DNA from: Candidatus Latescibacterota bacterium
GTDB lineage: Bacteria; Latescibacterota; UBA2968; UBA8231
Direction: 5' to 3'
Length of the DNA: 64,000 nucleotides
NCBI GenBank assembly: GCA_965243025.1
Contig: CBDETY010000003.1
Span: 2,720,001-2,784,000, forward strand
Part shown: piece by piece, positions 1 to 64,000 of the stretch
Numbering within the stretch: the first letter of the stretch is position 1
How the letters are laid out: every line of letters begins with the position of its first letter
Notes under the pieces: model-generated
Databases searched by the model: none
What the model was told of the DNA's origin: nothing
The model's input: the letters and a program-made list of their open reading frames with translations, nothing else
Made by a program: the position numbers and the translations under genes

Positions 1-1
1 C

Positions 2-226
2 GCCGCCGAGAGCCTCGGAGGCATGGGGCTCGCAAAGGATTCGGTGGGAAGTCAGCTCGGCGCTCAGATCCTCGGCGTCGTGTTCACCATCGTCTACTGT
101 GCGGTGCTGTCTTTCATCATCCTCAAGATCGTGGACGCCGTCGTGGGATTGCGCGTCTCCGACGAGGACGAGGATCGCGGACTCGATATCTCGCTGCACA
201 ACGAGCAGGGATATTACCCGGACTGA
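2..226 (+). CDS. amt: Ammonium transporter (Amt), C-terminal part, truncated by window edge
   Basis: Last TM helix and conserved tail GLRVSDEDEDRGLDISLHNEQGY; directly upstream of a P-II gene. Confidence 0.93.
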   Translation, partial: AAESLGGMGLAKDSVGSQLGAQILGVVFTIVYCAVLSFIILKIVDAVVGLRVSDEDEDRGLDISLHNEQGYYPD

Positions 227-338
227 TCTCCGCGGGGAGCGCTGGCGTTGACGGGTCTCCCCCGGGTGTCACCCACGGATAGCACCAACAGGAAGCTCAC
301 TCGCAAGTTGACGAGCGACGCAGGAAGGAAGGCAATAG

Positions 339-677
339 ATGAAGCTGTTGAAATGCATCGTCCGGCCGAACGCCCTGGACAAGGTCAAGGAAGCCCTGAG
401 CTCCCTCGGCGTCGTCGGCATGACCGTCAGTGAAGTAAAGGGCTTCGGACGGCAGAAAGGTCACCAGGAAGTCTACCGCGGCGCCGAATACCACATCGAC
501 TTCACGCCCAAGCTCGAGATCGAGGTGGTCGTCGGCGACGGCACCGCCTCGCAGGCGATCGATGCCGTCAAGGAGGCGGCGAATACCGGCAACATCGGCG
601 ACGGCAAGATTTTCGTCATGTCGGTCGACGAGGTTGTGAGGATTCGCACCGGCGAGACCGGCGAATCCGCCATATAG
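339..677 (+). CDS. glnK: P-II nitrogen regulatory protein (GlnK/GlnB)
   Basis: GFGRQKG, T-loop [22 protein letters not shown]; next to amt. Confidence 0.95.
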
Positions 678-700
678 CAGAAGCGGCCTGCGGTAAAGCG

Positions 701-737
701 AGAGCGGCTGCATCTTCGATGCGGCCGCTCTTTTTTT
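701..737 (+). terminator. Rho-independent terminator after glnK
   Basis: Stem AGAGCGGCTGCATC / GATGCGGCCGCTCT with TTC loop, followed by a T-run. Confidence 0.85.
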
Positions 738-834
738 GGCCCTCCCGGAGGGTCTCGTGGAACGCCAACAGCCTTCTCCCGGGCTATCCAGGGGCCCGGG
801 CAGGAGTTATATTCAGCCTCCTCCAGCCCTCGAC

Positions 835-2301
835 ATGTCCGACAGCGTTCGCCACAACTGCGGTTTCTGCGTCGCCCACACCCTTCACGACGCCTACTCC
901 TTCATACGCTCCCTCCAGCACCGGGGCCGGGAGGCGGCGGGCATCGCGGCAGTCGGAGAATCCAGCATCGATGTAATCAAGTGGGAAGGGCCGGTCGACC
1001 GGTTCGACGTCACCGACCTGCACAAGATCTTCCCCAGCCCGCGCTATCACACCTACATGGCCCACATCCGCTACGCCACCAGCGGGCGCAAGGACGAGAT
1101 CCTCAAGGACGCGCATCCCCACACTCTCGGCGGCTACGCCGAAGACCGCGGGACCCACCTGTTGATACGGGGATGCGAGATCGTCGCCGTGCACAACGGA
1201 CAGGTCGAAGAGGGCTATTTCTCGGAAGTCGACCTGTCGGCGATGAGTTCCCGGTGCGACACGGAAGCCCTGCTCTACCTCTACCGCCGCGACGGCGAGC
1301 ACAACCTCCTCAAGGACGTCCCCGGGGCCTACACCATGGCGCTTGCCGACTGGCGCAAGCGGGACGTGCTCGTCATGAGGGATCGAACCGGCATAAAGCC
1401 CGGGGTTCTGGGATGGAAGGACGGCAAGTACGGCGTGGCATCCGAGGACATCGCCTTCCGCAAGAACGGCGGCGAATACATAGAAGACCTCGAACCGGGC
1501 TCGATCTACTACCTGACACCGGAAGGGGACTACAGCAAGGAAACCCTCGTCGAATCGAGTCCGTCCTACTGTTTCTTCGAGTGGAACTACATCGTAAACG
1601 TCGACTCGATCATCAACCACGTCGGCGCCCGCAAGATCCGCGAGTCCCTCGGGGAGATGCTGGCCGGGGAGTTCCGTCCCGAGGATGCCGACATCGTCAC
1701 CTTCCTGCCCAGATGTCCCGAGGTCGCCGGGCGCAGCTACGCCAAGAAGGCGGGACTGCCGTTCATGCACGTTTTTTACAAAATGCGGGGGGAGCGCTCT
1801 TTTCAGGGGTCGACCGCGGACGACCGCAGGAAGTCGATCGACGACAACCTTCACCTGCTCCCAGGCCTCAAACCGCAGCTGCAGGGGAAGACGGTCGTCA
1901 TGATCGACGACAGCATCATCCGCGGCAACAACTCGATTCGCGCCCGACAGCTACTCTATGAAGACCTGGAAGTAAAGAAGGCGTACCTGGCCAGCTACAC
2001 CCCGCCAATCGGCATTACAGGAGAGGACGATGTCCGCCGCGGTTGCATGTTCGGAGTGGACATGCCGCCCGACCCGCCCGAGGGAGAGGAGTTCATCGCC
2101 AGGGGGCGAACCCCCGAGCAGATCAGCGCGAAGATGGGGATGCCGGTGGTCTACCTCTCACCGCAAAGCATGCTGGCGGCCTTCCGTCAGGCCGGTATCC
2201 CGGAGACGAACCTGTGCACCTTCTGCATCGGGGGGTGTCACCCGTTCGCCAGGTTCGCCGCGCAAGCCGAGGCGAGCGACGGTCAGCTAGGCCTGCTTTA
2301 G
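835..2301 (+). CDS. purF: Amidophosphoribosyltransferase-like protein (divergent PurF; propeptide and 4Fe-4S type)
   Basis: ATG at 835 gives MSDSVRHN-CGF (Ntn Cys after short propeptide); LQHRG, HIRYATSG, HNG, PRPP loop MIDDSIIRGNNS; four Cys in CFFE, GCMFG, LCTFC. Confidence 0.8.
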   Translation: MSDSVRHNCGFCVAHTLHDAYSFIRSLQHRGREAAGIAAVGESSIDVIKWEGPVDRFDVTDLHKIFPSPRYHTYMAHIRYATSGRKDEILKDAHPHTLGGYAEDRGTHLLIRGCEIVAVHNGQVEEGYFSEVDLSAMSSRCDTEALLYLYRRDGEHNLLKDVPGAYTMALADWRKRDVLVMRDRTGIKPGVLGWKDGKYGVASEDIAFRKNGGEYIEDLEPGSIYYLTPEGDYSKETLVESSPSYCFFEWNYIVNVDSIINHVGARKIRESLGEMLAGEFRPEDADIVTFLPRCPEVAGRSYAKKAGLPFMHVFYKMRGERSFQGSTADDRRKSIDDNLHLLPGLKPQLQGKTVVMIDDSIIRGNNSIRARQLLYEDLEVKKAYLASYTPPIGITGEDDVRRGCMFGVDMPPDPPEGEEFIARGRTPEQISAKMGMPVVYLSPQSMLAAFRQAGIPETNLCTFCIGGCHPFARFAAQAEASDGQLGLL

Positions 2302-2328
2302 CCGAGGTTCCGCGGCCCGGTTTCCTTT

Positions 2329-2556
2329 TTACAAGTGCGCCTTGATCTCGCCGTGTTCCGGGAAGCGGTTCTCGGCGAGCTTCGAGAATACGAGCACACC
2401 GTCGACCGTCACCTCGAAACGGCCGCCGTCCGAGGGCAGGATCGCCACCTGAGACAGGTTCATCTTCCCTTCCTCGAGGATATCTTCCGCCAAACTGACG
2501 GCTGATTTGAGATACCCTCAAGAAGTGCAGTACTGAATCGATACTTCCCTGGCCAC
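2329..2556 (-). CDS. SelW/SelT/SelH (Rdx family) selenoprotein, 75 aa, in-frame UGA read as Sec at codon 13
   Basis: Manual translation: MAREVSIQYCTS-U-GYLKSAVSLAEDILEEGKMNLSQVAILPSDGGRFEVTVDGVLVFSKLAENRFPEHGEIKAHL; CxxU motif, GGRFEV and FSK..RFP motifs; GGAGGA RBS at 2561-2566; absent from ORF track. Confidence 0.92.
2476..2519 (-). promoter_or_regulatory. Putative bacterial SECIS element
   Basis: Lower stem GAGGGUAUCU / AGAUAUCCUC; apical stem-loop GCCG-UCAGUU-UGGC starting 15 nt after the UGA. Confidence 0.75.
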
Positions 2557-2615
2557 GATTTCCTCCTTCGCGATTCGCGAGCTGCTCAACTGCGGATATG
2601 GCGGTTTGAACCTAA

Positions 2616-3671
<1,056 letters not shown>

Positions 3672-3951
3672 GTTCGGAGGGCCTTACCGGGCAATCCCGA
3701 AACCGCCGCTGCAAGCGGCCGGCCGGTATTGTCCGAGGGAATGATGCGTTGCAAGCCGGGTCCCGGCCGGCGCAAACGGTCCGGTTTGATTGGGGTATTC
3801 CGTGCGTCCTGGAGATGCCCTTGCGCCGCCCCTTCCCGTCGCCGCAGACGCCAATCTGAAAGGGCGGGCAATCCACCCGGTTTGAACAGCCGGAGGGAAT
3901 CCGGGAAGGAGCGCCAAGGTACCGCCTTTTCGGCGAACGACCGAAGGGGGA

Positions 3952-4806
3952 TCAGCAGGTGGCGCCGCGGACGTCGCCGCCGAAAACAGCCATTCTGTCC
4001 TCGGTCGTGGTCTCGGCGGTACCCCGAGGCCTGAAATGCAGCTGCAATGCCCTTCGCCGTTGACCGGACCGGTTCCGGGGACTGCCGTGGTGGGTCATGC
4101 CGTGCCAGAAGAGAACGCCGCCCGGTTTCAGGGGCACGGCGACGTCGCGCTCCACGGCGATTTCGGAATCGCATATCTGCCAGTCGCGGCGCCGGAAGTG
4201 GTTCAGCGGGCCCTCGCGGTGCGATCCGGGAATGACGTGCAGAGCGCCGTTGGCGATGGTCGCCTCGTCGAGGGCGATCCAGACCCCGACGACGGGAGTT
4301 CCGAGGGGCAGGTTGAAGTAGGCACAGTCCTGGTGCCACGGTTTTTCCCGCCCGATTTCCGGCGGCTTGAGGAGGGCCATCTCCTGGAACCGCTCCGGCT
4401 CGTCCCCCACCAGTCCGCGCACCACGTCGAGAATCGGGGGGTACTCCGCAAGAGTCTGCAAACGCCGGTCGTAGGAGACGAAGCTCATCAGTTTGCGGAC
4501 GCCCAGATGGCGCTGCTCCCGGCTCAGCTTCTTCTTGTCCCCGAGGCCGGCCTCGAACTGCAGGCCGCGAAAATCGGGGCGGCTTCCCTCGATCAGGTCG
4601 TCGATGGCGGTGCGGGCCGCAACTATCATCTCTTCCGGGCAGGTTCTCGCCACCGCGAGGTACCCGTTCGTCTCGAAAAACCGGCACTCCTCATCGCCGA
4701 CTTCCGAGATTTCGTCCGCGATTTCCGCTACCCGCGTTTCGGTGTAGAGGCCAGGGTTATGGTCGCGTATGCGCGATTCCCCTGGAAGTGCCGCCGCTCC
4801 TGCCAT
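3952..4806 (-). CDS. Phytanoyl-CoA dioxygenase (PhyH) family Fe(II)/2-oxoglutarate dioxygenase
   Basis: PWHQD, WIALD, NGALHVIPGSH, HGSPRNRS..RR. Confidence 0.9.
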   Translation of the reverse strand: MAGAAALPGESRIRDHNPGLYTETRVAEIADEISEVGDEECRFFETNGYLAVARTCPEEMIVAARTAIDDLIEGSRPDFRGLQFEAGLGDKKKLSREQRHLGVRKLMSFVSYDRRLQTLAEYPPILDVVRGLVGDEPERFQEMALLKPPEIGREKPWHQDCAYFNLPLGTPVVGVWIALDEATIANGALHVIPGSHREGPLNHFRRRDWQICDSEIAVERDVAVPLKPGGVLFWHGMTHHGSPRNRSGQRRRALQLHFRPRGTAETTTEDRMAVFGGDVRGATC

Positions 4807-4820
4807 CCGGACTGCCCGGT

Positions 4821-5057
4821 TCAGCCGGCCTCCCGGTCGACCGCCGGAGATTCCCTCGCTCCGGGGTCCCTGTACAGGATGGCCCAGGGGATGACGACAC
4901 AGTAGCCGAGGACCAGCAGGATGGGGGCCATGGTCAGAGAGAGGAATCCGTCCGCCGGCGGAATGCTCAGCAGGCCATACCCCACGGCGATGACAGCCAC
5001 TCCCCCGCCGAAGATGATCCAGTTCCGGTTCGTAAACGGCAGGTCGCGCCGGGCCAC
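4821..5057 (-). CDS. Small 2-TM membrane protein (DUF3098-like)
   Basis: LPFTNRNWIIF...LSLTMAPILLVLGY pattern; follows rplS. Confidence 0.7.
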   Translation of the reverse strand: MARRDLPFTNRNWIIFGGGVAVIAVGYGLLSIPPADGFLSLTMAPILLVLGYCVVIPWAILYRDPGARESPAVDREAG

Positions 5058-5063
5058 GGGACT

Positions 5064-5411
5064 CTACCTCTTTTCCTTGATCCGTGCCGAACGACCTTTG
5101 CGGGCCCGGAGGTAGAACAGGCGGGCGCGCCTCACTTTGCCCCTGCGGATCGGTTCGATCCTCGCAATCCTCGGAGAGTGCAGCGGGAAGATCCTTTCCA
5201 CCGCGATTCCCTGTGTAACCTTGCGCACCGTGAAAGTCTCGCTGATTCCCCCGCCGCGGCGCTGGATGACGTCCCCCTCGAAAACCTGGGTGCGCTCCTT
5301 CTCCCCCTCGATCACGCGCACGTGAACCCTCAGGGTGTCGCCGGGGCCGAAGTCCGGGATATCCGTCCTCATCTGCGATGCAGTGATTTCGCGCAGTATG
5401 TTCGTGTCCAT
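5064..5411 (-). CDS. rplS: 50S ribosomal protein L19
   Basis: [36 protein letters not shown]. Confidence 0.98.
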
Positions 5412-5460
5412 GACGATCCTCCTACTCCTTTCGAAAAATACGGCCGGTTTGCAAATCGAA

Positions 5461-6225
5461 TCAGTCGGTCCGCTCGGGCCGGGTTGACGCCTGAGTCGAA
5501 CCGCCCGATTCCCGGCGCCATTCGTCGACCAACCGCCGTTCCTCCGGATCCAGCTCCGCCCGGGCGAGAATTTCGGGGCGGCGGTCGAAAGTGCGCCGCA
5601 GCGACTGCCGGCGGCGCCATTCCATGACCTTTTCGTGGTTGCCGCTCAGCAGAACCGCGGGAACCCCGTCGCCGCGGAACTCCGCCGGCCGCGTGTACCA
5701 CGGGCAGTCGAGCAGGCCGTCGTGGAACGAGTCGGAGAGGGCGGAGGTGAAGTTTCCGAGCACCCCCGGAATCAGGCGCACGACGGCGTCGATCAGCACC
5801 AGTGCAGCCGGTTCACCGCCGGTGAGAACGTAGTCGCCGATCGACACTTCGCGATCGACGAAACGGCGCGCTCTCTCGTCGATCCCCTTGTAGTGGCCGC
5901 ACAGGAGCACGAGCCGCTGTTCCAGCGACAGTCGTTCCGCCAGGGATTGGTTCAAGGGCTCCCCGTCGGCGGTCAGGTAGATGCAGTGACCCCGCCCGAG
6001 GTCCAGGGCTTCCCAGGCCGCCGCAACAGGCTCCGGTTTCACCACCATGCCGCCGCCCCCGCCGAAGGGGGCGTCATCGACCGTCCTGTGGCGGTCCCCG
6101 GCGTACTGCCTCAGGTCGTGCACGCATATCTCCGCACATCCTGCCGCGACCGCCCGCTGCAGCATGCTCGTCTCCAGGGGCGTCCTGAAGAACTCGGGAA
6201 AAATCGTGACGACGTCGATTCTCAT
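5461..6225 (-). CDS. trmD: tRNA (guanine37-N1)-methyltransferase
   Basis: Start [11 protein letters not shown] at 6225 (ATGA overlap with rimM stop); [32 protein letters not shown]. Confidence 0.96.
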
Positions 6226-6797
6226 TTTCTGTTGCGGCCGGTCCTGACCAGATCCTCGACCCCGGCTACCACCACGCGGCGCTCCGACACGAGCACCTCG
6301 GTGACGAAATCGCCCACCAGAGGAATCAGAACCTCTTTCTGACCGTTGCGGATCACCAGCAAGTCGGCCGAGGGCATCTCCTGCACGTCCGCAACCTTCC
6401 CCAGTTCGGAACCGTCTTCGTCCTCTACCCGGCAGCCGACGAGATCGAACACGTAGTAGCTGCCTTCGGGAGGATCGGGAACCTCCTCCCGCGGAATCGT
6501 CAGGTACCCCTTGGAGAGCTCCCCGGCTACTCTCTCGGGGCTGTCGATGCCGGCGAACTTCACCAGGATTCCGCGTCCGTCGATACGCCATCCCGCGATC
6601 CGCAGCCGCTTCGGTGGCTGTCCGGAACGCTCCAGGGTGACCTCTTCGACCTCGTCGAAGCGGTCGACATCCCCGGTCAGGGGCTCGACCACCGCTTCGC
6701 CGCGAACTCCTTTTGGTCGCACCACGTAGCCGATGGCAACGCGCTGCTGGACGGCTCCTCCCGCCTCCGTCCCTGCCTGGCCTTTGTCCGAGTCCAC
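6222..6797 (-). CDS. rimM: Ribosome maturation factor RimM
   Basis: PKGVRGE, YYVFDLVGC, LIPLV; position between rpsP and trmD. Confidence 0.95.
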   Translation of the reverse strand: MDSDKGQAGTEAGGAVQQRVAIGYVVRPKGVRGEAVVEPLTGDVDRFDEVEEVTLERSGQPPKRLRIAGWRIDGRGILVKFAGIDSPERVAGELSKGYLTIPREEVPDPPEGSYYVFDLVGCRVEDEDGSELGKVADVQEMPSADLLVIRNGQKEVLIPLVGDFVTEVLVSERRVVVAGVEDLVRTGRNRK

Positions 6798-6909
6798 GAT
6801 GGCCGCTATATCCGCTTACCGCCTGGCCGACACAGCGGCCCGGCCAACCCGCGCCAGCAGTCCGGCCACCCGGGAACGCCTCGCCCTCACCCCGGCGGGG
6901 CCCCTCGCC

Positions 6910-7308
6910 TCATTCGGCGCTGTCCGGCTCCTCCTGTTCAGCCTCGCCCCCGGGAGCCGCCTCGGCCACCGCAGCCGCCTCGACCTGCTCCGCCTGCGCG
7001 AGATTCCGGCGCCGTTTCGGCTTGTCCCTGGTCAGGGCTCCTTCCCGGACGGACCCTTCGAAACCGCGGAAACGGGCGAGTATTCCCTGGCTTTTCAACA
7101 GGTCCTGGACGGTTTTCGTCATCTGCGCTCCCTGTTTCAGCCAGTTGACGGCCGCTTCTTCGTCGACCTCGACGCGTGAGTGGACGGGATCGTACGTGCC
7201 CACCTGCGAAAGCGACCGGCCGCCGCGCGGAAGCGTCGAATGGATCGCCACTATCCTGTAAAAGGGCCGCCCCTTGCGACCTGTTCTTTTCAAACGAAGC
7301 TTGACCAA
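6910..7308 (-). CDS. rpsP: 30S ribosomal protein S16 with acidic/Ala-rich C-terminal extension
   Basis: MVKLRLKRTGRKGRPFYRIVA, GTYDP, WLKQGAQ. Confidence 0.96.
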   Translation of the reverse strand: MVKLRLKRTGRKGRPFYRIVAIHSTLPRGGRSLSQVGTYDPVHSRVEVDEEAAVNWLKQGAQMTKTVQDLLKSQGILARFRGFEGSVREGALTRDKPKRRRNLAQAEQVEAAAVAEAAPGGEAEQEEPDSAE

Positions 7309-7369
7309 ACGGATCTCCTTTTCTGCGATGGCGCGCCGCTCTCCATGGGGACGGCGCCAGGTGTATTCA

Positions 7370-8716
7370 TCACGCGAACCCTGCGGGCATCCGGAATCTG
7401 GCGGCGCCGCGCCGGGCGCGGCCCGGGCGGGTGGCCTGCCTCATCATTTTCTGCATCGCCTGGAACTGTTTCAGAAGCCGGTTCACGTCCTGGATCTTCG
7501 TGCCGCTGCCGCGTGCGATGCGCCGCCGGCGGCTGCCGTTGAGTATCTGAGGCTGCGCCCGTTCGGACCGGGTCATCGAGTTGATGATCGCCTCTACCTG
7601 AACGAACGCCTTGTCGTCAACCTGCGCCTCCTTGAGGGCATTGCCGGCCCCGGGAATCATTCCCAGCAACTGGTCGAGGGGGCCCATCTTCCTGATCGCC
7701 AGCAGCTGTTCCCGGAAGTCGTCGAAGGTGAACGCGTTCTGCCGGAGCTTCGCCTCCATCTTGCGCGCCTGGTGCTGATCGAAGGCCTGTTGCGCCTTCT
7801 CGACCAGGGAAACCACGTCTCCCATCCCGAGGATCCGGGACGCCACGCGCTGCGGATGGAACGGCTCCAGCGCCTCGACCCCCTCGCCGGCAGCGATGAA
7901 TTTGACCGGCCTCCCGGTGACCTCCCGGATGGACAGGGCGGCGCCGCCGCGGGCGTCGCCATCCATCTTGGTGAGAACACATCCGGTGAATTCCAGCCGT
8001 TCGCAAAACCGCGACGCGGTCTCGACGGCGTCCTGCCCGAGCATTGCGTCGGCGACGAACAGGATCTCGTCCGGCTCCGTCGCGGAGCGGATCGCAATCA
8101 GTTCGTCCATCATCCCGTCGTCGATGGCGAGACGCCCGGCGGTGTCGAGGATTGCGGCGCTGCGGTTTCCGGACCGCGCCCTTTCCACCCCCAGCCGGCA
8201 GATCTCGACCGGATCCCCGTTCCCTTCGGAAGGGCCGCCGAACACCGGCACGGAGAGCCCTTCGGCGAGGGTGCGCAACTGGTCGAAAGCCGCGGGGCGG
8301 TACACGTCCGCCCCGACGAGGAAGGGAGGCCGCTGTCTTCCCCGCAGGTGCGACGCCAACTTGGCCGCCGCCGTCGTTTTGCCGCACCCCTGCAGGCCGA
8401 CCAGCAGGATTACCGTCGGCGGCCGTTCCGACTGGGCCAGGGGGGCGCTGTCCCCTCCCAGCAGGGACACGAGCTCGTCGTGAACGATCTTTATCACCTG
8501 CTGGCCGGGGGTGAGGCTGCGCAACACCTCGCTGCCGACAGCCTGCTCGCGGACTCGTTTCAGGAAGCTCCTGGCGACGTTGAAATTGACGTCCGCCTCG
8601 AGCAGGGCGCGGCGGATTTCCCGCAGGGAGTCGTCGAGATCGCGGTCGCTCAGGCGCCCCTGCCCCCGCAGTTTGCGGAAGGCGTCGTCCAAGCGCTCTG
8701 TCAATCGGTCGAACAT
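7370..8716 (-). CDS. ffh: Signal recognition particle protein Ffh
   Basis: Start MFDRLTERL at 8716; GLQGCGKTT, DTAGR, TKMDGDARGGAALS, M domain. Confidence 0.97.
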   Translation of the reverse strand: MFDRLTERLDDAFRKLRGQGRLSDRDLDDSLREIRRALLEADVNFNVARSFLKRVREQAVGSEVLRSLTPGQQVIKIVHDELVSLLGGDSAPLAQSERPPTVILLVGLQGCGKTTAAAKLASHLRGRQRPPFLVGADVYRPAAFDQLRTLAEGLSVPVFGGPSEGNGDPVEICRLGVERARSGNRSAAILDTAGRLAIDDGMMDELIAIRSATEPDEILFVADAMLGQDAVETASRFCERLEFTGCVLTKMDGDARGGAALSIREVTGRPVKFIAAGEGVEALEPFHPQRVASRILGMGDVVSLVEKAQQAFDQHQARKMEAKLRQNAFTFDDFREQLLAIRKMGPLDQLLGMIPGAGNALKEAQVDDKAFVQVEAIINSMTRSERAQPQILNGSRRRRIARGSGTKIQDVNRLLKQFQAMQKMMRQATRPGRARRGAARFRMPAGFA

Positions 8717-8823
8717 CGACCAAACCGGTCCGGATGAGAGAAAAACGAACTGGCAAAAGCAGGTGAATGTACGAGCACCGGGGGCAACCGGCAATCTGCC
8801 AACCGCCGGAACCGCGGCGGCGT

Positions 8824-9519
8824 TCAGCCGCTTCCGCGGATGGCTCGGATGGCTGCGGCGGCGTCGTCAGCCCCGAAAACCGAAGAGCCCGCGACCAGGA
8901 GGTTCACCCCGGCATCGCGGCACTCCGCGGCGTTTTGCGGCGAGATCCCCCCGTCCATTTCGATCGGCACCGTCAGGCTGCGGGCCCGCATCCAGGCGGA
9001 CAGGTCCCGGGTCTTGGGGAGGACCTCGCCGCGAAAGGACTGGCCGCCGAAACCGGGCATGACCGACATGATCAGGACGAGGTCGAGGTCGGGGACGAAC
9101 GGCAGCAGCGCTGCGATCGGGGTGGCTGGATTTACCGCGACTCCGCAGCCGAGTCCCAGATCCCGGATGGCTCCGATCAGCTCGGCGGGGTCGGGCGCGG
9201 CTTCGAGGTGAACGGTCAGGGAATCGGCGCCGGCGTCCCGGAAGGGTTGGAGGAACCGCTCGGGGGAGCTGAGCATCAGGTGGGTGTCGAGCTCGAGGTC
9301 CGTGGTTCGGCGCACGGCCTCGACCACGGGAATCCCGTAGCTGAGGTTGGGCACGAAATGGCCGTCCATGATGTCGAGATGAAGGAAATCGGCGCCGCCG
9401 TCCTCCACTCTGCGGATCTCGTCCCCCAGCCGGGAGAAATCCGCCGCCAGCAGGGACGGTCCCACCTTGACTCTCGCCGGCTTCACGGCTGCATTCGCTT
9501 CCCGGTTCCCGGTTGTCAC
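8824..9519 (-). CDS. rpe: Ribulose-phosphate 3-epimerase
   Basis: HLDIMDGHFVPN, MSVMPGFGGQ, DGGI. Confidence 0.96.
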   Translation of the reverse strand: MTTGNREANAAVKPARVKVGPSLLAADFSRLGDEIRRVEDGGADFLHLDIMDGHFVPNLSYGIPVVEAVRRTTDLELDTHLMLSSPERFLQPFRDAGADSLTVHLEAAPDPAELIGAIRDLGLGCGVAVNPATPIAALLPFVPDLDLVLIMSVMPGFGGQSFRGEVLPKTRDLSAWMRARSLTVPIEMDGGISPQNAAECRDAGVNLLVAGSSVFGADDAAAAIRAIRGSG

Positions 9520-10262
9520 TGCGGTCCGCCTGTTGTCCGGGCGCTGACAGTCAGCTCGACCGAGGTGTTCCGCCCGACTCGTTTCCCGGCCTCAGGCCGC
9601 TGGCCAAGCACGATCCCCGCCCGCCGTGCGTCGCCGGGGCGCTCGACGATCTCCCCCATGCTCATCTCGTACTTGCGGAGGGTGTCTCGCGCCGCGGCGA
9701 CCGACAGGCCTTTGAGGTCGGGCACCCGCCTGAGGGCTGACGGAGAGCCGCTGCTGATCTCCAGGCTCACCCGGCCTCCGCGGGGAAGGCTGGTGCCGGC
9801 GGCAGGTTCCTGGCGCACTACGACCCCTCTCGGGATCTCCACGGATGAGACGTACACCCAGTCGCCCAGCCGCAGCTGATTGCCCGCAATCTGCAGACGG
9901 GCCTCCCTGATGCTGCCTCCGGTTACGTTGGGAACCTCGTGGAGGCGCGGACCGCGGCTGAGATCGACGAACACCCGGCGCCCTTTCTTTATCAGCTCCC
10001 CCGTGTCGGGCGACTGCTCGACGACGTGTCCGCGGGGGAGAGCCTCGCTGAAGACGCTGTCGCGCACCGCCATTCGCAGGCCTTCCCGCTGAAGCCGCAG
10101 GGCGGCCTCGCTCGAAGGCTGGTCGTCGACGTCGGGCACGCTGACCCGCTCCACTTTCACCACGTAAGGCATGACGGCGTTGTCGAGAAGCAGGAGAAAC
10201 AGGACCAGGGAGGCGGCTGCGGTCGCCGCTGTCAGCATGACTTTGCGCAAGAGACCTCTCAT
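9516..10262 (-). CDS. Membrane-anchored protein with three PASTA domains
   Basis: One N-terminal TM then three repeats VPDV/VPNV/VPDL ... V..Q.P..G. Confidence 0.9.
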   Translation of the reverse strand: MRGLLRKVMLTAATAAASLVLFLLLLDNAVMPYVVKVERVSVPDVDDQPSSEAALRLQREGLRMAVRDSVFSEALPRGHVVEQSPDTGELIKKGRRVFVDLSRGPRLHEVPNVTGGSIREARLQIAGNQLRLGDWVYVSSVEIPRGVVVRQEPAAGTSLPRGGRVSLEISSGSPSALRRVPDLKGLSVAAARDTLRKYEMSMGEIVERPGDARRAGIVLGQRPEAGKRVGRNTSVELTVSARTTGGPQ

Positions 10263-11632
10263 TCGGCCGGGACCGGTTTCTTTCTGATGCGGGCGGCGAA
10301 GGCGCCATCGCCGATTTCGCGGCCTGGAACCGTCTGCACCCAGGCCGCGGCCCAGGGCGCTCTGAAAAAACGTTCGGCCGGTTCGAGTGCGGCGGTCGGG
10401 GTGCGTTCCAGGAAAGCTGCGACCAGATCCTCGTTTTCCTCGGATTCGAGCGAGCAGGTGCTGTAGACGAGGACGCCGCCAGGTTTCAGAACTTCATACC
10501 CCGATACGAGAATGTCGAGCTGGCGCGCGGCGTATCCCCCCAGGTCTCCCGGGCGGCGGCGCCAGCGGGCCTCGGGCAGGCGCGCCAGAACCCCGGTGCC
10601 GCTGCACGGTACGTCGAGGAGCACGCGGTCGAAACCGCCCGTCCCCGCGGCGCCCGGAAGAATGGCCGGGTTCGCCGCGTCCTGGGCGACGACGGCAACC
10701 GACTCGAGCCTCATGCGCCGGCAACTTTCCTCGACAAGCTTCAGCCTGGACGGCGCCGAGTCCGCTGCGACCAGCAATCCCCGGCCCCGCATCGCCAGGG
10801 CGATCTGCACCGACTTTCCCCCGGGAGCACTGCAGGCATCGAGCACCCTTTCCCCCGGCTGCGGGTCGAGCAGGGAAGCGGCGATGCCGGCGTTTGCATC
10901 CTGGATCCAGAACAGCCCGGCGCGAAAGGCGGGCGAGTCGAACAGTCCCTCGGCTTTCCTGACCATGTAACAGCCTTCGAAACCCGGCACCTGCCCGGGT
11001 TGAAACGCCCCCTCCGGAAGCTGCGCCGCCAAGTCGTCGGCCCGGCCCCCGTCGATCCTCGCGAACAGTGCCGGCGTGCGGTTGTTGGCCTCCAGAAGCG
11101 CTTCGGTTCGGGCTTCGCCCCAGCGTTGCAGCCAGCGCTCGACCAGCCAGCGGGGATGGGAGTGGGCAAGGGCGAGGTGCCCGGCAGGATCACTGCCGCG
11201 GTCGGGAAGGGGCAGCGACGCCGCTTCGGTCGAGGCCCTGCGCAGGACGGCGTTTACCAGTCCGGCGAGGTTTCCCCTGCCCCTGCTTTTGGCGAGCGCG
11301 ACGGCGGTGTGCACCGCCGCCCTTGCCGGCACGCGGTCGAGCCACAGCAGCTGGAACAGGCCCAGCCTGAGGAGGTTGCGGACATCCCGGGGGAGATCTT
11401 CGACAGGCTTCCTGGCGAACTGGTTGGCGGTCCAGTCGAGCCGCGCCCGCCATTTGACGACCCCGTTGACGAGCTGTCTGGCAAAGCGGCGGTCGCGGCT
11501 GTCGAGGTTGGCGGCGGCGGCCTCGAAGGCCTGTTCCAGGGCTCCCTTCCCGGCGTCGAAGGCGCACAGGACGGCAAGCGCCGCGGAGCGCCCCCCGCCT
11601 GCGGACCGGGAGGCGTCGGACCGGTGCTTCAC
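10259..11632 (-). CDS. rsmB: 16S rRNA m5C967 methyltransferase RsmB/Sun
   Basis: NusB-like N-terminus, DACSAPGGKS, DVPCSGTG, YSTCS. Confidence 0.93.
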   Translation of the reverse strand: MKHRSDASRSAGGGRSAALAVLCAFDAGKGALEQAFEAAAANLDSRDRRFARQLVNGVVKWRARLDWTANQFARKPVEDLPRDVRNLLRLGLFQLLWLDRVPARAAVHTAVALAKSRGRGNLAGLVNAVLRRASTEAASLPLPDRGSDPAGHLALAHSHPRWLVERWLQRWGEARTEALLEANNRTPALFARIDGGRADDLAAQLPEGAFQPGQVPGFEGCYMVRKAEGLFDSPAFRAGLFWIQDANAGIAASLLDPQPGERVLDACSAPGGKSVQIALAMRGRGLLVAADSAPSRLKLVEESCRRMRLESVAVVAQDAANPAILPGAAGTGGFDRVLLDVPCSGTGVLARLPEARWRRRPGDLGGYAARQLDILVSGYEVLKPGGVLVYSTCSLESEENEDLVAAFLERTPTAALEPAERFFRAPWAAAWVQTVPGREIGDGAFAARIRKKPVPAE

Positions 11633-11728
11633 GAAGGGGTTACAGGCAACATTGAGAGGGGGATTTGCGGGAAATCCGCAGGGGGGAGAGGTTGGGGAAG
11701 CGCGCGCAATCCCGGCTCCAATCTACTC

Positions 11729-11756
11729 TTGACCGGGTTCACCTCCAAAGTATATT
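11729..11756 (+). promoter_or_regulatory. Candidate sigma70-type promoter of recJ
   Basis: TTGACC-N16-TATATT about 50 nt upstream of the recJ ATG. Confidence 0.45.
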
Positions 11757-11807
11757 GCCGCCCTCCCCAGGAAAATCTGTTCTCCCCGCGAAACACCGGT
11801 ACCGGAA

Positions 11808-13607
11808 ATGCGCCAATACGCTATCTGGGACATCCACCGCGAACCTCCCTATTCGTCTGTCCGCGAAGCCCTGCTGCAGTGCCGGGGACTTGAGGGGAGC
11901 GATCTCTCGGTGGGAGCGGAGACCCTGCACGCACCCGAGCTTCTCAAGGACCTGACCCGTGCCGTCGAACGGATCTCCCGGGCAATTCGCGACAAGGAGC
12001 TGATCCTCGTCTTCGGCGACTACGACGCCGACGGCATCACGAGCACCGCTCTGCTCCTCGATTTTCTCGAATCGGTCGGGGCCGAGTGCGACTACATGCT
12101 CCCCAACCGCCACCTCGACGGATACGGGATCAGTCCGCGCGCCGTCGCTGCCGCCCTGGAACGGGAGGCCGGACTGATCATCACCGTCGACAACGGCATC
12201 TCGGCCTTCGAGGCGCTGCAACTCGCCCAGTCCCGGGATCTCGACGTCGTCGTCCTCGACCACCACCGCCAGAACGAGGAACTTCCGCCTGCCCACAGCA
12301 TCGTCAATCCCAACCGCCGCGACTGCGACTACCCCTTCAAGGGCCTTGCCGGCGTCGGGGTGGCCTTCAAGGTCGTGCAGGCGCTCTGTTCCACCTTCAT
12401 GACGCCTGAGAATCGCAGGCCCTACCTCAACCAGCTGCTCGAGTTCGTCGCCCTCGGCTCGGTCGCCGACGTCGCTCCCGTCCTCGAAGAGAACCGCGTC
12501 CTGATCCGGCGCGGGCTGAGGGCCATGCAGCAGTCCTCCCGGCCTGGAATGAAGCAACTGAAAGCGGCAGCCCGTTGCGACAACGGCCCCGTCGACACCA
12601 CCTCGGTCGGCTTCTACCTGGGACCCAGGCTCAACTCCGCCGGCCGCCTGGCCTCCCCCGATCTCTCCCTGCGGCTCCTGCGCGCCAGGGACGAAGGCAC
12701 CGCAAAATCACTGGCAGCCGAGCTCGAGGAGCTCAACAGCCGCCGCCGGGAGCTTCAGCGCGAGGGCATGCGCGAAGCGCAGAGCCTTGTCTCCGAGGAC
12801 GACCTCGAGATCGATCGCATCCTCGTCCTCCTCGGAGAGGAATGGAACCCCGGGATCATCGGCCTGATCGCCGGCGCCGTGGTCGAGAAATACAACCGCC
12901 CCGCGGTCATCGTCACCGACGCGCGCCGCGACGGGACCTACGTCGGTTCGGCGCGCAGCATCGAGGCGTACGACATCAATGCCGGAATAAGCTCCTGCGC
13001 AAAACACCTCACCAAGTACGGAGGCCACCCGGGGGCGGCGGGATTCTCCCTGCAGGGAGAGAACTTCGAGGCTTTCCGGGCCGACCTCATCAGGCACGCC
13101 AACGAGCGCCTGACCGAAGCGGACATGGCACCGAAACTTCCCGTCGACCTTCTCCTCGACCCCTCCGATATCGGCATGCGGACCCTGGGGACCCTGGCGG
13201 AGATGGAGCCGTTCGGAAGCGGCAACGAATCGCCGGTGTTCGCCGCCCTCGATCTCGAGGTAGTCGCCCGGGGACGCATGGGACAGGGGGGGGAGCACCT
13301 CCGCGCCGTCCTGAACGTCGACGGCCGTCCGACTTCGGCAGTGTGGTGGAGGAACGGGATCGTCGCGGACCAGCTTGCCCCGGGAGACCGGGTGGCCGTG
13401 GCCTTCGAGCTCAAACCCGACCTGTACGAAGGGGCGGTCACCGGAGTGCAGATCGTGGTCCGCGACATGTACCACACTCACCGCTCCCCTTCCCCCGCCC
13501 CCGGACCGGCCCCTGAATCCGCGGCGGACGGCAGCGCGGAACCAGTAGTCGAAGTAGACGTCGTCAGTACTTCGGGAGAGCCGGCGAGGGGAGACTTCGC
13601 GTTCTGA
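11808..13607 (+). CDS. recJ: Single-stranded DNA exonuclease RecJ
   Basis: GDYDADG, TVDNG, DHH, GPRLNSAGR, GSARS, GGHPGAAG. Confidence 0.95.
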   Translation: MRQYAIWDIHREPPYSSVREALLQCRGLEGSDLSVGAETLHAPELLKDLTRAVERISRAIRDKELILVFGDYDADGITSTALLLDFLESVGAECDYMLPNRHLDGYGISPRAVAAALEREAGLIITVDNGISAFEALQLAQSRDLDVVVLDHHRQNEELPPAHSIVNPNRRDCDYPFKGLAGVGVAFKVVQALCSTFMTPENRRPYLNQLLEFVALGSVADVAPVLEENRVLIRRGLRAMQQSSRPGMKQLKAAARCDNGPVDTTSVGFYLGPRLNSAGRLASPDLSLRLLRARDEGTAKSLAAELEELNSRRRELQREGMREAQSLVSEDDLEIDRILVLLGEEWNPGIIGLIAGAVVEKYNRPAVIVTDARRDGTYVGSARSIEAYDINAGISSCAKHLTKYGGHPGAAGFSLQGENFEAFRADLIRHANERLTEADMAPKLPVDLLLDPSDIGMRTLGTLAEMEPFGSGNESPVFAALDLEVVARGRMGQGGEHLRAVLNVDGRPTSAVWWRNGIVADQLAPGDRVAVAFELKPDLYEGAVTGVQIVVRDMYHTHRSPSPAPGPAPESAADGSAEPVVEVDVVSTSGEPARGDFAF

Positions 13608-13623
13608 GAAGCGGCCTCCGCCC

Positions 13624-14832
13624 ATGATCAGCTCGGACTTCACCCGGCCACTGCTGGTCCCCGAAAGCGACAGCAAGATCGTCCTGCTCGTGATCGACGG
13701 ACTCGGGGGTCTTCCCGACCCGGTCACGGGAAGGTCCGAGCTCGACTGCGCGGTGCTGCCGAACCTCGACCGCATCGCCCGCAGCGGGTCCTGCGGCGCG
13801 CTGACGCCGTTGGGACCGGGGTTCACACCGGGGAGCGGTCCCGCCCACCTGGCGCTGTTCGGCTACGACCCGTGGCGCTGGCGGATCGGGCGCGGGGCGC
13901 TGTCGGCCCTGGGAACAGGGATGGACTTCCGCCCGGGAGACCTTGCGGCGCGGCTCAATTTCTGCAGCCTCGATGCCGACGGCAGGGTGACCGACCGGCG
14001 CGCCGGGCGCATATCGACGGGCGAGTGCCGGCACCTGTGCGCGCTCCTTGAGGACATCGACGTTCCCGGCGTGGAGATCTCACTGGCTCCCGAGATGGAG
14101 TACCGGGCCGCCATCCTGTTTCGCGGCGAGGGTCTTTCCCCCCTCCTGACCGAGTCCGATCCCCAGAAGACGGGTGTTCCTCCAACGGCGGTGACCGCCC
14201 TCGAGGAGGCGGCTTCGTGGACGGCGGCCGCGGTGACAGGCTTCCTCTCCGAGGCCGAAAAGCGGCTGAAGGAGCAGTCGCCGGCAAACATGGTCCTGAT
14301 CAGGGGATTCGGCACCTTTCCCGAGATTCCGCGGTTCGGGGAGGTGTACGGACTCCGGGGGCTGGCGGTCGCCGCCTACCCGATGTACCGGGGGGTTTCC
14401 CAGGCGGTCGGCATGTCCGCGGTCCCGGGCGGAGACGACCTCTCTTCGTCGTGCGAGCTCGTGAGCCGGCATTGGGACCTTCACGACTTCTTCTTCATCC
14501 ACTTCAAGAAAACGGACAGCGCCGGGGAGGACGGCGATTTCGGCGATAAGGTCCGCCTCCTCGAAGAGGTGGACGCATCGGTGCCGCACCTGGAAGAACT
14601 CGAACCGGAGGTCTTCGCTGTCACCGGGGATCACTCCACCCCGTCGCTTGCCAAAAGCCACAGCTGGCATCCGGTTCCGGTCGCCGTTGCCAGTCGCTGG
14701 GCCCAACCTCACCTCGGGGCCGCATTCTCCGAACAGGGGTGCCGGAACGGCAGCATCGGGAACATTCCGAGCTCCAGCCTGATGGCCCTCCTCCTCGCCC
14801 ACGCCGGCAGGCTGCGAAGGTTCGGCCCCTAG
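13624..14832 (+). CDS. apgM: 2,3-bisphosphoglycerate-independent phosphoglycerate mutase (ApgM type)
   Basis: DGLGG, TPGSGPAHL, TDSAGEDG, TGDHSTP, HSWHPVP. Confidence 0.92.
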   Translation: MISSDFTRPLLVPESDSKIVLLVIDGLGGLPDPVTGRSELDCAVLPNLDRIARSGSCGALTPLGPGFTPGSGPAHLALFGYDPWRWRIGRGALSALGTGMDFRPGDLAARLNFCSLDADGRVTDRRAGRISTGECRHLCALLEDIDVPGVEISLAPEMEYRAAILFRGEGLSPLLTESDPQKTGVPPTAVTALEEAASWTAAAVTGFLSEAEKRLKEQSPANMVLIRGFGTFPEIPRFGEVYGLRGLAVAAYPMYRGVSQAVGMSAVPGGDDLSSSCELVSRHWDLHDFFFIHFKKTDSAGEDGDFGDKVRLLEEVDASVPHLEELEPEVFAVTGDHSTPSLAKSHSWHPVPVAVASRWAQPHLGAAFSEQGCRNGSIGNIPSSSLMALLLAHAGRLRRFGP

Positions 14833-14961
14833 CTCCGGGCCGGCATCCTACCCTGGCGGTTCGACCCTTTTTCCTGGCCGCCCCGGGGGTTAGCCCGCCA
14901 CCTTCACGGGCCCTATACTTCCCCGGTTCGAACACCGAGTCCACCACTGGAGCGAACGTAC

Positions 14962-15804
14962 ATGATTCACCCGGTGCGCATCGCCCACCGCGGAGCATCC
15001 GGTTCGGCTCCGGAAAACACCGCCGCCGCCTTCGAGCGCGCCATCCAGATCGGGGTGGACGCGATCGAGGTCGACGTTCACGGGACCAGCGACGGCCGGG
15101 TTGTGGTCATCCACGACCCGACACTCGACCGGACCACCGACCGCTGCGGCTGGGTTCGGGAACAGACGCTCGAGCAGATTCGCCATGCGGACGCCGGAGC
15201 CTGGTTCGGCCGCCAGTTCAGGGGAGAGCAGGTCCCCCTGCTGGAAGAGGCGATCGAGACGACCCGCCACCGCGCCCTCCTGCTCGTTGAAATCAAGGGG
15301 GAGTTCCTCGCCGAGAAGGTGCTGCAGATCGTCGGCGAAACGGACGCGGCGGACCAGGTCGTCATCCAGTCCTTCAACCCGGAGACGATCCGCCGCGTCA
15401 AGCTCCTCGATGCCGGCATTCCCACCGCCCTCCTGATCGGAAAGCTGCCGGCTGCTCCCTCGAGGGTCAGGGCGCGAAGGTTGGTGAAACAGGTTCTGGA
15501 GGTCGGGGCCAACGCCCTGGCCATCTGGCACACCACCCTCACACCCTCCTTCTTCGAGGAGACGCGCAAACGGGCGGTTTCGGTGTGGGCCTGGACGGTG
15601 GACGAGGAACTGGTGATGCGCGACATGGTGCAGATGGGGGTGCAGGGGATTATCACCAACCACCCGGAGAGGCTGAACGGCATTCTCGAGGACCTCGAGG
15701 AGGCAGGTCTCATCCAGACGCCGCTGGGTCGGCGGCAGCGCCTCAAACCGACCCGCTGGGGACGCCGGCGGCGTCTCAGAAAGCTGGGCAAATCCCGGTC
15801 CTGA
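14962..15804 (+). CDS. Glycerophosphodiester phosphodiesterase
   Basis: AHRGAS..APENT, EVDV, HDPTLDRTT, EIK, WTVD, IITNHP. Confidence 0.92.
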   Translation: MIHPVRIAHRGASGSAPENTAAAFERAIQIGVDAIEVDVHGTSDGRVVVIHDPTLDRTTDRCGWVREQTLEQIRHADAGAWFGRQFRGEQVPLLEEAIETTRHRALLLVEIKGEFLAEKVLQIVGETDAADQVVIQSFNPETIRRVKLLDAGIPTALLIGKLPAAPSRVRARRLVKQVLEVGANALAIWHTTLTPSFFEETRKRAVSVWAWTVDEELVMRDMVQMGVQGIITNHPERLNGILEDLEEAGLIQTPLGRRQRLKPTRWGRRRRLRKLGKSRS

Positions 15805-15903
15805 CCCATGTTCCCCCGGTCCATGGACACCATTCGCCGCGGCCGCCCTCGGACAGGTCGCCCCGGGCGGGCAACCAGGCGCCGGGGAAAGGCCTGAACT
15901 TCG

Positions 15904-16116
15904 GTGACAACGACGCTCTACCTGCTGTTCGCATGTCTGCTCCTGGTGGTCATCGCCGTTCGCTTCTTCGGCAAACGCCGGCAGCGATGCCCCCAGTGTT
16001 TCAGTCCCAGGGAGGGAGATCACCCGCTGTGCCGGGAGTGCGGCTGGATATACGATGACGATTCCTCCGAAGACGACGACTACGGGGAGCTCGAGGAGAC
16101 TGAAAACCAGCCGTGA
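15904..16116 (+). CDS. Small membrane-anchored zinc-ribbon protein with acidic tail
   Basis: N-terminal TM, CPQC...CREC, tail DDDSSEDDDYGELEETENQP. Confidence 0.7.
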   Translation: MTTTLYLLFACLLLVVIAVRFFGKRRQRCPQCFSPREGDHPLCRECGWIYDDDSSEDDDYGELEETENQP

Positions 16117-16177
16117 CCGGGCCTGACCGGGAGGCGGGATCCTCTTGGGGGCCCAGGCTTTGCCGACAGGTTTCTGC

Positions 16178-16206
16178 TTGACAACCGCAAGGTCAAATTT
16201 TAGTTT
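16178..16206 (+). promoter_or_regulatory. Sigma70-type promoter of the lipoprotein gene
   Basis: TTGACA-N17-TAGTTT in an AT-rich patch; GGAGGAGG RBS before ATG 16275; also TTGAC-N9-GTCAA inverted repeat. Confidence 0.6.
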
Positions 16207-16274
16207 GTTTTTACTCTATTTACGCCACTTTCAGGTTCGCTGAGCGGACCTGCCAAGCAGGGTCGGAGGAGGTT

Positions 16275-16907
16275 ATGAAAACGCGGGTATCTTCGTTGCT
16301 TGCAGTGCTTCTCGCCGTCGGACTGACACTTGGTTGCGGTGGCGACCCCCCCAAGGCGGATCTCGACGCCGCCAGTCAGGCCCTGCAAGCCGCCAGGGAT
16401 GCGGGGGCCGAAAAGTACGCCGGCGGCGAACTGGCCTCCGCCCAGCGAACCTTCGACGATGCCAAGACCGCCTACGACGCCGAAGCCGAGAAGTGGTTCA
16501 AGAACTGGGACAAGGTGGTCAAGCCCGGACTCGCCGACGCCACGAACAAGGCGAACGCCGCCGCCGCCTCGGCAACCGAGGCCAAGAACGCTGCCCGGAG
16601 CGCTGCTGAAGCGGCCATAGCCGGGGCTGCCGCCGCAGTCGAGGAAACGCGGGCGAGCCTGGACGCCGCTCCCGCGGGCAAGGGGACCGAAGTTGACATC
16701 GAGCAGCTGAGAACCGATCTCGGTGGTGCCGATTCAGATCTCGCTGCCGCGCGCGCCGCGGTCGAAGGTGAAGAGTTCGAGGAGGCCACTGCAAAGGCGA
16801 ACAGCGCCATGAGCACCGCCGAAGCGGTCGCCGGCGGAGTCGAGCAAGCCGTCGCCAGGTACCACGAGCTCGTCGAGAAGAACACACCCTGGTATCTCAA
16901 GATGTAG
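16275..16907 (+). CDS. Ala-rich helical lipoprotein (DUF4398-like)
   Basis: Lipobox LTLG-C; A..AGAEKYA..EL..A pattern; coiled-coil composition. Confidence 0.75.
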   Translation: MKTRVSSLLAVLLAVGLTLGCGGDPPKADLDAASQALQAARDAGAEKYAGGELASAQRTFDDAKTAYDAEAEKWFKNWDKVVKPGLADATNKANAAAASATEAKNAARSAAEAAIAGAAAAVEETRASLDAAPAGKGTEVDIEQLRTDLGGADSDLAAARAAVEGEEFEEATAKANSAMSTAEAVAGGVEQAVARYHELVEKNTPWYLKM

Positions 16908-16931
16908 GGACAGTCGACACGATCTGCCCAG

Positions 16932-16964
16932 AGGCCGGGGAGGGATTCCTCCCCGGCCTTTCTT
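16932..16964 (+). terminator. Rho-independent terminator
   Basis: Stem AGGCCGGGGAGG / CCTCCCCGGCCT with GATT loop, followed by TTCTT. Confidence 0.75.
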
Positions 16965-16978
16965 GTTCAGGTTCCTCA

Positions 16979-17587
16979 ATGTCTCGCTTACCCGTGGTTT
17001 CCCGCCTCCCCGTTCCCGGCCTCCTGGCAGCGGCAACCATTCTCGGCTTCCTGCCCCATCAGGCGGCGCCGGAAAGCCTGAAGGATTTGAGAAAGCGGCA
17101 GGCCGTTCTCCTGCACCAGCTCTCCAAGCGGGAGCCTGAGGCGCCGTACCTCGTCGTCGATACTCACGACAACCGCCTGCTGCTGCGTTCCCGGGGGCAC
17201 GAGATCATGCGCAGTGCCGTCTGCGCAACGGGTGCGGCCCGCAAGTTCGAAGGGGCCAAGGCGAGGTACCGTTGGAATTTCGCCACTCCCAGCGGGCGCT
17301 TCTCCATCTTGCGCAAGGAACGCGACCCGATCTGGACCAAACCTGAGTGGGCGTTTGTCGAATCCAACGAGTCGGTGCCGGTTTTCGCGGAGGACCGCCG
17401 GCGCTTCCAACGAGGGGTGCTCGGAGAATACGCCCTGTATTTCGCCAGGGACTACATGATCCACGGCACCCTGTACGAAACCAACCTCGGCAGAAACATC
17501 ACCCACGGCTGCGTGCGGGTCGGTGCGGAAGATCTGTCCTACCTGTTCGAAAACGTCGAGCTCGGGACCCAGGTCTTCATCTACTGA
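16979..17587 (+). CDS. L,D-transpeptidase (YkuD family)
   Basis: TPSG, PIWTKPEW, catalytic IHGT...THGCVRV. Confidence 0.9.
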   Translation: MSRLPVVSRLPVPGLLAAATILGFLPHQAAPESLKDLRKRQAVLLHQLSKREPEAPYLVVDTHDNRLLLRSRGHEIMRSAVCATGAARKFEGAKARYRWNFATPSGRFSILRKERDPIWTKPEWAFVESNESVPVFAEDRRRFQRGVLGEYALYFARDYMIHGTLYETNLGRNITHGCVRVGAEDLSYLFENVELGTQVFIY

Positions 17588-17626
17588 CCCGTTTTCCACC
17601 TCTTCGGAAACCCTCCTGAACCGACC

Positions 17627-18580
17627 GTGATCGGGTTGTGGCTCGAGGAGCAAAAGCTCACCCTGCGCAACGATCTCCCGAGGCCCGACCCCGGCCCGGG
17701 TGAGAGCCTGGTCCGGGTCCTCGTCGCCGGCATCTGCAACACCGACATCGAGCTGACCAGGGGCTACTACCCATTCCGCGGCGTACCTGGCCACGAGTTC
17801 GTCGGGGTCGTCGAGTCCGGTCCCCTTGAAGGGAAACGGGTGGTCGGCGAGATAAACGCCGCCTGTGAGGCATGCTGCCGCTGCCGTTCCGGCATGCGGG
17901 CCCACTGCGGCAACCGCACCGTTCTGGGGATCGCCGGCCGCGACGGCGCCTTCGCCGAACACCTCGTGCTGCCCTCGCGGAACCTGCACGCGGTCCCGGA
18001 AACGGTCGACTCCTCGGCGGCGGTCTTCACCGAGCCCCTGGCTGCGGCCCTGCAGATCCAGGAACAGGTACGGGTCGCAGAGGACGACCGGGTGCTGGTG
18101 GTGGGGGACGGCAAGCTCGGACAGCTCATCGCCCAGACGCTTGCCCTGGCCCGGTGCCGCCTGTTCGTCGCGGGACGTCACGAAAACAAGCTCGAGCTGC
18201 TGCGCCGGCGCGGCATCGCCACGGTAACTGCCGGGGAGGTGGAAGAGGGCAGCTTCGACCTGTCCGTCGAATGCACCGGCTCTCCCGGGGGGTTCGAACT
18301 CGCCCGCTCCGCCCTCCGGCCGCGCGGGACCCTGGTGATGAAAAGCACCTATGCCGGCCGCCTCGACCTCGACGCCGCCCCGGTGGTCGTGGACGAGCTG
18401 ACGATCCTCGGTTCGCGCTGCGGTCCCTTTGCACCCGCGGTCGACCTGTTGGCCTCGGGAGCGGTCGATGTCGCGCCCCTGGTCAGCGGCCGCCTCCCCA
18501 TCGCCGACGGGCTGGAGGCATTCGAGCGGGCGACCCGGCGCGGTACCCTGAAAATCCTCCTCGATATCGCCGGAGGCTGA
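17627..18580 (+). CDS. Zinc-dependent alcohol dehydrogenase (MDR family)
   Basis: GICNTD, GHEFVG, structural Cys cluster, GDGKLG. Confidence 0.9.
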   Translation: MIGLWLEEQKLTLRNDLPRPDPGPGESLVRVLVAGICNTDIELTRGYYPFRGVPGHEFVGVVESGPLEGKRVVGEINAACEACCRCRSGMRAHCGNRTVLGIAGRDGAFAEHLVLPSRNLHAVPETVDSSAAVFTEPLAAALQIQEQVRVAEDDRVLVVGDGKLGQLIAQTLALARCRLFVAGRHENKLELLRRRGIATVTAGEVEEGSFDLSVECTGSPGGFELARSALRPRGTLVMKSTYAGRLDLDAAPVVVDELTILGSRCGPFAPAVDLLASGAVDVAPLVSGRLPIADGLEAFERATRRGTLKILLDIAGG

Positions 18581-18584
18581 TCCC

Positions 18585-19526
18585 GTGCGCTATCGCTTTC
18601 TGGGCCGCACCGGGTTGCGGGTCTCGCTCCTCAGCCTGGGAACGGGCGGCCCGAGCCAGTTCGGCCAGGCCTCCGGCGTCGGGGAGGAGGCCGCGGCCCG
18701 CATGCTGCGCAGGGCCCTGGAGCTCGGGGTCAACTTCATCGACTCGTCTTCGCAATACGGCGACAGCGAGTCCCTCCTCGGCAGGATGCTCGCCGACGTG
18801 CCCCGCGACCAGTACCTGATCGCGACGAAGTTTCCCTCGGCGATCGACGGACGGGTGCCGTCGGGTGCTGAAGTGACTGCGTCGGTGGAGAGCAGTCTCG
18901 AGCGGCTCGGGGTCGACGCCATCGACCTGCTGCAGTTCCACGGCGTGATCCCGGAGCTGTTCGACGAGGTCATGGAAACCCAGCTGCCAACCGCCACCCG
19001 CCTGCTCGAGCAGGGCAAGTGCCGCTTCCTCGGCATGTCGGAGAACTACAGCAGGGACCACCACCACGAAGCCGTCCGGCGAGGTCTCGAGGTCGAAGCC
19101 ATCGACGCGATGATGATCGCCTACAGCATCCTCAGTCCCTCGGCCGGGGAGCTCGCCTTCGACAGCTGCCTCGAACGGAATGTCGGGGTCATCGACATGG
19201 TGGCGGTCCGTCGCGGCCTCAGCCGTCCGGACCACCTGCGCCCGCGCATCCGGGACGCGGTGGAACGGGGCGTAATCGACTCCGGTTCCGTCGATCTGGG
19301 CGATCCCCTCGGATGGCTCCTCGGGGGGGACGTTCCGTCCCTGCCGGCTGCGGGGTACAAGTTCGCCGCCTCGCATCCGGCGGTGTCGACGGTTCTCACC
19401 GGGACCGCGAACATCCGCCACCTCGAGGCCAACGCCGCAGCCGTAAACGGCCCCCCGCTGGATGCCGAAGCGATGGCGCGAATCGGCCGGATTTTCGGCC
19501 GCGTTCGCGAGAATCTCGGGGATTGA
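18585..19526 (+). CDS. Aldo/keto reductase
   Basis: LGRTGLRVS, FIDSSSQYG.SE, IATK, SLERLGVDAIDLLQFH. Confidence 0.9.
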   Translation: MRYRFLGRTGLRVSLLSLGTGGPSQFGQASGVGEEAAARMLRRALELGVNFIDSSSQYGDSESLLGRMLADVPRDQYLIATKFPSAIDGRVPSGAEVTASVESSLERLGVDAIDLLQFHGVIPELFDEVMETQLPTATRLLEQGKCRFLGMSENYSRDHHHEAVRRGLEVEAIDAMMIAYSILSPSAGELAFDSCLERNVGVIDMVAVRRGLSRPDHLRPRIRDAVERGVIDSGSVDLGDPLGWLLGGDVPSLPAAGYKFAASHPAVSTVLTGTANIRHLEANAAAVNGPPLDAEAMARIGRIFGRVRENLGD

Positions 19527-19532
19527 TCCCGC

Positions 19533-20090
19533 ATGAAGGACTTCCTGATGTCCGCGGCGATCGCCTCCGCGGCGGTGCTGCCGTTGCCAGCCTCGGACAC
19601 GCCCCCCGAGATCGCGGAACTCGAAGCGATCAACAGCGCCCTGCAGGCCTGGGTGCGGGCGATCGATGCCGGCGAGCCCTATCTCCTGCTCGATGTCGAG
19701 GCTGAGGAATTGCGGCTGATGCAGCAGAAGGCCCTGCTGCGCAGCTGCCCGGCGGACGCAGACTCCCTCACCGGAGACGGCGGGGAGCGGGAGGTGCTGG
19801 AGAAGATCCGGCGTTACTGGCGCGCCCCGGGAGGCGGCGGGAACTCCCAGCCCCTCGATTGGGAGGACTACCTCGCCGAGGACGGCGACAGGGACTGCGC
19901 CGTGTGGCTTTCGGGTGGCCTGCTGATCTACGCAGCCCCGGAATGGGGGGTGGTCCGGGCTCCTGGCGTGCGTCTGAACGAAGGGGACATCCGCGCCCTC
20001 TACAACGCCGCCCGGCCGGGGATGCGGCTGATCGTGCTGCCGCGCGGATGGAACCCCCGAGCCGACGGCCCGGCTTCCCATGTCCGGTGA
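19533..20090 (+). CDS. Exported YkuD-fold-like protein lacking the catalytic His/Cys
   Basis: Aligns by eye with the LDT at 16979 (PYLLLD...LLRS; VRL...D...LY....GM.L.V) but has IYAA/APGVRL in place of IHGT/HGCVRV. Confidence 0.55.
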   Translation: MKDFLMSAAIASAAVLPLPASDTPPEIAELEAINSALQAWVRAIDAGEPYLLLDVEAEELRLMQQKALLRSCPADADSLTGDGGEREVLEKIRRYWRAPGGGGNSQPLDWEDYLAEDGDRDCAVWLSGGLLIYAAPEWGVVRAPGVRLNEGDIRALYNAARPGMRLIVLPRGWNPRADGPASHVR

Positions 20091-20195
20091 AACGACCCGC
20101 GATCATCCGCCCCTTACTGCAGCTGTAGCCATCCGGCGGCAAGGAGTTCACCGGAAACTTCGCGGGAGCGGCGGCCTGCCGTCCCGCGGTGACGC

Positions 20196-21350
20196 TTACA
20201 AGTGGACGCTGACAACCCCCGAACCCATGAGGGTTTTGACGGTTATCCCGAGGCCGACAGCGATAATGACCACGGAACTGATGACCGGCAGGCGTTGAAT
20301 CCACTTGCTGTCCCCGGAGAAACGGTCGACGAGGGGACGCGCCTTGACCATGAGCACGCCGATGGCGATCAGGACCGCGGCCAGCCCGAAGCTGAAAGCG
20401 AGGAGCAGAAGCAGCCCGAAGGCGATGCGATGCAGGGCCACGGCCAGCAGCAGGATCACCAGCGCCCCATGGCACGGGACGATGCCGCCGGAAATCCCGA
20501 GGGCAAGGAGACTTCCCAGGGTCACCCTGTCGGGTATCTCGTGGCTGTGGGTATGGCCATGGTGGTGGTCCTCTTCGCGGCCGTGGTCGTGGTGGTCGTG
20601 GTCGTGATCATGGCCGTGGCCGTGATCCCCGTGGTGGTGGTGATGATGAGGGCGACCATGTCCGCCCAGCCTCTTCACATGACCGGCGAACAGCCATATG
20701 CCGAGGGCCATGATCAGAACCCCGGAAGCCGTGCCGAGCCAGGGATAGATCTGCTCCGGCTGGACGTACCGGGTTGCGAAGAGCGCCACCAGTCCGAGCA
20801 GGATCACGCTGAAGGTGTGCGTGAAGGTGACTACCCCGCCCAGGAACATGGCGTTCCCCACGGTACCCCGCGAGCCGACGAGGTAGGCTGCCACCACGGT
20901 CTTGCCGTGTCCCGGTTCCAGGCCGTGGGCGGCCCCCAGAAACAGGGCGAGGGCAAGCGCCCCCAGAATCAGGCCCAGGCTCAGCTCTTCAGAGCGCAGC
21001 ATGGCACTGAGAGCATCCGTTTCTTCCCCCTCCCCGGCCGGGGCGGCTGTCCCCACCCCCTCCTCCTTCCAGACGACGGGAACAGCTGTGGCCCCGGCCC
21101 TGGCCGGAGGGGGGCCTGCCACGCCCGAGCCGACATTCGGGAGGGCCGTCCCTTCTGCCTGAACGCCTGGAAGATCCGCGGCCGTCACCTCGACCCGAGC
21201 CGGTGAAATCCCGGTGCAATCCGGCGCACCTTCCTTTCCAGAGGCGGTCGACCCGCCGGGAAGATTCCCCCGGGACTGGGTGAGGTAGTCGCCCTGGACC
21301 TGGGCAGCGCTCATCAGCCCTGCGAGCATCAGACACAATCGAATCAGCAT
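20196..21350 (-). CDS. Nickel/cobalt transporter (RcnA/NicO family) with His-rich loop
   Basis: GAAHGLEPGHGK, TFTHT, poly-His/Asp loop, GIVPC. Confidence 0.88.
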   Translation of the reverse strand: MLIRLCLMLAGLMSAAQVQGDYLTQSRGNLPGGSTASGKEGAPDCTGISPARVEVTAADLPGVQAEGTALPNVGSGVAGPPPARAGATAVPVVWKEEGVGTAAPAGEGEETDALSAMLRSEELSLGLILGALALALFLGAAHGLEPGHGKTVVAAYLVGSRGTVGNAMFLGGVVTFTHTFSVILLGLVALFATRYVQPEQIYPWLGTASGVLIMALGIWLFAGHVKRLGGHGRPHHHHHHGDHGHGHDHDHDHHDHGREEDHHHGHTHSHEIPDRVTLGSLLALGISGGIVPCHGALVILLLAVALHRIAFGLLLLLAFSFGLAAVLIAIGVLMVKARPLVDRFSGDSKWIQRLPVISSVVIIAVGLGITVKTLMGSGVVSVHL

Positions 21351-21461
21351 CGTTTTCCTCTACCGTAACTGCCGGTTCCAGAAGTAAGAGTACGGCAACA
21401 CGGCGGCGCAGGCATCCGATTCGGGATGGGCTCCAGAAAAAAACTGGATCTGCCTTCAGAA

Positions 21462-21489
21462 ATAGTATACTATATAAATAGTACACTAT
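21462..21489. promoter_or_regulatory. Putative YtrA-subfamily GntR operator
   Basis: ATAGTATACTAT-ATAA-ATAGTACACTAT: 12-bp inverted repeat with one mismatch, upstream of a GntR-ABC operon. Confidence 0.7.
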
Positions 21490-21627
21490 GACACCAACCG
21501 GTTGATGTTCGAATCGAACCGGATTTCCCCACTGAAAACCAGACTGGCAGCTCACCGGCCGCGAGAAAACAGGGCCGACCGGGAACGGATGCCGGCGTTG
21601 TGAATCAGATCGGAATGGGGCGAACCG

Positions 21628-21999
21628 ATGGGCCTCGATTTTGACCCTGCCCGTCCCATCTACCTGCAGATCATCGAGGCGGTGAAAAAGCGAACCGCCC
21701 AGGGGGTCTATCGGGCCGGGGATCGTTTGCCGTCGGTGCGGGAAATGGCCGCGGAGATGGGGGTGAATCCCAACACCCTGTCAAGAGCCTACATGGAGCT
21801 GGAGCGCGAGGGTTTCATAACGACCCGGCGCGGAGAGGGATCGTCGATTACCGGCAGCGCCGAAAGGATCGACAGCGAGCACCGCGCCCTGGCCCGGTCG
21901 GCCCGCGACCGCTTCATCTCCGAGGTCCGCGGCCTGGCGCTCTCGAGGGAACAGATCGAGGCACTGATGCGCGAAATCCTCGAGGAGGTCGATTCGTGA
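21628..21999 (+). CDS. GntR family regulator (YtrA subfamily)
   Basis: PIYLQI, LPSVREMA..MGVNPNT, RRGEG; short C-terminal domain. Confidence 0.93.
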   Translation: MGLDFDPARPIYLQIIEAVKKRTAQGVYRAGDRLPSVREMAAEMGVNPNTLSRAYMELEREGFITTRRGEGSSITGSAERIDSEHRALARSARDRFISEVRGLALSREQIEALMREILEEVDS

Positions 22000-22685
22000 T
22001 TGAAGTGAAAAACCTGTGGAAGCGATACCCCGGGGTGACCGCCCTCGGGGGGGTCTCCCTGTCCGTCGCACGGGGCCGGGTCATGGGCATACTCGGAGAG
22101 AACGGCAGCGGCAAGAGCACACTGTTGAAGATCCTCGCCGGGGTCGCCCGCCCCAGCGAAGGCAGCGTTTCCGTTTCGGGGCGCCCGGTGGGCGTCGAAA
22201 CCCGCCGCATCACCGCCTACCTGCCGGAGGTCAACCCGTTCTACGACTGGATGGGGGTAACCGAGCAGCTGGAGTTCCTGGCCGCGTTCTTCCCGGGATG
22301 GAACATGGAGAAGTCGCGCCGGCTGCTCGCCCTCATGAACGTCGACGCCAACCGGAAGATCGGCTCCCTTTCCGACGGCCAGAGGGCGCGGCTGAAGGTG
22401 GCTGCCGCCTTCTCCTGGCCGAGCGAACTGGTGCTGATGGACGAACCTCTCGGGCGCATCGATCCGCCGTCCAGACGGCGGATCCTCGAGACCTTGCTGA
22501 GCGAGTTCCGCTTCGGCGAGCAGACGATCCTGATTTCGACCCATCTCGTCAGCGAGGTGGAAGAGCTGATAGAGGAGGTCGCCTTTCTCCGCGGCGGCGA
22601 GGTAGCGGTAAGCGGCGACGTCGACGAGCTGAGGAAGATTCGCGGGATGTCGCTCGACGACATCTTCGAGGAGGTGGTGGCGTGA
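21996..22685 (+). CDS. ABC transporter ATP-binding protein (YtrB-like)
   Basis: Walker A GENGSGKST, LSDGQ, Walker B LMDEP, ISTH. Confidence 0.93.
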   Translation: MIEVKNLWKRYPGVTALGGVSLSVARGRVMGILGENGSGKSTLLKILAGVARPSEGSVSVSGRPVGVETRRITAYLPEVNPFYDWMGVTEQLEFLAAFFPGWNMEKSRRLLALMNVDANRKIGSLSDGQRARLKVAAAFSWPSELVLMDEPLGRIDPPSRRRILETLLSEFRFGEQTILISTHLVSEVEELIEEVAFLRGGEVAVSGDVDELRKIRGMSLDDIFEEVVA

Positions 22686-23452
22686 ACGCCTGGAAGAGCC
22701 TGTACCTGAAAGAGATCAGGGAGCACCGCACCCTTTTCATCCTGCTGCCGCTGGTAACCGCTTTTCTCGAAACAATGGCGGTGCTCTCTTTCGACGATGA
22801 TCAGATCCTCCCATCCATCCACCTTGTCTGGAGCTTCGTCCCCTACGCCTGGCTGCTGGTCCTGCCTTTCGTGCTCGGCCACTCGTTCACCCAGGAAGTG
22901 AAAGGGCAGACCCATTACCTGCTCCTCTCCCTGCCGGTTCCCCGGGCCCGGGTCTTCGCCGCCAAGGCGGCGATGGCGGCGACGCTCGGCATCATCCTGT
23001 ACGCCTTGACCAGCGCCGGTCTCATCGCCGTTCTGGGCGAACTGCGCGCCCTCGCCGCCCGGGCCGCCAATGTCAGCATCTCTCCCTTTAACGCCGTGGA
23101 CGTTCTCGTGCTCAACGGGGTCGTCTACCTGTCGGCAATGGGGATTCTGCTGGGTATTGCCGGCGGTATCGCCGGCCTCAGGCTGGTGGTGAGACGCTTC
23201 ACCGGGCTGGCGTCTGCCGCCTTCGCCATCTTCGTCCTCTACTGGTATCTCCGCACCCTGCCCGAGGTCCTCGCCCTGCCGGCGGTTCTCGGCACCTACG
23301 AGCTGTCGCTGGGGATCGAATCCCCCAGCGTGCTGAGCGTCGGCCCGGATCCCATCGAGGTCAATCTCATGTTCCCCGCCTACACGATCGCGGTCGGGCT
23401 CGCTTCCATGGGGTTGGGAATGTGGCTCTTCGAGAGGCAGGCCGAAGCGTGA
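22682..23452 (+). CDS. ABC-2 type permease
   Basis: GTG at 22682 overlapping the ATPase stop; LYLKE.R start, LLSLPV.R..V..AK motif, about six TMs. Confidence 0.8.
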   Translation: MNAWKSLYLKEIREHRTLFILLPLVTAFLETMAVLSFDDDQILPSIHLVWSFVPYAWLLVLPFVLGHSFTQEVKGQTHYLLLSLPVPRARVFAAKAAMAATLGIILYALTSAGLIAVLGELRALAARAANVSISPFNAVDVLVLNGVVYLSAMGILLGIAGGIAGLRLVVRRFTGLASAAFAIFVLYWYLRTLPEVLALPAVLGTYELSLGIESPSVLSVGPDPIEVNLMFPAYTIAVGLASMGLGMWLFERQAEA

Positions 23453-23522
23453 ACGGGCGGGCCCGGGCCCGATTCGGCTGACGGGAGGTGAAGTGAGGAC
23501 TGCCCGAGGGGCAGAGGTGCTG

Positions 23523-25298
23523 CTAAGGGACGAAGAAAACGAAGAAGAGTCCCCCGACGATCAGGCCCGAGATCCCGATCTCGACCGCCTTGTTTCCCGG
23601 ATCCACGGAAACCCGGTCCACGGTTTCCGAGCCGCCCAGCCACTGGGTCCCTTCCGAGGGAACGTTCTCGGAACCGTACCCCTGGATTCTCCTGATCCAG
23701 GACAGCTCGCGATCGGGGTTCTCGAAAGCGAGAAAGAGATCGCCTATCGCCTCCCGGCGGCGCTTTGGCGCCAGCGGGTTCCACCCCTTCTGTGTGTACA
23801 CCACGCGGGCATCGACCACCCGGTAGCTGAGGGAAGCCCCCGAGTCCTCATCCTCGTCCGCAGAATCCACCGCAACGCGGTACCCTTTCCGGATCAACTC
23901 CGCGGTCAGAACGTCCTCGGCAATCCAGTTCCTGTCGTCCTTTTTCGCGGCCTCGAGGTCGACCCGGGACCCGGCCGCCAGGGGAAGATCGGCAAGTTCC
24001 CTGCGGACCTGCGCCTGAAGCGCTCCCTGGACGGCCTCGAGGTCGGTCCTTGCTTCTGACTTCGCATCCCCCGCCTGTTTCCCGGCCTGCGGCCCTTCCT
24101 CGACCACCCTCACCGCGACCTCTCCCGGCAGGGGAATGGGATCTCCCCCGGCTTCGGGATAGAACGCGCTTTCGCACGCGAACAGGCCGGAGCGGGTCGG
24201 CCGCACCACCAGGGTAACCTGCACCCTGCCCCCCGGGGCCAGTTCACCGGATTCGGGACGGACCACCAGGTGCGGCCAGAGGGAGGGCCAGCCAAGGGAG
24301 ACCTGCTCGGAAGGAGTGGATTCGACCGCAGCTCGCGCCGCCTCTGCAGAACCGTCCTTTACGGAAATGTCCCTGAAGCTGTCGGGAATCGGGGCGCGCA
24401 ACTCCTCCACCGGAATCGAGGCCTGCGAGTCGTTTCGCCAGGTGAACCGCAGCTCGCTGGTGCTGCCTTTCAGCGCCCGCCCCCCGGGAAATGCCGCCGA
24501 AGCCAGGGGCACGGGCAGAAGGTCGAGCTCCACCGCGGGCAGCGGCGACCCGTAGACCGCCCGGGAACCCGCCATACCTTCCAGAGCAACCGTTTCCGAC
24601 GCCCCGGTGCGGACCCGCAGATCCAAGGTAACCGCAACACTGTCCCCCCCTTCCACGGGGGCCGCGAGGTCCGCTTCCCGGGCACCGTCGAGCAACTGCA
24701 GTGCCTCGGGCCACTCCCACAACAGGGACTCGACCCGGCGCCCACCCGGATCGAGATTGCGGATGCTCATGGCCAGCTCGACCGGAACTCCCGGGTACAC
24801 CGCCGTCGGCCGGGCGGTTATGGCGACGGGAATGGGAGATCCCACGGCGAGGGAGAAGCGGCTTGCGTGCGCCGGCTCGGCCTTCCCTTCACGCGAAGAG
24901 TATGTCCGCAGATCGAATTCCAGGGACTCCCCGGGAGTGGCTGTAATCCGCAGGGTGTCCTCCGCAACTTGCGCGAGCGGGGCACTGCTGTAATCGATCT
25001 CGATCCGGCCCGAATGCAGGGCCGCGGCGCCGGCTGTCGAGGTTGCGCCCGCCACTGCAAGCACCTTCGGATCGAAATCGACTTTTGTCAGCAGGACAGC
25101 CTCGCCGTCCCCGGGAAAGTAGCTCACGAAAAGCGTGAGGACGTGTTCCAGGCCCGGTCCGGCGACTGCGGCGTAGTCGGACCTCACCGAGAAAGTGGTT
25201 CGCGCCTCAACCGCCCCGAGCCAACAAATCAGAAGGGCGAGCGGCAGCCCGACCCGCCCTTTGGGCAATGCCATGATCGTCTTCCGGAAATCGTTCAA
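23523..25298 (-). CDS. Exported beta-rich (Ig-like) protein with C-terminal TM anchor
   Basis: Signal peptide, beta-rich segments (LAPGGRVQVTLVV), terminal hydrophobic helix GLIVGGLFFVFFVP. Confidence 0.6.
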   Translation of the reverse strand: MNDFRKTIMALPKGRVGLPLALLICWLGAVEARTTFSVRSDYAAVAGPGLEHVLTLFVSYFPGDGEAVLLTKVDFDPKVLAVAGATSTAGAAALHSGRIEIDYSSAPLAQVAEDTLRITATPGESLEFDLRTYSSREGKAEPAHASRFSLAVGSPIPVAITARPTAVYPGVPVELAMSIRNLDPGGRRVESLLWEWPEALQLLDGAREADLAAPVEGGDSVAVTLDLRVRTGASETVALEGMAGSRAVYGSPLPAVELDLLPVPLASAAFPGGRALKGSTSELRFTWRNDSQASIPVEELRAPIPDSFRDISVKDGSAEAARAAVESTPSEQVSLGWPSLWPHLVVRPESGELAPGGRVQVTLVVRPTRSGLFACESAFYPEAGGDPIPLPGEVAVRVVEEGPQAGKQAGDAKSEARTDLEAVQGALQAQVRRELADLPLAAGSRVDLEAAKKDDRNWIAEDVLTAELIRKGYRVAVDSADEDEDSGASLSYRVVDARVVYTQKGWNPLAPKRRREAIGDLFLAFENPDRELSWIRRIQGYGSENVPSEGTQWLGGSETVDRVSVDPGNKAVEIGISGLIVGGLFFVFFVP

Positions 25299-25468
25299 GT
25301 GACTTTTTTTCCTGCACTTGCGTCAATTCTACCTTAACCGGGGAAATCCCTGGCTGTCAAGCTCTCCGGCGGTTTGCGGCCAACTCTCCGGACCTGAGTT
25401 TTCTTGACGCTCCCGGACCCGGGTTTCATGTTTCTCCGAATCGACAGCAAACACCGGTTCTGATTCAC

Positions 25469-26194
25469 ATGTGGGAATTTGTCCTGTACCTGTCTGGCGC
25501 CGCCCTCGCTTTGCTCGCGGTCCCCGTGGCCTTGCGCATGCGGTTCGACCGGCCCCTGCCCGGGGGAGCGATCTCGATGCGGGCCGAGGCAGGCCTGCTC
25601 TCCGGGCTCGTGGGAGTCGCCGTCACCGGTCCGGGCGCCTGGAGATGGGGCCCAACCCTTGGCGGGCGCTCCCTGGGAGGCATCTCCTTTCCCCTGAGGA
25701 CCCGGGGCAGACCCGGGCGCCGGAAGGGACCGCTTCCCGGACAGCCGGTGAGGCCTTCGGAAACCGCTTCCGGGGCCGGGCTTGAGCAAAAGGCCCCACG
25801 GAGGCAGACTCCCTCGAGGCGCCTGCTGCGGTTCCCCATAGAGCCCGGGCTGCGGCTGCTCGGATCGCTGGGGCGGGCCGTCAATCTGCGCGCGGTCCGC
25901 GTCAACGGACGCCTCGGACTGGGCGACCCGGCGAAGACCGGGTACATGTACGGTGTCATCCAAGCCGTTGAAGCGAGCCTCCCGAAGCGGCGGAAACAGC
26001 TGCAGATCCGGCTCGAACCCGATTTCGGCGAGCAGGTGTTCTGCGGCCGCCTGGAGATCTGCCTGCATCTGTCTCTGGTGCGTATGGCCGCCTCCCTTCT
26101 CCGGTTCGGGCTGGAGGTGGGAATCAGACGGGTCTCCGACAACCTGGAGTCGGTTCGATGGATTCCCTTCCTGCCTGGCTGGAAAGCTTCGTGA
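25469..26194 (+). CDS. YtfI/DUF2953-like protein
   Basis: GLGDPAKTGYMYG and EPDF motifs; upstream of a YtfJ-family gene. Confidence 0.7.
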   Translation: MWEFVLYLSGAALALLAVPVALRMRFDRPLPGGAISMRAEAGLLSGLVGVAVTGPGAWRWGPTLGGRSLGGISFPLRTRGRPGRRKGPLPGQPVRPSETASGAGLEQKAPRRQTPSRRLLRFPIEPGLRLLGSLGRAVNLRAVRVNGRLGLGDPAKTGYMYGVIQAVEASLPKRRKQLQIRLEPDFGEQVFCGRLEICLHLSLVRMAASLLRFGLEVGIRRVSDNLESVRWIPFLPGWKAS

Positions 26195-26222
26195 CTGCAA
26201 CCTGTAACCGGAAAACGGGCCA

Positions 26223-26609
26223 GTGACCTCAGTAGAAGGGCTTATCGAGCGGGTGATGGGGGAACTGCACCGGATTGTGCAGACCAAGACCGTGGTCGGC
26301 GAGCCCTTGGTGGCCGGCGACCTGACCTTGATTCCCGTGAGCAGGATCACCTTCGGCTTCGGGGCCGGGGGCGGGCAGGAAGGCAAGGGCCAGAGCGGCA
26401 CCGGCGGCGGCGCCACGGTCGAGCCGATCGCCTTCGTCGTCATCGACCCCGACGGCAAGGCCCAGATTCTCACTCTTTCCGACAAGGACGTCTCCTGGAG
26501 CCAGGTCCTCGGCCTGATGCCGGAGGCGGTGTCGAAAATCAAGTCGTTCGTCGACCGCAAGAGCCGGAAAGAAGAAGCTGAGGAAGAAGGGGAAGCTTCC
26601 TCGAAGTGA
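26223..26609 (+). CDS. GerW/YtfJ family protein
   Basis: TVVGEP...LIPVSRITFGFGAGGG...GGGATVEPIAFVV. Confidence 0.9.
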   Translation: MTSVEGLIERVMGELHRIVQTKTVVGEPLVAGDLTLIPVSRITFGFGAGGGQEGKGQSGTGGGATVEPIAFVVIDPDGKAQILTLSDKDVSWSQVLGLMPEAVSKIKSFVDRKSRKEEAEEEGEASSK

Positions 26610-26704
26610 GAGCGCCATCCTCCCCTGCGGAGGCTGAGAACCGCCGCGGACGCTTCAGCTGAAGCCGCCCGCCGGCGACCGGGAACGGTCCCGATCGACA
26701 GGGA

Positions 26705-27211
26705 TCAGGGTTCGTTCTCCTGCGGAAACACCCGGAACAGCCCATCGAGAATCAGGTGGGTGTACCAGCCGGCGAGGGCGGCCCCGGCGAACTGCATCTC
26801 CAGGCCGTGCGGCAACTCGCGCAGGACCGCCAGCCACTCCCCCGGCCCGGCCCCTTCCAGCTTCCACCAGGCATACCCCGCGGCGGCAACCACGGCCGCC
26901 GCGAGCGGACTCAGGCGACAATGGGTCCAGCCGCGGTGGTGATCGAGCACCGGCAGAAGCGCAAGCACGGCCACTGCGGTCGCGGTTCGGTACTCTCCTG
27001 CCCAGGCGAGGTACAGCAAGCCGGCAAAGACGAACTTGAAGAACCAGCGCTGCGGGCGGGAAGAGGTGTCGAGATCGGGAAACAGCGAAAAGAACAAGGC
27101 GGTTGCGAACAGGCCCATGGTGGTTTCGGGACGCGCCCCGCTTCCCTCCGCCACTGCCGCCACCGCGGCAGCGACGAGAAGACCCCCTGCCAGGTGGCCT
27201 TTGTAGCTCAC
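26705..27211 (-). CDS. Membrane-bound metal-dependent hydrolase (YdjM/DUF457 family)
   Basis: GH, FPDLD, HRGWTH, HLILD motifs. Confidence 0.8.
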   Translation of the reverse strand: MSYKGHLAGGLLVAAAVAAVAEGSGARPETTMGLFATALFFSLFPDLDTSSRPQRWFFKFVFAGLLYLAWAGEYRTATAVAVLALLPVLDHHRGWTHCRLSPLAAAVVAAAGYAWWKLEGAGPGEWLAVLRELPHGLEMQFAGAALAGWYTHLILDGLFRVFPQENEP

Positions 27212-27242
27212 TTCCCCTCGAAGCGTCCGGGCCGGGCTGTTC

Positions 27243-28418
27243 TCACCCCGGGGACCGGCGGCGGGCGGGCCTTTCGATGCGCCGGTAGAGCTGCCCGCAG
27301 GCCGCGTCGATATCCCCGCCGCGGCTTTCGCGGACAGTGACCGCAGTTTCGGTGTTGGCCCTCACGAGCTCGGCAAAGCGCCTGACTCGCAGCCGCGAAG
27401 GGCGTTCGAAGGCCTCCTCGCCCGGGGGAAGCTCGCTCAGCTCGTTGTAGGGAATGAGGTTGATCTTGCACGGCAGCTGCCGCGACAGCGAGGCCAGGCG
27501 CACGGCATCTCTGTCGCTGTCGGTGACCCCGGCCATCAGCACGTACTCGAAAGTCACCCGGCGGCCGCGGCGCTGGTAGTAGAGACGCCCCGCCTCCAGC
27601 AGCTCGGCAATCGGGAACTTACGGTTGATCGGCATCAGACGGGTCCGGGTTTCGTCGTCCGTGGCGTTGAGGGAAATCGCCAGGCCGACGTTGAGGTCCT
27701 CGTCGGCCAGCCGCCGAATCCCGGGAACGTACCCCGCGGTCGATACCGTGATGCGGCGCCCCCCGATCCCGCCTTCCCGGGAGCGGATGATGCGCAGCGC
27801 CCGCACCACCTGATCGTAGTTGAGCAGGGGCTCCCCCATCCCCATCATGACGATGTGGGTTACCCTTTCCCCGAGGGACCGGGCGAAATCCTGAAGCTGC
27901 AGGAACTGATCGACGATCTCGCCGGCGCCGAGGTTGCTCAGGAAACCCATCTTCGCGGTGGCGCAGAAGCGGCAGTCCAGGGGACACCCCACCTGGGAGG
28001 ACAGGCATGCGGTCCGCCTCGTTCCGTCGGAGATGTAGACCGCCTCGACCAGCCCCCCTCCCGGAACCTCGAAGAGGAACTTCACCGCCTTCCCCGCCGG
28101 GGACCCCACGCGCTCCTGCAGGGACATCCCGGCAACGCTCGCGCGCTCCTCCAACCGTTCCCTGAAGCTCCGGGGCAGGTCGGTCATGGCGGCGAAGTCC
28201 GCGGCGCCGCGGTCGTGGATCCACGACCAGAGCTGCCGCCCCCGGTACGGTTTCTCCCCCAATTCGGCGACCAGGCCGGCCAGCTCCTCCCGCGTCAGGC
28301 CCCTGAGGTCGACACGGGGTCCGGTTCCGGCCCCGGCAGGGAGTGTCGAGACCGCGGCAGCGGGGGGTTCGGCAGGGCCGTGGCGGGCCGGCGAATCGTG
28401 CAGTTTTTCTTGACGCAT
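27243..28418 (-). CDS. rlmN: Dual-specificity RNA methyltransferase RlmN (true start possibly downstream)
   Basis: SSQVGCPLDCRFCAT (radical SAM), MGMGEP, DIDAACGQL. Confidence 0.95.
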   Translation of the reverse strand: MRQEKLHDSPARHGPAEPPAAAVSTLPAGAGTGPRVDLRGLTREELAGLVAELGEKPYRGRQLWSWIHDRGAADFAAMTDLPRSFRERLEERASVAGMSLQERVGSPAGKAVKFLFEVPGGGLVEAVYISDGTRRTACLSSQVGCPLDCRFCATAKMGFLSNLGAGEIVDQFLQLQDFARSLGERVTHIVMMGMGEPLLNYDQVVRALRIIRSREGGIGGRRITVSTAGYVPGIRRLADEDLNVGLAISLNATDDETRTRLMPINRKFPIAELLEAGRLYYQRRGRRVTFEYVLMAGVTDSDRDAVRLASLSRQLPCKINLIPYNELSELPPGEEAFERPSRLRVRRFAELVRANTETAVTVRESRGGDIDAACGQLYRRIERPARRRSPG

Positions 28419-28438
28419 TTTTTACGTAGGTGTATAAT
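28410..28438 (+). promoter_or_regulatory. Near-consensus sigma70 promoter for the M23 peptidase operon
   Basis: TTGACG-N17-TATAAT with TG just upstream of the -10, in an AT-rich patch. Confidence 0.75.
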
Positions 28439-28535
28439 AACGAACATGTTACGACAATTGCAAAGAACTCCCGATCGCTGCGTTTCTCCCCGCCGTCGGC
28501 GGCGTACCCGCTCCCCTTCCGACCGCCCCCCGATC

Positions 28536-29831
28536 ATGACCCGTTCCCCCTATTCGCTCTGGCTCTGGCCGGTGATTTCGGTGCTGATCGCCCTGACCGC
28601 GGCCGCCGCGGTTATCCGGCTCGACCGCCCGCCGGGGGAACCGCGCGCGGCCGTCCCCGAGGCGACCGTCGAACCGGCCCCTGCGCCTCCCCCGGACCCG
28701 GCAGCAGCGAGGGTGGAGGCCAGCGCCCTGCTCGATACCATCGGCCGGGACGACTCCATATACCTGTCTCTCAAAAGGCACGGGGTCGCCGATCTCGAGC
28801 TTGCGCACATGACGGAAGCGATGGGGGCCGTTTTCGATGCATCGAGGTCCAAACCCGGCGACAGCTACCGGCTCGTCGTCGGCCGGGACGGGGAGATAAC
28901 CAGCTTTTCCTACGTGCAGCGCAACCAGCCGGAGCAGGTTCTGCGCGTCGAGCGCGCCCCGGCCGGCGGTTTTTCGGTGCGGCGGGTCGCCGAACCTCTC
29001 GACACCACGGTTGTCGCGCTGCAGGTGACCATAGAAGACAACCTGTCGAACGCCATTGCCGGCGCCGGGGAGAGCGTGCTCCTTACCGACCTGCTCGCCG
29101 ACCGCATCTTCGGGTCGGTAATCGACTTCAACAAGGACCCCAGAAAGGGGGACCGGCTCGGCCTCGTGCTTCGCAAGCTCTTCAAGGACGGGGACTTCGT
29201 GCGCGTCGACCGCGTCCTGCTGGCCCGCTACGAAGGCGAGATCGTGAAGCAGCTTGCGGTGTTCTACGAGACCGGGGAAGGCTCGGGGTACTACGACGAG
29301 AACGGCAAGTCGGTCGAGCGCATGTTCCTGCTTAGCCCCCTCTCCTACCGCCGCATAAGCTCGGGTTTCAGCCACAAGCGCTTTCACCCCATCCTCAAGC
29401 GCAACATGCCCCATCTCGGCATGGACTTCGCCGCGGACACGGGAACCAGGGTGTGGGCCACGGCGCGCGGGACGGTCAGCTACGCCGGCCGCAAGGGCGC
29501 CTACGGAAAGCTGGTGGAGATCGAACATCCCAACGGCTACAGGACCCGCTACGCCCACCTCAGCCGCATTTCCGTGCGCAAGGGCCAGCGGGTCGACAAG
29601 TACGAAATCGTCGGCCGCGTCGGGTCCACGGGGCGCTCGACCGGCCCTCACCTGCACTACGAGCTGCTGCGCAACGGACGCCACCGCAATCCGGCCAATG
29701 TCAACAGGGAGGCCAAGGTCACACCCCTTCCGGAGGATCGGAAGACCCACTTCTTCGCCCACCGCGACCGCCTCGTCGCCCGGGCAGCGGCAGCCGGCCC
29801 GGCGGTCGCGCTTCAGAACCCGGGGCGCTGA
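28536..29831 (+). CDS. M23 family peptidoglycan endopeptidase (MepM-like)
   Basis: N-terminal TM; HLGMDFAA, YAHL, STGPHLHY; start ATG 28536 chosen (28446 is an alternative). Confidence 0.9.
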   Translation: MTRSPYSLWLWPVISVLIALTAAAAVIRLDRPPGEPRAAVPEATVEPAPAPPPDPAAARVEASALLDTIGRDDSIYLSLKRHGVADLELAHMTEAMGAVFDASRSKPGDSYRLVVGRDGEITSFSYVQRNQPEQVLRVERAPAGGFSVRRVAEPLDTTVVALQVTIEDNLSNAIAGAGESVLLTDLLADRIFGSVIDFNKDPRKGDRLGLVLRKLFKDGDFVRVDRVLLARYEGEIVKQLAVFYETGEGSGYYDENGKSVERMFLLSPLSYRRISSGFSHKRFHPILKRNMPHLGMDFAADTGTRVWATARGTVSYAGRKGAYGKLVEIEHPNGYRTRYAHLSRISVRKGQRVDKYEIVGRVGSTGRSTGPHLHYELLRNGRHRNPANVNREAKVTPLPEDRKTHFFAHRDRLVARAAAAGPAVALQNPGR

Positions 29832-29832
29832 T

Positions 29833-30246
29833 ATGGGCGACAAGACCGCTCTCCCACCCAATCTCGACCGCGCCGTCGAGCGTCTGGTCGATCAGGACGG
29901 GCGCTATGCCAAGGAGGCGTACGTGTTCCTGTACGAGGCCCTGAACTACACGGTCAAGAGCCTCGGCAAGGCGGGCCTTCCCGATGACCAGCGGCACGTC
30001 TCGGGCACGGATCTGCTCAAGGGAATCAGCGAGTTCGGTCTCAGCCGGTTCGGTCCGCTGACGCGTACGGTTTTCGAGCACTGGGGCGTCCACAAGACCG
30101 AGGACTTCGGCATCATCGTCTTCAACCTGGTGTCGGCCAAGTTGATGGGAAAGACGGAAAAGGACTGCATCGAGGACTTCATCGACGTCTACGACTTCGC
30201 CTCCGAGTTCGACTGGAACAAGCGCAGGGCCGAATTCCGGAAGTAG
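29833..30246 (+). CDS. Minf_1886-family conserved protein
   Basis: RYAKEAYVFLYEAL, RHVSG..L, FG.L...VFEHWGV..TEDFG.IVFNLV. Confidence 0.8.
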   Translation: MGDKTALPPNLDRAVERLVDQDGRYAKEAYVFLYEALNYTVKSLGKAGLPDDQRHVSGTDLLKGISEFGLSRFGPLTRTVFEHWGVHKTEDFGIIVFNLVSAKLMGKTEKDCIEDFIDVYDFASEFDWNKRRAEFRK

Positions 30247-30282
30247 AACCAACCCCTGACCCCGCCAGACCCGGCCTGCCCC

Positions 30283-31530
30283 ATGCGCCTAGCCCATTTC
30301 GACTGCTTCTCGGGGATCAGCGGTGACATGGTCCTCGGGGCCCTGGTCGACGCCGGCCTCGACGCCGATCTCCTGCGCGCGGAGATCGCCAAGCTCCGGC
30401 TGCCCGCAGACCTCCGGGTCGAAAGGGTCGAGCGCCGCGGACTGGGGGCGGCCCGCGTGGAGGTGCGTGTCCGCGGAGAGGCGGTCGCCCACGCCGACGA
30501 GCACCACATTCACCCGCATGCGGATGGAGAGGGCCACCACCGCCTGGAAGACCTCGTTGAACTGCTGGCGGCGAGCGACCTCGACGAGGAGGTTAGAACC
30601 GGTGCCATCCGGGTCTTTCGAAGACTCGCCCAGGCAGAGGCCCAGGTTCACGGCGTCGACGTCGAGAAGGTCCGCCTGCACGAAGCGGGGGCGATGGACG
30701 CCGTCGTCGACGTCGTCGGAGCGGTGGCCGGTCTGCGGCTGCTGGGAGTGGCCGCCGTGCACTCCTCTCCCCTGCGCTGCGGCACCGGGCTCGTCCAGTG
30801 CGCCCACGGCAGCTACCCCGTGCCGGTCCCCGGGGTCCTGGCGCTGTGCGCGGGCGTGCCCGGTCTGCGCCTGGTCCAGACCGAGGTCGAAGCGGAGCTG
30901 ATCACCCCTACCGGGGCGGCAATCATCACCACCCTTGCCGACTTCGACGCGCCACCGGAGTACCGCCTGCTCAAGGTCGGCTACGGCGCCGGATCGCGGG
31001 ATCTGCCCTCGGTCCCCAACGCCTTGCGAGTCCGCATCGGCGAGCTCGCGACAGCAGCCCCGCCGGAGGGACCCGCCCGGATCGAGCGCGACGACGCACT
31101 GCTCCTCGAGGCCAACATCGACGACATGAACCCCGAAGTGTACGGTTACCTGTTCGACCTGCTGCTCGAGCGCGGAGCCAAGGATGTGTACATCACCCCC
31201 GTCTACATGAAAAAGGGGCGGCCCGGCAGTCTTCTGAGCGTGCTCGTCGACCCGGAAGGGGCCCAGGCGGCCATCGAGACCGTTCTCGGGGAAACGACCA
31301 CCACGGGTGTGCGGTTTCACCCCGTCGAGCGGCGCAAGCTGCAACGCAGCTCGACCACGGTTTCGACCGAGCACGGTGAAGTCCGCGTCAAGGTCTGCCA
31401 CTTCGACGGCGGACGGCGCCTGGCGCCCGAATACGAGGACTGCGCGGCGCGCGCCCGCGAGCGCAAGGTGCCGATTCTCGCGGTGTACGAAGCGGCGAGA
31501 GCGGCGATAGGGGAGGAGATCGAGGAATGA
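30283..31530 (+). CDS. larC: Nickel pincer cofactor biosynthesis protein LarC (fused, no frameshift)
   Basis: DCFSGISGDM, His-rich stretch, HEAGAMD, ELITPTGAA, EANIDDMNPE, MKKGRPG, PEYED. Confidence 0.93.
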   Translation: MRLAHFDCFSGISGDMVLGALVDAGLDADLLRAEIAKLRLPADLRVERVERRGLGAARVEVRVRGEAVAHADEHHIHPHADGEGHHRLEDLVELLAASDLDEEVRTGAIRVFRRLAQAEAQVHGVDVEKVRLHEAGAMDAVVDVVGAVAGLRLLGVAAVHSSPLRCGTGLVQCAHGSYPVPVPGVLALCAGVPGLRLVQTEVEAELITPTGAAIITTLADFDAPPEYRLLKVGYGAGSRDLPSVPNALRVRIGELATAAPPEGPARIERDDALLLEANIDDMNPEVYGYLFDLLLERGAKDVYITPVYMKKGRPGSLLSVLVDPEGAQAAIETVLGETTTTGVRFHPVERRKLQRSSTTVSTEHGEVRVKVCHFDGGRRLAPEYEDCAARARERKVPILAVYEAARAAIGEEIEE

Positions 31531-32312
31531 AACTGTCAGCCTTCGGGATTGCGGCAGCAGCCGCTCTGCTTGCAACTGCCCCGGCGGTCGCCACGGGTGA
31601 CTCCCTGTCGGCACAGCTCGCCGGCAACTGGTCGCTCGATGAATTCGACAACATCAGGCCGCTGCCGCGGGAAAAGCCGGAGGACCCGGCTCGACTCGTC
31701 CTGGGAGAAGCCCGGGGGTTCCTCCACGTGTACGAGGAACGGGACGAGGCCTTCGAGGAGGTCTGGAGCAGCGAGCATCTCGAAGGGCCCGTCGGCGGCC
31801 TCCACGTATCCGACCTGGACGCCGACGGCCTCTCGGAGCTCCTCGTGTACACCGAGGCCGGGCGCATCCACGTGCTCGACGCCGCCGATTACCGCACCCT
31901 GTGGAGCAACCCCCCCACCGAGTTCGCGGCGATCACCGCCATGGTCCTCCACAACGTCGACGATGACGAGCAGCTCGAGATGGTGTTCTGCGGCGACGGC
32001 ATGCTCATCATCTACGACGGCCTCGACCGCTTCGAGGAATGGCGCTCCGACCAGTCGAACATCGAAGCCGTGGAGATCGTCGTCGCCGATGTCGACGGGG
32101 ACGACGCCGAGGAGATCGTGCTCAACGACGGGTTCGTCTTCGACGCGCGCTTCGGCGACCTGGAGTGGCAGTCCCCCGAGTCGTTCGGAGAGCGCCTGGG
32201 AACCCTCGATCTCGACAACGACGGAATCGTCGAGCTGATCGGGGAGTTCCCCGGCGGCCAGCTGCGCATATTCGACGTCGACCTGAGGCGCCAGAAAGCA
32301 ATCCGTCATTGA
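31527..32312 (+). CDS. Exported FG-GAP/VCBS-like repeat protein
   Basis: Signal peptide; four DxDxDG-like repeats (DLDADG, NVDDDE, DVDGDD, DLDNDG). Confidence 0.7.
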   Translation: MKLSAFGIAAAAALLATAPAVATGDSLSAQLAGNWSLDEFDNIRPLPREKPEDPARLVLGEARGFLHVYEERDEAFEEVWSSEHLEGPVGGLHVSDLDADGLSELLVYTEAGRIHVLDAADYRTLWSNPPTEFAAITAMVLHNVDDDEQLEMVFCGDGMLIIYDGLDRFEEWRSDQSNIEAVEIVVADVDGDDAEEIVLNDGFVFDARFGDLEWQSPESFGERLGTLDLDNDGIVELIGEFPGGQLRIFDVDLRRQKAIRH

Positions 32313-32534
32313 CCGGCGCCGGCACCCGGTCCAGCCGGTGACTTTCACGACCACCCGGTCCCCGGCCTCGCCCCGGGCTGAACAAGCTTCCTGAGGGGAA
32401 GCCTTCTCCTGTCGGCTGCTATTGACAGTCGCCGGAGCGCCCATCTACTTAAGCCCGCCGGCCTTACCGCTTCACGCACCTGCCCTTCCTCCACCCGGAG
32501 GGAGAATCCGCTTCCCCCGACCAGGGAGTCCCCC

Positions 32535-33707
32535 ATGCCGAAACAGATCAACGTCGGACTCGTCGGCTACCAGTTCATGGGCAAGGCCCACAGCCACGCC
32601 TACAAGGACATGGGCTTCTTCTTCCCCGATGCCGGGGCGATGCCGGTAATGAAGGCCCTTTGCGGCCGCAACCGGGAGGCCGTGCAGGCCGCCGCCGACC
32701 AGTTCGGCTGGGAAGAGGTGGAGACGAGCTGGAAACGCCTCGTGCAGCGGGAGGACATCGACCTCGTCGACGTGTCGACGCCGGGAAACACCCACGCCGA
32801 CATCGCCATCGCCGCCGCGGAGAACGGCAAGCACCTGTTCTGCGAGAAACCGCTGGCCAACAACCTCTCCGAGGCCCGGGCCATGCTCGCGGCGGTGAAG
32901 AAAGCCAGGGTCAAGCACATGGTGGCCTACAACTACCGGCGCGTCCCGGCGGTGGCCCTTGCGAAGCGGATCATCGACGAGGGGCGCCTCGGGGAGATCT
33001 ACCACTGGCGCGCCGTCTACCTCCAGGACTGGATCATCGATCCGGACTTCCCGCTCGTCTGGCGGCTGCAGAAGAGCAAGGCCGGCTCCGGGCCGCACGG
33101 AGACCTCAACGCCCACATCATCGACCTCGCCCATTACCTCGTCGGGGACATCACCGAGGTCGTCGGGGCCGACGCGACGTTCATCAGGGAGCGGCCCCTG
33201 GCCGAGGAGACAGACGCCTCGCTCGGCGCCTCGCGCGGCAGGACGAGGAAGAAAGGCAGGGTGACCGTCGACGACGCGACCCTCTTTCTCGCCCGCTTCA
33301 GGAACGGCGCCCTGGGATCCTTCGAGGCGACCCGCTTTGCCGCCGGCAGGCGCAACCACAACCGTTTCGAGATCAACGGCAGCAAGGGCTCGCTCAGCTT
33401 CAACCTCGAGAAGATGAACGAGCTGCAGTTCTACGACCGCGACGACCCCGGCCACCTGCAGGGGTTTCGCGAGATCATCGTCAACGAAGGGGGGGCGCAC
33501 CCCTACATGGATGCCTGGTGGCCCCCGGGACACATCATCGGTTGGGAGCACACCTTCATCCACGAGGTATACGACCTGATGCAGGCGATAGCATCCAACG
33601 GGAAGGTGCATCCGGATTTCGCCGACGGAGTCAAGGCGCAGGCGGTGCTCGAGGCGGTATCGCTTTCGGCGAAGGAACGCGGCTGGATCCGCATCCGGGA
33701 CCTTTAG
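32535..33707 (+). CDS. Gfo/Idh/MocA family oxidoreductase
   Basis: [33 protein letters not shown]. Confidence 0.92.
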
Positions 33708-33730
33708 GAAATCACGAAGCGGAGAACATC

Positions 33731-34723
33731 ATGGCGCGACCTGTCACACTGTTCACCGGCCAATGGGCCGATCTCGACATCAGGACCATGTGCGAAAAGG
33801 CGGTCTCGTTCGGATACGACGGGCTGGAGCTGGCCTGCTGGGGAGACCACTTCGAGGTCGACAAGGCGGACGACGAGTACTGCCGGGCCAGGCGGGCGCT
33901 GCTCGAAGAGCACGGCCTGCAGCTGTTTTCCATTTCCGCCCACCTCGTCGGGCAGGCGGTGTGCGACAACATCGACGGCCGTCACGAGGCGATCCTGCCG
34001 CCCCACGTCTGGGGGGACGGGGATCCGGAAGGAGTGCGCGAGCGCGCCGCCGCGGAGTTGATCGCCTCCGCCCATGCAGCCTCCCGCCTCGGCGTCGACG
34101 TCGTCAACGGGTTCACCGGCAGTCCGATCTGGCACCTGCTGTACTCGTTTCCCCCCACGCCTCCCGAAATGATCGATGACGGGTTCGCCGGGTTCGGGAC
34201 CCGGTTCAAGCCGATCATGGACGAGTTCGAGAAGGCGGGGGTGAAGTTCGCCCTCGAGGTCCACCCCACCGAAATCGCCTTCGACACCGCTTCGGCGGAG
34301 CGCGCCGTCGCCGCCCTGGACGGGCATCCGGCGTTCGGCTTCAACTACGATCCGAGCCACCTCGGTTACCAGGGCGTCGACTACGTCGAATTCATCTACC
34401 GCTTCGCGGAGCGGATCTTCCACGTGCACATGAAGGACGTCGCCTGGTCGGCAACTCCGACCGATGCCGGGGTGTTCGGCGGCCACGTCGAATTCGGCGA
34501 CCGCAGGCGCTACTGGGACTTCCGCTCCCTCGGCAGGGGCAACATCGACTTCGAGGAGATCATCCGCGCCCTCAACCGCATCGACTACAGGGGGCCGCTC
34601 TCGGTCGAATGGGAGGACGGCGGCATGGACCGCGAGCACGGCGCCGCCGAGGCCTGCGCCTTCGTCAAGGAAGTGGATTTCGAGCCGTCCGCGGCGGCGT
34701 TCGACGCCGCCTTCTCCGAGTGA
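33731..34723 (+). CDS. Sugar phosphate isomerase/epimerase (xylose isomerase-like TIM barrel)
   Basis: [38 protein letters not shown]. Confidence 0.9.
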
Positions 34724-36399
34724 GACGGCAACCCGTTTCCGCAGCTTCCACCCCGCGGCCCCGGTTCCCGTTCCGGAACGCCGCCCAGGCCGGGGCTTCC
34801 ACCCCCCTTCCCCGCAGCAACGCCCCTTTTTCCGGGCAGGGTCTGTTTCGCATCTGTCTCTTTCTGTTGGCCGCCCTGCTGCTGGCAGGGTGCGCGCGCG
34901 AGGCCGGCCAGGTCCTGGTCTTCGGCCGCGGTTCCGACTCCGTCGGCCTCGACCCGGCCCTGGAGGGTGACGGGGAGTCCTTCAAGGTCTGCGACAACAT
35001 CTACGAGAACCTGGTCACATACGGGGAAGGCTCGACCACGGTGGTCCCGCAGCTGGCGGAAAGCTGGGATGTCTCCGCCGACCGCCTCACCTGGACCTTC
35101 CACCTGCGCACCGGGGTGCGCTTCCACGACGGCACCCCCTTCAATGCCGAGGCGATGCTGTTCTCCCTTGCCCGCCAGGGAGATGAAGAGCACCCCTACC
35201 ACAAGGTGGAGGGGGCCTACAACTACTGGAACAACATGGGCATGAGCGACATCGTCGCGTCGATGGAAGCCGCCGACGACTCGACCTTCGTCATGCGCCT
35301 CGCCGAGCCGAACGCCACTTTTCTCGCGACCCTGGGGATGAACTTCTGCGCCGCCGTCAGCCCTGCGGCGGTGGCAGAGCACGGCCCGGATTTCTTCAAG
35401 AACCCCGTCGGCACCGGGCCGTTCAGGTTCGTCGAATGGCGCAAGGACGAGCGCATCGTCCTCGACCGCAACGAGGGCTACTGGGGCGAGCCGCCTGCAC
35501 TGAAGCGCCTGATCTTCCGGCCGATACAGGACGCCTCGGTCCGTTTCCTCGAGCTCAGGACGGGAGCCATCCAGGGGATCGACAACGTCAGCCCCGAGTT
35601 CATCGAGACCATCCGCGGCAACCCCGACCTTCAGCTCCTGACCCAGCCCGGCATGAACGTCGGCTACCTGGCGATGAACATGGACCGGCCCCCGTTCGAC
35701 AACCGCCTCGTCCGCGTCGCCCTCAACTGCGCCATCGACAAACAGGCCCTGGTCGACAACTTCTACTCGGGCCTGGCAGTTCCGGCGAAGAACCCGCTGC
35801 CGCCGCTGATGTGGGGGTACGACGACAGCGTCGAGCCGTATCCCTTCGACCCCGAGCGGGCGCGCAGGCTGCTCGCCGAGGCCGGGTTTCCCGACGGCTT
35901 CGAGACCGAGCTCTGGGCGATGCCGGCGCCGCGGCCCTACATGCCCCAGCCGGAAAAGATCGCCGTCGCCATCAAGGCCAACCTCGACGCCGTCGGCGTC
36001 AGGGCCAAGATCGTGCGCTGGGAGTGGGGCACCTACCTCGACAAGGTGTTCGCCGGCGAGCACCCGATGTGCCTTCTCGGATGGACCGGGGACAACGGCG
36101 ACCCCGACAACTTCCTCTACGTCCTGCTCGACAAGACCGCCGCGGTCAAGCCGGCCAACAACGTCTCCTTCTACCGCAGCGACCCCCTGCACGAGCTGCT
36201 CGTCGCCGCCCGGCGCAGCGGCGACATGGCCGAGCGCACCGCCCTCTACAGGAAGGCGCAGCAGATAATCCACGCCGATGCCCCTTGGGTCCCGCTGGTG
36301 CATGCCACCCAGACCGCGGCCTTCCGGTCGAACGTGCGCGGCTTCGCGCTGCATCCGACCGGCAGCAAGTGGTTCCACCGCGTAGTCCTGGCGAACTGA
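34720..36399 (+). CDS. Peptide ABC transporter substrate-binding lipoprotein (DppA-like, SBP family 5)
   Basis: Lipobox LLAG-C; [33 protein letters not shown]; GTG start overlapping upstream stop (start uncertain). Confidence 0.9.
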
Positions 36400-36433
36400 A
36401 CGGCTCCCGGGAGCCGATTGCGGAAGCACCCCG

Positions 36434-37441
36434 TTGACCGGGTTCATCCTGCGGCGGCTGGCGCTGCTGGTGCCGACGCTGATCGGGATATCCTTCCTGG
36501 TGTTCCTGATGATCCACCTGGTTCCCGGGGACCCGGCGCAGATCATGCTCGGGGAGCGCGCCGACGCCGCCAGCATCGAGGCGCTGCGCCTCGAGATGGG
36601 GCTCGATCAACCCTTCCACGTGCAGTTCGCCCGCTACTTCGGCAACCTCCTGCGCGGCGACCTCGGCCGCTCCTTCCGCACCCACGAGCTGATCAGCACC
36701 GAGATCCTCGAGCGCTTCCCCGCAACCTGCGAACTGACCCTTGCGGCGATGGTGATCGCCGTCGCCGGCGGCATCGGCCTCGGGGTTCTCGCCTCCCTGG
36801 CGCAGGGAAAGGCCGCCGACTACGTCAGCATGGTGGCGGCCACGGCAGGCATCTCGATGCCGGTCTTCTGGCTCGGACTGATGCTGATGCTGCTGCTGGC
36901 CGTGCAGTTTCCCCTGTTCCCGGTGTCCGGGCGCCTGGGCGCCGCGGTCCAGGTCGAGGCGATCACCGGATTCTACCTCCTCGACGCGGTCCTCGGCGCC
37001 AACTTGGAGGGGTTCGCCGATGCGCTCTGGCACCTCGCGCTGCCTGCCCTCACCCTGGCGACGATCCCCCTCGCCTTCATTGCGCGGATGACCCGAGCCA
37101 GCCTGCTCGAGGTCCTCGGGGAGGAGTACGTGCGCACCGCCCGGGCAAAGGGTCTGCCGCCGCGGCCCGTCGTTCTCCGCCACGCCTTGAGGAACGCCTT
37201 CGTGCCGACCCTGACGGTGATCGCCCTCCAATTCGGCTACCTGCTGGGAGGCGCCGTCATCACCGAGACCATCTTCGCCTGGCCCGGGTTGGGCCGCTGG
37301 GTCTTCCTGGCGGTGCAGGCGCGCGACTTCCGCGCCGTTCAGGGAGGGGTGCTGCTGCTGGCGACGGTGTTCATGCTCGTCAACCTGATCGCCGACATCC
37401 TCTACGCCTGCCTCGACCCGCGCATCCGCTACCGCCGCTGA
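36434..37441 (+). CDS. Peptide ABC transporter permease (DppB-like)
   Basis: PGDPA, YVRTARAKGL, GAVITETIFAWPGLG, DPRIR. Confidence 0.92.
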   Translation: MTGFILRRLALLVPTLIGISFLVFLMIHLVPGDPAQIMLGERADAASIEALRLEMGLDQPFHVQFARYFGNLLRGDLGRSFRTHELISTEILERFPATCELTLAAMVIAVAGGIGLGVLASLAQGKAADYVSMVAATAGISMPVFWLGLMLMLLLAVQFPLFPVSGRLGAAVQVEAITGFYLLDAVLGANLEGFADALWHLALPALTLATIPLAFIARMTRASLLEVLGEEYVRTARAKGLPPRPVVLRHALRNAFVPTLTVIALQFGYLLGGAVITETIFAWPGLGRWVFLAVQARDFRAVQGGVLLLATVFMLVNLIADILYACLDPRIRYRR

Positions 37442-37511
37442 GAACAGCTCCCGACCCGAGGTGTCGCCGACGGGCACCGGCCGCTGCCCCGGCCGGCATT
37501 TTTCAACGGCG

Positions 37512-38264
37512 TCAGGGCGTCGGGCCCGAAACAACGACCCTGTAACTGCGCACCTCGATCTCCAGGGTCGCCTCCGGCTGCACGATGCGCACCAGCCCCG
37601 GCAGATACAGGGGGACGGACGCGGCCCCCGGCAGGGGAATCTCGCGGTAGCGCTCCAGGTCGCGGCGCCAGGTAAACCCGCTGGCGGCGACCGACTCCTC
37701 GCGAAACACGAAGCCGCGGTGGAGATCTGCCCATATCGAGCGGCGGCCCCGCTCACCGCTTACCGTGGCGACGACGCGGTCCCCCCTCGGATGGGACAGG
37801 GACGGCACCTCGTGCGGCTGCCACGGGGCGACGATGCCGAACAGCAGGTAGCGCAGGTCGTACTCCCCGAGGTCGAGAAAGGGAAGGTAGCGGAGCAGCC
37901 CCCGGGATGTCGTTCCGCGCCAGCTGCCGCCACCGTCGTCGACCTCCATCGAATCCCCGCGCACTACCGCGGAGAGGATCTGCCTGAACAGCGGATCCCT
38001 GACCTCCAGCCGCAACTCGCGCGGTCTGCGGTAGAGGATGGCGGCGGTCGCCCTGCCGCTCCCCTCGGGGCCGCTGAACCTGATCGACGCCTCCGCGGTA
38101 AGGCCTTCGAGCTGCTCGAAGCTCCGCTGCGACAACGCCAGCAGCTCGCCTACGTCCGCGCCCGACTGCCAGCCCTGGCGGGGCGTGCGCGGGGCGCATG
38201 CCAGCAGCCCGGCGATGCCGAGGAGAAGGAAGAGAGCTCGTGTTGCCGGCAAGGGAACAGGCAC
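37512..38264 (-). CDS. Lipoprotein of LolA/LolB-like fold (DUF4292-like)
   Basis: Lipobox LLA-C; beta-rich RPRELRLEV segment; downstream of TPR gene; start uncertain (GTG 38264 chosen). Confidence 0.55.
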   Translation of the reverse strand: MPVPLPATRALFLLLGIAGLLACAPRTPRQGWQSGADVGELLALSQRSFEQLEGLTAEASIRFSGPEGSGRATAAILYRRPRELRLEVRDPLFRQILSAVVRGDSMEVDDGGGSWRGTTSRGLLRYLPFLDLGEYDLRYLLFGIVAPWQPHEVPSLSHPRGDRVVATVSGERGRRSIWADLHRGFVFREESVAASGFTWRRDLERYREIPLPGAASVPLYLPGLVRIVQPEATLEIEVRSYRVVVSGPTP

Positions 38265-38299
38265 CAGGTGGGCGAAAGCGAAAAACCTGTCGGCGGCCT

Positions 38300-40228
38300 T
38301 CAGGGGACCTCGGCCCCGAGCTTGCGCCGCAGGCCCTCGTCGTCCGGCGTCAGCTCGAGGGCGCGCCGCCAGTGGGAGGCCGCCTCGTCCTGCTTTCCGA
38401 GCGCGCTGGCGATGTCGCCGGCGTGATCGTAGATGACCGCCAGTTCCTCGTCCTCCTGATCGACGAGCCGCTCGATCGCCTTGGCGAGGAAGCGCTCGGC
38501 CTTCTCGAACTCCCCGAGGCGGTAGTAGGCCCATCCCAGGCTGTCGAGGAAGGCCCCGTTGCCGGGATCTATGGCCACGGCGCGGATCAGCAGGCCGACT
38601 GCTTCCTCGAGATGGATGCCCCGCTCCGCGTACATGTACCCGAGGTAGTTGAGGGCGTATGCGTCTCCGGGATCGAGCTCGATCAGGCGTTGGAAGGCGG
38701 CGATGGCCGCATCGAAGTGAGCCGCCGAGTCGGGCTGGCTGCGCGACGCCTGCTCGAGACAGCTGCCGAGGTAGAACAGCGGAACCGTGTCAGAGCTGTC
38801 GAGCCCGGTCGCCTGCCTCAGCTTCTGTATCGCCTCGTCCCAGCGCCCCAGGTTCTCCAGGGCGATGCCGGAGTGCATGTAGGCCTCACCGAGGACGGCG
38901 TCGTCGGCCGCCTCCCCGGCAGCCTTGTCGAAGAGTTCGAGCGCCTCGAGCCAGCGTTCCTGGCGGCCGAGGACGATTCCCCAGCGTATGAACATCGGCC
39001 CCGGCAGAGCTCCGGCGGCCAGGCCGTGGCGGTAGACCTCGATCGCCTCCTCGTACTGCTCCTGCCGTTCGTGGACGTAGCCCCAGCGCTCGAGCAGATC
39101 GACGTTGCCGGGCTGCCGCTCCAGTCCGCGCCGGAAGGTGGCGGCCGCCTCGTCGTAACGTTCCTGGCGGGCCAGGGCCTGCCCCCAGAACAGGTAGAGA
39201 TCGACGCTGTCCGGCATCGCCTCGACGGCTTCGCCCAAAAGCTTGTCCACGCGCTCGTGGTCCTCGAGGTGCAGGTAGTATCGCGCCGGGTCGAGCCAGG
39301 CCTCGACGCTGGCGGGCTGCAGGCCGACGATGCGCTCGAAAACTGTCGCCGCGAGCTCGTATCGCTCCGCCGCGGCCAGTGCTTCGCCGAGCCGGTACAG
39401 GAACTTGGGATCCGCCTCCTCGAAGCGGGACAGATCCTCGGGGCCCTCGAGCAGGCGCGCGAGTTCCCACATGATCCCCGGGTTTTCCGGAAGGTGATGC
39501 GCCGCGGCGACGAAATACTCGATGCCCCCGTCGCGGTCCCCCCGGGCGAGGTGAATCTCCGCCAGACCGATCCAGGCTTCCTCCGCGCCGGGGTTTTCCC
39601 CGAGGATCCCCCGGAAGATCCCCTCGGCTTTTTCCGGGCGGCCGCTGCGCGAAAGCGTGAACGCTATGTTGACGCGGATGTCCTCGGGGGTGTCCTCCCG
39701 CGACAGGAGATCGTCGAAGAGCCGGTCGATGCGGCCGGTCTCCCCCATTTCCTGGTAGAGACGCGCCAGGTGGGAGTAGAGCGGCCACCGGGCGGGCTGG
39801 CGTGCGATCAGCTGCTCGAGATGGACCGCCGCGGCCCCGAAGTTGCCCGCCGATTCGTACCAGCGGATCAGCTGCAACCGCAACTCGTCGAGGTCCGGGT
39901 CGAGCTCGAGCGCCCTGGCCGCAAACACGATCGCCTGCTCGTAATCCTCGATCTTCTCGTAGTTGTCGGCGAGGCGCGAGTAGATGGTCGGCGACGTCGG
40001 ATCGAGGTCGGCGGCGCTGCGCAGGGCGACAATGGCCCCCAGCGGGTTCTCCTGTTGCTCGAACACTTTCGCCTGCACGAAATACTGCATCGCCCGATCG
40101 GCCTGACGCGACTGCTCCCCTTCCCCCGCCCCGCCCCTGAAACCCGGCCACACGGCGGCGCAGCCTCCGAGGGAACAGTTCGCGGCCACTGCCGCGCTCC
40201 AAATGAAGATCCGGCCGCCCCAGCTCAC
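38300..40228 (-). CDS. TPR-repeat lipoprotein
   Basis: GTG 40228 overlapping the dppC stop; LGG-C lipobox; many TPRs; ALNYLGY, FLDSLGWAYY, IYDHAGD. Confidence 0.88.
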   Translation of the reverse strand: MSWGGRIFIWSAAVAANCSLGGCAAVWPGFRGGAGEGEQSRQADRAMQYFVQAKVFEQQENPLGAIVALRSAADLDPTSPTIYSRLADNYEKIEDYEQAIVFAARALELDPDLDELRLQLIRWYESAGNFGAAAVHLEQLIARQPARWPLYSHLARLYQEMGETGRIDRLFDDLLSREDTPEDIRVNIAFTLSRSGRPEKAEGIFRGILGENPGAEEAWIGLAEIHLARGDRDGGIEYFVAAAHHLPENPGIMWELARLLEGPEDLSRFEEADPKFLYRLGEALAAAERYELAATVFERIVGLQPASVEAWLDPARYYLHLEDHERVDKLLGEAVEAMPDSVDLYLFWGQALARQERYDEAAATFRRGLERQPGNVDLLERWGYVHERQEQYEEAIEVYRHGLAAGALPGPMFIRWGIVLGRQERWLEALELFDKAAGEAADDAVLGEAYMHSGIALENLGRWDEAIQKLRQATGLDSSDTVPLFYLGSCLEQASRSQPDSAAHFDAAIAAFQRLIELDPGDAYALNYLGYMYAERGIHLEEAVGLLIRAVAIDPGNGAFLDSLGWAYYRLGEFEKAERFLAKAIERLVDQEDEELAVIYDHAGDIASALGKQDEAASHWRRALELTPDDEGLRRKLGAEVP

Positions 40229-41091
40229 GCCCCGGTCTCCGCGGTGAGGCCATCCCCGGCGCGCGGATCGAGGAGGTCGCGGAGTCCGTCGCCGAAGAGG
40301 TTGAACCCGAGAGCGACGACGAAGATCGCCAGACCGGGGAATACCATCACCCAGGGCGCCACGATCAGCAGTTCGCGCCCGCTGTTCAACATCGCCCCCC
40401 ATTCGGGGGCCGGGGGCTGGGCTCCCAGTCCGAGAAAGCTGAGCCCGGCCGCGTCGAGGATGGCGGTAGCGAGGCTCAGGCTGCCCTGGACTATCAGGGG
40501 TGCCATGCAGTTCGGCAGGATGGCGCGCAGCACGATGCGCCGGTGCCCCGCTCCCAGAGCCCTCGCCGCCTCGACGTAAGGCATCTGCGCCACCGCGAGA
40601 ACCGTCGCCCGCATCAGGCGCGCGAACTGCGGAACGAGCACGATGCCGACCGCCAGGATCGCGTTGTCGATGCCCGGTCCGATGACGGAGACCACCGCGA
40701 TGGCCAGCAGGATGCTGGGAAAGGCGAGCATCAGGTCGACCACCCTCATCAGGGCGGTGTCGACAGCGCCGCCGAAGTAGCCGGCAGTCACCCCGATCAG
40801 CGTGCCCGAAGTCAGGGCGATGGCGATGCAGACGATCCCGATGCGCAGGGAGATGCGGGCACCGTAGAGGATGCGGCTGAAGATGTCGCGCCCGAACTCG
40901 TCGGTGCCGAGCGGATTCGACAGCGAGGGAGGGGCGAGCCGCTTGTAGAGGTCCTGCTCGAAAGGATCGCTGGGTGCCAGAACCGGCGCCAACAGGGCCG
41001 CGGCAACCAGCCCGGCGACGATCGCGGCTCCGCAGACGGCGAGCGGATGGCGGCGCAGGGACCGCAACGGCGAACGGCTGCTCACCCGCAC
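40225..41091 (-). CDS. Peptide ABC transporter permease (DppC-like); start uncertain
   Basis: LGTDEFGRDIFSR, YVEAARALGA, LSFLGLG.QPP.PEWG, FNLFGDGLRD. Confidence 0.92.
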   Translation of the reverse strand: MRVSSRSPLRSLRRHPLAVCGAAIVAGLVAAALLAPVLAPSDPFEQDLYKRLAPPSLSNPLGTDEFGRDIFSRILYGARISLRIGIVCIAIALTSGTLIGVTAGYFGGAVDTALMRVVDLMLAFPSILLAIAVVSVIGPGIDNAILAVGIVLVPQFARLMRATVLAVAQMPYVEAARALGAGHRRIVLRAILPNCMAPLIVQGSLSLATAILDAAGLSFLGLGAQPPAPEWGAMLNSGRELLIVAPWVMVFPGLAIFVVALGFNLFGDGLRDLLDPRAGDGLTAETGA

Positions 41092-41399
41092 CGGGTCCCG
41101 GAGTTCGGCCGGGACCAGGAGGGCGGCCCCGGGGAAAGCGGAGTCATTTCCGGCATGTTGAGGAGATTTTCTTTCCGTGACGGCGCCGTCGTCCCGGGAG
41201 GACCGTCGCGCCTTGCACGCCAATCAATATAGGGGTTGCCGCCAGGGGCCGGCGGCTGAAGGACAAGACCTGTTTTGCAGGCAAAGTATGCCCGGGGGGT
41301 TACCGGTGAAACGAGTGTGGGTTCAGGAAACATGTTGCCGCAATTCGGCCCCGCTGGTACGGGACAAGCCGGCCTATCAGGGGAAAGAAATCGGATGAG

Positions 41400-43634
41400 C
41401 TAAGCCGGGGTTCGCCGAAACACCACCGCAGCGAGCGGCGGCAGGGTGACCGGCGCCGACCAGTCCAGGCCGTGCCAGGGATGGGGGATCGCTTCCAGCC
41501 CGCTGGGATTCCCGGCGCCGCTGCCCCAGTAGGCCTCGGCGTCGGTGTTGAGCAGCTCCTCGTAACGGCCTGGCAGCGGCAGCCCCAGCCGGTAGTCCCG
41601 GCGTATCGCCGCGGAGAAGTTGAACGCGAACACGAGCTCTCCGTCGGCCGCCTCGTCCGACCGGCGACGGAACGACAGCACGCTGTTGTCGGCGTCGCGG
41701 CAGTCGATCCACTCGAAGCCGCAGGGTTCGGCGTCGAGGCGGTGGAGGGACGGCGACTCCCGGTAGAGGGCATTGAGGTCCCCGGCGAGACGCTGGATTC
41801 CCCGGTGGGGGGCGTGCTCGAGCAGGTGCCAGTCGAGCACCCGGTCGCAGTCCCACTCCGACCACTGGCCGAACTCCCCTCCCATGAACAGCAGCTTCTT
41901 TCCAGGGTGTCCGTACATGAAAGCGAGGAGCAGCCGCAGGTTGGCGAAGCGCTCCCGATCGCTTCCCGGCATGCGCCCCAGCAGCGATCCCTTGCCGTGA
42001 ACGACCTCGTCGTGCGACAGCGGCAGCACGAAGTTCTCGGAACAGGCGTAGAGCATGCCGAAGGTGAGGTCGGACTGGTGACACCTTCGCTCCGCCGGAT
42101 CCCGCGACATGTAGCGCAGGACGTCGTTCATCCAGCCCATGTTCCACTTGTACCCGAACCCGAGCCCCCCTTCGGCGGGGGGCCGCGAAACCCCGGGCCA
42201 GGAGGTCGACTCCTCGGCGACAATCAGGGCTCCGGGAAAGCGCTCCTGAATCGCGCCGTTCATCCGCCTGATGAAATCGATCGCCTCGAGATTCTCCCTG
42301 CCCCCCTCGGCGTTGGGGATCCACTCCCCTTCCCGGCGCGAGTAGTCGCGATAGAGCATCGAGGAAACGGCGTCGACGCGCAGGCCGTCGACGTGATAGC
42401 GGTCGAACCAGAAGCGGGCGTTTGAGACCAGGAAGCTCACGACTTCGCGGCGCCCGAAGTTGAAGATCGAGGTCCCCCAGTCCGGGTGCCGCCCCAGGCG
42501 CGGGTCGGCGTGCTCGTACAGGTGGGTTCCGTCGAAGCGGGCAAGGCCGTGGCCGTCGTCGGGAAAATGGCCCGGCACCCAGTCGATGATGACGCCGATG
42601 CCGCGGCGGTGGCACAGATCGACGAACCAGGCGAAATCCGCCGGCTCTCCGTAACGGGCGGTCGGGGCGAAGTAGCCGGAAACCTGGTATCCCCAGGAGC
42701 CCCCGAAGGGGTGCTCGGCGACCGGCATCAGCTCGAGGTGGGTGTAGCCGAGACCGGCGACGTACTCGACAAGCTCCTGCGCCAGTTCGCGGTACCCGGG
42801 GGTGCGCCCCTTCTCCCCGCCGCGCCAGGAGCCGAGGTGGACCTCGTAAATGGCCAGCGGCTCCCGCAGCCAGTCGCGCTCGCCGCGGCGGCTCATCCAG
42901 TCGGCGTCGCTCCATTCGAAAGCGGTGACGTCGCAGACCACCGACGCGGTGGCCGGCGGCGCCTCGGTCCGGAAGGCGCAGGGGTCGGCCTTGAGCAGGA
43001 GGTCGCCGTCCGCGGTCCTGATCTCGTACTTGTAGACCGCCCCGGCGCCGAGGTGGGGTACGAACAGCTCCCAGATGCCGGAGACGCCGCGGTGGCGCAT
43101 CGGGTGGCGCCTGCCGTCCCAGCCGTTGAAGTCCCCCACGACGCTGACCCGGGAGGCGGCAGGAGCCCAGAGGGCGAACGCCACCCCCCCACAGCCGCAG
43201 AGGGTGCGCTGGTGGGCTCCCAGGAAGCCGTCCGCCTGGAGGTGGGTGCCCTCGTTGAACAGGTACCGGTCGCACTCGCCTGTGAGGAGGGGAAAGGAAT
43301 AGGGGTCCCGCTCTACCGCCACCTCTCCCCCGCCGCCGGTGATCTCGAGCTCGTAGGGGAAAGGGTCGCGCCCGGCGATTTCCGCCTCGAACAGACCTTC
43401 GGCGTGGATGCGCCTGCTCTCGAAGCGGGCGCCGTCGGGGGAGCGGACGGTCACCGCGCGGGCATCGGGCCGGAAGACGCGCACTCCCAGGGCGCCGTCC
43501 GGCCGCGGATGCATCCCGAGAAAGGAGAAGGGGTCGTCGTGCTCGGCGGCGAGCAGAAGCCGTACGTCCGGCGGCCGCTCCCGCTCGCCTGCTTCGCTCC
43601 GTCCGCCGGGGCGCTGGGGACCGCGCGAGGCCAT
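41400..43634 (-). CDS. glgB: 1,4-alpha-glucan branching enzyme
   Basis: YEVHLGSW, WGYQ, DWVPGHF, RVDAVSSM, AEEST, LSHDEVVHGK; start approximate. Confidence 0.95.
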   Translation of the reverse strand: MASRGPQRPGGRSEAGERERPPDVRLLLAAEHDDPFSFLGMHPRPDGALGVRVFRPDARAVTVRSPDGARFESRRIHAEGLFEAEIAGRDPFPYELEITGGGGEVAVERDPYSFPLLTGECDRYLFNEGTHLQADGFLGAHQRTLCGCGGVAFALWAPAASRVSVVGDFNGWDGRRHPMRHRGVSGIWELFVPHLGAGAVYKYEIRTADGDLLLKADPCAFRTEAPPATASVVCDVTAFEWSDADWMSRRGERDWLREPLAIYEVHLGSWRGGEKGRTPGYRELAQELVEYVAGLGYTHLELMPVAEHPFGGSWGYQVSGYFAPTARYGEPADFAWFVDLCHRRGIGVIIDWVPGHFPDDGHGLARFDGTHLYEHADPRLGRHPDWGTSIFNFGRREVVSFLVSNARFWFDRYHVDGLRVDAVSSMLYRDYSRREGEWIPNAEGGRENLEAIDFIRRMNGAIQERFPGALIVAEESTSWPGVSRPPAEGGLGFGYKWNMGWMNDVLRYMSRDPAERRCHQSDLTFGMLYACSENFVLPLSHDEVVHGKGSLLGRMPGSDRERFANLRLLLAFMYGHPGKKLLFMGGEFGQWSEWDCDRVLDWHLLEHAPHRGIQRLAGDLNALYRESPSLHRLDAEPCGFEWIDCRDADNSVLSFRRRSDEAADGELVFAFNFSAAIRRDYRLGLPLPGRYEELLNTDAEAYWGSGAGNPSGLEAIPHPWHGLDWSAPVTLPPLAAVVFRRTPA

Positions 43635-43647
43635 CGGATGGGGTCGG

Positions 43648-44001
43648 TCAGTCGCGGACGGGTGCCGGCTTCCGGGGCTCCGCCGGGGCGCGGTTCCCGC
43701 CGGAGCAGCAGTCGCTCCCGCCTTGGGAGACCGATGTACCGGCCCCACCGGGACGGGGCTGTCCCCCACCTCTGGCGAACAGCGCGATCAGCGACGGTGC
43801 GGCGAGGCCGGCCAGGGCTGCGCCCGCGGCGGTCCAGCCGGCAAGGGAGATGCTGTCCGGAATGATGTGGAGCAGCGCCAGACCAGCCACTGCGACGACG
43901 GCGAATCCGTCGAGGGCGGCCAGCAGCGAGCGCCCCCCGCGGGCGAGCTGGTACAGCAGGGGGCCCGCGGCCACGGCGATCAGCCCGGGAACCAGGAGCA
44001 T
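43648..44001 (-). CDS. Short 3-TM membrane protein, possibly the truncated N-terminus of a metal permease
   Basis: GPLLY...LDGF....GL.LLHIIP pattern then a low-complexity tail; ATG at 44001. Confidence 0.5.
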   Translation of the reverse strand: MLLVPGLIAVAAGPLLYQLARGGRSLLAALDGFAVVAVAGLALLHIIPDSISLAGWTAAGAALAGLAAPSLIALFARGGGQPRPGGAGTSVSQGGSDCCSGGNRAPAEPRKPAPVRD

Positions 44002-44312
44002 CTGCGAGGGTTGGTTATACAACTGGATTACCTGATCGGAATCGGTCAGAGATGAGACGGCTTTGCACTGGGCCGGAAACCGCCGGGATCCCGGGAAACA
44101 GCGAAGGTCAGTTTCCCATCCGCGGCAGCAGACCTCTGCACGTTCCCGCCGGCGCCGTGGCTAATGTACTTGCCCACCTCCCGGCCTGCCATCAGCAGCC
44201 CGTTGACGGACTGCCAGGGATTTGCCGGGCGGGAAACCGGGGTGTTATCATCATTGTCCTGCCCCGCTGCTCCCCCCACCCGTGCCATGCTCCACAAATC
44301 GCCGAACCTGTC

Positions 44313-45638
44313 GTGAAACCTGAACGCCTCGCCGGCTGGGGCAATCACCCCGTCATCGAGGGAGAGAGAAGGAAGGCGCGCTCCCTGCGGGACCTCGTGC
44401 GCCTGGGGCACCGGTCCGAACCGGTTCTGCCGCAGGGGAACTGCCGCAGCTACGGCGACGCCTGCCTGTTCCCCTCGGTGGTGTCGACGCTCAGCCTCGA
44501 CCGCCTGCTGTCGTTCGACCCGGAAACGGGAGTGCTGCGCGCCGAGGCGGGTGTCACCCTCGAGAAGATCATCCGCTTCTCCCTGCCCCTCGGCTGGTTT
44601 CTCCCGGTGACCCCCGGGACCAAGTTCCCCACCCTCGGGGGCTGCATCGCCGCCGACATCCACGGCAAGAACCACCACCGCGACGGCTGCCTGAGCAACT
44701 TCGTCGACGAGCTCGAGATGGCAATCCCCGACGGCACCGTCATCCGCTGCTCCCGGAACGACCACCACGAACTCTTCCGGGCCACCTTCGGCGGCATGGG
44801 TCTCACCGGCTTCGTGTACGCCGCGTCCCTGCGCCTGCGCAAGGTCTCCAGCTCCTTCCTGAGAACCTGCACGGTCAGGGCAGGGAGCCTGGCGGAAACC
44901 TGCAAGATCCTCGTCGACACGCAGGAGGAGTGCCTCTACTCGGTCGCCTGGATCGACTGCCTGTCCCGGCGCCCCGGGCGCGGTCTGGTCTCTCTCGGCA
45001 GGCACGCGGACGCGGCCGAGGTCCGGGGTGATCCGGTGGTCCTGCACCGGCCGTCCCGCCTCGGCCTGCCCCTGCCGCTGCCCGGTCGGTTGGTAAACCG
45101 GCTGACGGGGCGGCTGTTCAACGCGGCCTACTACCGCCGGCAATGGCGCCGCCAGGTCGACGCCCTGACCCACTACGAACCCTTCTTCTACCCCCTCGAC
45201 GCGGTCGGCAACTGGAACCGGGCCTACGGCCGCCGCGGGTTCATCCAGTACCAGTTCGCCGTCCCGTTCGCCGGCGGCGAGGCTGTTCTCGAAGAGTTCA
45301 TCACCCGTCTCGCCGAAGGCAAGCACCCAGTCACCCTGGCCGTGCTGAAGACCTTCGGGCAGGAGGGGGAGGGGCCGCTCTCCTTTCCGCTGCCGGGGTT
45401 CACGCTCGCCCTCGACCTGCCGTTCGGTGACGGCGGCGTGATCGCCGCGCTGCGCGGGCTCACCTCCCTGGTGACGGAGGCCGGGGGAAGGGTCTACCTC
45501 GCCAAGGACGCGGTCCTCGAGCCGGAGCAGTTTCGCCGCATGTACCCGCGGCTCGACGAGTTCCAGCGCGTCAAGCAGCAGTTCGACCCGCACGGGCGGC
45601 TGCGCTCGCTGCAGTCGGACCGCCTGGGGCTGACGTGA
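44313..45638 (+). CDS. FAD-binding oxidoreductase, DprE1-like
   Basis: RSYGDA, PVTPGTKF.TLGG.IAADIHGKNHH, FFYPLD, GFIQYQ, YLAKD. Confidence 0.9.
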   Translation: MKPERLAGWGNHPVIEGERRKARSLRDLVRLGHRSEPVLPQGNCRSYGDACLFPSVVSTLSLDRLLSFDPETGVLRAEAGVTLEKIIRFSLPLGWFLPVTPGTKFPTLGGCIAADIHGKNHHRDGCLSNFVDELEMAIPDGTVIRCSRNDHHELFRATFGGMGLTGFVYAASLRLRKVSSSFLRTCTVRAGSLAETCKILVDTQEECLYSVAWIDCLSRRPGRGLVSLGRHADAAEVRGDPVVLHRPSRLGLPLPLPGRLVNRLTGRLFNAAYYRRQWRRQVDALTHYEPFFYPLDAVGNWNRAYGRRGFIQYQFAVPFAGGEAVLEEFITRLAEGKHPVTLAVLKTFGQEGEGPLSFPLPGFTLALDLPFGDGGVIAALRGLTSLVTEAGGRVYLAKDAVLEPEQFRRMYPRLDEFQRVKQQFDPHGRLRSLQSDRLGLT

Positions 45639-46372
45639 AACGGGCTCTCGTACTCGGCGCGCGCTCCGAGATCGCCCAGGCCCTCGCCCGGCGCCTGGCC
45701 GATGAAGGGTGGAGCCTCGTGCTGGCGGCGCGGCGCGCCGAGGAGCTGCAGCCCCTGGCCAGCGACCTCGAGCTCACCCAGAACTGCGAGGCGACCCTGC
45801 TCGAGTTCGACGCCCTTCAGACCACCCAGCTTCCCGGACTCGCCGCGAGGGTGCGGGAAGCGGCCGGCGAGTTCGACCTCGTCCTTCTCGTGTTCGGCTA
45901 CATGGGAGACCAGGAACGGGTGCGCCGCGACCCCGGGGAGATGGCGCGCACCCTGGAGACCAACTTCACCGCCGCGGCCCTGACTCTCGGCCACCTCGCC
46001 AACTACCTCGAGGAAAGGGGAAGCGGCGGGATCATCGCCGTCACCTCGGTCGCCGGAGACCGGGGGCGCCGGTCGAACTACGTGTACGGCGCCGCCAAGG
46101 GGGGCCTCGGCCTGTTCCTGCAGGGCCTGCGCAACCGGCTGCATCCCGCCGGGGTCCACGTGCTCACGGCAAAGCCGGGATTCGTCGACACGGCGATGAC
46201 CGAAGGGCTGGACGGGCTGTTTCTCGTCGCCTCTCCCGACCGCGTCGCCGGCGACATCCTGCGCGCCTGGAGGAAACGCCGCGACGTCGTCTACACCCCC
46301 TGGTTCTGGCGCTGGATCATGCTCGCGGTGCGCATGCTGCCGGAGCGGATCTTCAAGAAGCTGTCGCTGTAG
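45635..46372 (+). CDS. SDR oxidoreductase, DprE2-like
   Basis: LGARSEIA, SVAGDRGRRSNYVYGAAK, KPGFVDT. Confidence 0.88.
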   Translation: MKRALVLGARSEIAQALARRLADEGWSLVLAARRAEELQPLASDLELTQNCEATLLEFDALQTTQLPGLAARVREAAGEFDLVLLVFGYMGDQERVRRDPGEMARTLETNFTAAALTLGHLANYLEERGSGGIIAVTSVAGDRGRRSNYVYGAAKGGLGLFLQGLRNRLHPAGVHVLTAKPGFVDTAMTEGLDGLFLVASPDRVAGDILRAWRKRRDVVYTPWFWRWIMLAVRMLPERIFKKLSL

Positions 46373-46562
46373 CGCCCCGGGACCCGGACAATCCGCCGCT
46401 ACCGGGTTTCTTCGAGCCGAACCGTAAAAAACCGACCAGAACCAGTTGGCCCACTAAAGAGCCGGGCCGTGTCTCCTGTCCCCCGGCCGGGGCACCGGGG
46501 CGGGCCGGACCGCTCGTCCAGCCGTTCTCAGCCGGCCGGGCGGTTTCTCCCCATCCGGGTTC

Positions 46563-48695
46563 TCAGTCCGACCCCCGCAGCCGCTCGCCGAGGGCGGTAT
46601 AGCGCCTGGCGACCTCGTCGTTGGAAATCGCCCGCCCCAGGGCCCTCCTGCCGCCGACGACGACCAGCAGGGAGCGGGCCCGCGTGATCGCCGTGTACAG
46701 CAGGTTCCGCTGCAGCATCGGGTAATGCTGCGTGGTCAGGGGCAGCACGACGACGGGAAATTCAGATCCCTGGGCGCGGTGAACGCTGACGGCGTACGCC
46801 GGCACGATCTCGTCGAGGGAGTTGGCCCCGTACTCGCACGAGACGCCGCTGTCGAAGCGCACCCGGACCGAGCCTTCCTCCGCGTCGAAAGCGAGGATGC
46901 GCCCGAGGTCGCCGTTGAAGACGGCGCGCTCGTAGTTGTTGCGCACCTGCAGCACCTTGTCGCCGACGCGAAGCTCCCGCTCCCCCTTCCGGCAGACCTT
47001 GCCGCCCGGGTTGAGCCGCTGCTGCAGCAGGCGGTTGAGGTTGATGGCCCCGGTCTCCCCCCGGTACATCGGGCTCAGCACCTGGATGTCGCCGACAGGG
47101 TCGTAGCCGCCGTGGGCGGGCAGGCGGCGGCCGACGAGGTCGGAGATCAGGGCCGCGGCTTCGGGGGGATCCTCCTCCTCGAGGAAGAAGAAGTCGCCGT
47201 CGCGGTTGTTGCTCAGCTCCGGCCAGTCGCCGGCGTTGATGCGGTGGGCGTTGACGACGATGCGGCTGCGCCGCTCCTGGCGGTGGATCTCGGTCAGCAG
47301 CGCAACCGGAACGCGCCCCGAGGAGATGATGTCCCCCATGACGTTCCCCGGCCCCACCGACGGCAGCTGGTCGGCGTCCCCGGCCAGAAGCAGGCGGACC
47401 TGCGGCGACAGGGCGCGCAGCAGGGCGTGCATCAGCGGGACGTCGATCATCGAGGTCTCGTCGACGATGACGGCGTCGGCCTCGACCGGGTCGTTGCGGC
47501 CGCGGCGGAACCTGCCTTCGGCGGGCATGAACTCCAGCAGCCGGTGGATGGTTTTCGCCTCGCGGCCGGTCGCCTCGGCGAGCCGCTTCGCCGCCCGCCC
47601 CGTGGGGGAACAGAGAGCGACCCGCAGACCCGCTTTCTCGAAATGGCGCAGGATCACCCGGGTAACCGTCGTCTTCCCGGTCCCGGGACCGCCGGTCAGA
47701 ACCATCACCTTCTCCCGCAGAGCGGTCTCGACCGCCCGGCGCTGACTGGGACTGAGGTCCAGTTCGGTCGCCGGATCTTCGCCGAACTCCGCCCCGGCCC
47801 CTTCGGTCCGCAGCAGCCGTTCCAGGGACGCGGCGACCTTCACCTCGGAGTGGTAGAGGTACGGCAGGAAGCAGCGCTCCTGGTCGCGGACGATCTGCCG
47901 GTCCTCCTCGAGGGCCTCCAGGGCCGCCGGGAACAGCTCGGCGCCGACCTGAAGGAGCTCGCTCCCCTTCTCGACGACCTCGGCCTGCGGCAGGAACACG
48001 TGCCCCTCCCCGGCCGCCGACTCCAGCAGGTAGCCGATCCCCGCCTGGATCCTCTGCGGGGCGTCGCGCGCGATCCCGAGCTGCGAAGCGACGGCGTCGG
48101 CGGTCACGAACCCGATGCCGTCGATGTCGCGCTGCAGCCGGTAGGGATTCTCGCTGACCTTCGCGATCGCCTCCTGCTCGTATTTCCGGAAGATCTTCAC
48201 CGCCGCCGCCGAACCGACTCCGTGCGACTGCAGGAAGACCATCGCATCCCTCATGCGGCGCTGCCCCGACCATGCCCGCGCCAGCATCCCCGCCCGCTTG
48301 CGGCCCAGTCCCGGCACCTCGAGCAGGCGCCGGGGTTCCCTGTCGAGCACCTCGAGGGTGTCCCGGCCGAATCGGGCGACGATGCGCTCGGCGAACTTCT
48401 TCCCCACTCCTTTGACCAGCCCCGAGGAAAGGAACCGTCGGATCCCCTCCTCGGTGGTGGGAAAGACCGCCCGGCAGGACTCGACCTTGAGCTGCCTGCC
48501 GTACTTCGGATGGTCTTCCCAGGCGCCGGTGACCTCGACGGTCTGCCCCTCGGCGATCCCGGTCATGACCCCGACCACCGTTATCCCCTCGGGAGCTTTC
48601 TTTTCTTCCGTCTCCGGCTCGACCTGGGCGATCGTGTAACCGTTGTCGGGATTGTGGAAGGTGATGCGGCGGACGAGGCCGGTGGCGGTCTGCAT
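46563..48695 (-). CDS. recD2: ATP-dependent RecD2-like helicase
   Basis: HPKYGRQ, HhH region, GGPGTGKT, VDETSM, QLPSVGPG, HRAQGSE, LYTAITR. Confidence 0.93.
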   Translation of the reverse strand: MQTATGLVRRITFHNPDNGYTIAQVEPETEEKKAPEGITVVGVMTGIAEGQTVEVTGAWEDHPKYGRQLKVESCRAVFPTTEEGIRRFLSSGLVKGVGKKFAERIVARFGRDTLEVLDREPRRLLEVPGLGRKRAGMLARAWSGQRRMRDAMVFLQSHGVGSAAAVKIFRKYEQEAIAKVSENPYRLQRDIDGIGFVTADAVASQLGIARDAPQRIQAGIGYLLESAAGEGHVFLPQAEVVEKGSELLQVGAELFPAALEALEEDRQIVRDQERCFLPYLYHSEVKVAASLERLLRTEGAGAEFGEDPATELDLSPSQRRAVETALREKVMVLTGGPGTGKTTVTRVILRHFEKAGLRVALCSPTGRAAKRLAEATGREAKTIHRLLEFMPAEGRFRRGRNDPVEADAVIVDETSMIDVPLMHALLRALSPQVRLLLAGDADQLPSVGPGNVMGDIISSGRVPVALLTEIHRQERRSRIVVNAHRINAGDWPELSNNRDGDFFFLEEEDPPEAAALISDLVGRRLPAHGGYDPVGDIQVLSPMYRGETGAINLNRLLQQRLNPGGKVCRKGERELRVGDKVLQVRNNYERAVFNGDLGRILAFDAEEGSVRVRFDSGVSCEYGANSLDEIVPAYAVSVHRAQGSEFPVVVLPLTTQHYPMLQRNLLYTAITRARSLLVVVGGRRALGRAISNDEVARRYTALGERLRGSD

Positions 48696-48700
48696 GGAGG

Positions 48701-49297
48701 TCAGCCGAAATGGGGCAGGAGGAGGGCGGGCACCAGGGCCCCGAGCAGAATCCCGGCAAGGACCTGCGCGACCGTGTGCGCCCCGAGCCGCAGGCGCGCC
48801 CAGGCGGCGAGCGGGGGGGCGGCGAGCAGGGGCCACAGCCCGGCGCCGCCCGCGGTCATCAGGACGAACACCCCCGCGGCGGCCCCGACCGAGTGAATGC
48901 TGATCTTCCAGAAGCGGTCGACGACGCGGACAGCCGCCGCCGCCACGGTGATCGAGGCGGCGCTCCAGGTGATTACCGGGGCGGCATCCATCGCGGCAAG
49001 AACCAGGAATCCCGCCAGGTAGCAGGCAGTTCCCATCAGGAGGATGCGCTGCCTGAGGAACGGCTCGGGATCGTACACGTCCTCAAGGCCGCGGCGGCGC
49101 AGCAGCACCATGACCGCGCAGGGCAGCAGGGTGAAAAGGAAGAGAGCGGTCCCCAGGGCTTTCCAGTCGGCCTCGCCCGGGCGCAGAATCGCCAGTCCGG
49201 AGAACACCCAGACGGCCATCGCCGCCGGACTGAACAGGTGCGACAGAAACCTGGCGAGCCCGCGCCGCCAGTCGGAACCCCCGGTCATGTCTGTCAT
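48701..49297 (-). CDS. PAP2-superfamily-like membrane protein
   Basis: About six TMs; KISIH and WAR..L.AHT.AQV.AG motifs. Confidence 0.7.
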   Translation of the reverse strand: MTDMTGGSDWRRGLARFLSHLFSPAAMAVWVFSGLAILRPGEADWKALGTALFLFTLLPCAVMVLLRRRGLEDVYDPEPFLRQRILLMGTACYLAGFLVLAAMDAAPVITWSAASITVAAAAVRVVDRFWKISIHSVGAAAGVFVLMTAGGAGLWPLLAAPPLAAWARLRLGAHTVAQVLAGILLGALVPALLLPHFG

Positions 49298-49662
49298 TCC
49301 CGACCCCGGGACCGTGTCGATAAAATGGAGTGGCGGGGGCAGGGGTGCGCCGCGGTCGACCGCGGCGGATAGAGGGAAGAGCCGGGCGAGCCAACCGCGC
49401 GACTGTCGTCGTCGGCGCCGGTCCCGAGCCTGAAAAACCGGGGAGGAGCGGCCGTCGAAGCATCGGCGAACGGGCGATTCTCCTCCTCGCCGGGAGTTAA
49501 AACCGGAACTTGCGGGGGAAGGCACTGTTTCTCCCGCTTCCCGCCGCCGGCGGCCGGCGCTCCGAAGAAATCCGGACAACCGGCAGTCCGCATGCGCCCC
49601 GGATTACAGATCGGCCTGCGGCGGATCTGGCGGTATCTCCGACAGGTCCTCCCGCCCGCTTC

Positions 49663-50097
49663 TCACTTCTCCCACTTCTTGCCGCTCGCATTCGCCCTGG
49701 AGTACTGCTTCCGCTCGGAGCTTTCCGCCCCCTCGAGGACGAAGCCGACAAAGCGCTTCTGCCCCAGCGTCTTCAGGTACTGCAGCAGCGACACTTCCGC
49801 CTCCTTGCGGTCGAGCTTGTACTTGTCGCGCAGCTCCTCGATCATCTGCCCGACCGAGGTGCGGCCGTTGCACATCTGCCAGATATCGGTACCGACCTCA
49901 TCGAGAGTGATGGTGCGCTTCCTGGGGACGTAGAAAAGCTTGGAAAGCAGCCGCACCTTCCAGGAGTCGATGCGGGTGACGGTTATGCGGACCTCGCCGC
50001 TCTCCGTCTTATCCCACTTGAGCAGGTCGTTTCGCGCCGGACGCGAGTTGAGCATCGCCTCGCGCGTCAGCTTCGGTTTCTTGCGGGTGGCAAACAT
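49663..50097 (-). CDS. PqqD-family (RiPP recognition element-like) protein
   Basis: ITLDEVGTDIWQMCNGRTSVGQMIEEL...YLKTL winged-helix pattern. Confidence 0.8.
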   Translation of the reverse strand: MFATRKKPKLTREAMLNSRPARNDLLKWDKTESGEVRITVTRIDSWKVRLLSKLFYVPRKRTITLDEVGTDIWQMCNGRTSVGQMIEELRDKYKLDRKEAEVSLLQYLKTLGQKRFVGFVLEGAESSERKQYSRANASGKKWEK

Positions 50098-51034
50098 AGG
50101 CGGCGCTCAGGCGGTCGGTGAGGTCGTCCCGCTCCTTCTGCCTCTTGTAAAGGTGTTCGACGACGCAGATGCGGTTGCCCTCCTCGCAGTGCCAGACGAG
50201 GGCGTCGAGGTGTTGGCGGGGGCGCGGGTTGAGCAGCGGCAGGGGCCGCAGCAGCTGGCGAAAGCGGCTGCGCGGCCGCCCCGTAACCCGCAGTCCCCGG
50301 TGATCTCCCACTTCGGTCCCGGCGATATCGAAGTTGAAATCGCGCAGCTGCTTGCGGAAGAAGTTGGGGTACCACTCCTGAAGGGTCGTGCCCTTGAGCA
50401 GCATCTGCGCCATGCTGAGGCGCTGCACCCGGCAGCTGTGGTTCTTCCTCTCGAAGGTCATCTGGATGTTGCCGGACTTGAGCTCGTGCTTCGAGAGATT
50501 GAAATCCTCGGGCACCCGGAAGGACATGCCGTAGACGCTCCAGTAGCGCTGCCCGTCGCCGCTGTGGCAGACGACGGAGCGGAAGACGAGGTCGGCGAGC
50601 TCTTCGAGGTTCTCGGTGAGCCGGGCGAGGACCCGCAGCAGGAGAATGCGCCCGCAGACAGGGCAGGCGCGCGCCAGGTTGTAGGCGAGGTAGTCGGCGC
50701 GCCAGGTGAAGGCCTCGTACTCCGAGCCCTCGAGCCAGCGCTTGTCGCGCAGGAACTTCGCCTGCCGGGTCACGGAGAACGGGGTGTCCATCTTCTCCGC
50801 CTTCTTCTCGAGCTTGTCGAGGTAACGCTCCACGAGGTCGGGGACCGGCAGTCTGCGCCCCCGCTCCGGGGTCTCCCGCCACTCGACCTCGGCGCGGACG
50901 ATCTCGGCGTCGTCGAGGCGGGCGTAGCCGCTCTTCGCGTCGCCGTCGACCTTGCCGAGGTTCCACTCGTCCGGAACGCGCAGGAAGATCCCCTGCCATC
51001 CGAAGTCCGCCCACTCGACTCCACGGTCAGCCAT
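50009..51034 (-). CDS. Hypothetical protein with internal duplication and Cys/His motifs
   Basis: Two halves: WQGIFLRVPDEW / VYGMSFRVPEDF, CPVCGRI / CEEGNRI, VVCH / YVCH; co-oriented in operon. Confidence 0.75.
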   Translation of the reverse strand: MADRGVEWADFGWQGIFLRVPDEWNLGKVDGDAKSGYARLDDAEIVRAEVEWRETPERGRRLPVPDLVERYLDKLEKKAEKMDTPFSVTRQAKFLRDKRWLEGSEYEAFTWRADYLAYNLARACPVCGRILLLRVLARLTENLEELADLVFRSVVCHSGDGQRYWSVYGMSFRVPEDFNLSKHELKSGNIQMTFERKNHSCRVQRLSMAQMLLKGTTLQEWYPNFFRKQLRDFNFDIAGTEVGDHRGLRVTGRPRSRFRQLLRPLPLLNPRPRQHLDALVWHCEEGNRICVVEHLYKRQKERDDLTDRLSAAYVCHPQETEADARGDAQLASGAKRPAQVG

Positions 51035-51055
51035 TGGCAACGCACATGTGGGGGA

Positions 51056-53476
51056 TCAGAAGATGAGTACCGAGACCGACTTCTGGATCAGGGCGATGGA
51101 GATCGAGGCCATGCCCATGAGCGCCATGCCGCAGGCGAACCCGACCGCCAGGACCGGCGCGTACAGGCGCCACTCCTTCTTGCCGTACTTGCCCCAGAAA
51201 TAGTAGCGGGCCAGCATGGCGCCGATGACCTCGGTGATCATCCAGTGCGGGATCGTGGTCAGGGCCCGGACGTACCCGAAGACCAGCAGGATCGGCAGCC
51301 CGAACATCGACAGCAGGATGTAGCTCCCCAGGCCGACGACGGCGCCGGCGGCGATGATGTTCGGCTTGATGGCCCGGAACAGCCAGGGCTCGTCGGTGGT
51401 GCGCTGGATCCACGGACTCGAGAAGTTCGGGTCGGTGTCGAGGGCGAAATAGTACTGCCAGCCTTCGGGAAGCGGTTCGGAACGGACCACCATCTCCGGT
51501 CTCGGAATGCGGATGATGCCGACGTCGGCTGTCGGCGCGATCGGCGTCACCCCCGGTCCGGTCAGGGCGACCGCGGCCGCCCCCGGGTCGGGCACCGGCT
51601 TCATGGCGCCTGGGGGATGCTCGGGAATCAGCTCCGGCTCGCCCTCGTCGAAGTGGGTGAAGAAGGCCCGCTTCTCCGACCAGGGGCCGGCCTGCCCCTG
51701 CTTGCCCTTCGACTCGAGCCAGTCGGGGTCGACGGCCCGCACCCGCCAGTACCACCACTCCCCCTCGACCAGGTTCGCCGGCTTCCAGGTCGCCTCGGAG
51801 CGGTCGGGCATGTACTCCATTTCGCTGCGCAGAGTCCCGGTGAACCACAGGCAGGTCTGCAGGGCCTGCAGCCTCCACATCACCTGGGCGTACGGGTACG
51901 ACGCCGACGGAATCGGGGCCAGCTTCCAGACGTAGGAGGAGTACAGGAAGGTGGTGAACAGCACGATCGGCACCATGAAGACCTCGGCCTTGATGATGCT
52001 GGTGAAGCGGGTTCCGGTCAGCTCGATCTCGCGGAACTTCTGACACTGGTTGCCGTAGTTCCCCAGGGGAAACGGGATGAACCAGATGTCGACCCCCTGG
52101 TACCCGGACATGATGATGGTGGCCTCGCGCACGAACGGAATGTCGACGCTCTGTCCCACCATGCCGTAGAGGCGGGCGTTGATGAACGACTGCAGCGGGG
52201 TGAAGACGAAGCCGAAGAACAGGAAGAACCAGATGAAGCTCTTGACCGCCGGCAGCAGGAAGAGAGCGATAAGTATCAGGCCGCTCGTCGCCATCGCGTA
52301 CAGCCCCAGCGCCGTCCACAGGGGGAAATCCCCCCTGCCCTTGGGCACCTCCCAGCTTCTCCTGACCTCCCCGGGCCGGTCCGCCGCAGAGCGGGCGCGT
52401 AGCAGGGCCTGGACGACCTGGTAGATGCCGATGACGGCGATCGCCAGGGTCGTGCCTATGCCGAAGCTCATCCAGAAGTCGACGCTGTTGACGAAGAAGG
52501 TCTCGATCGCCCCCATCCCCGGCTGCCAGATATCGAGATATCCGTACTTGTAGAGGAAGGGGTTGGCGATCGAGTGCGCTACGACCCCGAGGAAGGTCCC
52601 CATCACCCCCCAGAACGGGACTACCAGCCCGGCGAAGATCGGTCCGAGATGGGCGGTGAACCCCAGCGGCGTCGCCGGGATGAAGTTGCCGGTGACCTGG
52701 GTGAAGTCGACGAAGGGGATCGGGATCAGCTGGATCGGTTCGGTCAGCAGGGCCCCGGTGATCGCCGGGATGGCGACGTAGAGGGTGCCGAAGACGAGTC
52801 CGATCATCGCCCCCGCGGAAAACACCCGCCAGCGCCAGGACTCGACTCCCTGGGTGGTCTCGGCCAGGGCCGTGGCCCCCTGGGCCGCCACCGGGGCGAA
52901 GGGAAAGGGCAGGCGCTCGTAGTCGGAGTTGACGCGGAAGAGGGCGTAGGCCGCGGTGAACCAGGAGACGCGGGCGATCACCACCCCGGCCACCAGCAGC
53001 ACGATCGGCAGCAGCCAGTCGGAGTGCAGGAAGGTCCGCTGCAGCAGGGCGGCCGATTCGAGGGGCGGCGCGAACCATTCGGGAATCAGGTTGGCGATGC
53101 CGAACTGCTTGGCCGCCGGGGACTGGCGCAGGTACTGGTTCCACAGCAGGCCCTGGAAGGAGCCGGTCTCGGCGGCGATCAGCCCGGCCGCGACGTAGTA
53201 GAGGACGTAGACTTCCTGCTTCCTCAGCGACGTGAAGGAGCGCTTGGTGATCTCGGCGAACAGGATGATCGTCACCCACTCCGCCGCGGCGCCGAGATTG
53301 CCGCCGACCATCAGTCCCAGGTAGATGTTCCCCGGGATCATGATGAAGGAGACGAAGAGGACGCCGAGGATCGTCTTGGTCGTGAACCCCTCCTCGAAGG
53401 TCGAGGGGGTCTCGAGCAGATCCCGGTACTCTTCTATTTCCGCGTTGGGGTTCTTGTCTTTGCGAAACAGCCTCAC
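51056..53476 (-). CDS. OPT-like (oligopeptide transporter superfamily) polytopic membrane protein with soluble insert
   Basis: Many TMs; YLGLMVG, L.KQE, ERLPFPFAPV...A motifs; about 145-aa hydrophilic insert. Confidence 0.7.
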   Translation of the reverse strand: MRLFRKDKNPNAEIEEYRDLLETPSTFEEGFTTKTILGVLFVSFIMIPGNIYLGLMVGGNLGAAAEWVTIILFAEITKRSFTSLRKQEVYVLYYVAAGLIAAETGSFQGLLWNQYLRQSPAAKQFGIANLIPEWFAPPLESAALLQRTFLHSDWLLPIVLLVAGVVIARVSWFTAAYALFRVNSDYERLPFPFAPVAAQGATALAETTQGVESWRWRVFSAGAMIGLVFGTLYVAIPAITGALLTEPIQLIPIPFVDFTQVTGNFIPATPLGFTAHLGPIFAGLVVPFWGVMGTFLGVVAHSIANPFLYKYGYLDIWQPGMGAIETFFVNSVDFWMSFGIGTTLAIAVIGIYQVVQALLRARSAADRPGEVRRSWEVPKGRGDFPLWTALGLYAMATSGLILIALFLLPAVKSFIWFFLFFGFVFTPLQSFINARLYGMVGQSVDIPFVREATIIMSGYQGVDIWFIPFPLGNYGNQCQKFREIELTGTRFTSIIKAEVFMVPIVLFTTFLYSSYVWKLAPIPSASYPYAQVMWRLQALQTCLWFTGTLRSEMEYMPDRSEATWKPANLVEGEWWYWRVRAVDPDWLESKGKQGQAGPWSEKRAFFTHFDEGEPELIPEHPPGAMKPVPDPGAAAVALTGPGVTPIAPTADVGIIRIPRPEMVVRSEPLPEGWQYYFALDTDPNFSSPWIQRTTDEPWLFRAIKPNIIAAGAVVGLGSYILLSMFGLPILLVFGYVRALTTIPHWMITEVIGAMLARYYFWGKYGKKEWRLYAPVLAVGFACGMALMGMASISIALIQKSVSVLIF

Positions 53477-53518
53477 TTGAGGGTCCCTTTGCTCGCTCCG
53501 TACGCCTGCGGCGGTTCC

Positions 53519-56500
53519 TTACGCCGACACCTCGGTGCGCTCACCTGCGAGGATCTCGTCCCCCTGCTGGCGGTACGCGTCCTTGGCCTCGGCGTCGACG
53601 GTCCGCCAGATCAGGAACTGCTTGCGGATGACGTTCATGAAGCGCTGGTTGACCCGCCGCCAGGAGGCATCCTCGCCGCTGAGGCGGCGGATGTCCAGCG
53701 ATATCGAGTAGATGTTGTGCTCCGACTCCGGGTTTGCCCGGATGACGACGTGCTGGCTCACCCCGAGGTCGAACGGAGCCAGCCAGATGTTCATGTCGAT
53801 CGAGTAGCCCTCGCCGTGCTCCGAGTCGAACCGCTGCAGGGTCGCCCCGTCGGTGTAGAAGGTGCCGATCGACTCCTCGCTGTACGAGTCGAAGTAGCCG
53901 ATCAGGAAGACGCTGAGGCCGACGACGTCGTGCCCGCTGACCGTGAACGGGAACTCGAAATGCCACTCGTCTCCCGACGGGGGCGGCAGGCGCCACTTGC
54001 GGGTGACGTCGGGAACCGCCATCTGCGAGGCCTTGCGGGCCGGGTAGACCGTCGACAGCATGACCACGGCCATCACCAGGATGCAGGACATCACCGCCGA
54101 CAGCGACGAGTAGTTGAGGGTGAAGCCGGCGACCAGGTCGAACTTGATCAGCGTCGTCGCCGTGATCTGCCCGGCGAGGTACCCGGCGACCACCCCGAGG
54201 ACTGCGTAGACGCAGGACTCGGCCATGAACAGCCATGATATGTGGCCCGGTGCCAGTCCGACCGACGAGTAGACGCCGATCTCGCGGAAGCGCTCGTACA
54301 CGCTCCCCATCATCGTGTTCAGCACGATCAGGGCGGCGATCAGGATCGGGATGAACAGGTTGGCCATGCCCGAAAGGGAGGTCATGCCGAGGGAGCTGTA
54401 GATGGAGACGCGGATGTACTCTTCCCCCTCTTCCTGAACCCCGGCGAACAGGGTGACCGCCAGCCGCGACAGGAACTCCTCGATCTCGAGGCGCACCGGG
54501 GCGTCCTCGTCCTCGAAGCGGACCGCCACCGACTGCAGCGGGTTGCCGCTGCCGATGTTGCGCAGGGTGTGGTAGGGGACGATCAGGGTGTTGGCCGGCT
54601 CGAGGTGGACGAACGGCTTGATCACGACCTTGGCGTCCTCGAGGCCCTCCTTCTCCCGCTTCTCCTCCTCGGCCATCTCCTGCACCGCCTGGCCGCCGGT
54701 GACGGCGAAATCGGCGGGAGTCATCATCTCGTCGTCGAGGTCCTTCAGCTGTTTCATCTTCTTCGAGCTGATCACGCCGACGATGCGGAACTGATCGCCG
54801 AACACGCGGACCTCGACGGGCTCTCCGGCGTTCACCGCGGCCAGGTCGACGTCGAGCTTGTCCTGCGTCTCCCCGATCATGTCGTTGGGGATGATGCAGA
54901 CCTTCTCCTCCCCGGGCCGGAACCAGCGCCCCGCCATCACGGCGCGGTTTAGGCCGGTGATCTCGCTCTCCTGCGGGGTCAGGCCGAGCACCCCGAGGGC
55001 GTTATGCTCGCCGACGCCGCGCTTCATCTTGATGTGGGCCTTGGTCCTGTTGTCGTACCAGCTGCGCGGCGCCACCACGGCGCGGTCGCCGAAGTGGCTC
55101 AGGGCGTACTCGTACACCGACTCCTCGAGAGGGGTCCAGGCCTTGCTGCGGATCATGATCCCCTCGTAGAGGCCCTCGTTGTCGCGCTCGATCTGGTTGA
55201 AGCGCAGCGACGTCTGGATCGACGTGAAGGAGAGCACCGTGAAGGTCAGCAGCAGCAGGGTCGTGAACGTGAGAACGGTGCGCAGCTTGCGCCGCTTCAT
55301 GTTGGAGATGCCGAGCAGGAAGGCGGTCAGCGAGGCGCTGGAGCGGGACACGTCGGTGTCGTGAATCACCGCCACCTCGGTGCGCAACTTCTTCATCTGC
55401 TCGTTGAAGCGGCCCGATATCAGCCAGATGACGAGCACGGCCAGCGCCAGGATCACGAAGGCGAGCAGGATCACGAAGGGATTGGAGAGCCGGAAGGCCG
55501 GGTGCACCAGCGACAGGACGACCCAGATGACGATGAAGATGCTGCCGAATCCGAGGATCTGGTTCTTGATCGTCGCCGCGGTGATCAGCAGGCGCTCGGC
55601 GAAGTAGGCGCAGGGCAGGACCAGGGCCATGAAGAAGATGATGCCCCGGATGACGTCGTTCTGCGTCGACTTGACGTCGGGATAGGCGCGCGATTCCAGG
55701 CCGATGGCGGCGCGCGTGTACTTGACGAAGTCACCCCACTGCTTCGATGCCAGCGCCTGCTCCGCCTTTTCGAGCTCCGCCCCGGCGCGCTCGTGCAGGG
55801 CGTTGAGGCGCTGGTTTTCGATCGCGAAGCTCCTCAGCTCGCGCATGCGGGCCTCGTCGAGAGTCCACATGTCCCGGGCGGAGCGGTAGGAGGTGCGCGC
55901 GAAGGAGGTCCCCGGCTGGATGGCGAACCCCGCCCCGAGGGCGAGCTCCTTGTCGTCGGCCGACTCGGAGTTGAGCAGCAGGGAGCGGAACCCGAGGATG
56001 CTGGCGCCGAAGCCGAGCTTGATGATGGTTCCCGGGCGGGCGAACAGCACCCCGACCGCCTCGTCCCTCGCGGAGGGGCCCTCGCCGATGGTGTAGCCGT
56101 ACTCGACCGGCGTCGTGTTGGTCTCGTCGAAGACCGTCACCTGCGAAAGCTTGGTCAGGTAGCGCGGGTCGACGATGTCGAAGAAGTTGAACGACTCGCA
56201 CGGAAACAGCACCACCATCCACTGCTTGTCGCGCCAGTCCATGCTGATCTTCATCGGGTAGGACCCGTCCCCCTGCTCGCCGCGGTCCGGCGCGTAGGTG
56301 ACGCTGCCGGTGGCAGGGTCCATGAAGTACCCCTCGATCTGCACCGAGTTGACGCGAATGCGGTTGTCGAAGAAGGCGCCGTCGGCGTCGACCACCTCGA
56401 AGTGCTCGCCGCGCACCCCCTTGTAGGACTTCTTCTTGCCGTTGCGGACCGCGGCGACCGCCCCGGGCCGCGGCAGGTCGGGAACGATGCTGCGCCTCGG

Positions 56501-58300
56501 GAAAACCATCGTCCTGGCCTTCAGGGTGCGCATGGTGTCCTTCAGGCGCATCTTGAAGTCCGGGAACAGCTCCGGGTCCTCGAAAGCCATGTGGAACATC
56601 CCGGCCAGCGCCCTTATCTGGCGCGCCAGGTTCTCGTGGTTGATCTCGGAGGCGCGGTCGAGCGGGGTGTCGGCGAGAAAGCGGGCGTCGTTCACGGTGA
56701 CGAAGGCCAGGGCCGGCGTGCCGGTGTCGAGGACGAGCTCGCTGTTCACGGAGATCTCGCCGGGAACGAAAGTCTCCCAGCTCTTGCCCCCCTCCGGGCT
56801 GATGCCGTTGACGAGGATGTCGCGGTCGTCGTACCCCAACTCGCGGCTGAGGACGCGGGCGTACGACATGAAGTTCTTGCCGAAGGGAGCGAAGTAGCGC
56901 TTGTAGTAGAAGCTCGTGTTGCTGTTCCAGACCCCGAGCTCGTCGGTCTGCGTCGACAGGTCGAGGCTGACGAACAGCTTGACGTCGAGGGAGTCGACCT
57001 TGGGATCGACCCATTCCTTGTAGAAGGCGAGCCTGAGGTCCTCGTCGTCGGCCAGTTCCTCCCCGAGCTTCTCCAGGCTGGAGAAGGATTCGTCGGCGAC
57101 TGCGAACCGGTCCCCTTCCCGCCGCACCACCTCATCCTCCTCAAGGGCGGCCTCGAGGACGGAACGGACCAGGATCGTATCGGTCTCGGCGATCTCCCGG
57201 ATCAGCCCTTCCTTGCCGTGGAACTCGAGATTCCCCAGCCGGTAGACCACCCCTTCCGACTCTATCAGGCCCCTGGCCAGCGCCGCCTCGACGACCCTGC
57301 GAACGACCATGCGGTCGATGAAGGGGTCCTCCTTGCGCAGGTAGCGCTGGATGAAATCGTCGACGCCGCGCAAGGCGAGATGGTGCGCCGACGTCGCCAG
57401 GAAGATCACCGTCCGCGAGGGCGGATTGTCGCGGAAATACCTGGCTAGCTCGAGCAGGGCGGAGATGCCCGCCGCCTGCTCGGCCCCGGGAGCGAGGGCC
57501 GGCACCACCGACATGGCGTCGTAGTACGCCTCGATGACGATGGTGTCCTCCTTGAGGAGCGGATCGTACCCGGGGATGGCCCCGAGGATGTTCCAGGCCG
57601 GCCGGCGCTCCCAGTCCATGCGGTACTCGAGGTGCACCGGCAGCGAGCCGCCCTCCTGCAGCCGCCCCCGCAGGTTTTCGGCGTCCTGCTTCGAGATCCA
57701 GAAGCGCGGCATGTCGAGCGGCATGGTGAGGAACTTCTTCTCACCCTCGAGATAGACCGTCGAGTCCGGCTCGGCGAACAGGATCGCCTCGGCGCCGAGG
57801 TAGGCGCAGTTCAGCCAGTTGTCGCCGGAGTTGAACTCGAGGAGGACGACCGATCCCTCGATGTCGGTACCCGAGAGCTCGGGAAACTCCCCGGTGCCGC
57901 CGTACACGAGGTGCGCGTCGATGCCGCCGTCGGGAAGGGTGGAGGTGCGCACGAGGTTGGGCCACAGACCGTGAATCGCGAACCGCCCCTCCTCGCCGGG
58001 AACCTCGAGGAATCCCCCCTTCTCCACCGGGATCGAGATGTCGTACTTCTGGAAGGAAATCCCGTCCAGCCCGATCTCGCGGAACTGGTGCTGGATGTAG
58101 AGGGCGGCGGATTCAGCGCCGGGATACCCGGCGACGCGGGAGCCGAGGCCGGAGAAATACCCGATGGTTTCTTCGAGTCGCTGCTTCGGGGCCAGCCGCT
58201 CGAGCGCCCTGAAATCGACTTCGGCGTAAAGGGGCGGGCTCGACCCCAGGATGGCGCTCCCCAGTAGAGCCGTGAGCGCGCTGGCGGGGCGTATTCTCAT
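53519..58300 (-). CDS. 1593-aa fusion: signal peptide, PA domain, non-canonical M28-like domain, MacB/FtsX-type permease
   Basis: SRVAGYPG, PA motif LVYGGTG..., NILGAIPG...LLELAR...RTVIFL; MKRRKLRT TM; LNTMMGSVYERFREIG..SSVGL FtsX motif. Confidence 0.8.
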   Translation of the reverse strand: MRIRPASALTALLGSAILGSSPPLYAEVDFRALERLAPKQRLEETIGYFSGLGSRVAGYPGAESAALYIQHQFREIGLDGISFQKYDISIPVEKGGFLEVPGEEGRFAIHGLWPNLVRTSTLPDGGIDAHLVYGGTGEFPELSGTDIEGSVVLLEFNSGDNWLNCAYLGAEAILFAEPDSTVYLEGEKKFLTMPLDMPRFWISKQDAENLRGRLQEGGSLPVHLEYRMDWERRPAWNILGAIPGYDPLLKEDTIVIEAYYDAMSVVPALAPGAEQAAGISALLELARYFRDNPPSRTVIFLATSAHHLALRGVDDFIQRYLRKEDPFIDRMVVRRVVEAALARGLIESEGVVYRLGNLEFHGKEGLIREIAETDTILVRSVLEAALEEDEVVRREGDRFAVADESFSSLEKLGEELADDEDLRLAFYKEWVDPKVDSLDVKLFVSLDLSTQTDELGVWNSNTSFYYKRYFAPFGKNFMSYARVLSRELGYDDRDILVNGISPEGGKSWETFVPGEISVNSELVLDTGTPALAFVTVNDARFLADTPLDRASEINHENLARQIRALAGMFHMAFEDPELFPDFKMRLKDTMRTLKARTMVFPRRSIVPDLPRPGAVAAVRNGKKKSYKGVRGEHFEVVDADGAFFDNRIRVNSVQIEGYFMDPATGSVTYAPDRGEQGDGSYPMKISMDWRDKQWMVVLFPCESFNFFDIVDPRYLTKLSQVTVFDETNTTPVEYGYTIGEGPSARDEAVGVLFARPGTIIKLGFGASILGFRSLLLNSESADDKELALGAGFAIQPGTSFARTSYRSARDMWTLDEARMRELRSFAIENQRLNALHERAGAELEKAEQALASKQWGDFVKYTRAAIGLESRAYPDVKSTQNDVIRGIIFFMALVLPCAYFAERLLITAATIKNQILGFGSIFIVIWVVLSLVHPAFRLSNPFVILLAFVILALAVLVIWLISGRFNEQMKKLRTEVAVIHDTDVSRSSASLTAFLLGISNMKRRKLRTVLTFTTLLLLTFTVLSFTSIQTSLRFNQIERDNEGLYEGIMIRSKAWTPLEESVYEYALSHFGDRAVVAPRSWYDNRTKAHIKMKRGVGEHNALGVLGLTPQESEITGLNRAVMAGRWFRPGEEKVCIIPNDMIGETQDKLDVDLAAVNAGEPVEVRVFGDQFRIVGVISSKKMKQLKDLDDEMMTPADFAVTGGQAVQEMAEEEKREKEGLEDAKVVIKPFVHLEPANTLIVPYHTLRNIGSGNPLQSVAVRFEDEDAPVRLEIEEFLSRLAVTLFAGVQEEGEEYIRVSIYSSLGMTSLSGMANLFIPILIAALIVLNTMMGSVYERFREIGVYSSVGLAPGHISWLFMAESCVYAVLGVVAGYLAGQITATTLIKFDLVAGFTLNYSSLSAVMSCILVMAVVMLSTVYPARKASQMAVPDVTRKWRLPPPSGDEWHFEFPFTVSGHDVVGLSVFLIGYFDSYSEESIGTFYTDGATLQRFDSEHGEGYSIDMNIWLAPFDLGVSQHVVIRANPESEHNIYSISLDIRRLSGEDASWRRVNQRFMNVIRKQFLIWRTVDAEAKDAYRQQGDEILAGERTEVSA

Positions 58301-58488
58301 GCGCTTGGATGGATGGTTTGTCGGAGGCCTTGCGGAACGAACGCGGAAGTTGCCTGCGGAGCGTTGCCGATTGTTCGGTTCAAATGCCGTTCGGAATTCG
58401 GATTTTCAATGCCGGCTCAAGCGCACAAATAAAGGAGAATACGCTTTTCGGGCAATTGCCAACCCCCCCGGCAGGGTCTGCCGCGCCG

Positions 58489-59001
58489 TCAGCTCCGTTC
58501 GAGGCGCCGCAGCCGGGCGGCGCACCAGTGGGCGACCAGGCCGATCGCAAAGCCGCTGACCAGTCCCGTGAGCATGAAGAGGGGCAGGAAGGCGAGCAGG
58601 CCGGAGTGATTGAGGTAGACGCGGGCGATGAGCAGCTGGATCAGCTGATGGGTGACCGCTCCGAGAACGCTCAACCCGACCAGACTGAAAACACCCGGGG
58701 CCAGGCGGTGGGCCAGCGCCATGGCGGTCACGCTGGCGATTCCGGCTCCCCCGCCGATGGCGAAGGCCGGACTGCCGAAACCGCCGCTCACCAGGCCGCC
58801 GGCGGCGATCTTGACCACGGCGACCGCGATGGCGGGAAGCCCCCCGAAAAGCTCGAGGGCGACGACGACGGGAAGGTTCCCGAGTCCCAGCTTCATCCAC
58901 GGAAGGGGCCGGGGCGCCACCGCCTCCAGGAGGAAGAGGACCAGGCCGGCGCCGGCGAGCAGGCCGAGCCGGGTCAGCTGCCTTGCGGACATCGGCGGCA
59001 T
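58489..59001 (-). CDS. Gx transporter / heptaprenyl diphosphate synthase component I family membrane protein
   Basis: LE...P.PLPWMKLGLGNL, GLSVLGAVTH.L.Q. Confidence 0.8.
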   Translation of the reverse strand: MPPMSARQLTRLGLLAGAGLVLFLLEAVAPRPLPWMKLGLGNLPVVVALELFGGLPAIAVAVVKIAAGGLVSGGFGSPAFAIGGGAGIASVTAMALAHRLAPGVFSLVGLSVLGAVTHQLIQLLIARVYLNHSGLLAFLPLFMLTGLVSGFAIGLVAHWCAARLRRLERS

Positions 59002-59005
59002 CCGC

Positions 59006-59407
59006 TCAGCCGCTGAAGGCGTCTACGCCGCCGGGCCGCTTCGGGGAGCGCTCCCCGCGCAGGAGCAGGACCATCCCGTTCGGGACGCAGGCGGCGATCT
59101 CCCCGATACCCTCGATCCACCCGGCGAGGACGCAGATGCGGTTGCGGCACCCGGCTTCGGCGAAGCGGGCGGCCCCGTCGCGGACCTCGATCACCACTTC
59201 ACCGGTGCGGGCCCGCAGGACCTGCCTGCCGTTCCTGTCCAGCGGAAAAACCGCCACTTCCCTGCCCTCGACCTCGACCACGGCGACCGAAGCCGCGGCG
59301 GCCGGGGGCTGCCTCCAGGCCGCCAGCAAGGCTGCGGCGGCGACCGCCAGGATCAGGGCGGCGTCCCCGGGGGTAAGGATTCTCCTCAGTTCGAACCAGT
59401 CTCGCAT
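59006..59407 (-). CDS. NusG domain II-containing (DUF1312-like) membrane-anchored protein
   Basis: GD...I TM; C.NRICV..GWI...GE..ACVPN; ends GVDAFSG; ATG 59407. Confidence 0.82.
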   Translation of the reverse strand: MRDWFELRRILTPGDAALILAVAAAALLAAWRQPPAAAASVAVVEVEGREVAVFPLDRNGRQVLRARTGEVVIEVRDGAARFAEAGCRNRICVLAGWIEGIGEIAACVPNGMVLLLRGERSPKRPGGVDAFSG

Positions 59408-59737
59408 GGTCTGCACGGGTGGCCGGAAATTTCCGGATTGCGCGGGTAATGTACGGGTTTGGCCTCGGGAGCCGCCCCGTCCCCCGTTCCGTGCCCGCCC
59501 TCCTTCCCCCGCCCTCTCCTCTGCCGGGCAACTCCCCTCCTCGCCCGGGAACCGCGCCAAAGACGGATTGTCCATGGGTACCTGCTCCGATAACCCGAGG
59601 GGTCCGAATCCTCCGCGAGGCTCATATCAACCGTTCCTGGGATGGCGTAACCTGTTGTTCCTGTTCATCATGCGGTATTTCTCCCTTTTTTCGGGGACCC
59701 CGCTTGGATATATTGAGGGTCAGCGGAAGGAATTTCA

Positions 59738-61978
59738 GTGAGCGAACTGACCGAAATCGCCGCAACCCCGGGGAAGGGAACCGGGTCCCCCGGCAACGGG
59801 GCCCCCGCGGCAACGGACCGGCTCCGCAGTCTCGACGAGGTCCTCGAGGAGACCAGCGAGCTCGAGCTCCAGATGCTGCTGATCGAGGTCGCCTCCATCA
59901 ACGAGCAGGCGGACTTTGACCTGATCGCGCGCGCCTACGGCTGGGCAAGCGACAAGCACGCCGGCCAGACCCGCATGTCGGGGCGGCCGTTCATGCAGCA
60001 CTGCGTCGAGGTCGCCCGCATCCTCGCGCAGCTCCGTCTCGACTCGACCACGGTAACGGCCGGACTGCTGCACGACGTGCTCGAGGACACCTCGGTGACC
60101 CTGGAGGAGGTCGCCGCCGAGTTCAGCCCCAAGATCGCCGCCCTGACCGACGGCGTGACCAAGATCGAGCGCTTCCAGTACCAGAGCCGCGAAGCCCGCC
60201 AGGCCGAATCCTACCGCAAGATGCTGCTGTCGATGGTCGAGGACCTGCGGGTGATCCTCATCAAGTTCGCCGACCGGCTGCACAACATGCGCACCCTCGA
60301 CCACGTCGAGCCCGAGCAGCAGAAACGGATTTCCCGCGAAACCGTCGACGTGTACGCCCCGCTGGCCTACCGGCTCGGCCTCGCCCGCATCAGCCGGGAG
60401 CTCGAGGACCTCAGCCTCAAGTACCTCGACGCGGATCAGTACGACGAAATCCGCCGCCAGGTGGCGATGAAGAGGGAGCAGCGCGAGGTCTACATCGAGG
60501 AGTTCAAGGCCCCGATCCAGGCCGACCTCGCCAAAACCGGGATCGACGCGGAGATCACCGGCCGGCCGAAGCACTTCTACAGCATCTACAACAAGATGAG
60601 GACCCAGGGAACGACCTTCGAGGAGATCTACGACCTCAGCGCCGTGCGCATCCTCGTCGAGTCGGTGCGCGACTGCTACACCACCCTCGGCCTCGTGCAC
60701 AGCCTGTACGTGCCGATCTCCGACCGCTTCAAGGACTACATCGCCACCCCCAAGACCAACATGTACCAGTCGCTGCACACCTCGGTGGTGGGCCCCGACG
60801 GGCGCCCGGTCGAGGTCCAGATCCGCACCCGGGAGATGCACCAGACGGCCGAGATCGGCATCGCCGCGCACTGGCGCTACAAGTCGGGCGAGCTGCCGGA
60901 GGTCGAAAGCGACCAGCGCATCGGCTGGCTGCGCCAGGTGCTCGACTGGCAGCGCGAGGCGGCCGACCCGATGGAGTTCCTCGAGAACCTCAAGGTCGAG
61001 CTCTACCGGGACGAGATCTACGTGTTCACGCCCGAGGGTGACCTGCTGCAGCTGCCCAGAGGGGCGACCACCATCGACTTCGCCTTCGCCGTGCACACCG
61101 ACATCGGCCTCCACTGCCTGACGGCGAAAGTCAACGGCCAGATCGTGCCGCTGGGAACCGAGCTCCACAGCGGCGACTCGGTCCAGATCATCAGCTCCCA
61201 GCACCAGCACCCGACCAGCAGCTGGCTCGACATGGTCAAGACCGGCAAGGCCCGCCACTGGATCGGCCGCTGGCTGCGCGAGGAGCAGTTCTCCCACGGG
61301 GTTCGCCTCGGGCAGGAGATCCTCGAACGCGAGCTGAAGAAGTACCGCCACTCGGTGCGCAGCGAGTCGCTCGACGAGCTCGCCGAAGAGCTGGGGCTGG
61401 CCGGCAGCGAGCACCTCTACGCGGCGGTCGGCAGCGGCGAGCTGTCGGTGAGCGGCGTCGTCAACCGCCTGGTGCCGAAGCGGCCCAAGCGGCGCATCCG
61501 CCCGCTGTTCCGCGACCTGCGGGGGATCCGCATCCAGGGCCTCGACAACATGATGATCCACTTCGGAAAATGCTGCTCCCCGATACCCGGGGACCGCATC
61601 GTCGGCACGATAACCAAGGGGCGGGGAATCACCGTGCACCGCACCGACTGCCCCAACATGGGCGACATAGCCGAGGATCCGGACCGCGTCACCGTGATGG
61701 AGTGGGACGTCGACGAGGAGCAGTCGTTCTCCGTGCAGCTGCGCATCGCCGGAACCGACCGCACCTACCTGCTGACCGAGATAACCCGGGTGATCAGCGA
61801 GGCCGGCGCCAACATCCGCAGCGCCGAAAGCCATACCCGGCTGCACCGGGTCGAGGGGAAGTTCGAGGTCGACGTCACCGACGCGCGCCAGCTGCAGGCG
61901 ATGATCAAGGGGCTGTCCAAGCTCGAGGGAATCAACGAGGTGACGCGCGTCGACGCCCCGGACCCGACCCCGGCCTGA
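59738..61978 (+). CDS. rel: Bifunctional (p)ppGpp synthetase/hydrolase Rel
   Basis: LLHDVLEDT (intact HD), RPKH, RFKDYIA (RxKD), TGS, CC zinc region, ACT. Confidence 0.96.
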   Translation: MSELTEIAATPGKGTGSPGNGAPAATDRLRSLDEVLEETSELELQMLLIEVASINEQADFDLIARAYGWASDKHAGQTRMSGRPFMQHCVEVARILAQLRLDSTTVTAGLLHDVLEDTSVTLEEVAAEFSPKIAALTDGVTKIERFQYQSREARQAESYRKMLLSMVEDLRVILIKFADRLHNMRTLDHVEPEQQKRISRETVDVYAPLAYRLGLARISRELEDLSLKYLDADQYDEIRRQVAMKREQREVYIEEFKAPIQADLAKTGIDAEITGRPKHFYSIYNKMRTQGTTFEEIYDLSAVRILVESVRDCYTTLGLVHSLYVPISDRFKDYIATPKTNMYQSLHTSVVGPDGRPVEVQIRTREMHQTAEIGIAAHWRYKSGELPEVESDQRIGWLRQVLDWQREAADPMEFLENLKVELYRDEIYVFTPEGDLLQLPRGATTIDFAFAVHTDIGLHCLTAKVNGQIVPLGTELHSGDSVQIISSQHQHPTSSWLDMVKTGKARHWIGRWLREEQFSHGVRLGQEILERELKKYRHSVRSESLDELAEELGLAGSEHLYAAVGSGELSVSGVVNRLVPKRPKRRIRPLFRDLRGIRIQGLDNMMIHFGKCCSPIPGDRIVGTITKGRGITVHRTDCPNMGDIAEDPDRVTVMEWDVDEEQSFSVQLRIAGTDRTYLLTEITRVISEAGANIRSAESHTRLHRVEGKFEVDVTDARQLQAMIKGLSKLEGINEVTRVDAPDPTPA

Positions 61979-62087
61979 AGCCGGCCTGGGCGGCCGGCCC
62001 GCATCCCCGCGCCCCGGCCGCTGCGCTTACCTTCTTTTCTTCACCTGCCGTCACGCGAACCTTTAACAGTTAACAGTCCCGCGAACC

Positions 62088-63134
62088 GTGCCGCCCGATC
62101 CGTTCCTTCCCCACATCCGCAGCATGGAGGGGTACGTCCCCGGCGAGCAGCCCGGAGAGGGGGAGTTCCTCAAGCTCAACACCAACGAAAACCCCTATCC
62201 CCCTTCCGACCGGGTGGTCGCGGCGCTGCGGGAGGCATGCGGCGGCAACCTGCGGCGCTATCCCGACCCGGACGCCGTCGCGGTGCTCGCAAAGCTGTCG
62301 GAAAGGTTCGGGGTGCGGGCCGAACAGATCGTCATGGGGAACGGCTCGGACGAGCTGCTCAACGCCGCCCTGCGCTGCTTCGCCGGCCCCGGAAAGCCGG
62401 TGGCGATCCCCTTCCCCACCTATCCCTACTACCAGAAGCTGATCGACCTGCAGGACGCCGCCGCCGTCCGCTGCGACCTCGACGACGACTTCGCGATCCC
62501 CGCCGGCTTCCCCCCGGAAGAGGCGCGCCTGACCCTGCTGGCCAATCCAAACTCCCCCACCGGCACCGCGGCCGGGGCCGGCGCGGTCGCGGAGATGGCC
62601 ATACGCACCCGGGGCGTGCTCCTGGTCGACGAGGCGTACGTCGATTTCTCCGACGGCGGCTGCATCGGCCTCGTCGAGCGCTTCCCCAACCTGCTGGTGA
62701 CGCGCACGATGTCGAAGTCGTTCTCGCTGGCCGCCCTGCGCATCGGTTTCGCCTTCGGTCCTCCCGACCTGATCGCCGGGATGCGCAAGGTGCTCGACCA
62801 CTACAACATGAACTCCCTGTCGCAGGCGGCCGCGGCCGCGGCTCTCGACGACATCGAGGGTATGCGGGCAAATGCCGCCCGGGTCAAGAGGACGCGGCAG
62901 CGGCTGACCGAAGCGCTGCGAAGCCTCGGGTTCCGGGTGTGGGACTCGGAGGCGAACTTCGTGCTCGCGCGCATCGCGTCGCCCCCGGCCGAGGAGCTGT
63001 ACCTCGGCCTCAAGGAGCGCCGCATCCTGGTGCGCTGGTTCAGCGAGCCCCGCCTGCGGGACTGCCTGAGGATCTCCGTCGGCACCGACGGGGAAACCGA
63101 GCGGCTGCTGGGGGAGCTGGGAGAGCTGCTTTAG
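62088..63134 (+). CDS. hisC: Histidinol-phosphate aminotransferase
   Basis: KLNTNENPY, GNGSDE, NPNSPTG, DEAYVDF, RTMSKSFSLAALRIG. Confidence 0.93.
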   Translation: MPPDPFLPHIRSMEGYVPGEQPGEGEFLKLNTNENPYPPSDRVVAALREACGGNLRRYPDPDAVAVLAKLSERFGVRAEQIVMGNGSDELLNAALRCFAGPGKPVAIPFPTYPYYQKLIDLQDAAAVRCDLDDDFAIPAGFPPEEARLTLLANPNSPTGTAAGAGAVAEMAIRTRGVLLVDEAYVDFSDGGCIGLVERFPNLLVTRTMSKSFSLAALRIGFAFGPPDLIAGMRKVLDHYNMNSLSQAAAAAALDDIEGMRANAARVKRTRQRLTEALRSLGFRVWDSEANFVLARIASPPAEELYLGLKERRILVRWFSEPRLRDCLRISVGTDGETERLLGELGELL

Positions 63135-63259
63135 GCGACGCGACCCTCGGCTGCTGCGGGCACTGCCCTTGCAGGGTGAAGGAAGGGTAGTCACAATATT
63201 TGCGGAAGCAGAATGGTCGACTTCCCAAACCCGGTCCGCTATCCCCGAAGGAAACCACC

Positions 63260-63750
63260 ATGGGCGCAACCTGTGTGGACGTTACCATCCGCAATCCCGC
63301 GGACCGACAACGAAGCTGGACCGGGAAATTCCTCGTCGATACCGGCGCCTTCGACTCGCTGGTCCCGAGGGTGCACCTCGAGCGATCGGACTCGAACCGA
63401 GGGGCCTCCGCGAATACGTACTCGCCGACGGAAAACCCACCGCCCTGGACATAGCCATAGCAGAGATCGAGTTCGAGGGTGAGGTGGTCGGCGGGACAAT
63501 CGTCTTCGGGGAGGAAGGGGCGGAACCCCTGCTCCGCGTTACCGCCCTGGAGTCCGGCGGATTCGAGGTCGATCCACGCAACGAAGAGCTGAAGCGGTTG
63601 CCTGCCGTTCTGTTGAAGTCCGCCGGAACAATGCAGCAGCCCGGAGAGCTCCTTGCCGAGGTCCGGCTCCGGAAGACCTCGGACTCCCCGGAAAGCTTCC
63701 CATACCAGACGCCCCATCCCACTGCCCTGAGCGGAGATTGTTCACAGTGA
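63260..63750 (+). pseudogene. Clan AA (retropepsin-like) aspartic protease, frameshifted near 63382
   Basis: N-half MGATCVDVTIRNP...FLVDTGA...HLE in one frame; C-half AIGLEP...LADG...EPLL.VTALES...VDP in another. Confidence 0.75.
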
Positions 63751-63760
63751 AGAAGAGACG

Positions 63761-64000
63761 GTGACGAAACGACTCGGTAGACTCGTTGATTCCGACGGGT
63801 TCCAGTACGGGATCCTCGCGGTAATCGTCGGTGCGGCCCTGCTGGTCGGGCTGGAAACCTCGCGCGACCTCGTCGCCCGCCACGGGGACCTGCTGCACCG
63901 GCTCAACCTGCTGGTCCTGTGGATCTTCGCCGTCGAGGCGGCCCTCAAGATCGCCCGCCACGGGAGCCGCTGGTACCGCTACTTCGCCGATCCCTGGAAC
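63761..64000 (+). CDS. Ion transporter (bacterial voltage-gated channel family), N-terminal part, truncated by window edge
   Basis: Manual translation MTKRLGRLVDSDGFQYGILAVIVGAALLVGLETS...WIFAVEAALKI...YFADPWN (S1-S2 and DPWN motif); not in ORF track. Confidence 0.85.
   Translation, partial: MTKRLGRLVDSDGFQYGILAVIVGAALLVGLETSRDLVARHGDLLHRLNLLVLWIFAVEAALKIARHGSRWYRYFADPWN

Follow-up and report, generated by a model that had tools for sequence, protein, structure and literature searches.

Four co-oriented genes in a 64,000-nucleotide stretch of a Candidatus Latescibacterota genome (the window) raise the question of whether they encode one envelope machine and, if so, what drives it. A sequence-only reading had proposed a single envelope complex for peptides, possibly energised by an OPT-like subunit instead of ATP. 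We conclude, with moderate confidence, that the four genes are the local members of a larger conserved set of envelope genes, whose products centre on a type VII (MacB/LolCDE/FtsEX-like) ABC mechanotransducer working with OPT-fold permeases. Directly observed are the gene content, the folds, the co-occurrence, a fusion of giant and permease, and an ATPase orthologue whose motifs are intact. Binding partners, transport direction and substrate (peptide-like or another nutrient oligomer) are predictions. Colinearity, a Desulfobacterota-type gene cluster and the fusion uphold one conserved, apparently uncharacterised envelope system; energisation without ATP was not upheld, and a peptide substrate stays presumptive. 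A literature search found no paper on a system of this composition, as the earlier reading had claimed. The system would be widespread among bacteria yet unstudied.

Table 1. Features of the four-gene locus, with positions in the window.
Feature	Position	Strand	Description	Basis
P0001 ("giant"), 1593 aa	53519..58300	(-)	Signal peptide, PA/M28-like ectodomain, 3 TM helices, MacB-type module (TM1, putative periplasmic domain, TM2-4), C-terminal domain in the cytoplasm	ORF; Pfam, hydrophobicity, PDB sequence matches
P0001 ectodomain, aa 1-880	55661..58300	(-)	M28 fold with PA insert and non-canonical metal site, then beta-rich and helical part without match	AF2, Foldseek, residue alignment
P0001 membrane module, aa 881-1418	54047..55660	(-)	One FtsX/MacB-type four-helix unit with putative periplasmic domain, plus three additional TM helices	Pfam, hydrophobicity, PDB matches
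P0001 C-terminal domain, aa 1419-1593	53522..54046	(-)	Cytoplasmic domain	Alignment of giants
P0002, 806 aa	51056..53476	(-)	Polytopic membrane protein, divergent OPT-superfamily branch related to DUF6785	ORF; remote relatives, hhalign
P0002 insert, about aa 556-700 (~145 aa)	51377..51811	(-)	Lineage-specific soluble insert	Split tblastn and phmmer matches
P0003, 343 aa	50009..51040	(-)	Cytoplasmic tandem PsbP/Mog1/DUF1795-like protein, single copy	ORF; AF2, Foldseek
P0004, 144 aa	49663..50097	(-)	PqqD/RRE-like, conserved N-terminal extension, single copy	ORF; Pfam, alignment of 18 orthologues
P0004 PqqD domain, aa 56-117	49747..49932	(-)		Pfam

The ORF coordinates bear out the tight spacing first described as 42 bp, about 20 bp and an overlap. 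P0001 and P0002 are separated by 42 bp, P0002 and P0003 by 15 bp (or 21 bp, should its ATG at codon 3 be the start of P0003), and P0003 and P0004 overlap by 89 bp. Third-position GC was 0.87–0.93 in all four frames, the coding signature of a 67% GC genome. Domains were called by Pfam and NCBIfam profile searches against model cut-offs. Ten neighbouring window genes were scanned and contained no ABC ATPase, radical SAM enzyme, cyclase, precursor-like gene or other maturase; the missing ATPase, radical SAM enzyme and precursor agree with the original description.

P0001 had been described as an M28-like/FtsX fusion. Pfam Peptidase_M28 (32.2 bits, cut-off 21.3, over profile positions 1–78 of 193 only) and FtsX (PF02687; 55.1 bits, cut-off 25.5) both passed; MacB_PCD reached 20.6 bits, below its cut-off of 27. 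The protein has seven hydrophobic segments in total, two of which (1006–1024 and 1304–1334) are separated by a 280-aa stretch. Its C-terminal half matched the PDB chains of MacB (5lil, E 6.8e-10), YtrF, LolC and LolF. The C-terminal domain was conserved in 15 of 15 aligned giants and matched no family, with no Pfam hit. An AF2 model of the ectodomain (pLDDT 82.9, pTM 0.85) gave Foldseek matches to 2ek8, 6hc6, PaAP, transferrin receptor and GCPII (E 4e-21 to 1e-15, 2ek8 scoring best), so that P0001 shares the M28 fold and PA insert with PA-domain M28 aminopeptidases, transferrin receptor and GCPII. Canonical M28 zinc ligands and catalytic Glu follow the pattern HxD, D, EE, D/E, H. Against 6hc6 and 2ek8, AHYD is changed to AYYD, AEE to AHH and the bridging Asp to Glu in P0001; LDLS and DTPLD, placed from the family pattern, we take to be the last two M28 motifs. 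All 15 giants differ from the aminopeptidases in the same way, with Tyr or Phe at the His ligand and His-His/Phe/Tyr at the Glu-Glu pair, the first Glu being His. The fusion therefore stands as to fold, but the canonical catalytic residues are gone and the M28-like domain is probably a non-catalytic binding domain. It may serve in binding as in transferrin receptor, or may hold a remodelled site.

P0002 had been called an OPT-like transporter. It gave no Pfam match at E up to 0.1, none in NCBIfam, and no match by sequence to solved structures. A sequence search gave 969 representatives. Among ten remote relatives of ~630 aa, three exceeded the Pfam OPT cut-off of 25.8 (PF03169; 64.2, 33 and 29 bits) and a fourth fell just under it (24.6 bits). 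The full core of P0002 is homologous to the proteins above the OPT cut-off, and hhalign related it to a DUF6785 protein (probability 92%, E 6.5e-7). The assignment thus survives through transitive homology, and kinship to the OPT/DUF6785/DUF6784 group appears to hold at superfamily level only; P0002 differs in matching no Pfam model itself and in carrying its insert. The insert is missing from ~650-aa paralogues and from Desulfobacterota homologues, where matches split into residues 1–~550 and ~690–806.

The genome encodes seven giants. Four adjoin a P0002-family gene, two adjoin or are fused with DUF6785/6784, and one (paralogue B, 69% identical) has an OPT-fold neighbour of neither type. In the fusion, paralogue D, one open frame of 2287 aa joins a giant to DUF6785 and DUF6784, an OPT-superfamily permease. 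All of five other genomes carried at least one adjacent giant/OPT-like pair each. Paralogues of the giant/OPT-like pair sit near sulfatase, FGE-sulfatase and ExbBD genes.

P0003 has neither a signal nor a TM segment and is therefore placed in the cytoplasm. Its AF2 model (pLDDT 86.7, pTM 0.82) contains two similar beta-rich domains, which matched Tli4/TplEi, PsbP, Mog1 and SciW by Foldseek (E 1e-6 to 5e-4). They resemble tandem domains of the PsbP/Mog1/DUF1795 fold (Tli4, PsbP, the Eag chaperone SciW), although whole-protein TM scores were only 0.3–0.4; target-normalised scores against single-domain PsbP, Mog1 and Tsi3 were 0.5–0.64. By sequence P0003 had no Pfam or NCBIfam match, and its atlas relatives were all unnamed. 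The earlier label of a duplicated Cys/His protein was half right: the duplication is seen in the model, but no Cys or His was invariant across 21 orthologues, so Cys/His is not a family trait. P0004 passed Pfam PqqD (51 bits, cut-off 23.4), which confirms its PqqD/RRE-like assignment. All NCBIfam PqqD equivalogues stayed below cut-off, the best being lasso PqqD (32.7 against 80) and PQQ PqqD (30.3 against 46). P0004 further differs from RiPP recognition elements in its own N-terminal extension, its constant partner P0003 and the absence of a precursor or maturase among the genes scanned. At three loci (f7, f13 and f14) tblastn found no P0004 adjoining P0003.

An ATPase was found in related loci. 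In two deep Latescibacterota families, f8 (L023) and f12 (L028), the gene order is TPR, giant, OPT-like, P0003, PqqD, a small FtsX protein (sFtsX) and an ATPase. sFtsX also adjoins P0003 in f11 and in three further f12 genomes. It is a minimal FtsX-only permease of 234 aa with a 47-aa outer loop. The ATPase gave its best NCBIfam matches to LolD, MacB, YbbA, DarD, DevA and FtsE. Of the 25 Desulfobacterota-type loci that offer 8 kb of sequence upstream, 23 carry an ATPase there at 60% identity or more. None lies beside the giant in 23 Latescibacterota-type loci with 8 kb upstream, nor at our own locus. Single-copy sFtsX–ATPase orthologues are nevertheless encoded 1.68 Mb from the locus in the same genome. 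The ATPase orthologue (G000:C3:4456704-4457492; 75–77% identical) has intact Walker A, signature, Walker B and H-loop motifs. Orthology and co-occurrence suggest ATP coupling at our own locus, and because the sFtsX–ATPase pair is single-copy it is probably common to the seven giant paralogues. The idea that the OPT-like subunit supplies energy in place of ATP is unsupported, since relatives encode a LolD/MacB-type ATPase and the genome keeps the orthologues; an ATPase in homologous loci was the outcome that the earlier reading had itself named as refuting it.

LolCDE, a type VII ABC system with two different FtsX-type permeases and two LolD ATPases, is a close likeness. Shared features are the FtsX four-helix unit of P0001, which has an apparent periplasmic domain between TM1 and TM2, the LolD/MacB-like ATPase encoded with two unlike FtsX proteins, and an ER.REIG loop motif in both of these (ERFREIG at P0001 residue 1336, identical in sFtsX). 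Differences are as marked. One partner is minimal, whereas the other, at 1593 aa, adds to the four-helix unit an M28-like ectodomain of 880 aa, a further three TM helices and a C-terminal domain in the cytoplasm; OPT-fold permeases are encoded with the system (one of the seven own giants excepted); and all NCBIfam Lol models scored far below cut-off. We hypothesize that the giant acts as one FtsX-type half-permease, its large periplasmic domain binding ligand, and would form a heterodimer with the distantly encoded sFtsX on the LolD/MacB-type ATPase. ATP hydrolysis would move the ectodomain, so that ligand is captured or passed to the adjacent OPT-fold permease P0002, which would move it through the inner membrane, most probably into the cell. 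P0003 and P0004 would be cytoplasmic accessory proteins of the shared core, as adaptor or chaperone.

Import is favoured because characterised OPTs are importers and because the recurrent neighbours of the 49 DUF6785 paralogues in the genome are sugar-acid and carbohydrate enzymes. A peptide substrate is suggested by family names; the peptidase-like domain, however, has lost the canonical catalytic residues, and free-standing DUF6785 paralogues have sugar-acid enzymes as neighbours. Against import, no type VII ABC system is known to work as an importer; those described extrude, extract or activate. The cytoplasmic PqqD and chaperone-like pair would also fit export or maturation better. Export is indeed the alternative that survives best, though we consider it unlikely: P0004 and P0003 would bind a peptide or a hydrophobic stretch of a protein and bring it to the complex in the membrane, whose ABC motor and ectodomain would extract, process or release it outside like LolCDE/MacB, and the OPT-fold proteins would be conduit or scaffold. 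PqqD/RRE domains bind leader peptides, the P0003 fold resembles DUF1795 Eag chaperones such as SciW bound to a transmembrane domain, and P0003–P0004 directly adjoin sFtsX–ATPase in f8, f11 and f12. As far as is known, all characterised type VII ABC systems work outwards. Against export, the ten scanned genes offer no maturation enzyme or precursor, the PqqD equivalogues of known RiPP systems fall below cut-off, and leader cleavage outside is unlikely for an M28-like domain without the catalytic Glu. The sulfatase, FGE-sulfatase and ExbBD surroundings of the multi-copy giant/OPT-like pairs look like nutrient acquisition. A more specific form of the import reading, which we regard as rather improbable, is an ABC-dependent uptake machine of a new class, in which one shared type VII motor (sFtsX and the LolD-like ATPase) and a cytoplasmic PqqD/PsbP-like receiving pair serve several interchangeable cassettes, each made up of a receptor-like giant and an OPT-fold permease. 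If true, nutrients would enter through a secondary-transporter fold gated by ATP-driven mechanotransmission, in place of a binding protein with a type I/II importer.

Whether the genes form one system at all was judged from neighbourhoods. Twenty Latescibacterota loci were hand-chosen across 11 of the 14 families of the phylum, and 42 Desulfobacterota-type loci were surveyed, with denominators limited to loci with enough flanking sequence. Four-gene conservation held in part. The genes were colinear in 8 of the 20 loci (all six f1 loci, plus f8 and f12) and clustered in Desulfobacterota-type loci, but P0003–P0004 lay away from giant/OPT-like pairs in 9 of the 20 (f2, f3, f4 and f9). The Desulfobacterota-type order is sFtsX, ATPase, giant, DUF6785/6784, OPT-like, then P0003-like and PqqD. 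A giant was upstream in 26 of 27 such loci with at least 5 kb of upstream sequence, and the DUF6785/6784 gene sat between giant and OPT-like in three of three checked. Less probable again is that giant/OPT-like is a nutrient module and P0003–P0004, with or without sFtsX–ATPase, an unrelated housekeeping pair that became a chance neighbour in some lineages. Besides the separated loci, copy numbers of one against up to seven favour this, as does a downstream P0003- or P0004-like gene in only 11 of 31 Latescibacterota-type loci and in 16 of the 28 Desulfobacterota-type loci that have 3.5 kb or more on that side, counts that tblastn at 21–26% identity leaves too low. Adjacency nevertheless recurs in two phyla whose P0003 homologues are only 21–26% identical (hhalign of the Desulfobacterales P0003-like protein with P0003: probability 99.2%, E 2e-19), and the phyla that supply the atlas relatives of P0003 are those in which the system occurs. 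Of 168 genomes of the phylum, 149 contain P0003 and 147 sFtsX, with one copy in nearly all carriers. Family f10 lacked both (0/13 each). P0002 was absent from five f10 genomes at least 93% complete (0/5), and in the same-family set (n=5) giant and sFtsX queries matched only generic FtsX-domain frames of 411–482 aa. By these searches all modules are jointly missing from f10, which speaks against chance neighbours; this co-absence concerns one clade and is therefore possibly a single evolutionary event.

A doubtful reading is an FtsEX-like regulator, in which the ABC motor serves only to switch the M28-like domain in the periplasm, or a partner bound to it, for envelope remodelling and the OPT-fold permease recycles the fragments set free. 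FtsEX-EnvC and YbbAP-TesA are reported to couple type VII ABC motors to periplasmic hydrolases (PMC12646458, PMC11491553). As in FtsEX-EnvC/PcsB and YbbAP-TesA, the cytoplasmic ATPase here would use an FtsX-type protein to act on a hydrolase-fold domain in the periplasm; the difference is that in P0001 this domain is fused to the FtsX protein and lacks canonical catalytic residues. That loss in 15 of 15 giants counts against regulation of a hydrolase, and sFtsX–ATPase is not the canonical FtsEX, both the FtsX and FtsE models being below cut-off for the pair. Seven paralogues per genome and whole-family absence from f10 also argue against a core envelope role.

Least probable, and very unlikely, is the earlier proposal of a self-contained four-protein complex driven by an ion gradient through the OPT-like subunit: the ATPase-free neighbourhoods (ten genes here, 0/23 Latescibacterota-type loci within 8 kb upstream) and the recognised class of orphan FtsX permeases (for example the ADOP family in NCBIfam) agree with it, but homologous loci in f8, f12 and 23/25 of the Desulfobacterota-type set do adjoin a dedicated ATPase and sFtsX, intact-looking orthologues in this genome co-occur with P0003 across the phylum, and the giant keeps the loop motif of sFtsX.

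The four ORFs, encoding the giant P0001 (M28-like/FtsX), the OPT-like permease P0002, the PsbP/Mog1-like P0003 and the PqqD/RRE-like P0004, carried a strong coding signature, with third-position GC of 0.87–0.93 in a window of 62–71% GC. ORF coordinates gave gaps of 42 bp and 15–21 bp followed by an 89-bp overlap, bearing out the tight spacing claimed in the sequence-only reading. Its statement that no ABC ATPase or radical SAM enzyme lies beside the locus also held among the neighbouring window genes scanned, which encoded a RecD2 helicase, a weak PAP2-like protein, a PF07456 membrane protein, a NusG_II protein, RelA/SpoT and an aminotransferase. Scanning for promoters and terminators returned no promoter-like sites and eight terminator-like sites, against 5.6 ± 2.5 expected. 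The genes for the PF07456 (Hpre_diP_synt_I) membrane protein and the NusG_II-domain protein share the strand of P0001 and sit immediately upstream of it (58489–59575, minus), with the RelA/SpoT gene divergent from the pair; unannotated ORFs of similar size, together with a divergent ORF of ~750 aa, were seen upstream of the giant at other loci of family f1 of the Latescibacterota. An OppC-type permease gene (BPD_transp_1 + OppC_N; 40225–41223, minus) shows that the window also encodes a conventional peptide ABC importer.

Coordinates of the four window genes and of two further giants on the same contig (G000:C3; L035 and L031 are fetched loci)
Feature	Coordinates	Strand	Description
P0001	53519-58300	minus	ORF, 1593 aa
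P0002	51056-53476	minus	ORF, 806 aa
P0003	50009-51040	minus	ORF, 343 aa
P0004	49663-50097	minus	ORF, 144 aa
Giant fused to DUF6785+DUF6784	L035:6836-13699 (G000:C3:562835-569698)		single 2287-aa open frame
69% identical giant paralogue	L031:5151-7985 (G000:C3:6089150-6091984)		no OPT-fold neighbour; then 944-aa UPF0182 membrane protein

Record names of close homologues point to Candidatus Latescibacterota, although some of the records are labelled Gemmatimonadetes. Twenty loci around P0003 were hand-picked across 11 families of this phylum and their genes located by tblastn. The four genes were colinear in 8/20 (6/6 in f1, one in f8 and one in f12). P0003 and P0004 occurred together or at most 3 kb apart, with no giant or OPT-like gene in the stretch, in 9/20 (f2, f3, f4, f9), and P0003 stood alone by tblastn in 3/20 (f7, f13, f14). 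At the f8 and f12 loci a TPR protein precedes the four genes, which are followed by an FtsX-only protein (sFtsX, 228–229 aa) and then an ABC ATPase. Clear orthologues of both (58% identity for sFtsX, 75–77% for the ATPase) were found in the source genome at C3:4455966–4457492, 1.68 Mb from the window locus. By coordinates, sFtsX is a direct neighbour of P0003 in f11, as it is in three further f12 genomes; in f9 the two are 13 kb apart.

Across the phylum, P0003 was present in 149/168 genomes (single copy in nearly all) and sFtsX in 147/168 (one copy each); both scored 0/13 in f10. Discordant genomes outside f10 were mostly incomplete, the nine listed being 60–91% complete. No P0002 relatives were found in five f10 genomes, each at least 93% complete, and giant and sFtsX queries returned only generic FtsX-domain matches there, in frames of 411–482 aa. 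The ATPase has Walker A, LSGG, Walker B D-E-P and H-loop motifs, and its best-scoring models were LolD, MacB, YbbA, DarD, DevA and FtsE, all below cut-off. Four helices and an outer loop of 47 aa make up sFtsX, which has an ERFREIG loop motif in common with the giant. That sFtsX and the ATPase are FtsEX was rejected as unlikely, the FtsX and FtsE models both falling below cut-off; the same five f10 genomes, with no full-length sFtsX match, also oppose it.

The gene set was then followed beyond the phylum by a species-genome scan with a 10-sequence P0002-family profile. Eighty loci were kept and grouped by record labels and similarity: 36 were Latescibacterota-type (L037–L068, L070, L078, L083, L094), 42 carried Desulfobacterota or 'delta/Proteobacteria' labels and two were Armatimonadetes. 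Surrounding genes were counted by tblastn (E 1e-6 or better) over loci extending at least 5 kb upstream for the giant, 8 kb upstream for the ATPase and at least 3.5 kb downstream for P0003-/P0004-like genes. Among Desulfobacterota-type loci the giant was upstream in 26/27 and the ATPase (at least 60% identity) in 23/25; P0003-/P0004-like genes were downstream in 16/28, a minimum count given the low identity in these loci (21–35%). The corresponding counts were 25/26, 0/23 and 11/31 for Latescibacterota-type loci and 2/2, 0/1 and 0/2 for Armatimonadetes. One Desulfobacterales locus, annotated with Pfam, reads ATPase, giant (M28, MacB_PCD, FtsX), DUF6785/6784, P0002-family, a 218-aa unknown protein, P0003-like and PqqD, and hhalign identifies its P0003-like protein as a homologue of P0003 (probability 99.2%, E 2e-19). 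DUF6785/6784 also lies between the giant and the OPT-like gene in two further Desulfobacterota-type loci.

Pfam assigned P0001 a partial Peptidase_M28 domain, MacB_PCD below cut-off and FtsX. A signal-peptide-like N-terminus is followed by an 880-aa ectodomain, three hydrophobic helices, a MacB-type unit (TM1, an outer domain of ~280 aa, then TM2–4) and a 175-aa cytoplasmic tail, and the C-terminal half matched MacB, YtrF, LolC and LolF chains. The ectodomain model was confident (pLDDT 82.9, pTM 0.85), with its first ~580 residues matching PA-domain M28 aminopeptidases, transferrin receptor and GCPII (E 4e-21 to 1e-15). Compared with the Bacillus/Aneurinibacillus enzymes, AHYD is replaced by AYYD, the bridging Asp by Glu and the Glu-Glu pair by His-His. 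Among the giants compared (P0001, six paralogues and eight orthologues), Tyr or Phe replaces the His in 15/15 and His replaces the catalytic Glu in 15/15, so the ectodomain is not a canonical aminopeptidase. A remodelled site is possible, since the replacement residues are themselves conserved. No kinship was found by hhalign between the giant C-terminal domain and P0003 (probability 0.6%).

P0002 had no match in Pfam or NCBIfam, and a PDB sequence search with its family profile gave none at E up to 1. Its relatives numbered 969 among 1.84 billion representatives. Three of ten remote relatives (~630 aa, taken from the lower part of this list) passed the Pfam OPT cut-off and one fell just below, and a P0002-family profile (24 sequences) matched a DUF6785/DUF6784 protein of the source genome over 318 columns (hhalign probability 92%, E 6.5e-7). 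On the strength of these profile matches, P0002 is classed from its sequence as a divergent permease of the OPT superfamily that carries a lineage-specific insert of ~145 aa.

P0003 likewise matched nothing in Pfam or NCBIfam; it contains no hydrophobic segments, and no Cys or His is invariant across 21 orthologues. Its confident model (pLDDT 86.7, pTM 0.82) comprises two tandem beta-rich domains similar to Tli4/TplEi, PsbP, Mog1, Tsi3 and the Eag chaperone SciW. Atlas relatives fall in unnamed clusters from Gemmatimonadota-labelled, Armatimonadota and Thermodesulfobacteriota records. P0004 consists of a PqqD domain (Pfam) and a conserved N-terminal extension, in which R12, P20, R22, N23 and W28 are invariant in the orthologue alignment (A2); most orthologues also carry, beyond the PqqD domain, an A-S-G-K-x-W motif at the C-terminus. 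A RiPP cluster was rejected because the neighbouring genes scanned included no precursor or maturase and no NCBIfam PqqD equivalogue model was matched above its cut-off.

The source genome encodes seven giants and five P0002-family genes; four of the giants adjoin a P0002-family gene, and one has a DUF6785/6784 gene next downstream. At least one adjacent giant/OPT-like pair, located away from P0003–P0004, also occurs in each of five other genomes of the phylum. Locus L029 of the source genome (G000:C3:6184000–6203999) begins with a 954-aa TPR/YfiO-like protein, ExbB, two ExbD, an unknown protein and a PPIase, and continues with an OPT-like protein, an FGE-sulfatase, a giant and a weak DUF4350-like protein. 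Two other giant paralogues also have ExbD-like/ExbB-like genes nearby. Immediately downstream of a further giant/OPT-like pair are DnaJ-domain, CesT/YbjN-like and PspA/IM30 genes (L034:5752–7258; G000:C3:1750751–1752257). DUF6785/DUF6784-family genes number 49 (tblastn matches of at least 400 aa; G000:C3, outside the window, examples L117–L126). Enolase-superfamily, UxuA, aldo-keto reductase, epimerase, CBM9 and FG-GAP/ASPIC genes recur beside them, as do two unnamed families, and these neighbours suggest that the family serves nutrient uptake in carbohydrate/sugar-acid catabolic loci.

The best-supported reading of these modules is a type VII ABC (MacB/LolCDE/FtsEX-like) mechanotransducer. 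The giant would pair with sFtsX and the ATPase, and P0003 and P0004 would serve the single-copy core as accessory proteins in the cytoplasm. The OPT-fold permease would be physically associated with the giant, as the natural giant–DUF6785/6784 fusion indicates. We consider it likely that these modules make up a single ATP-coupled system; a specific capture-and-import model is more tentative and somewhat doubtful. Import is the favoured direction because characterised OPTs are importers, giant/OPT-like cassettes are multi-copy, and the 49 DUF6785 paralogues have the recurrent neighbours described. The sequence-only reading had proposed a complex handling peptides or proteins, possibly energised by the OPT-like subunit instead of ATP; peptide as the substrate persists as a suggestion drawn solely from family names.

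The component superfamilies (type VII ABC, OPT, M28, PqqD, PsbP/Mog1) are already known. A search of the main texts of open-access papers found nothing on the combined gene set and no paper with DUF6785, DUF6784 or PF20581. Type VII ABC systems (MacB, LolCDE, FtsEX, YbbAP) are a small group in which every member has brought to light an envelope mechanism of its own. If correct, our reading would add another, the first tied to OPT-fold permeases, natural fusions included. The system is widespread in Latescibacterota and Desulfobacterota and was seen in Armatimonadota too. It also provides a testable context for four families without an assigned function (DUF6785, DUF6784 and the P0002 and P0003 families) and shows a PqqD domain employed in a role other than RiPP biosynthesis. 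Experiments are feasible, as carriers are available in culture: Desulfogranum marinum DSM 2058, Desulfacinum hydrothermale DSM 13146 and Desulfovibrio sp. DV.

Sequence near-identical to window 49663–58300 was found in metagenome runs of 14 studies, several labelled as sponge metagenomes and one as a coral metagenome, so an association of the organism with invertebrates is possible. The four genes were also covered by contigs of four RNA libraries (three studies). Some contigs bridge junctions: P0004/P0003 and P0003/P0002 in X17, with 4 and 15 differing letters, and P0002/P0001 in X19, where the sequence is from a relative. As such libraries can contain DNA and X17 covers flanks too, these contigs are compatible with expression of the four genes rather than proof of it. 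The junction of P0001 with the upstream PF07456/NusG_II genes was bridged by one RNA-library contig.
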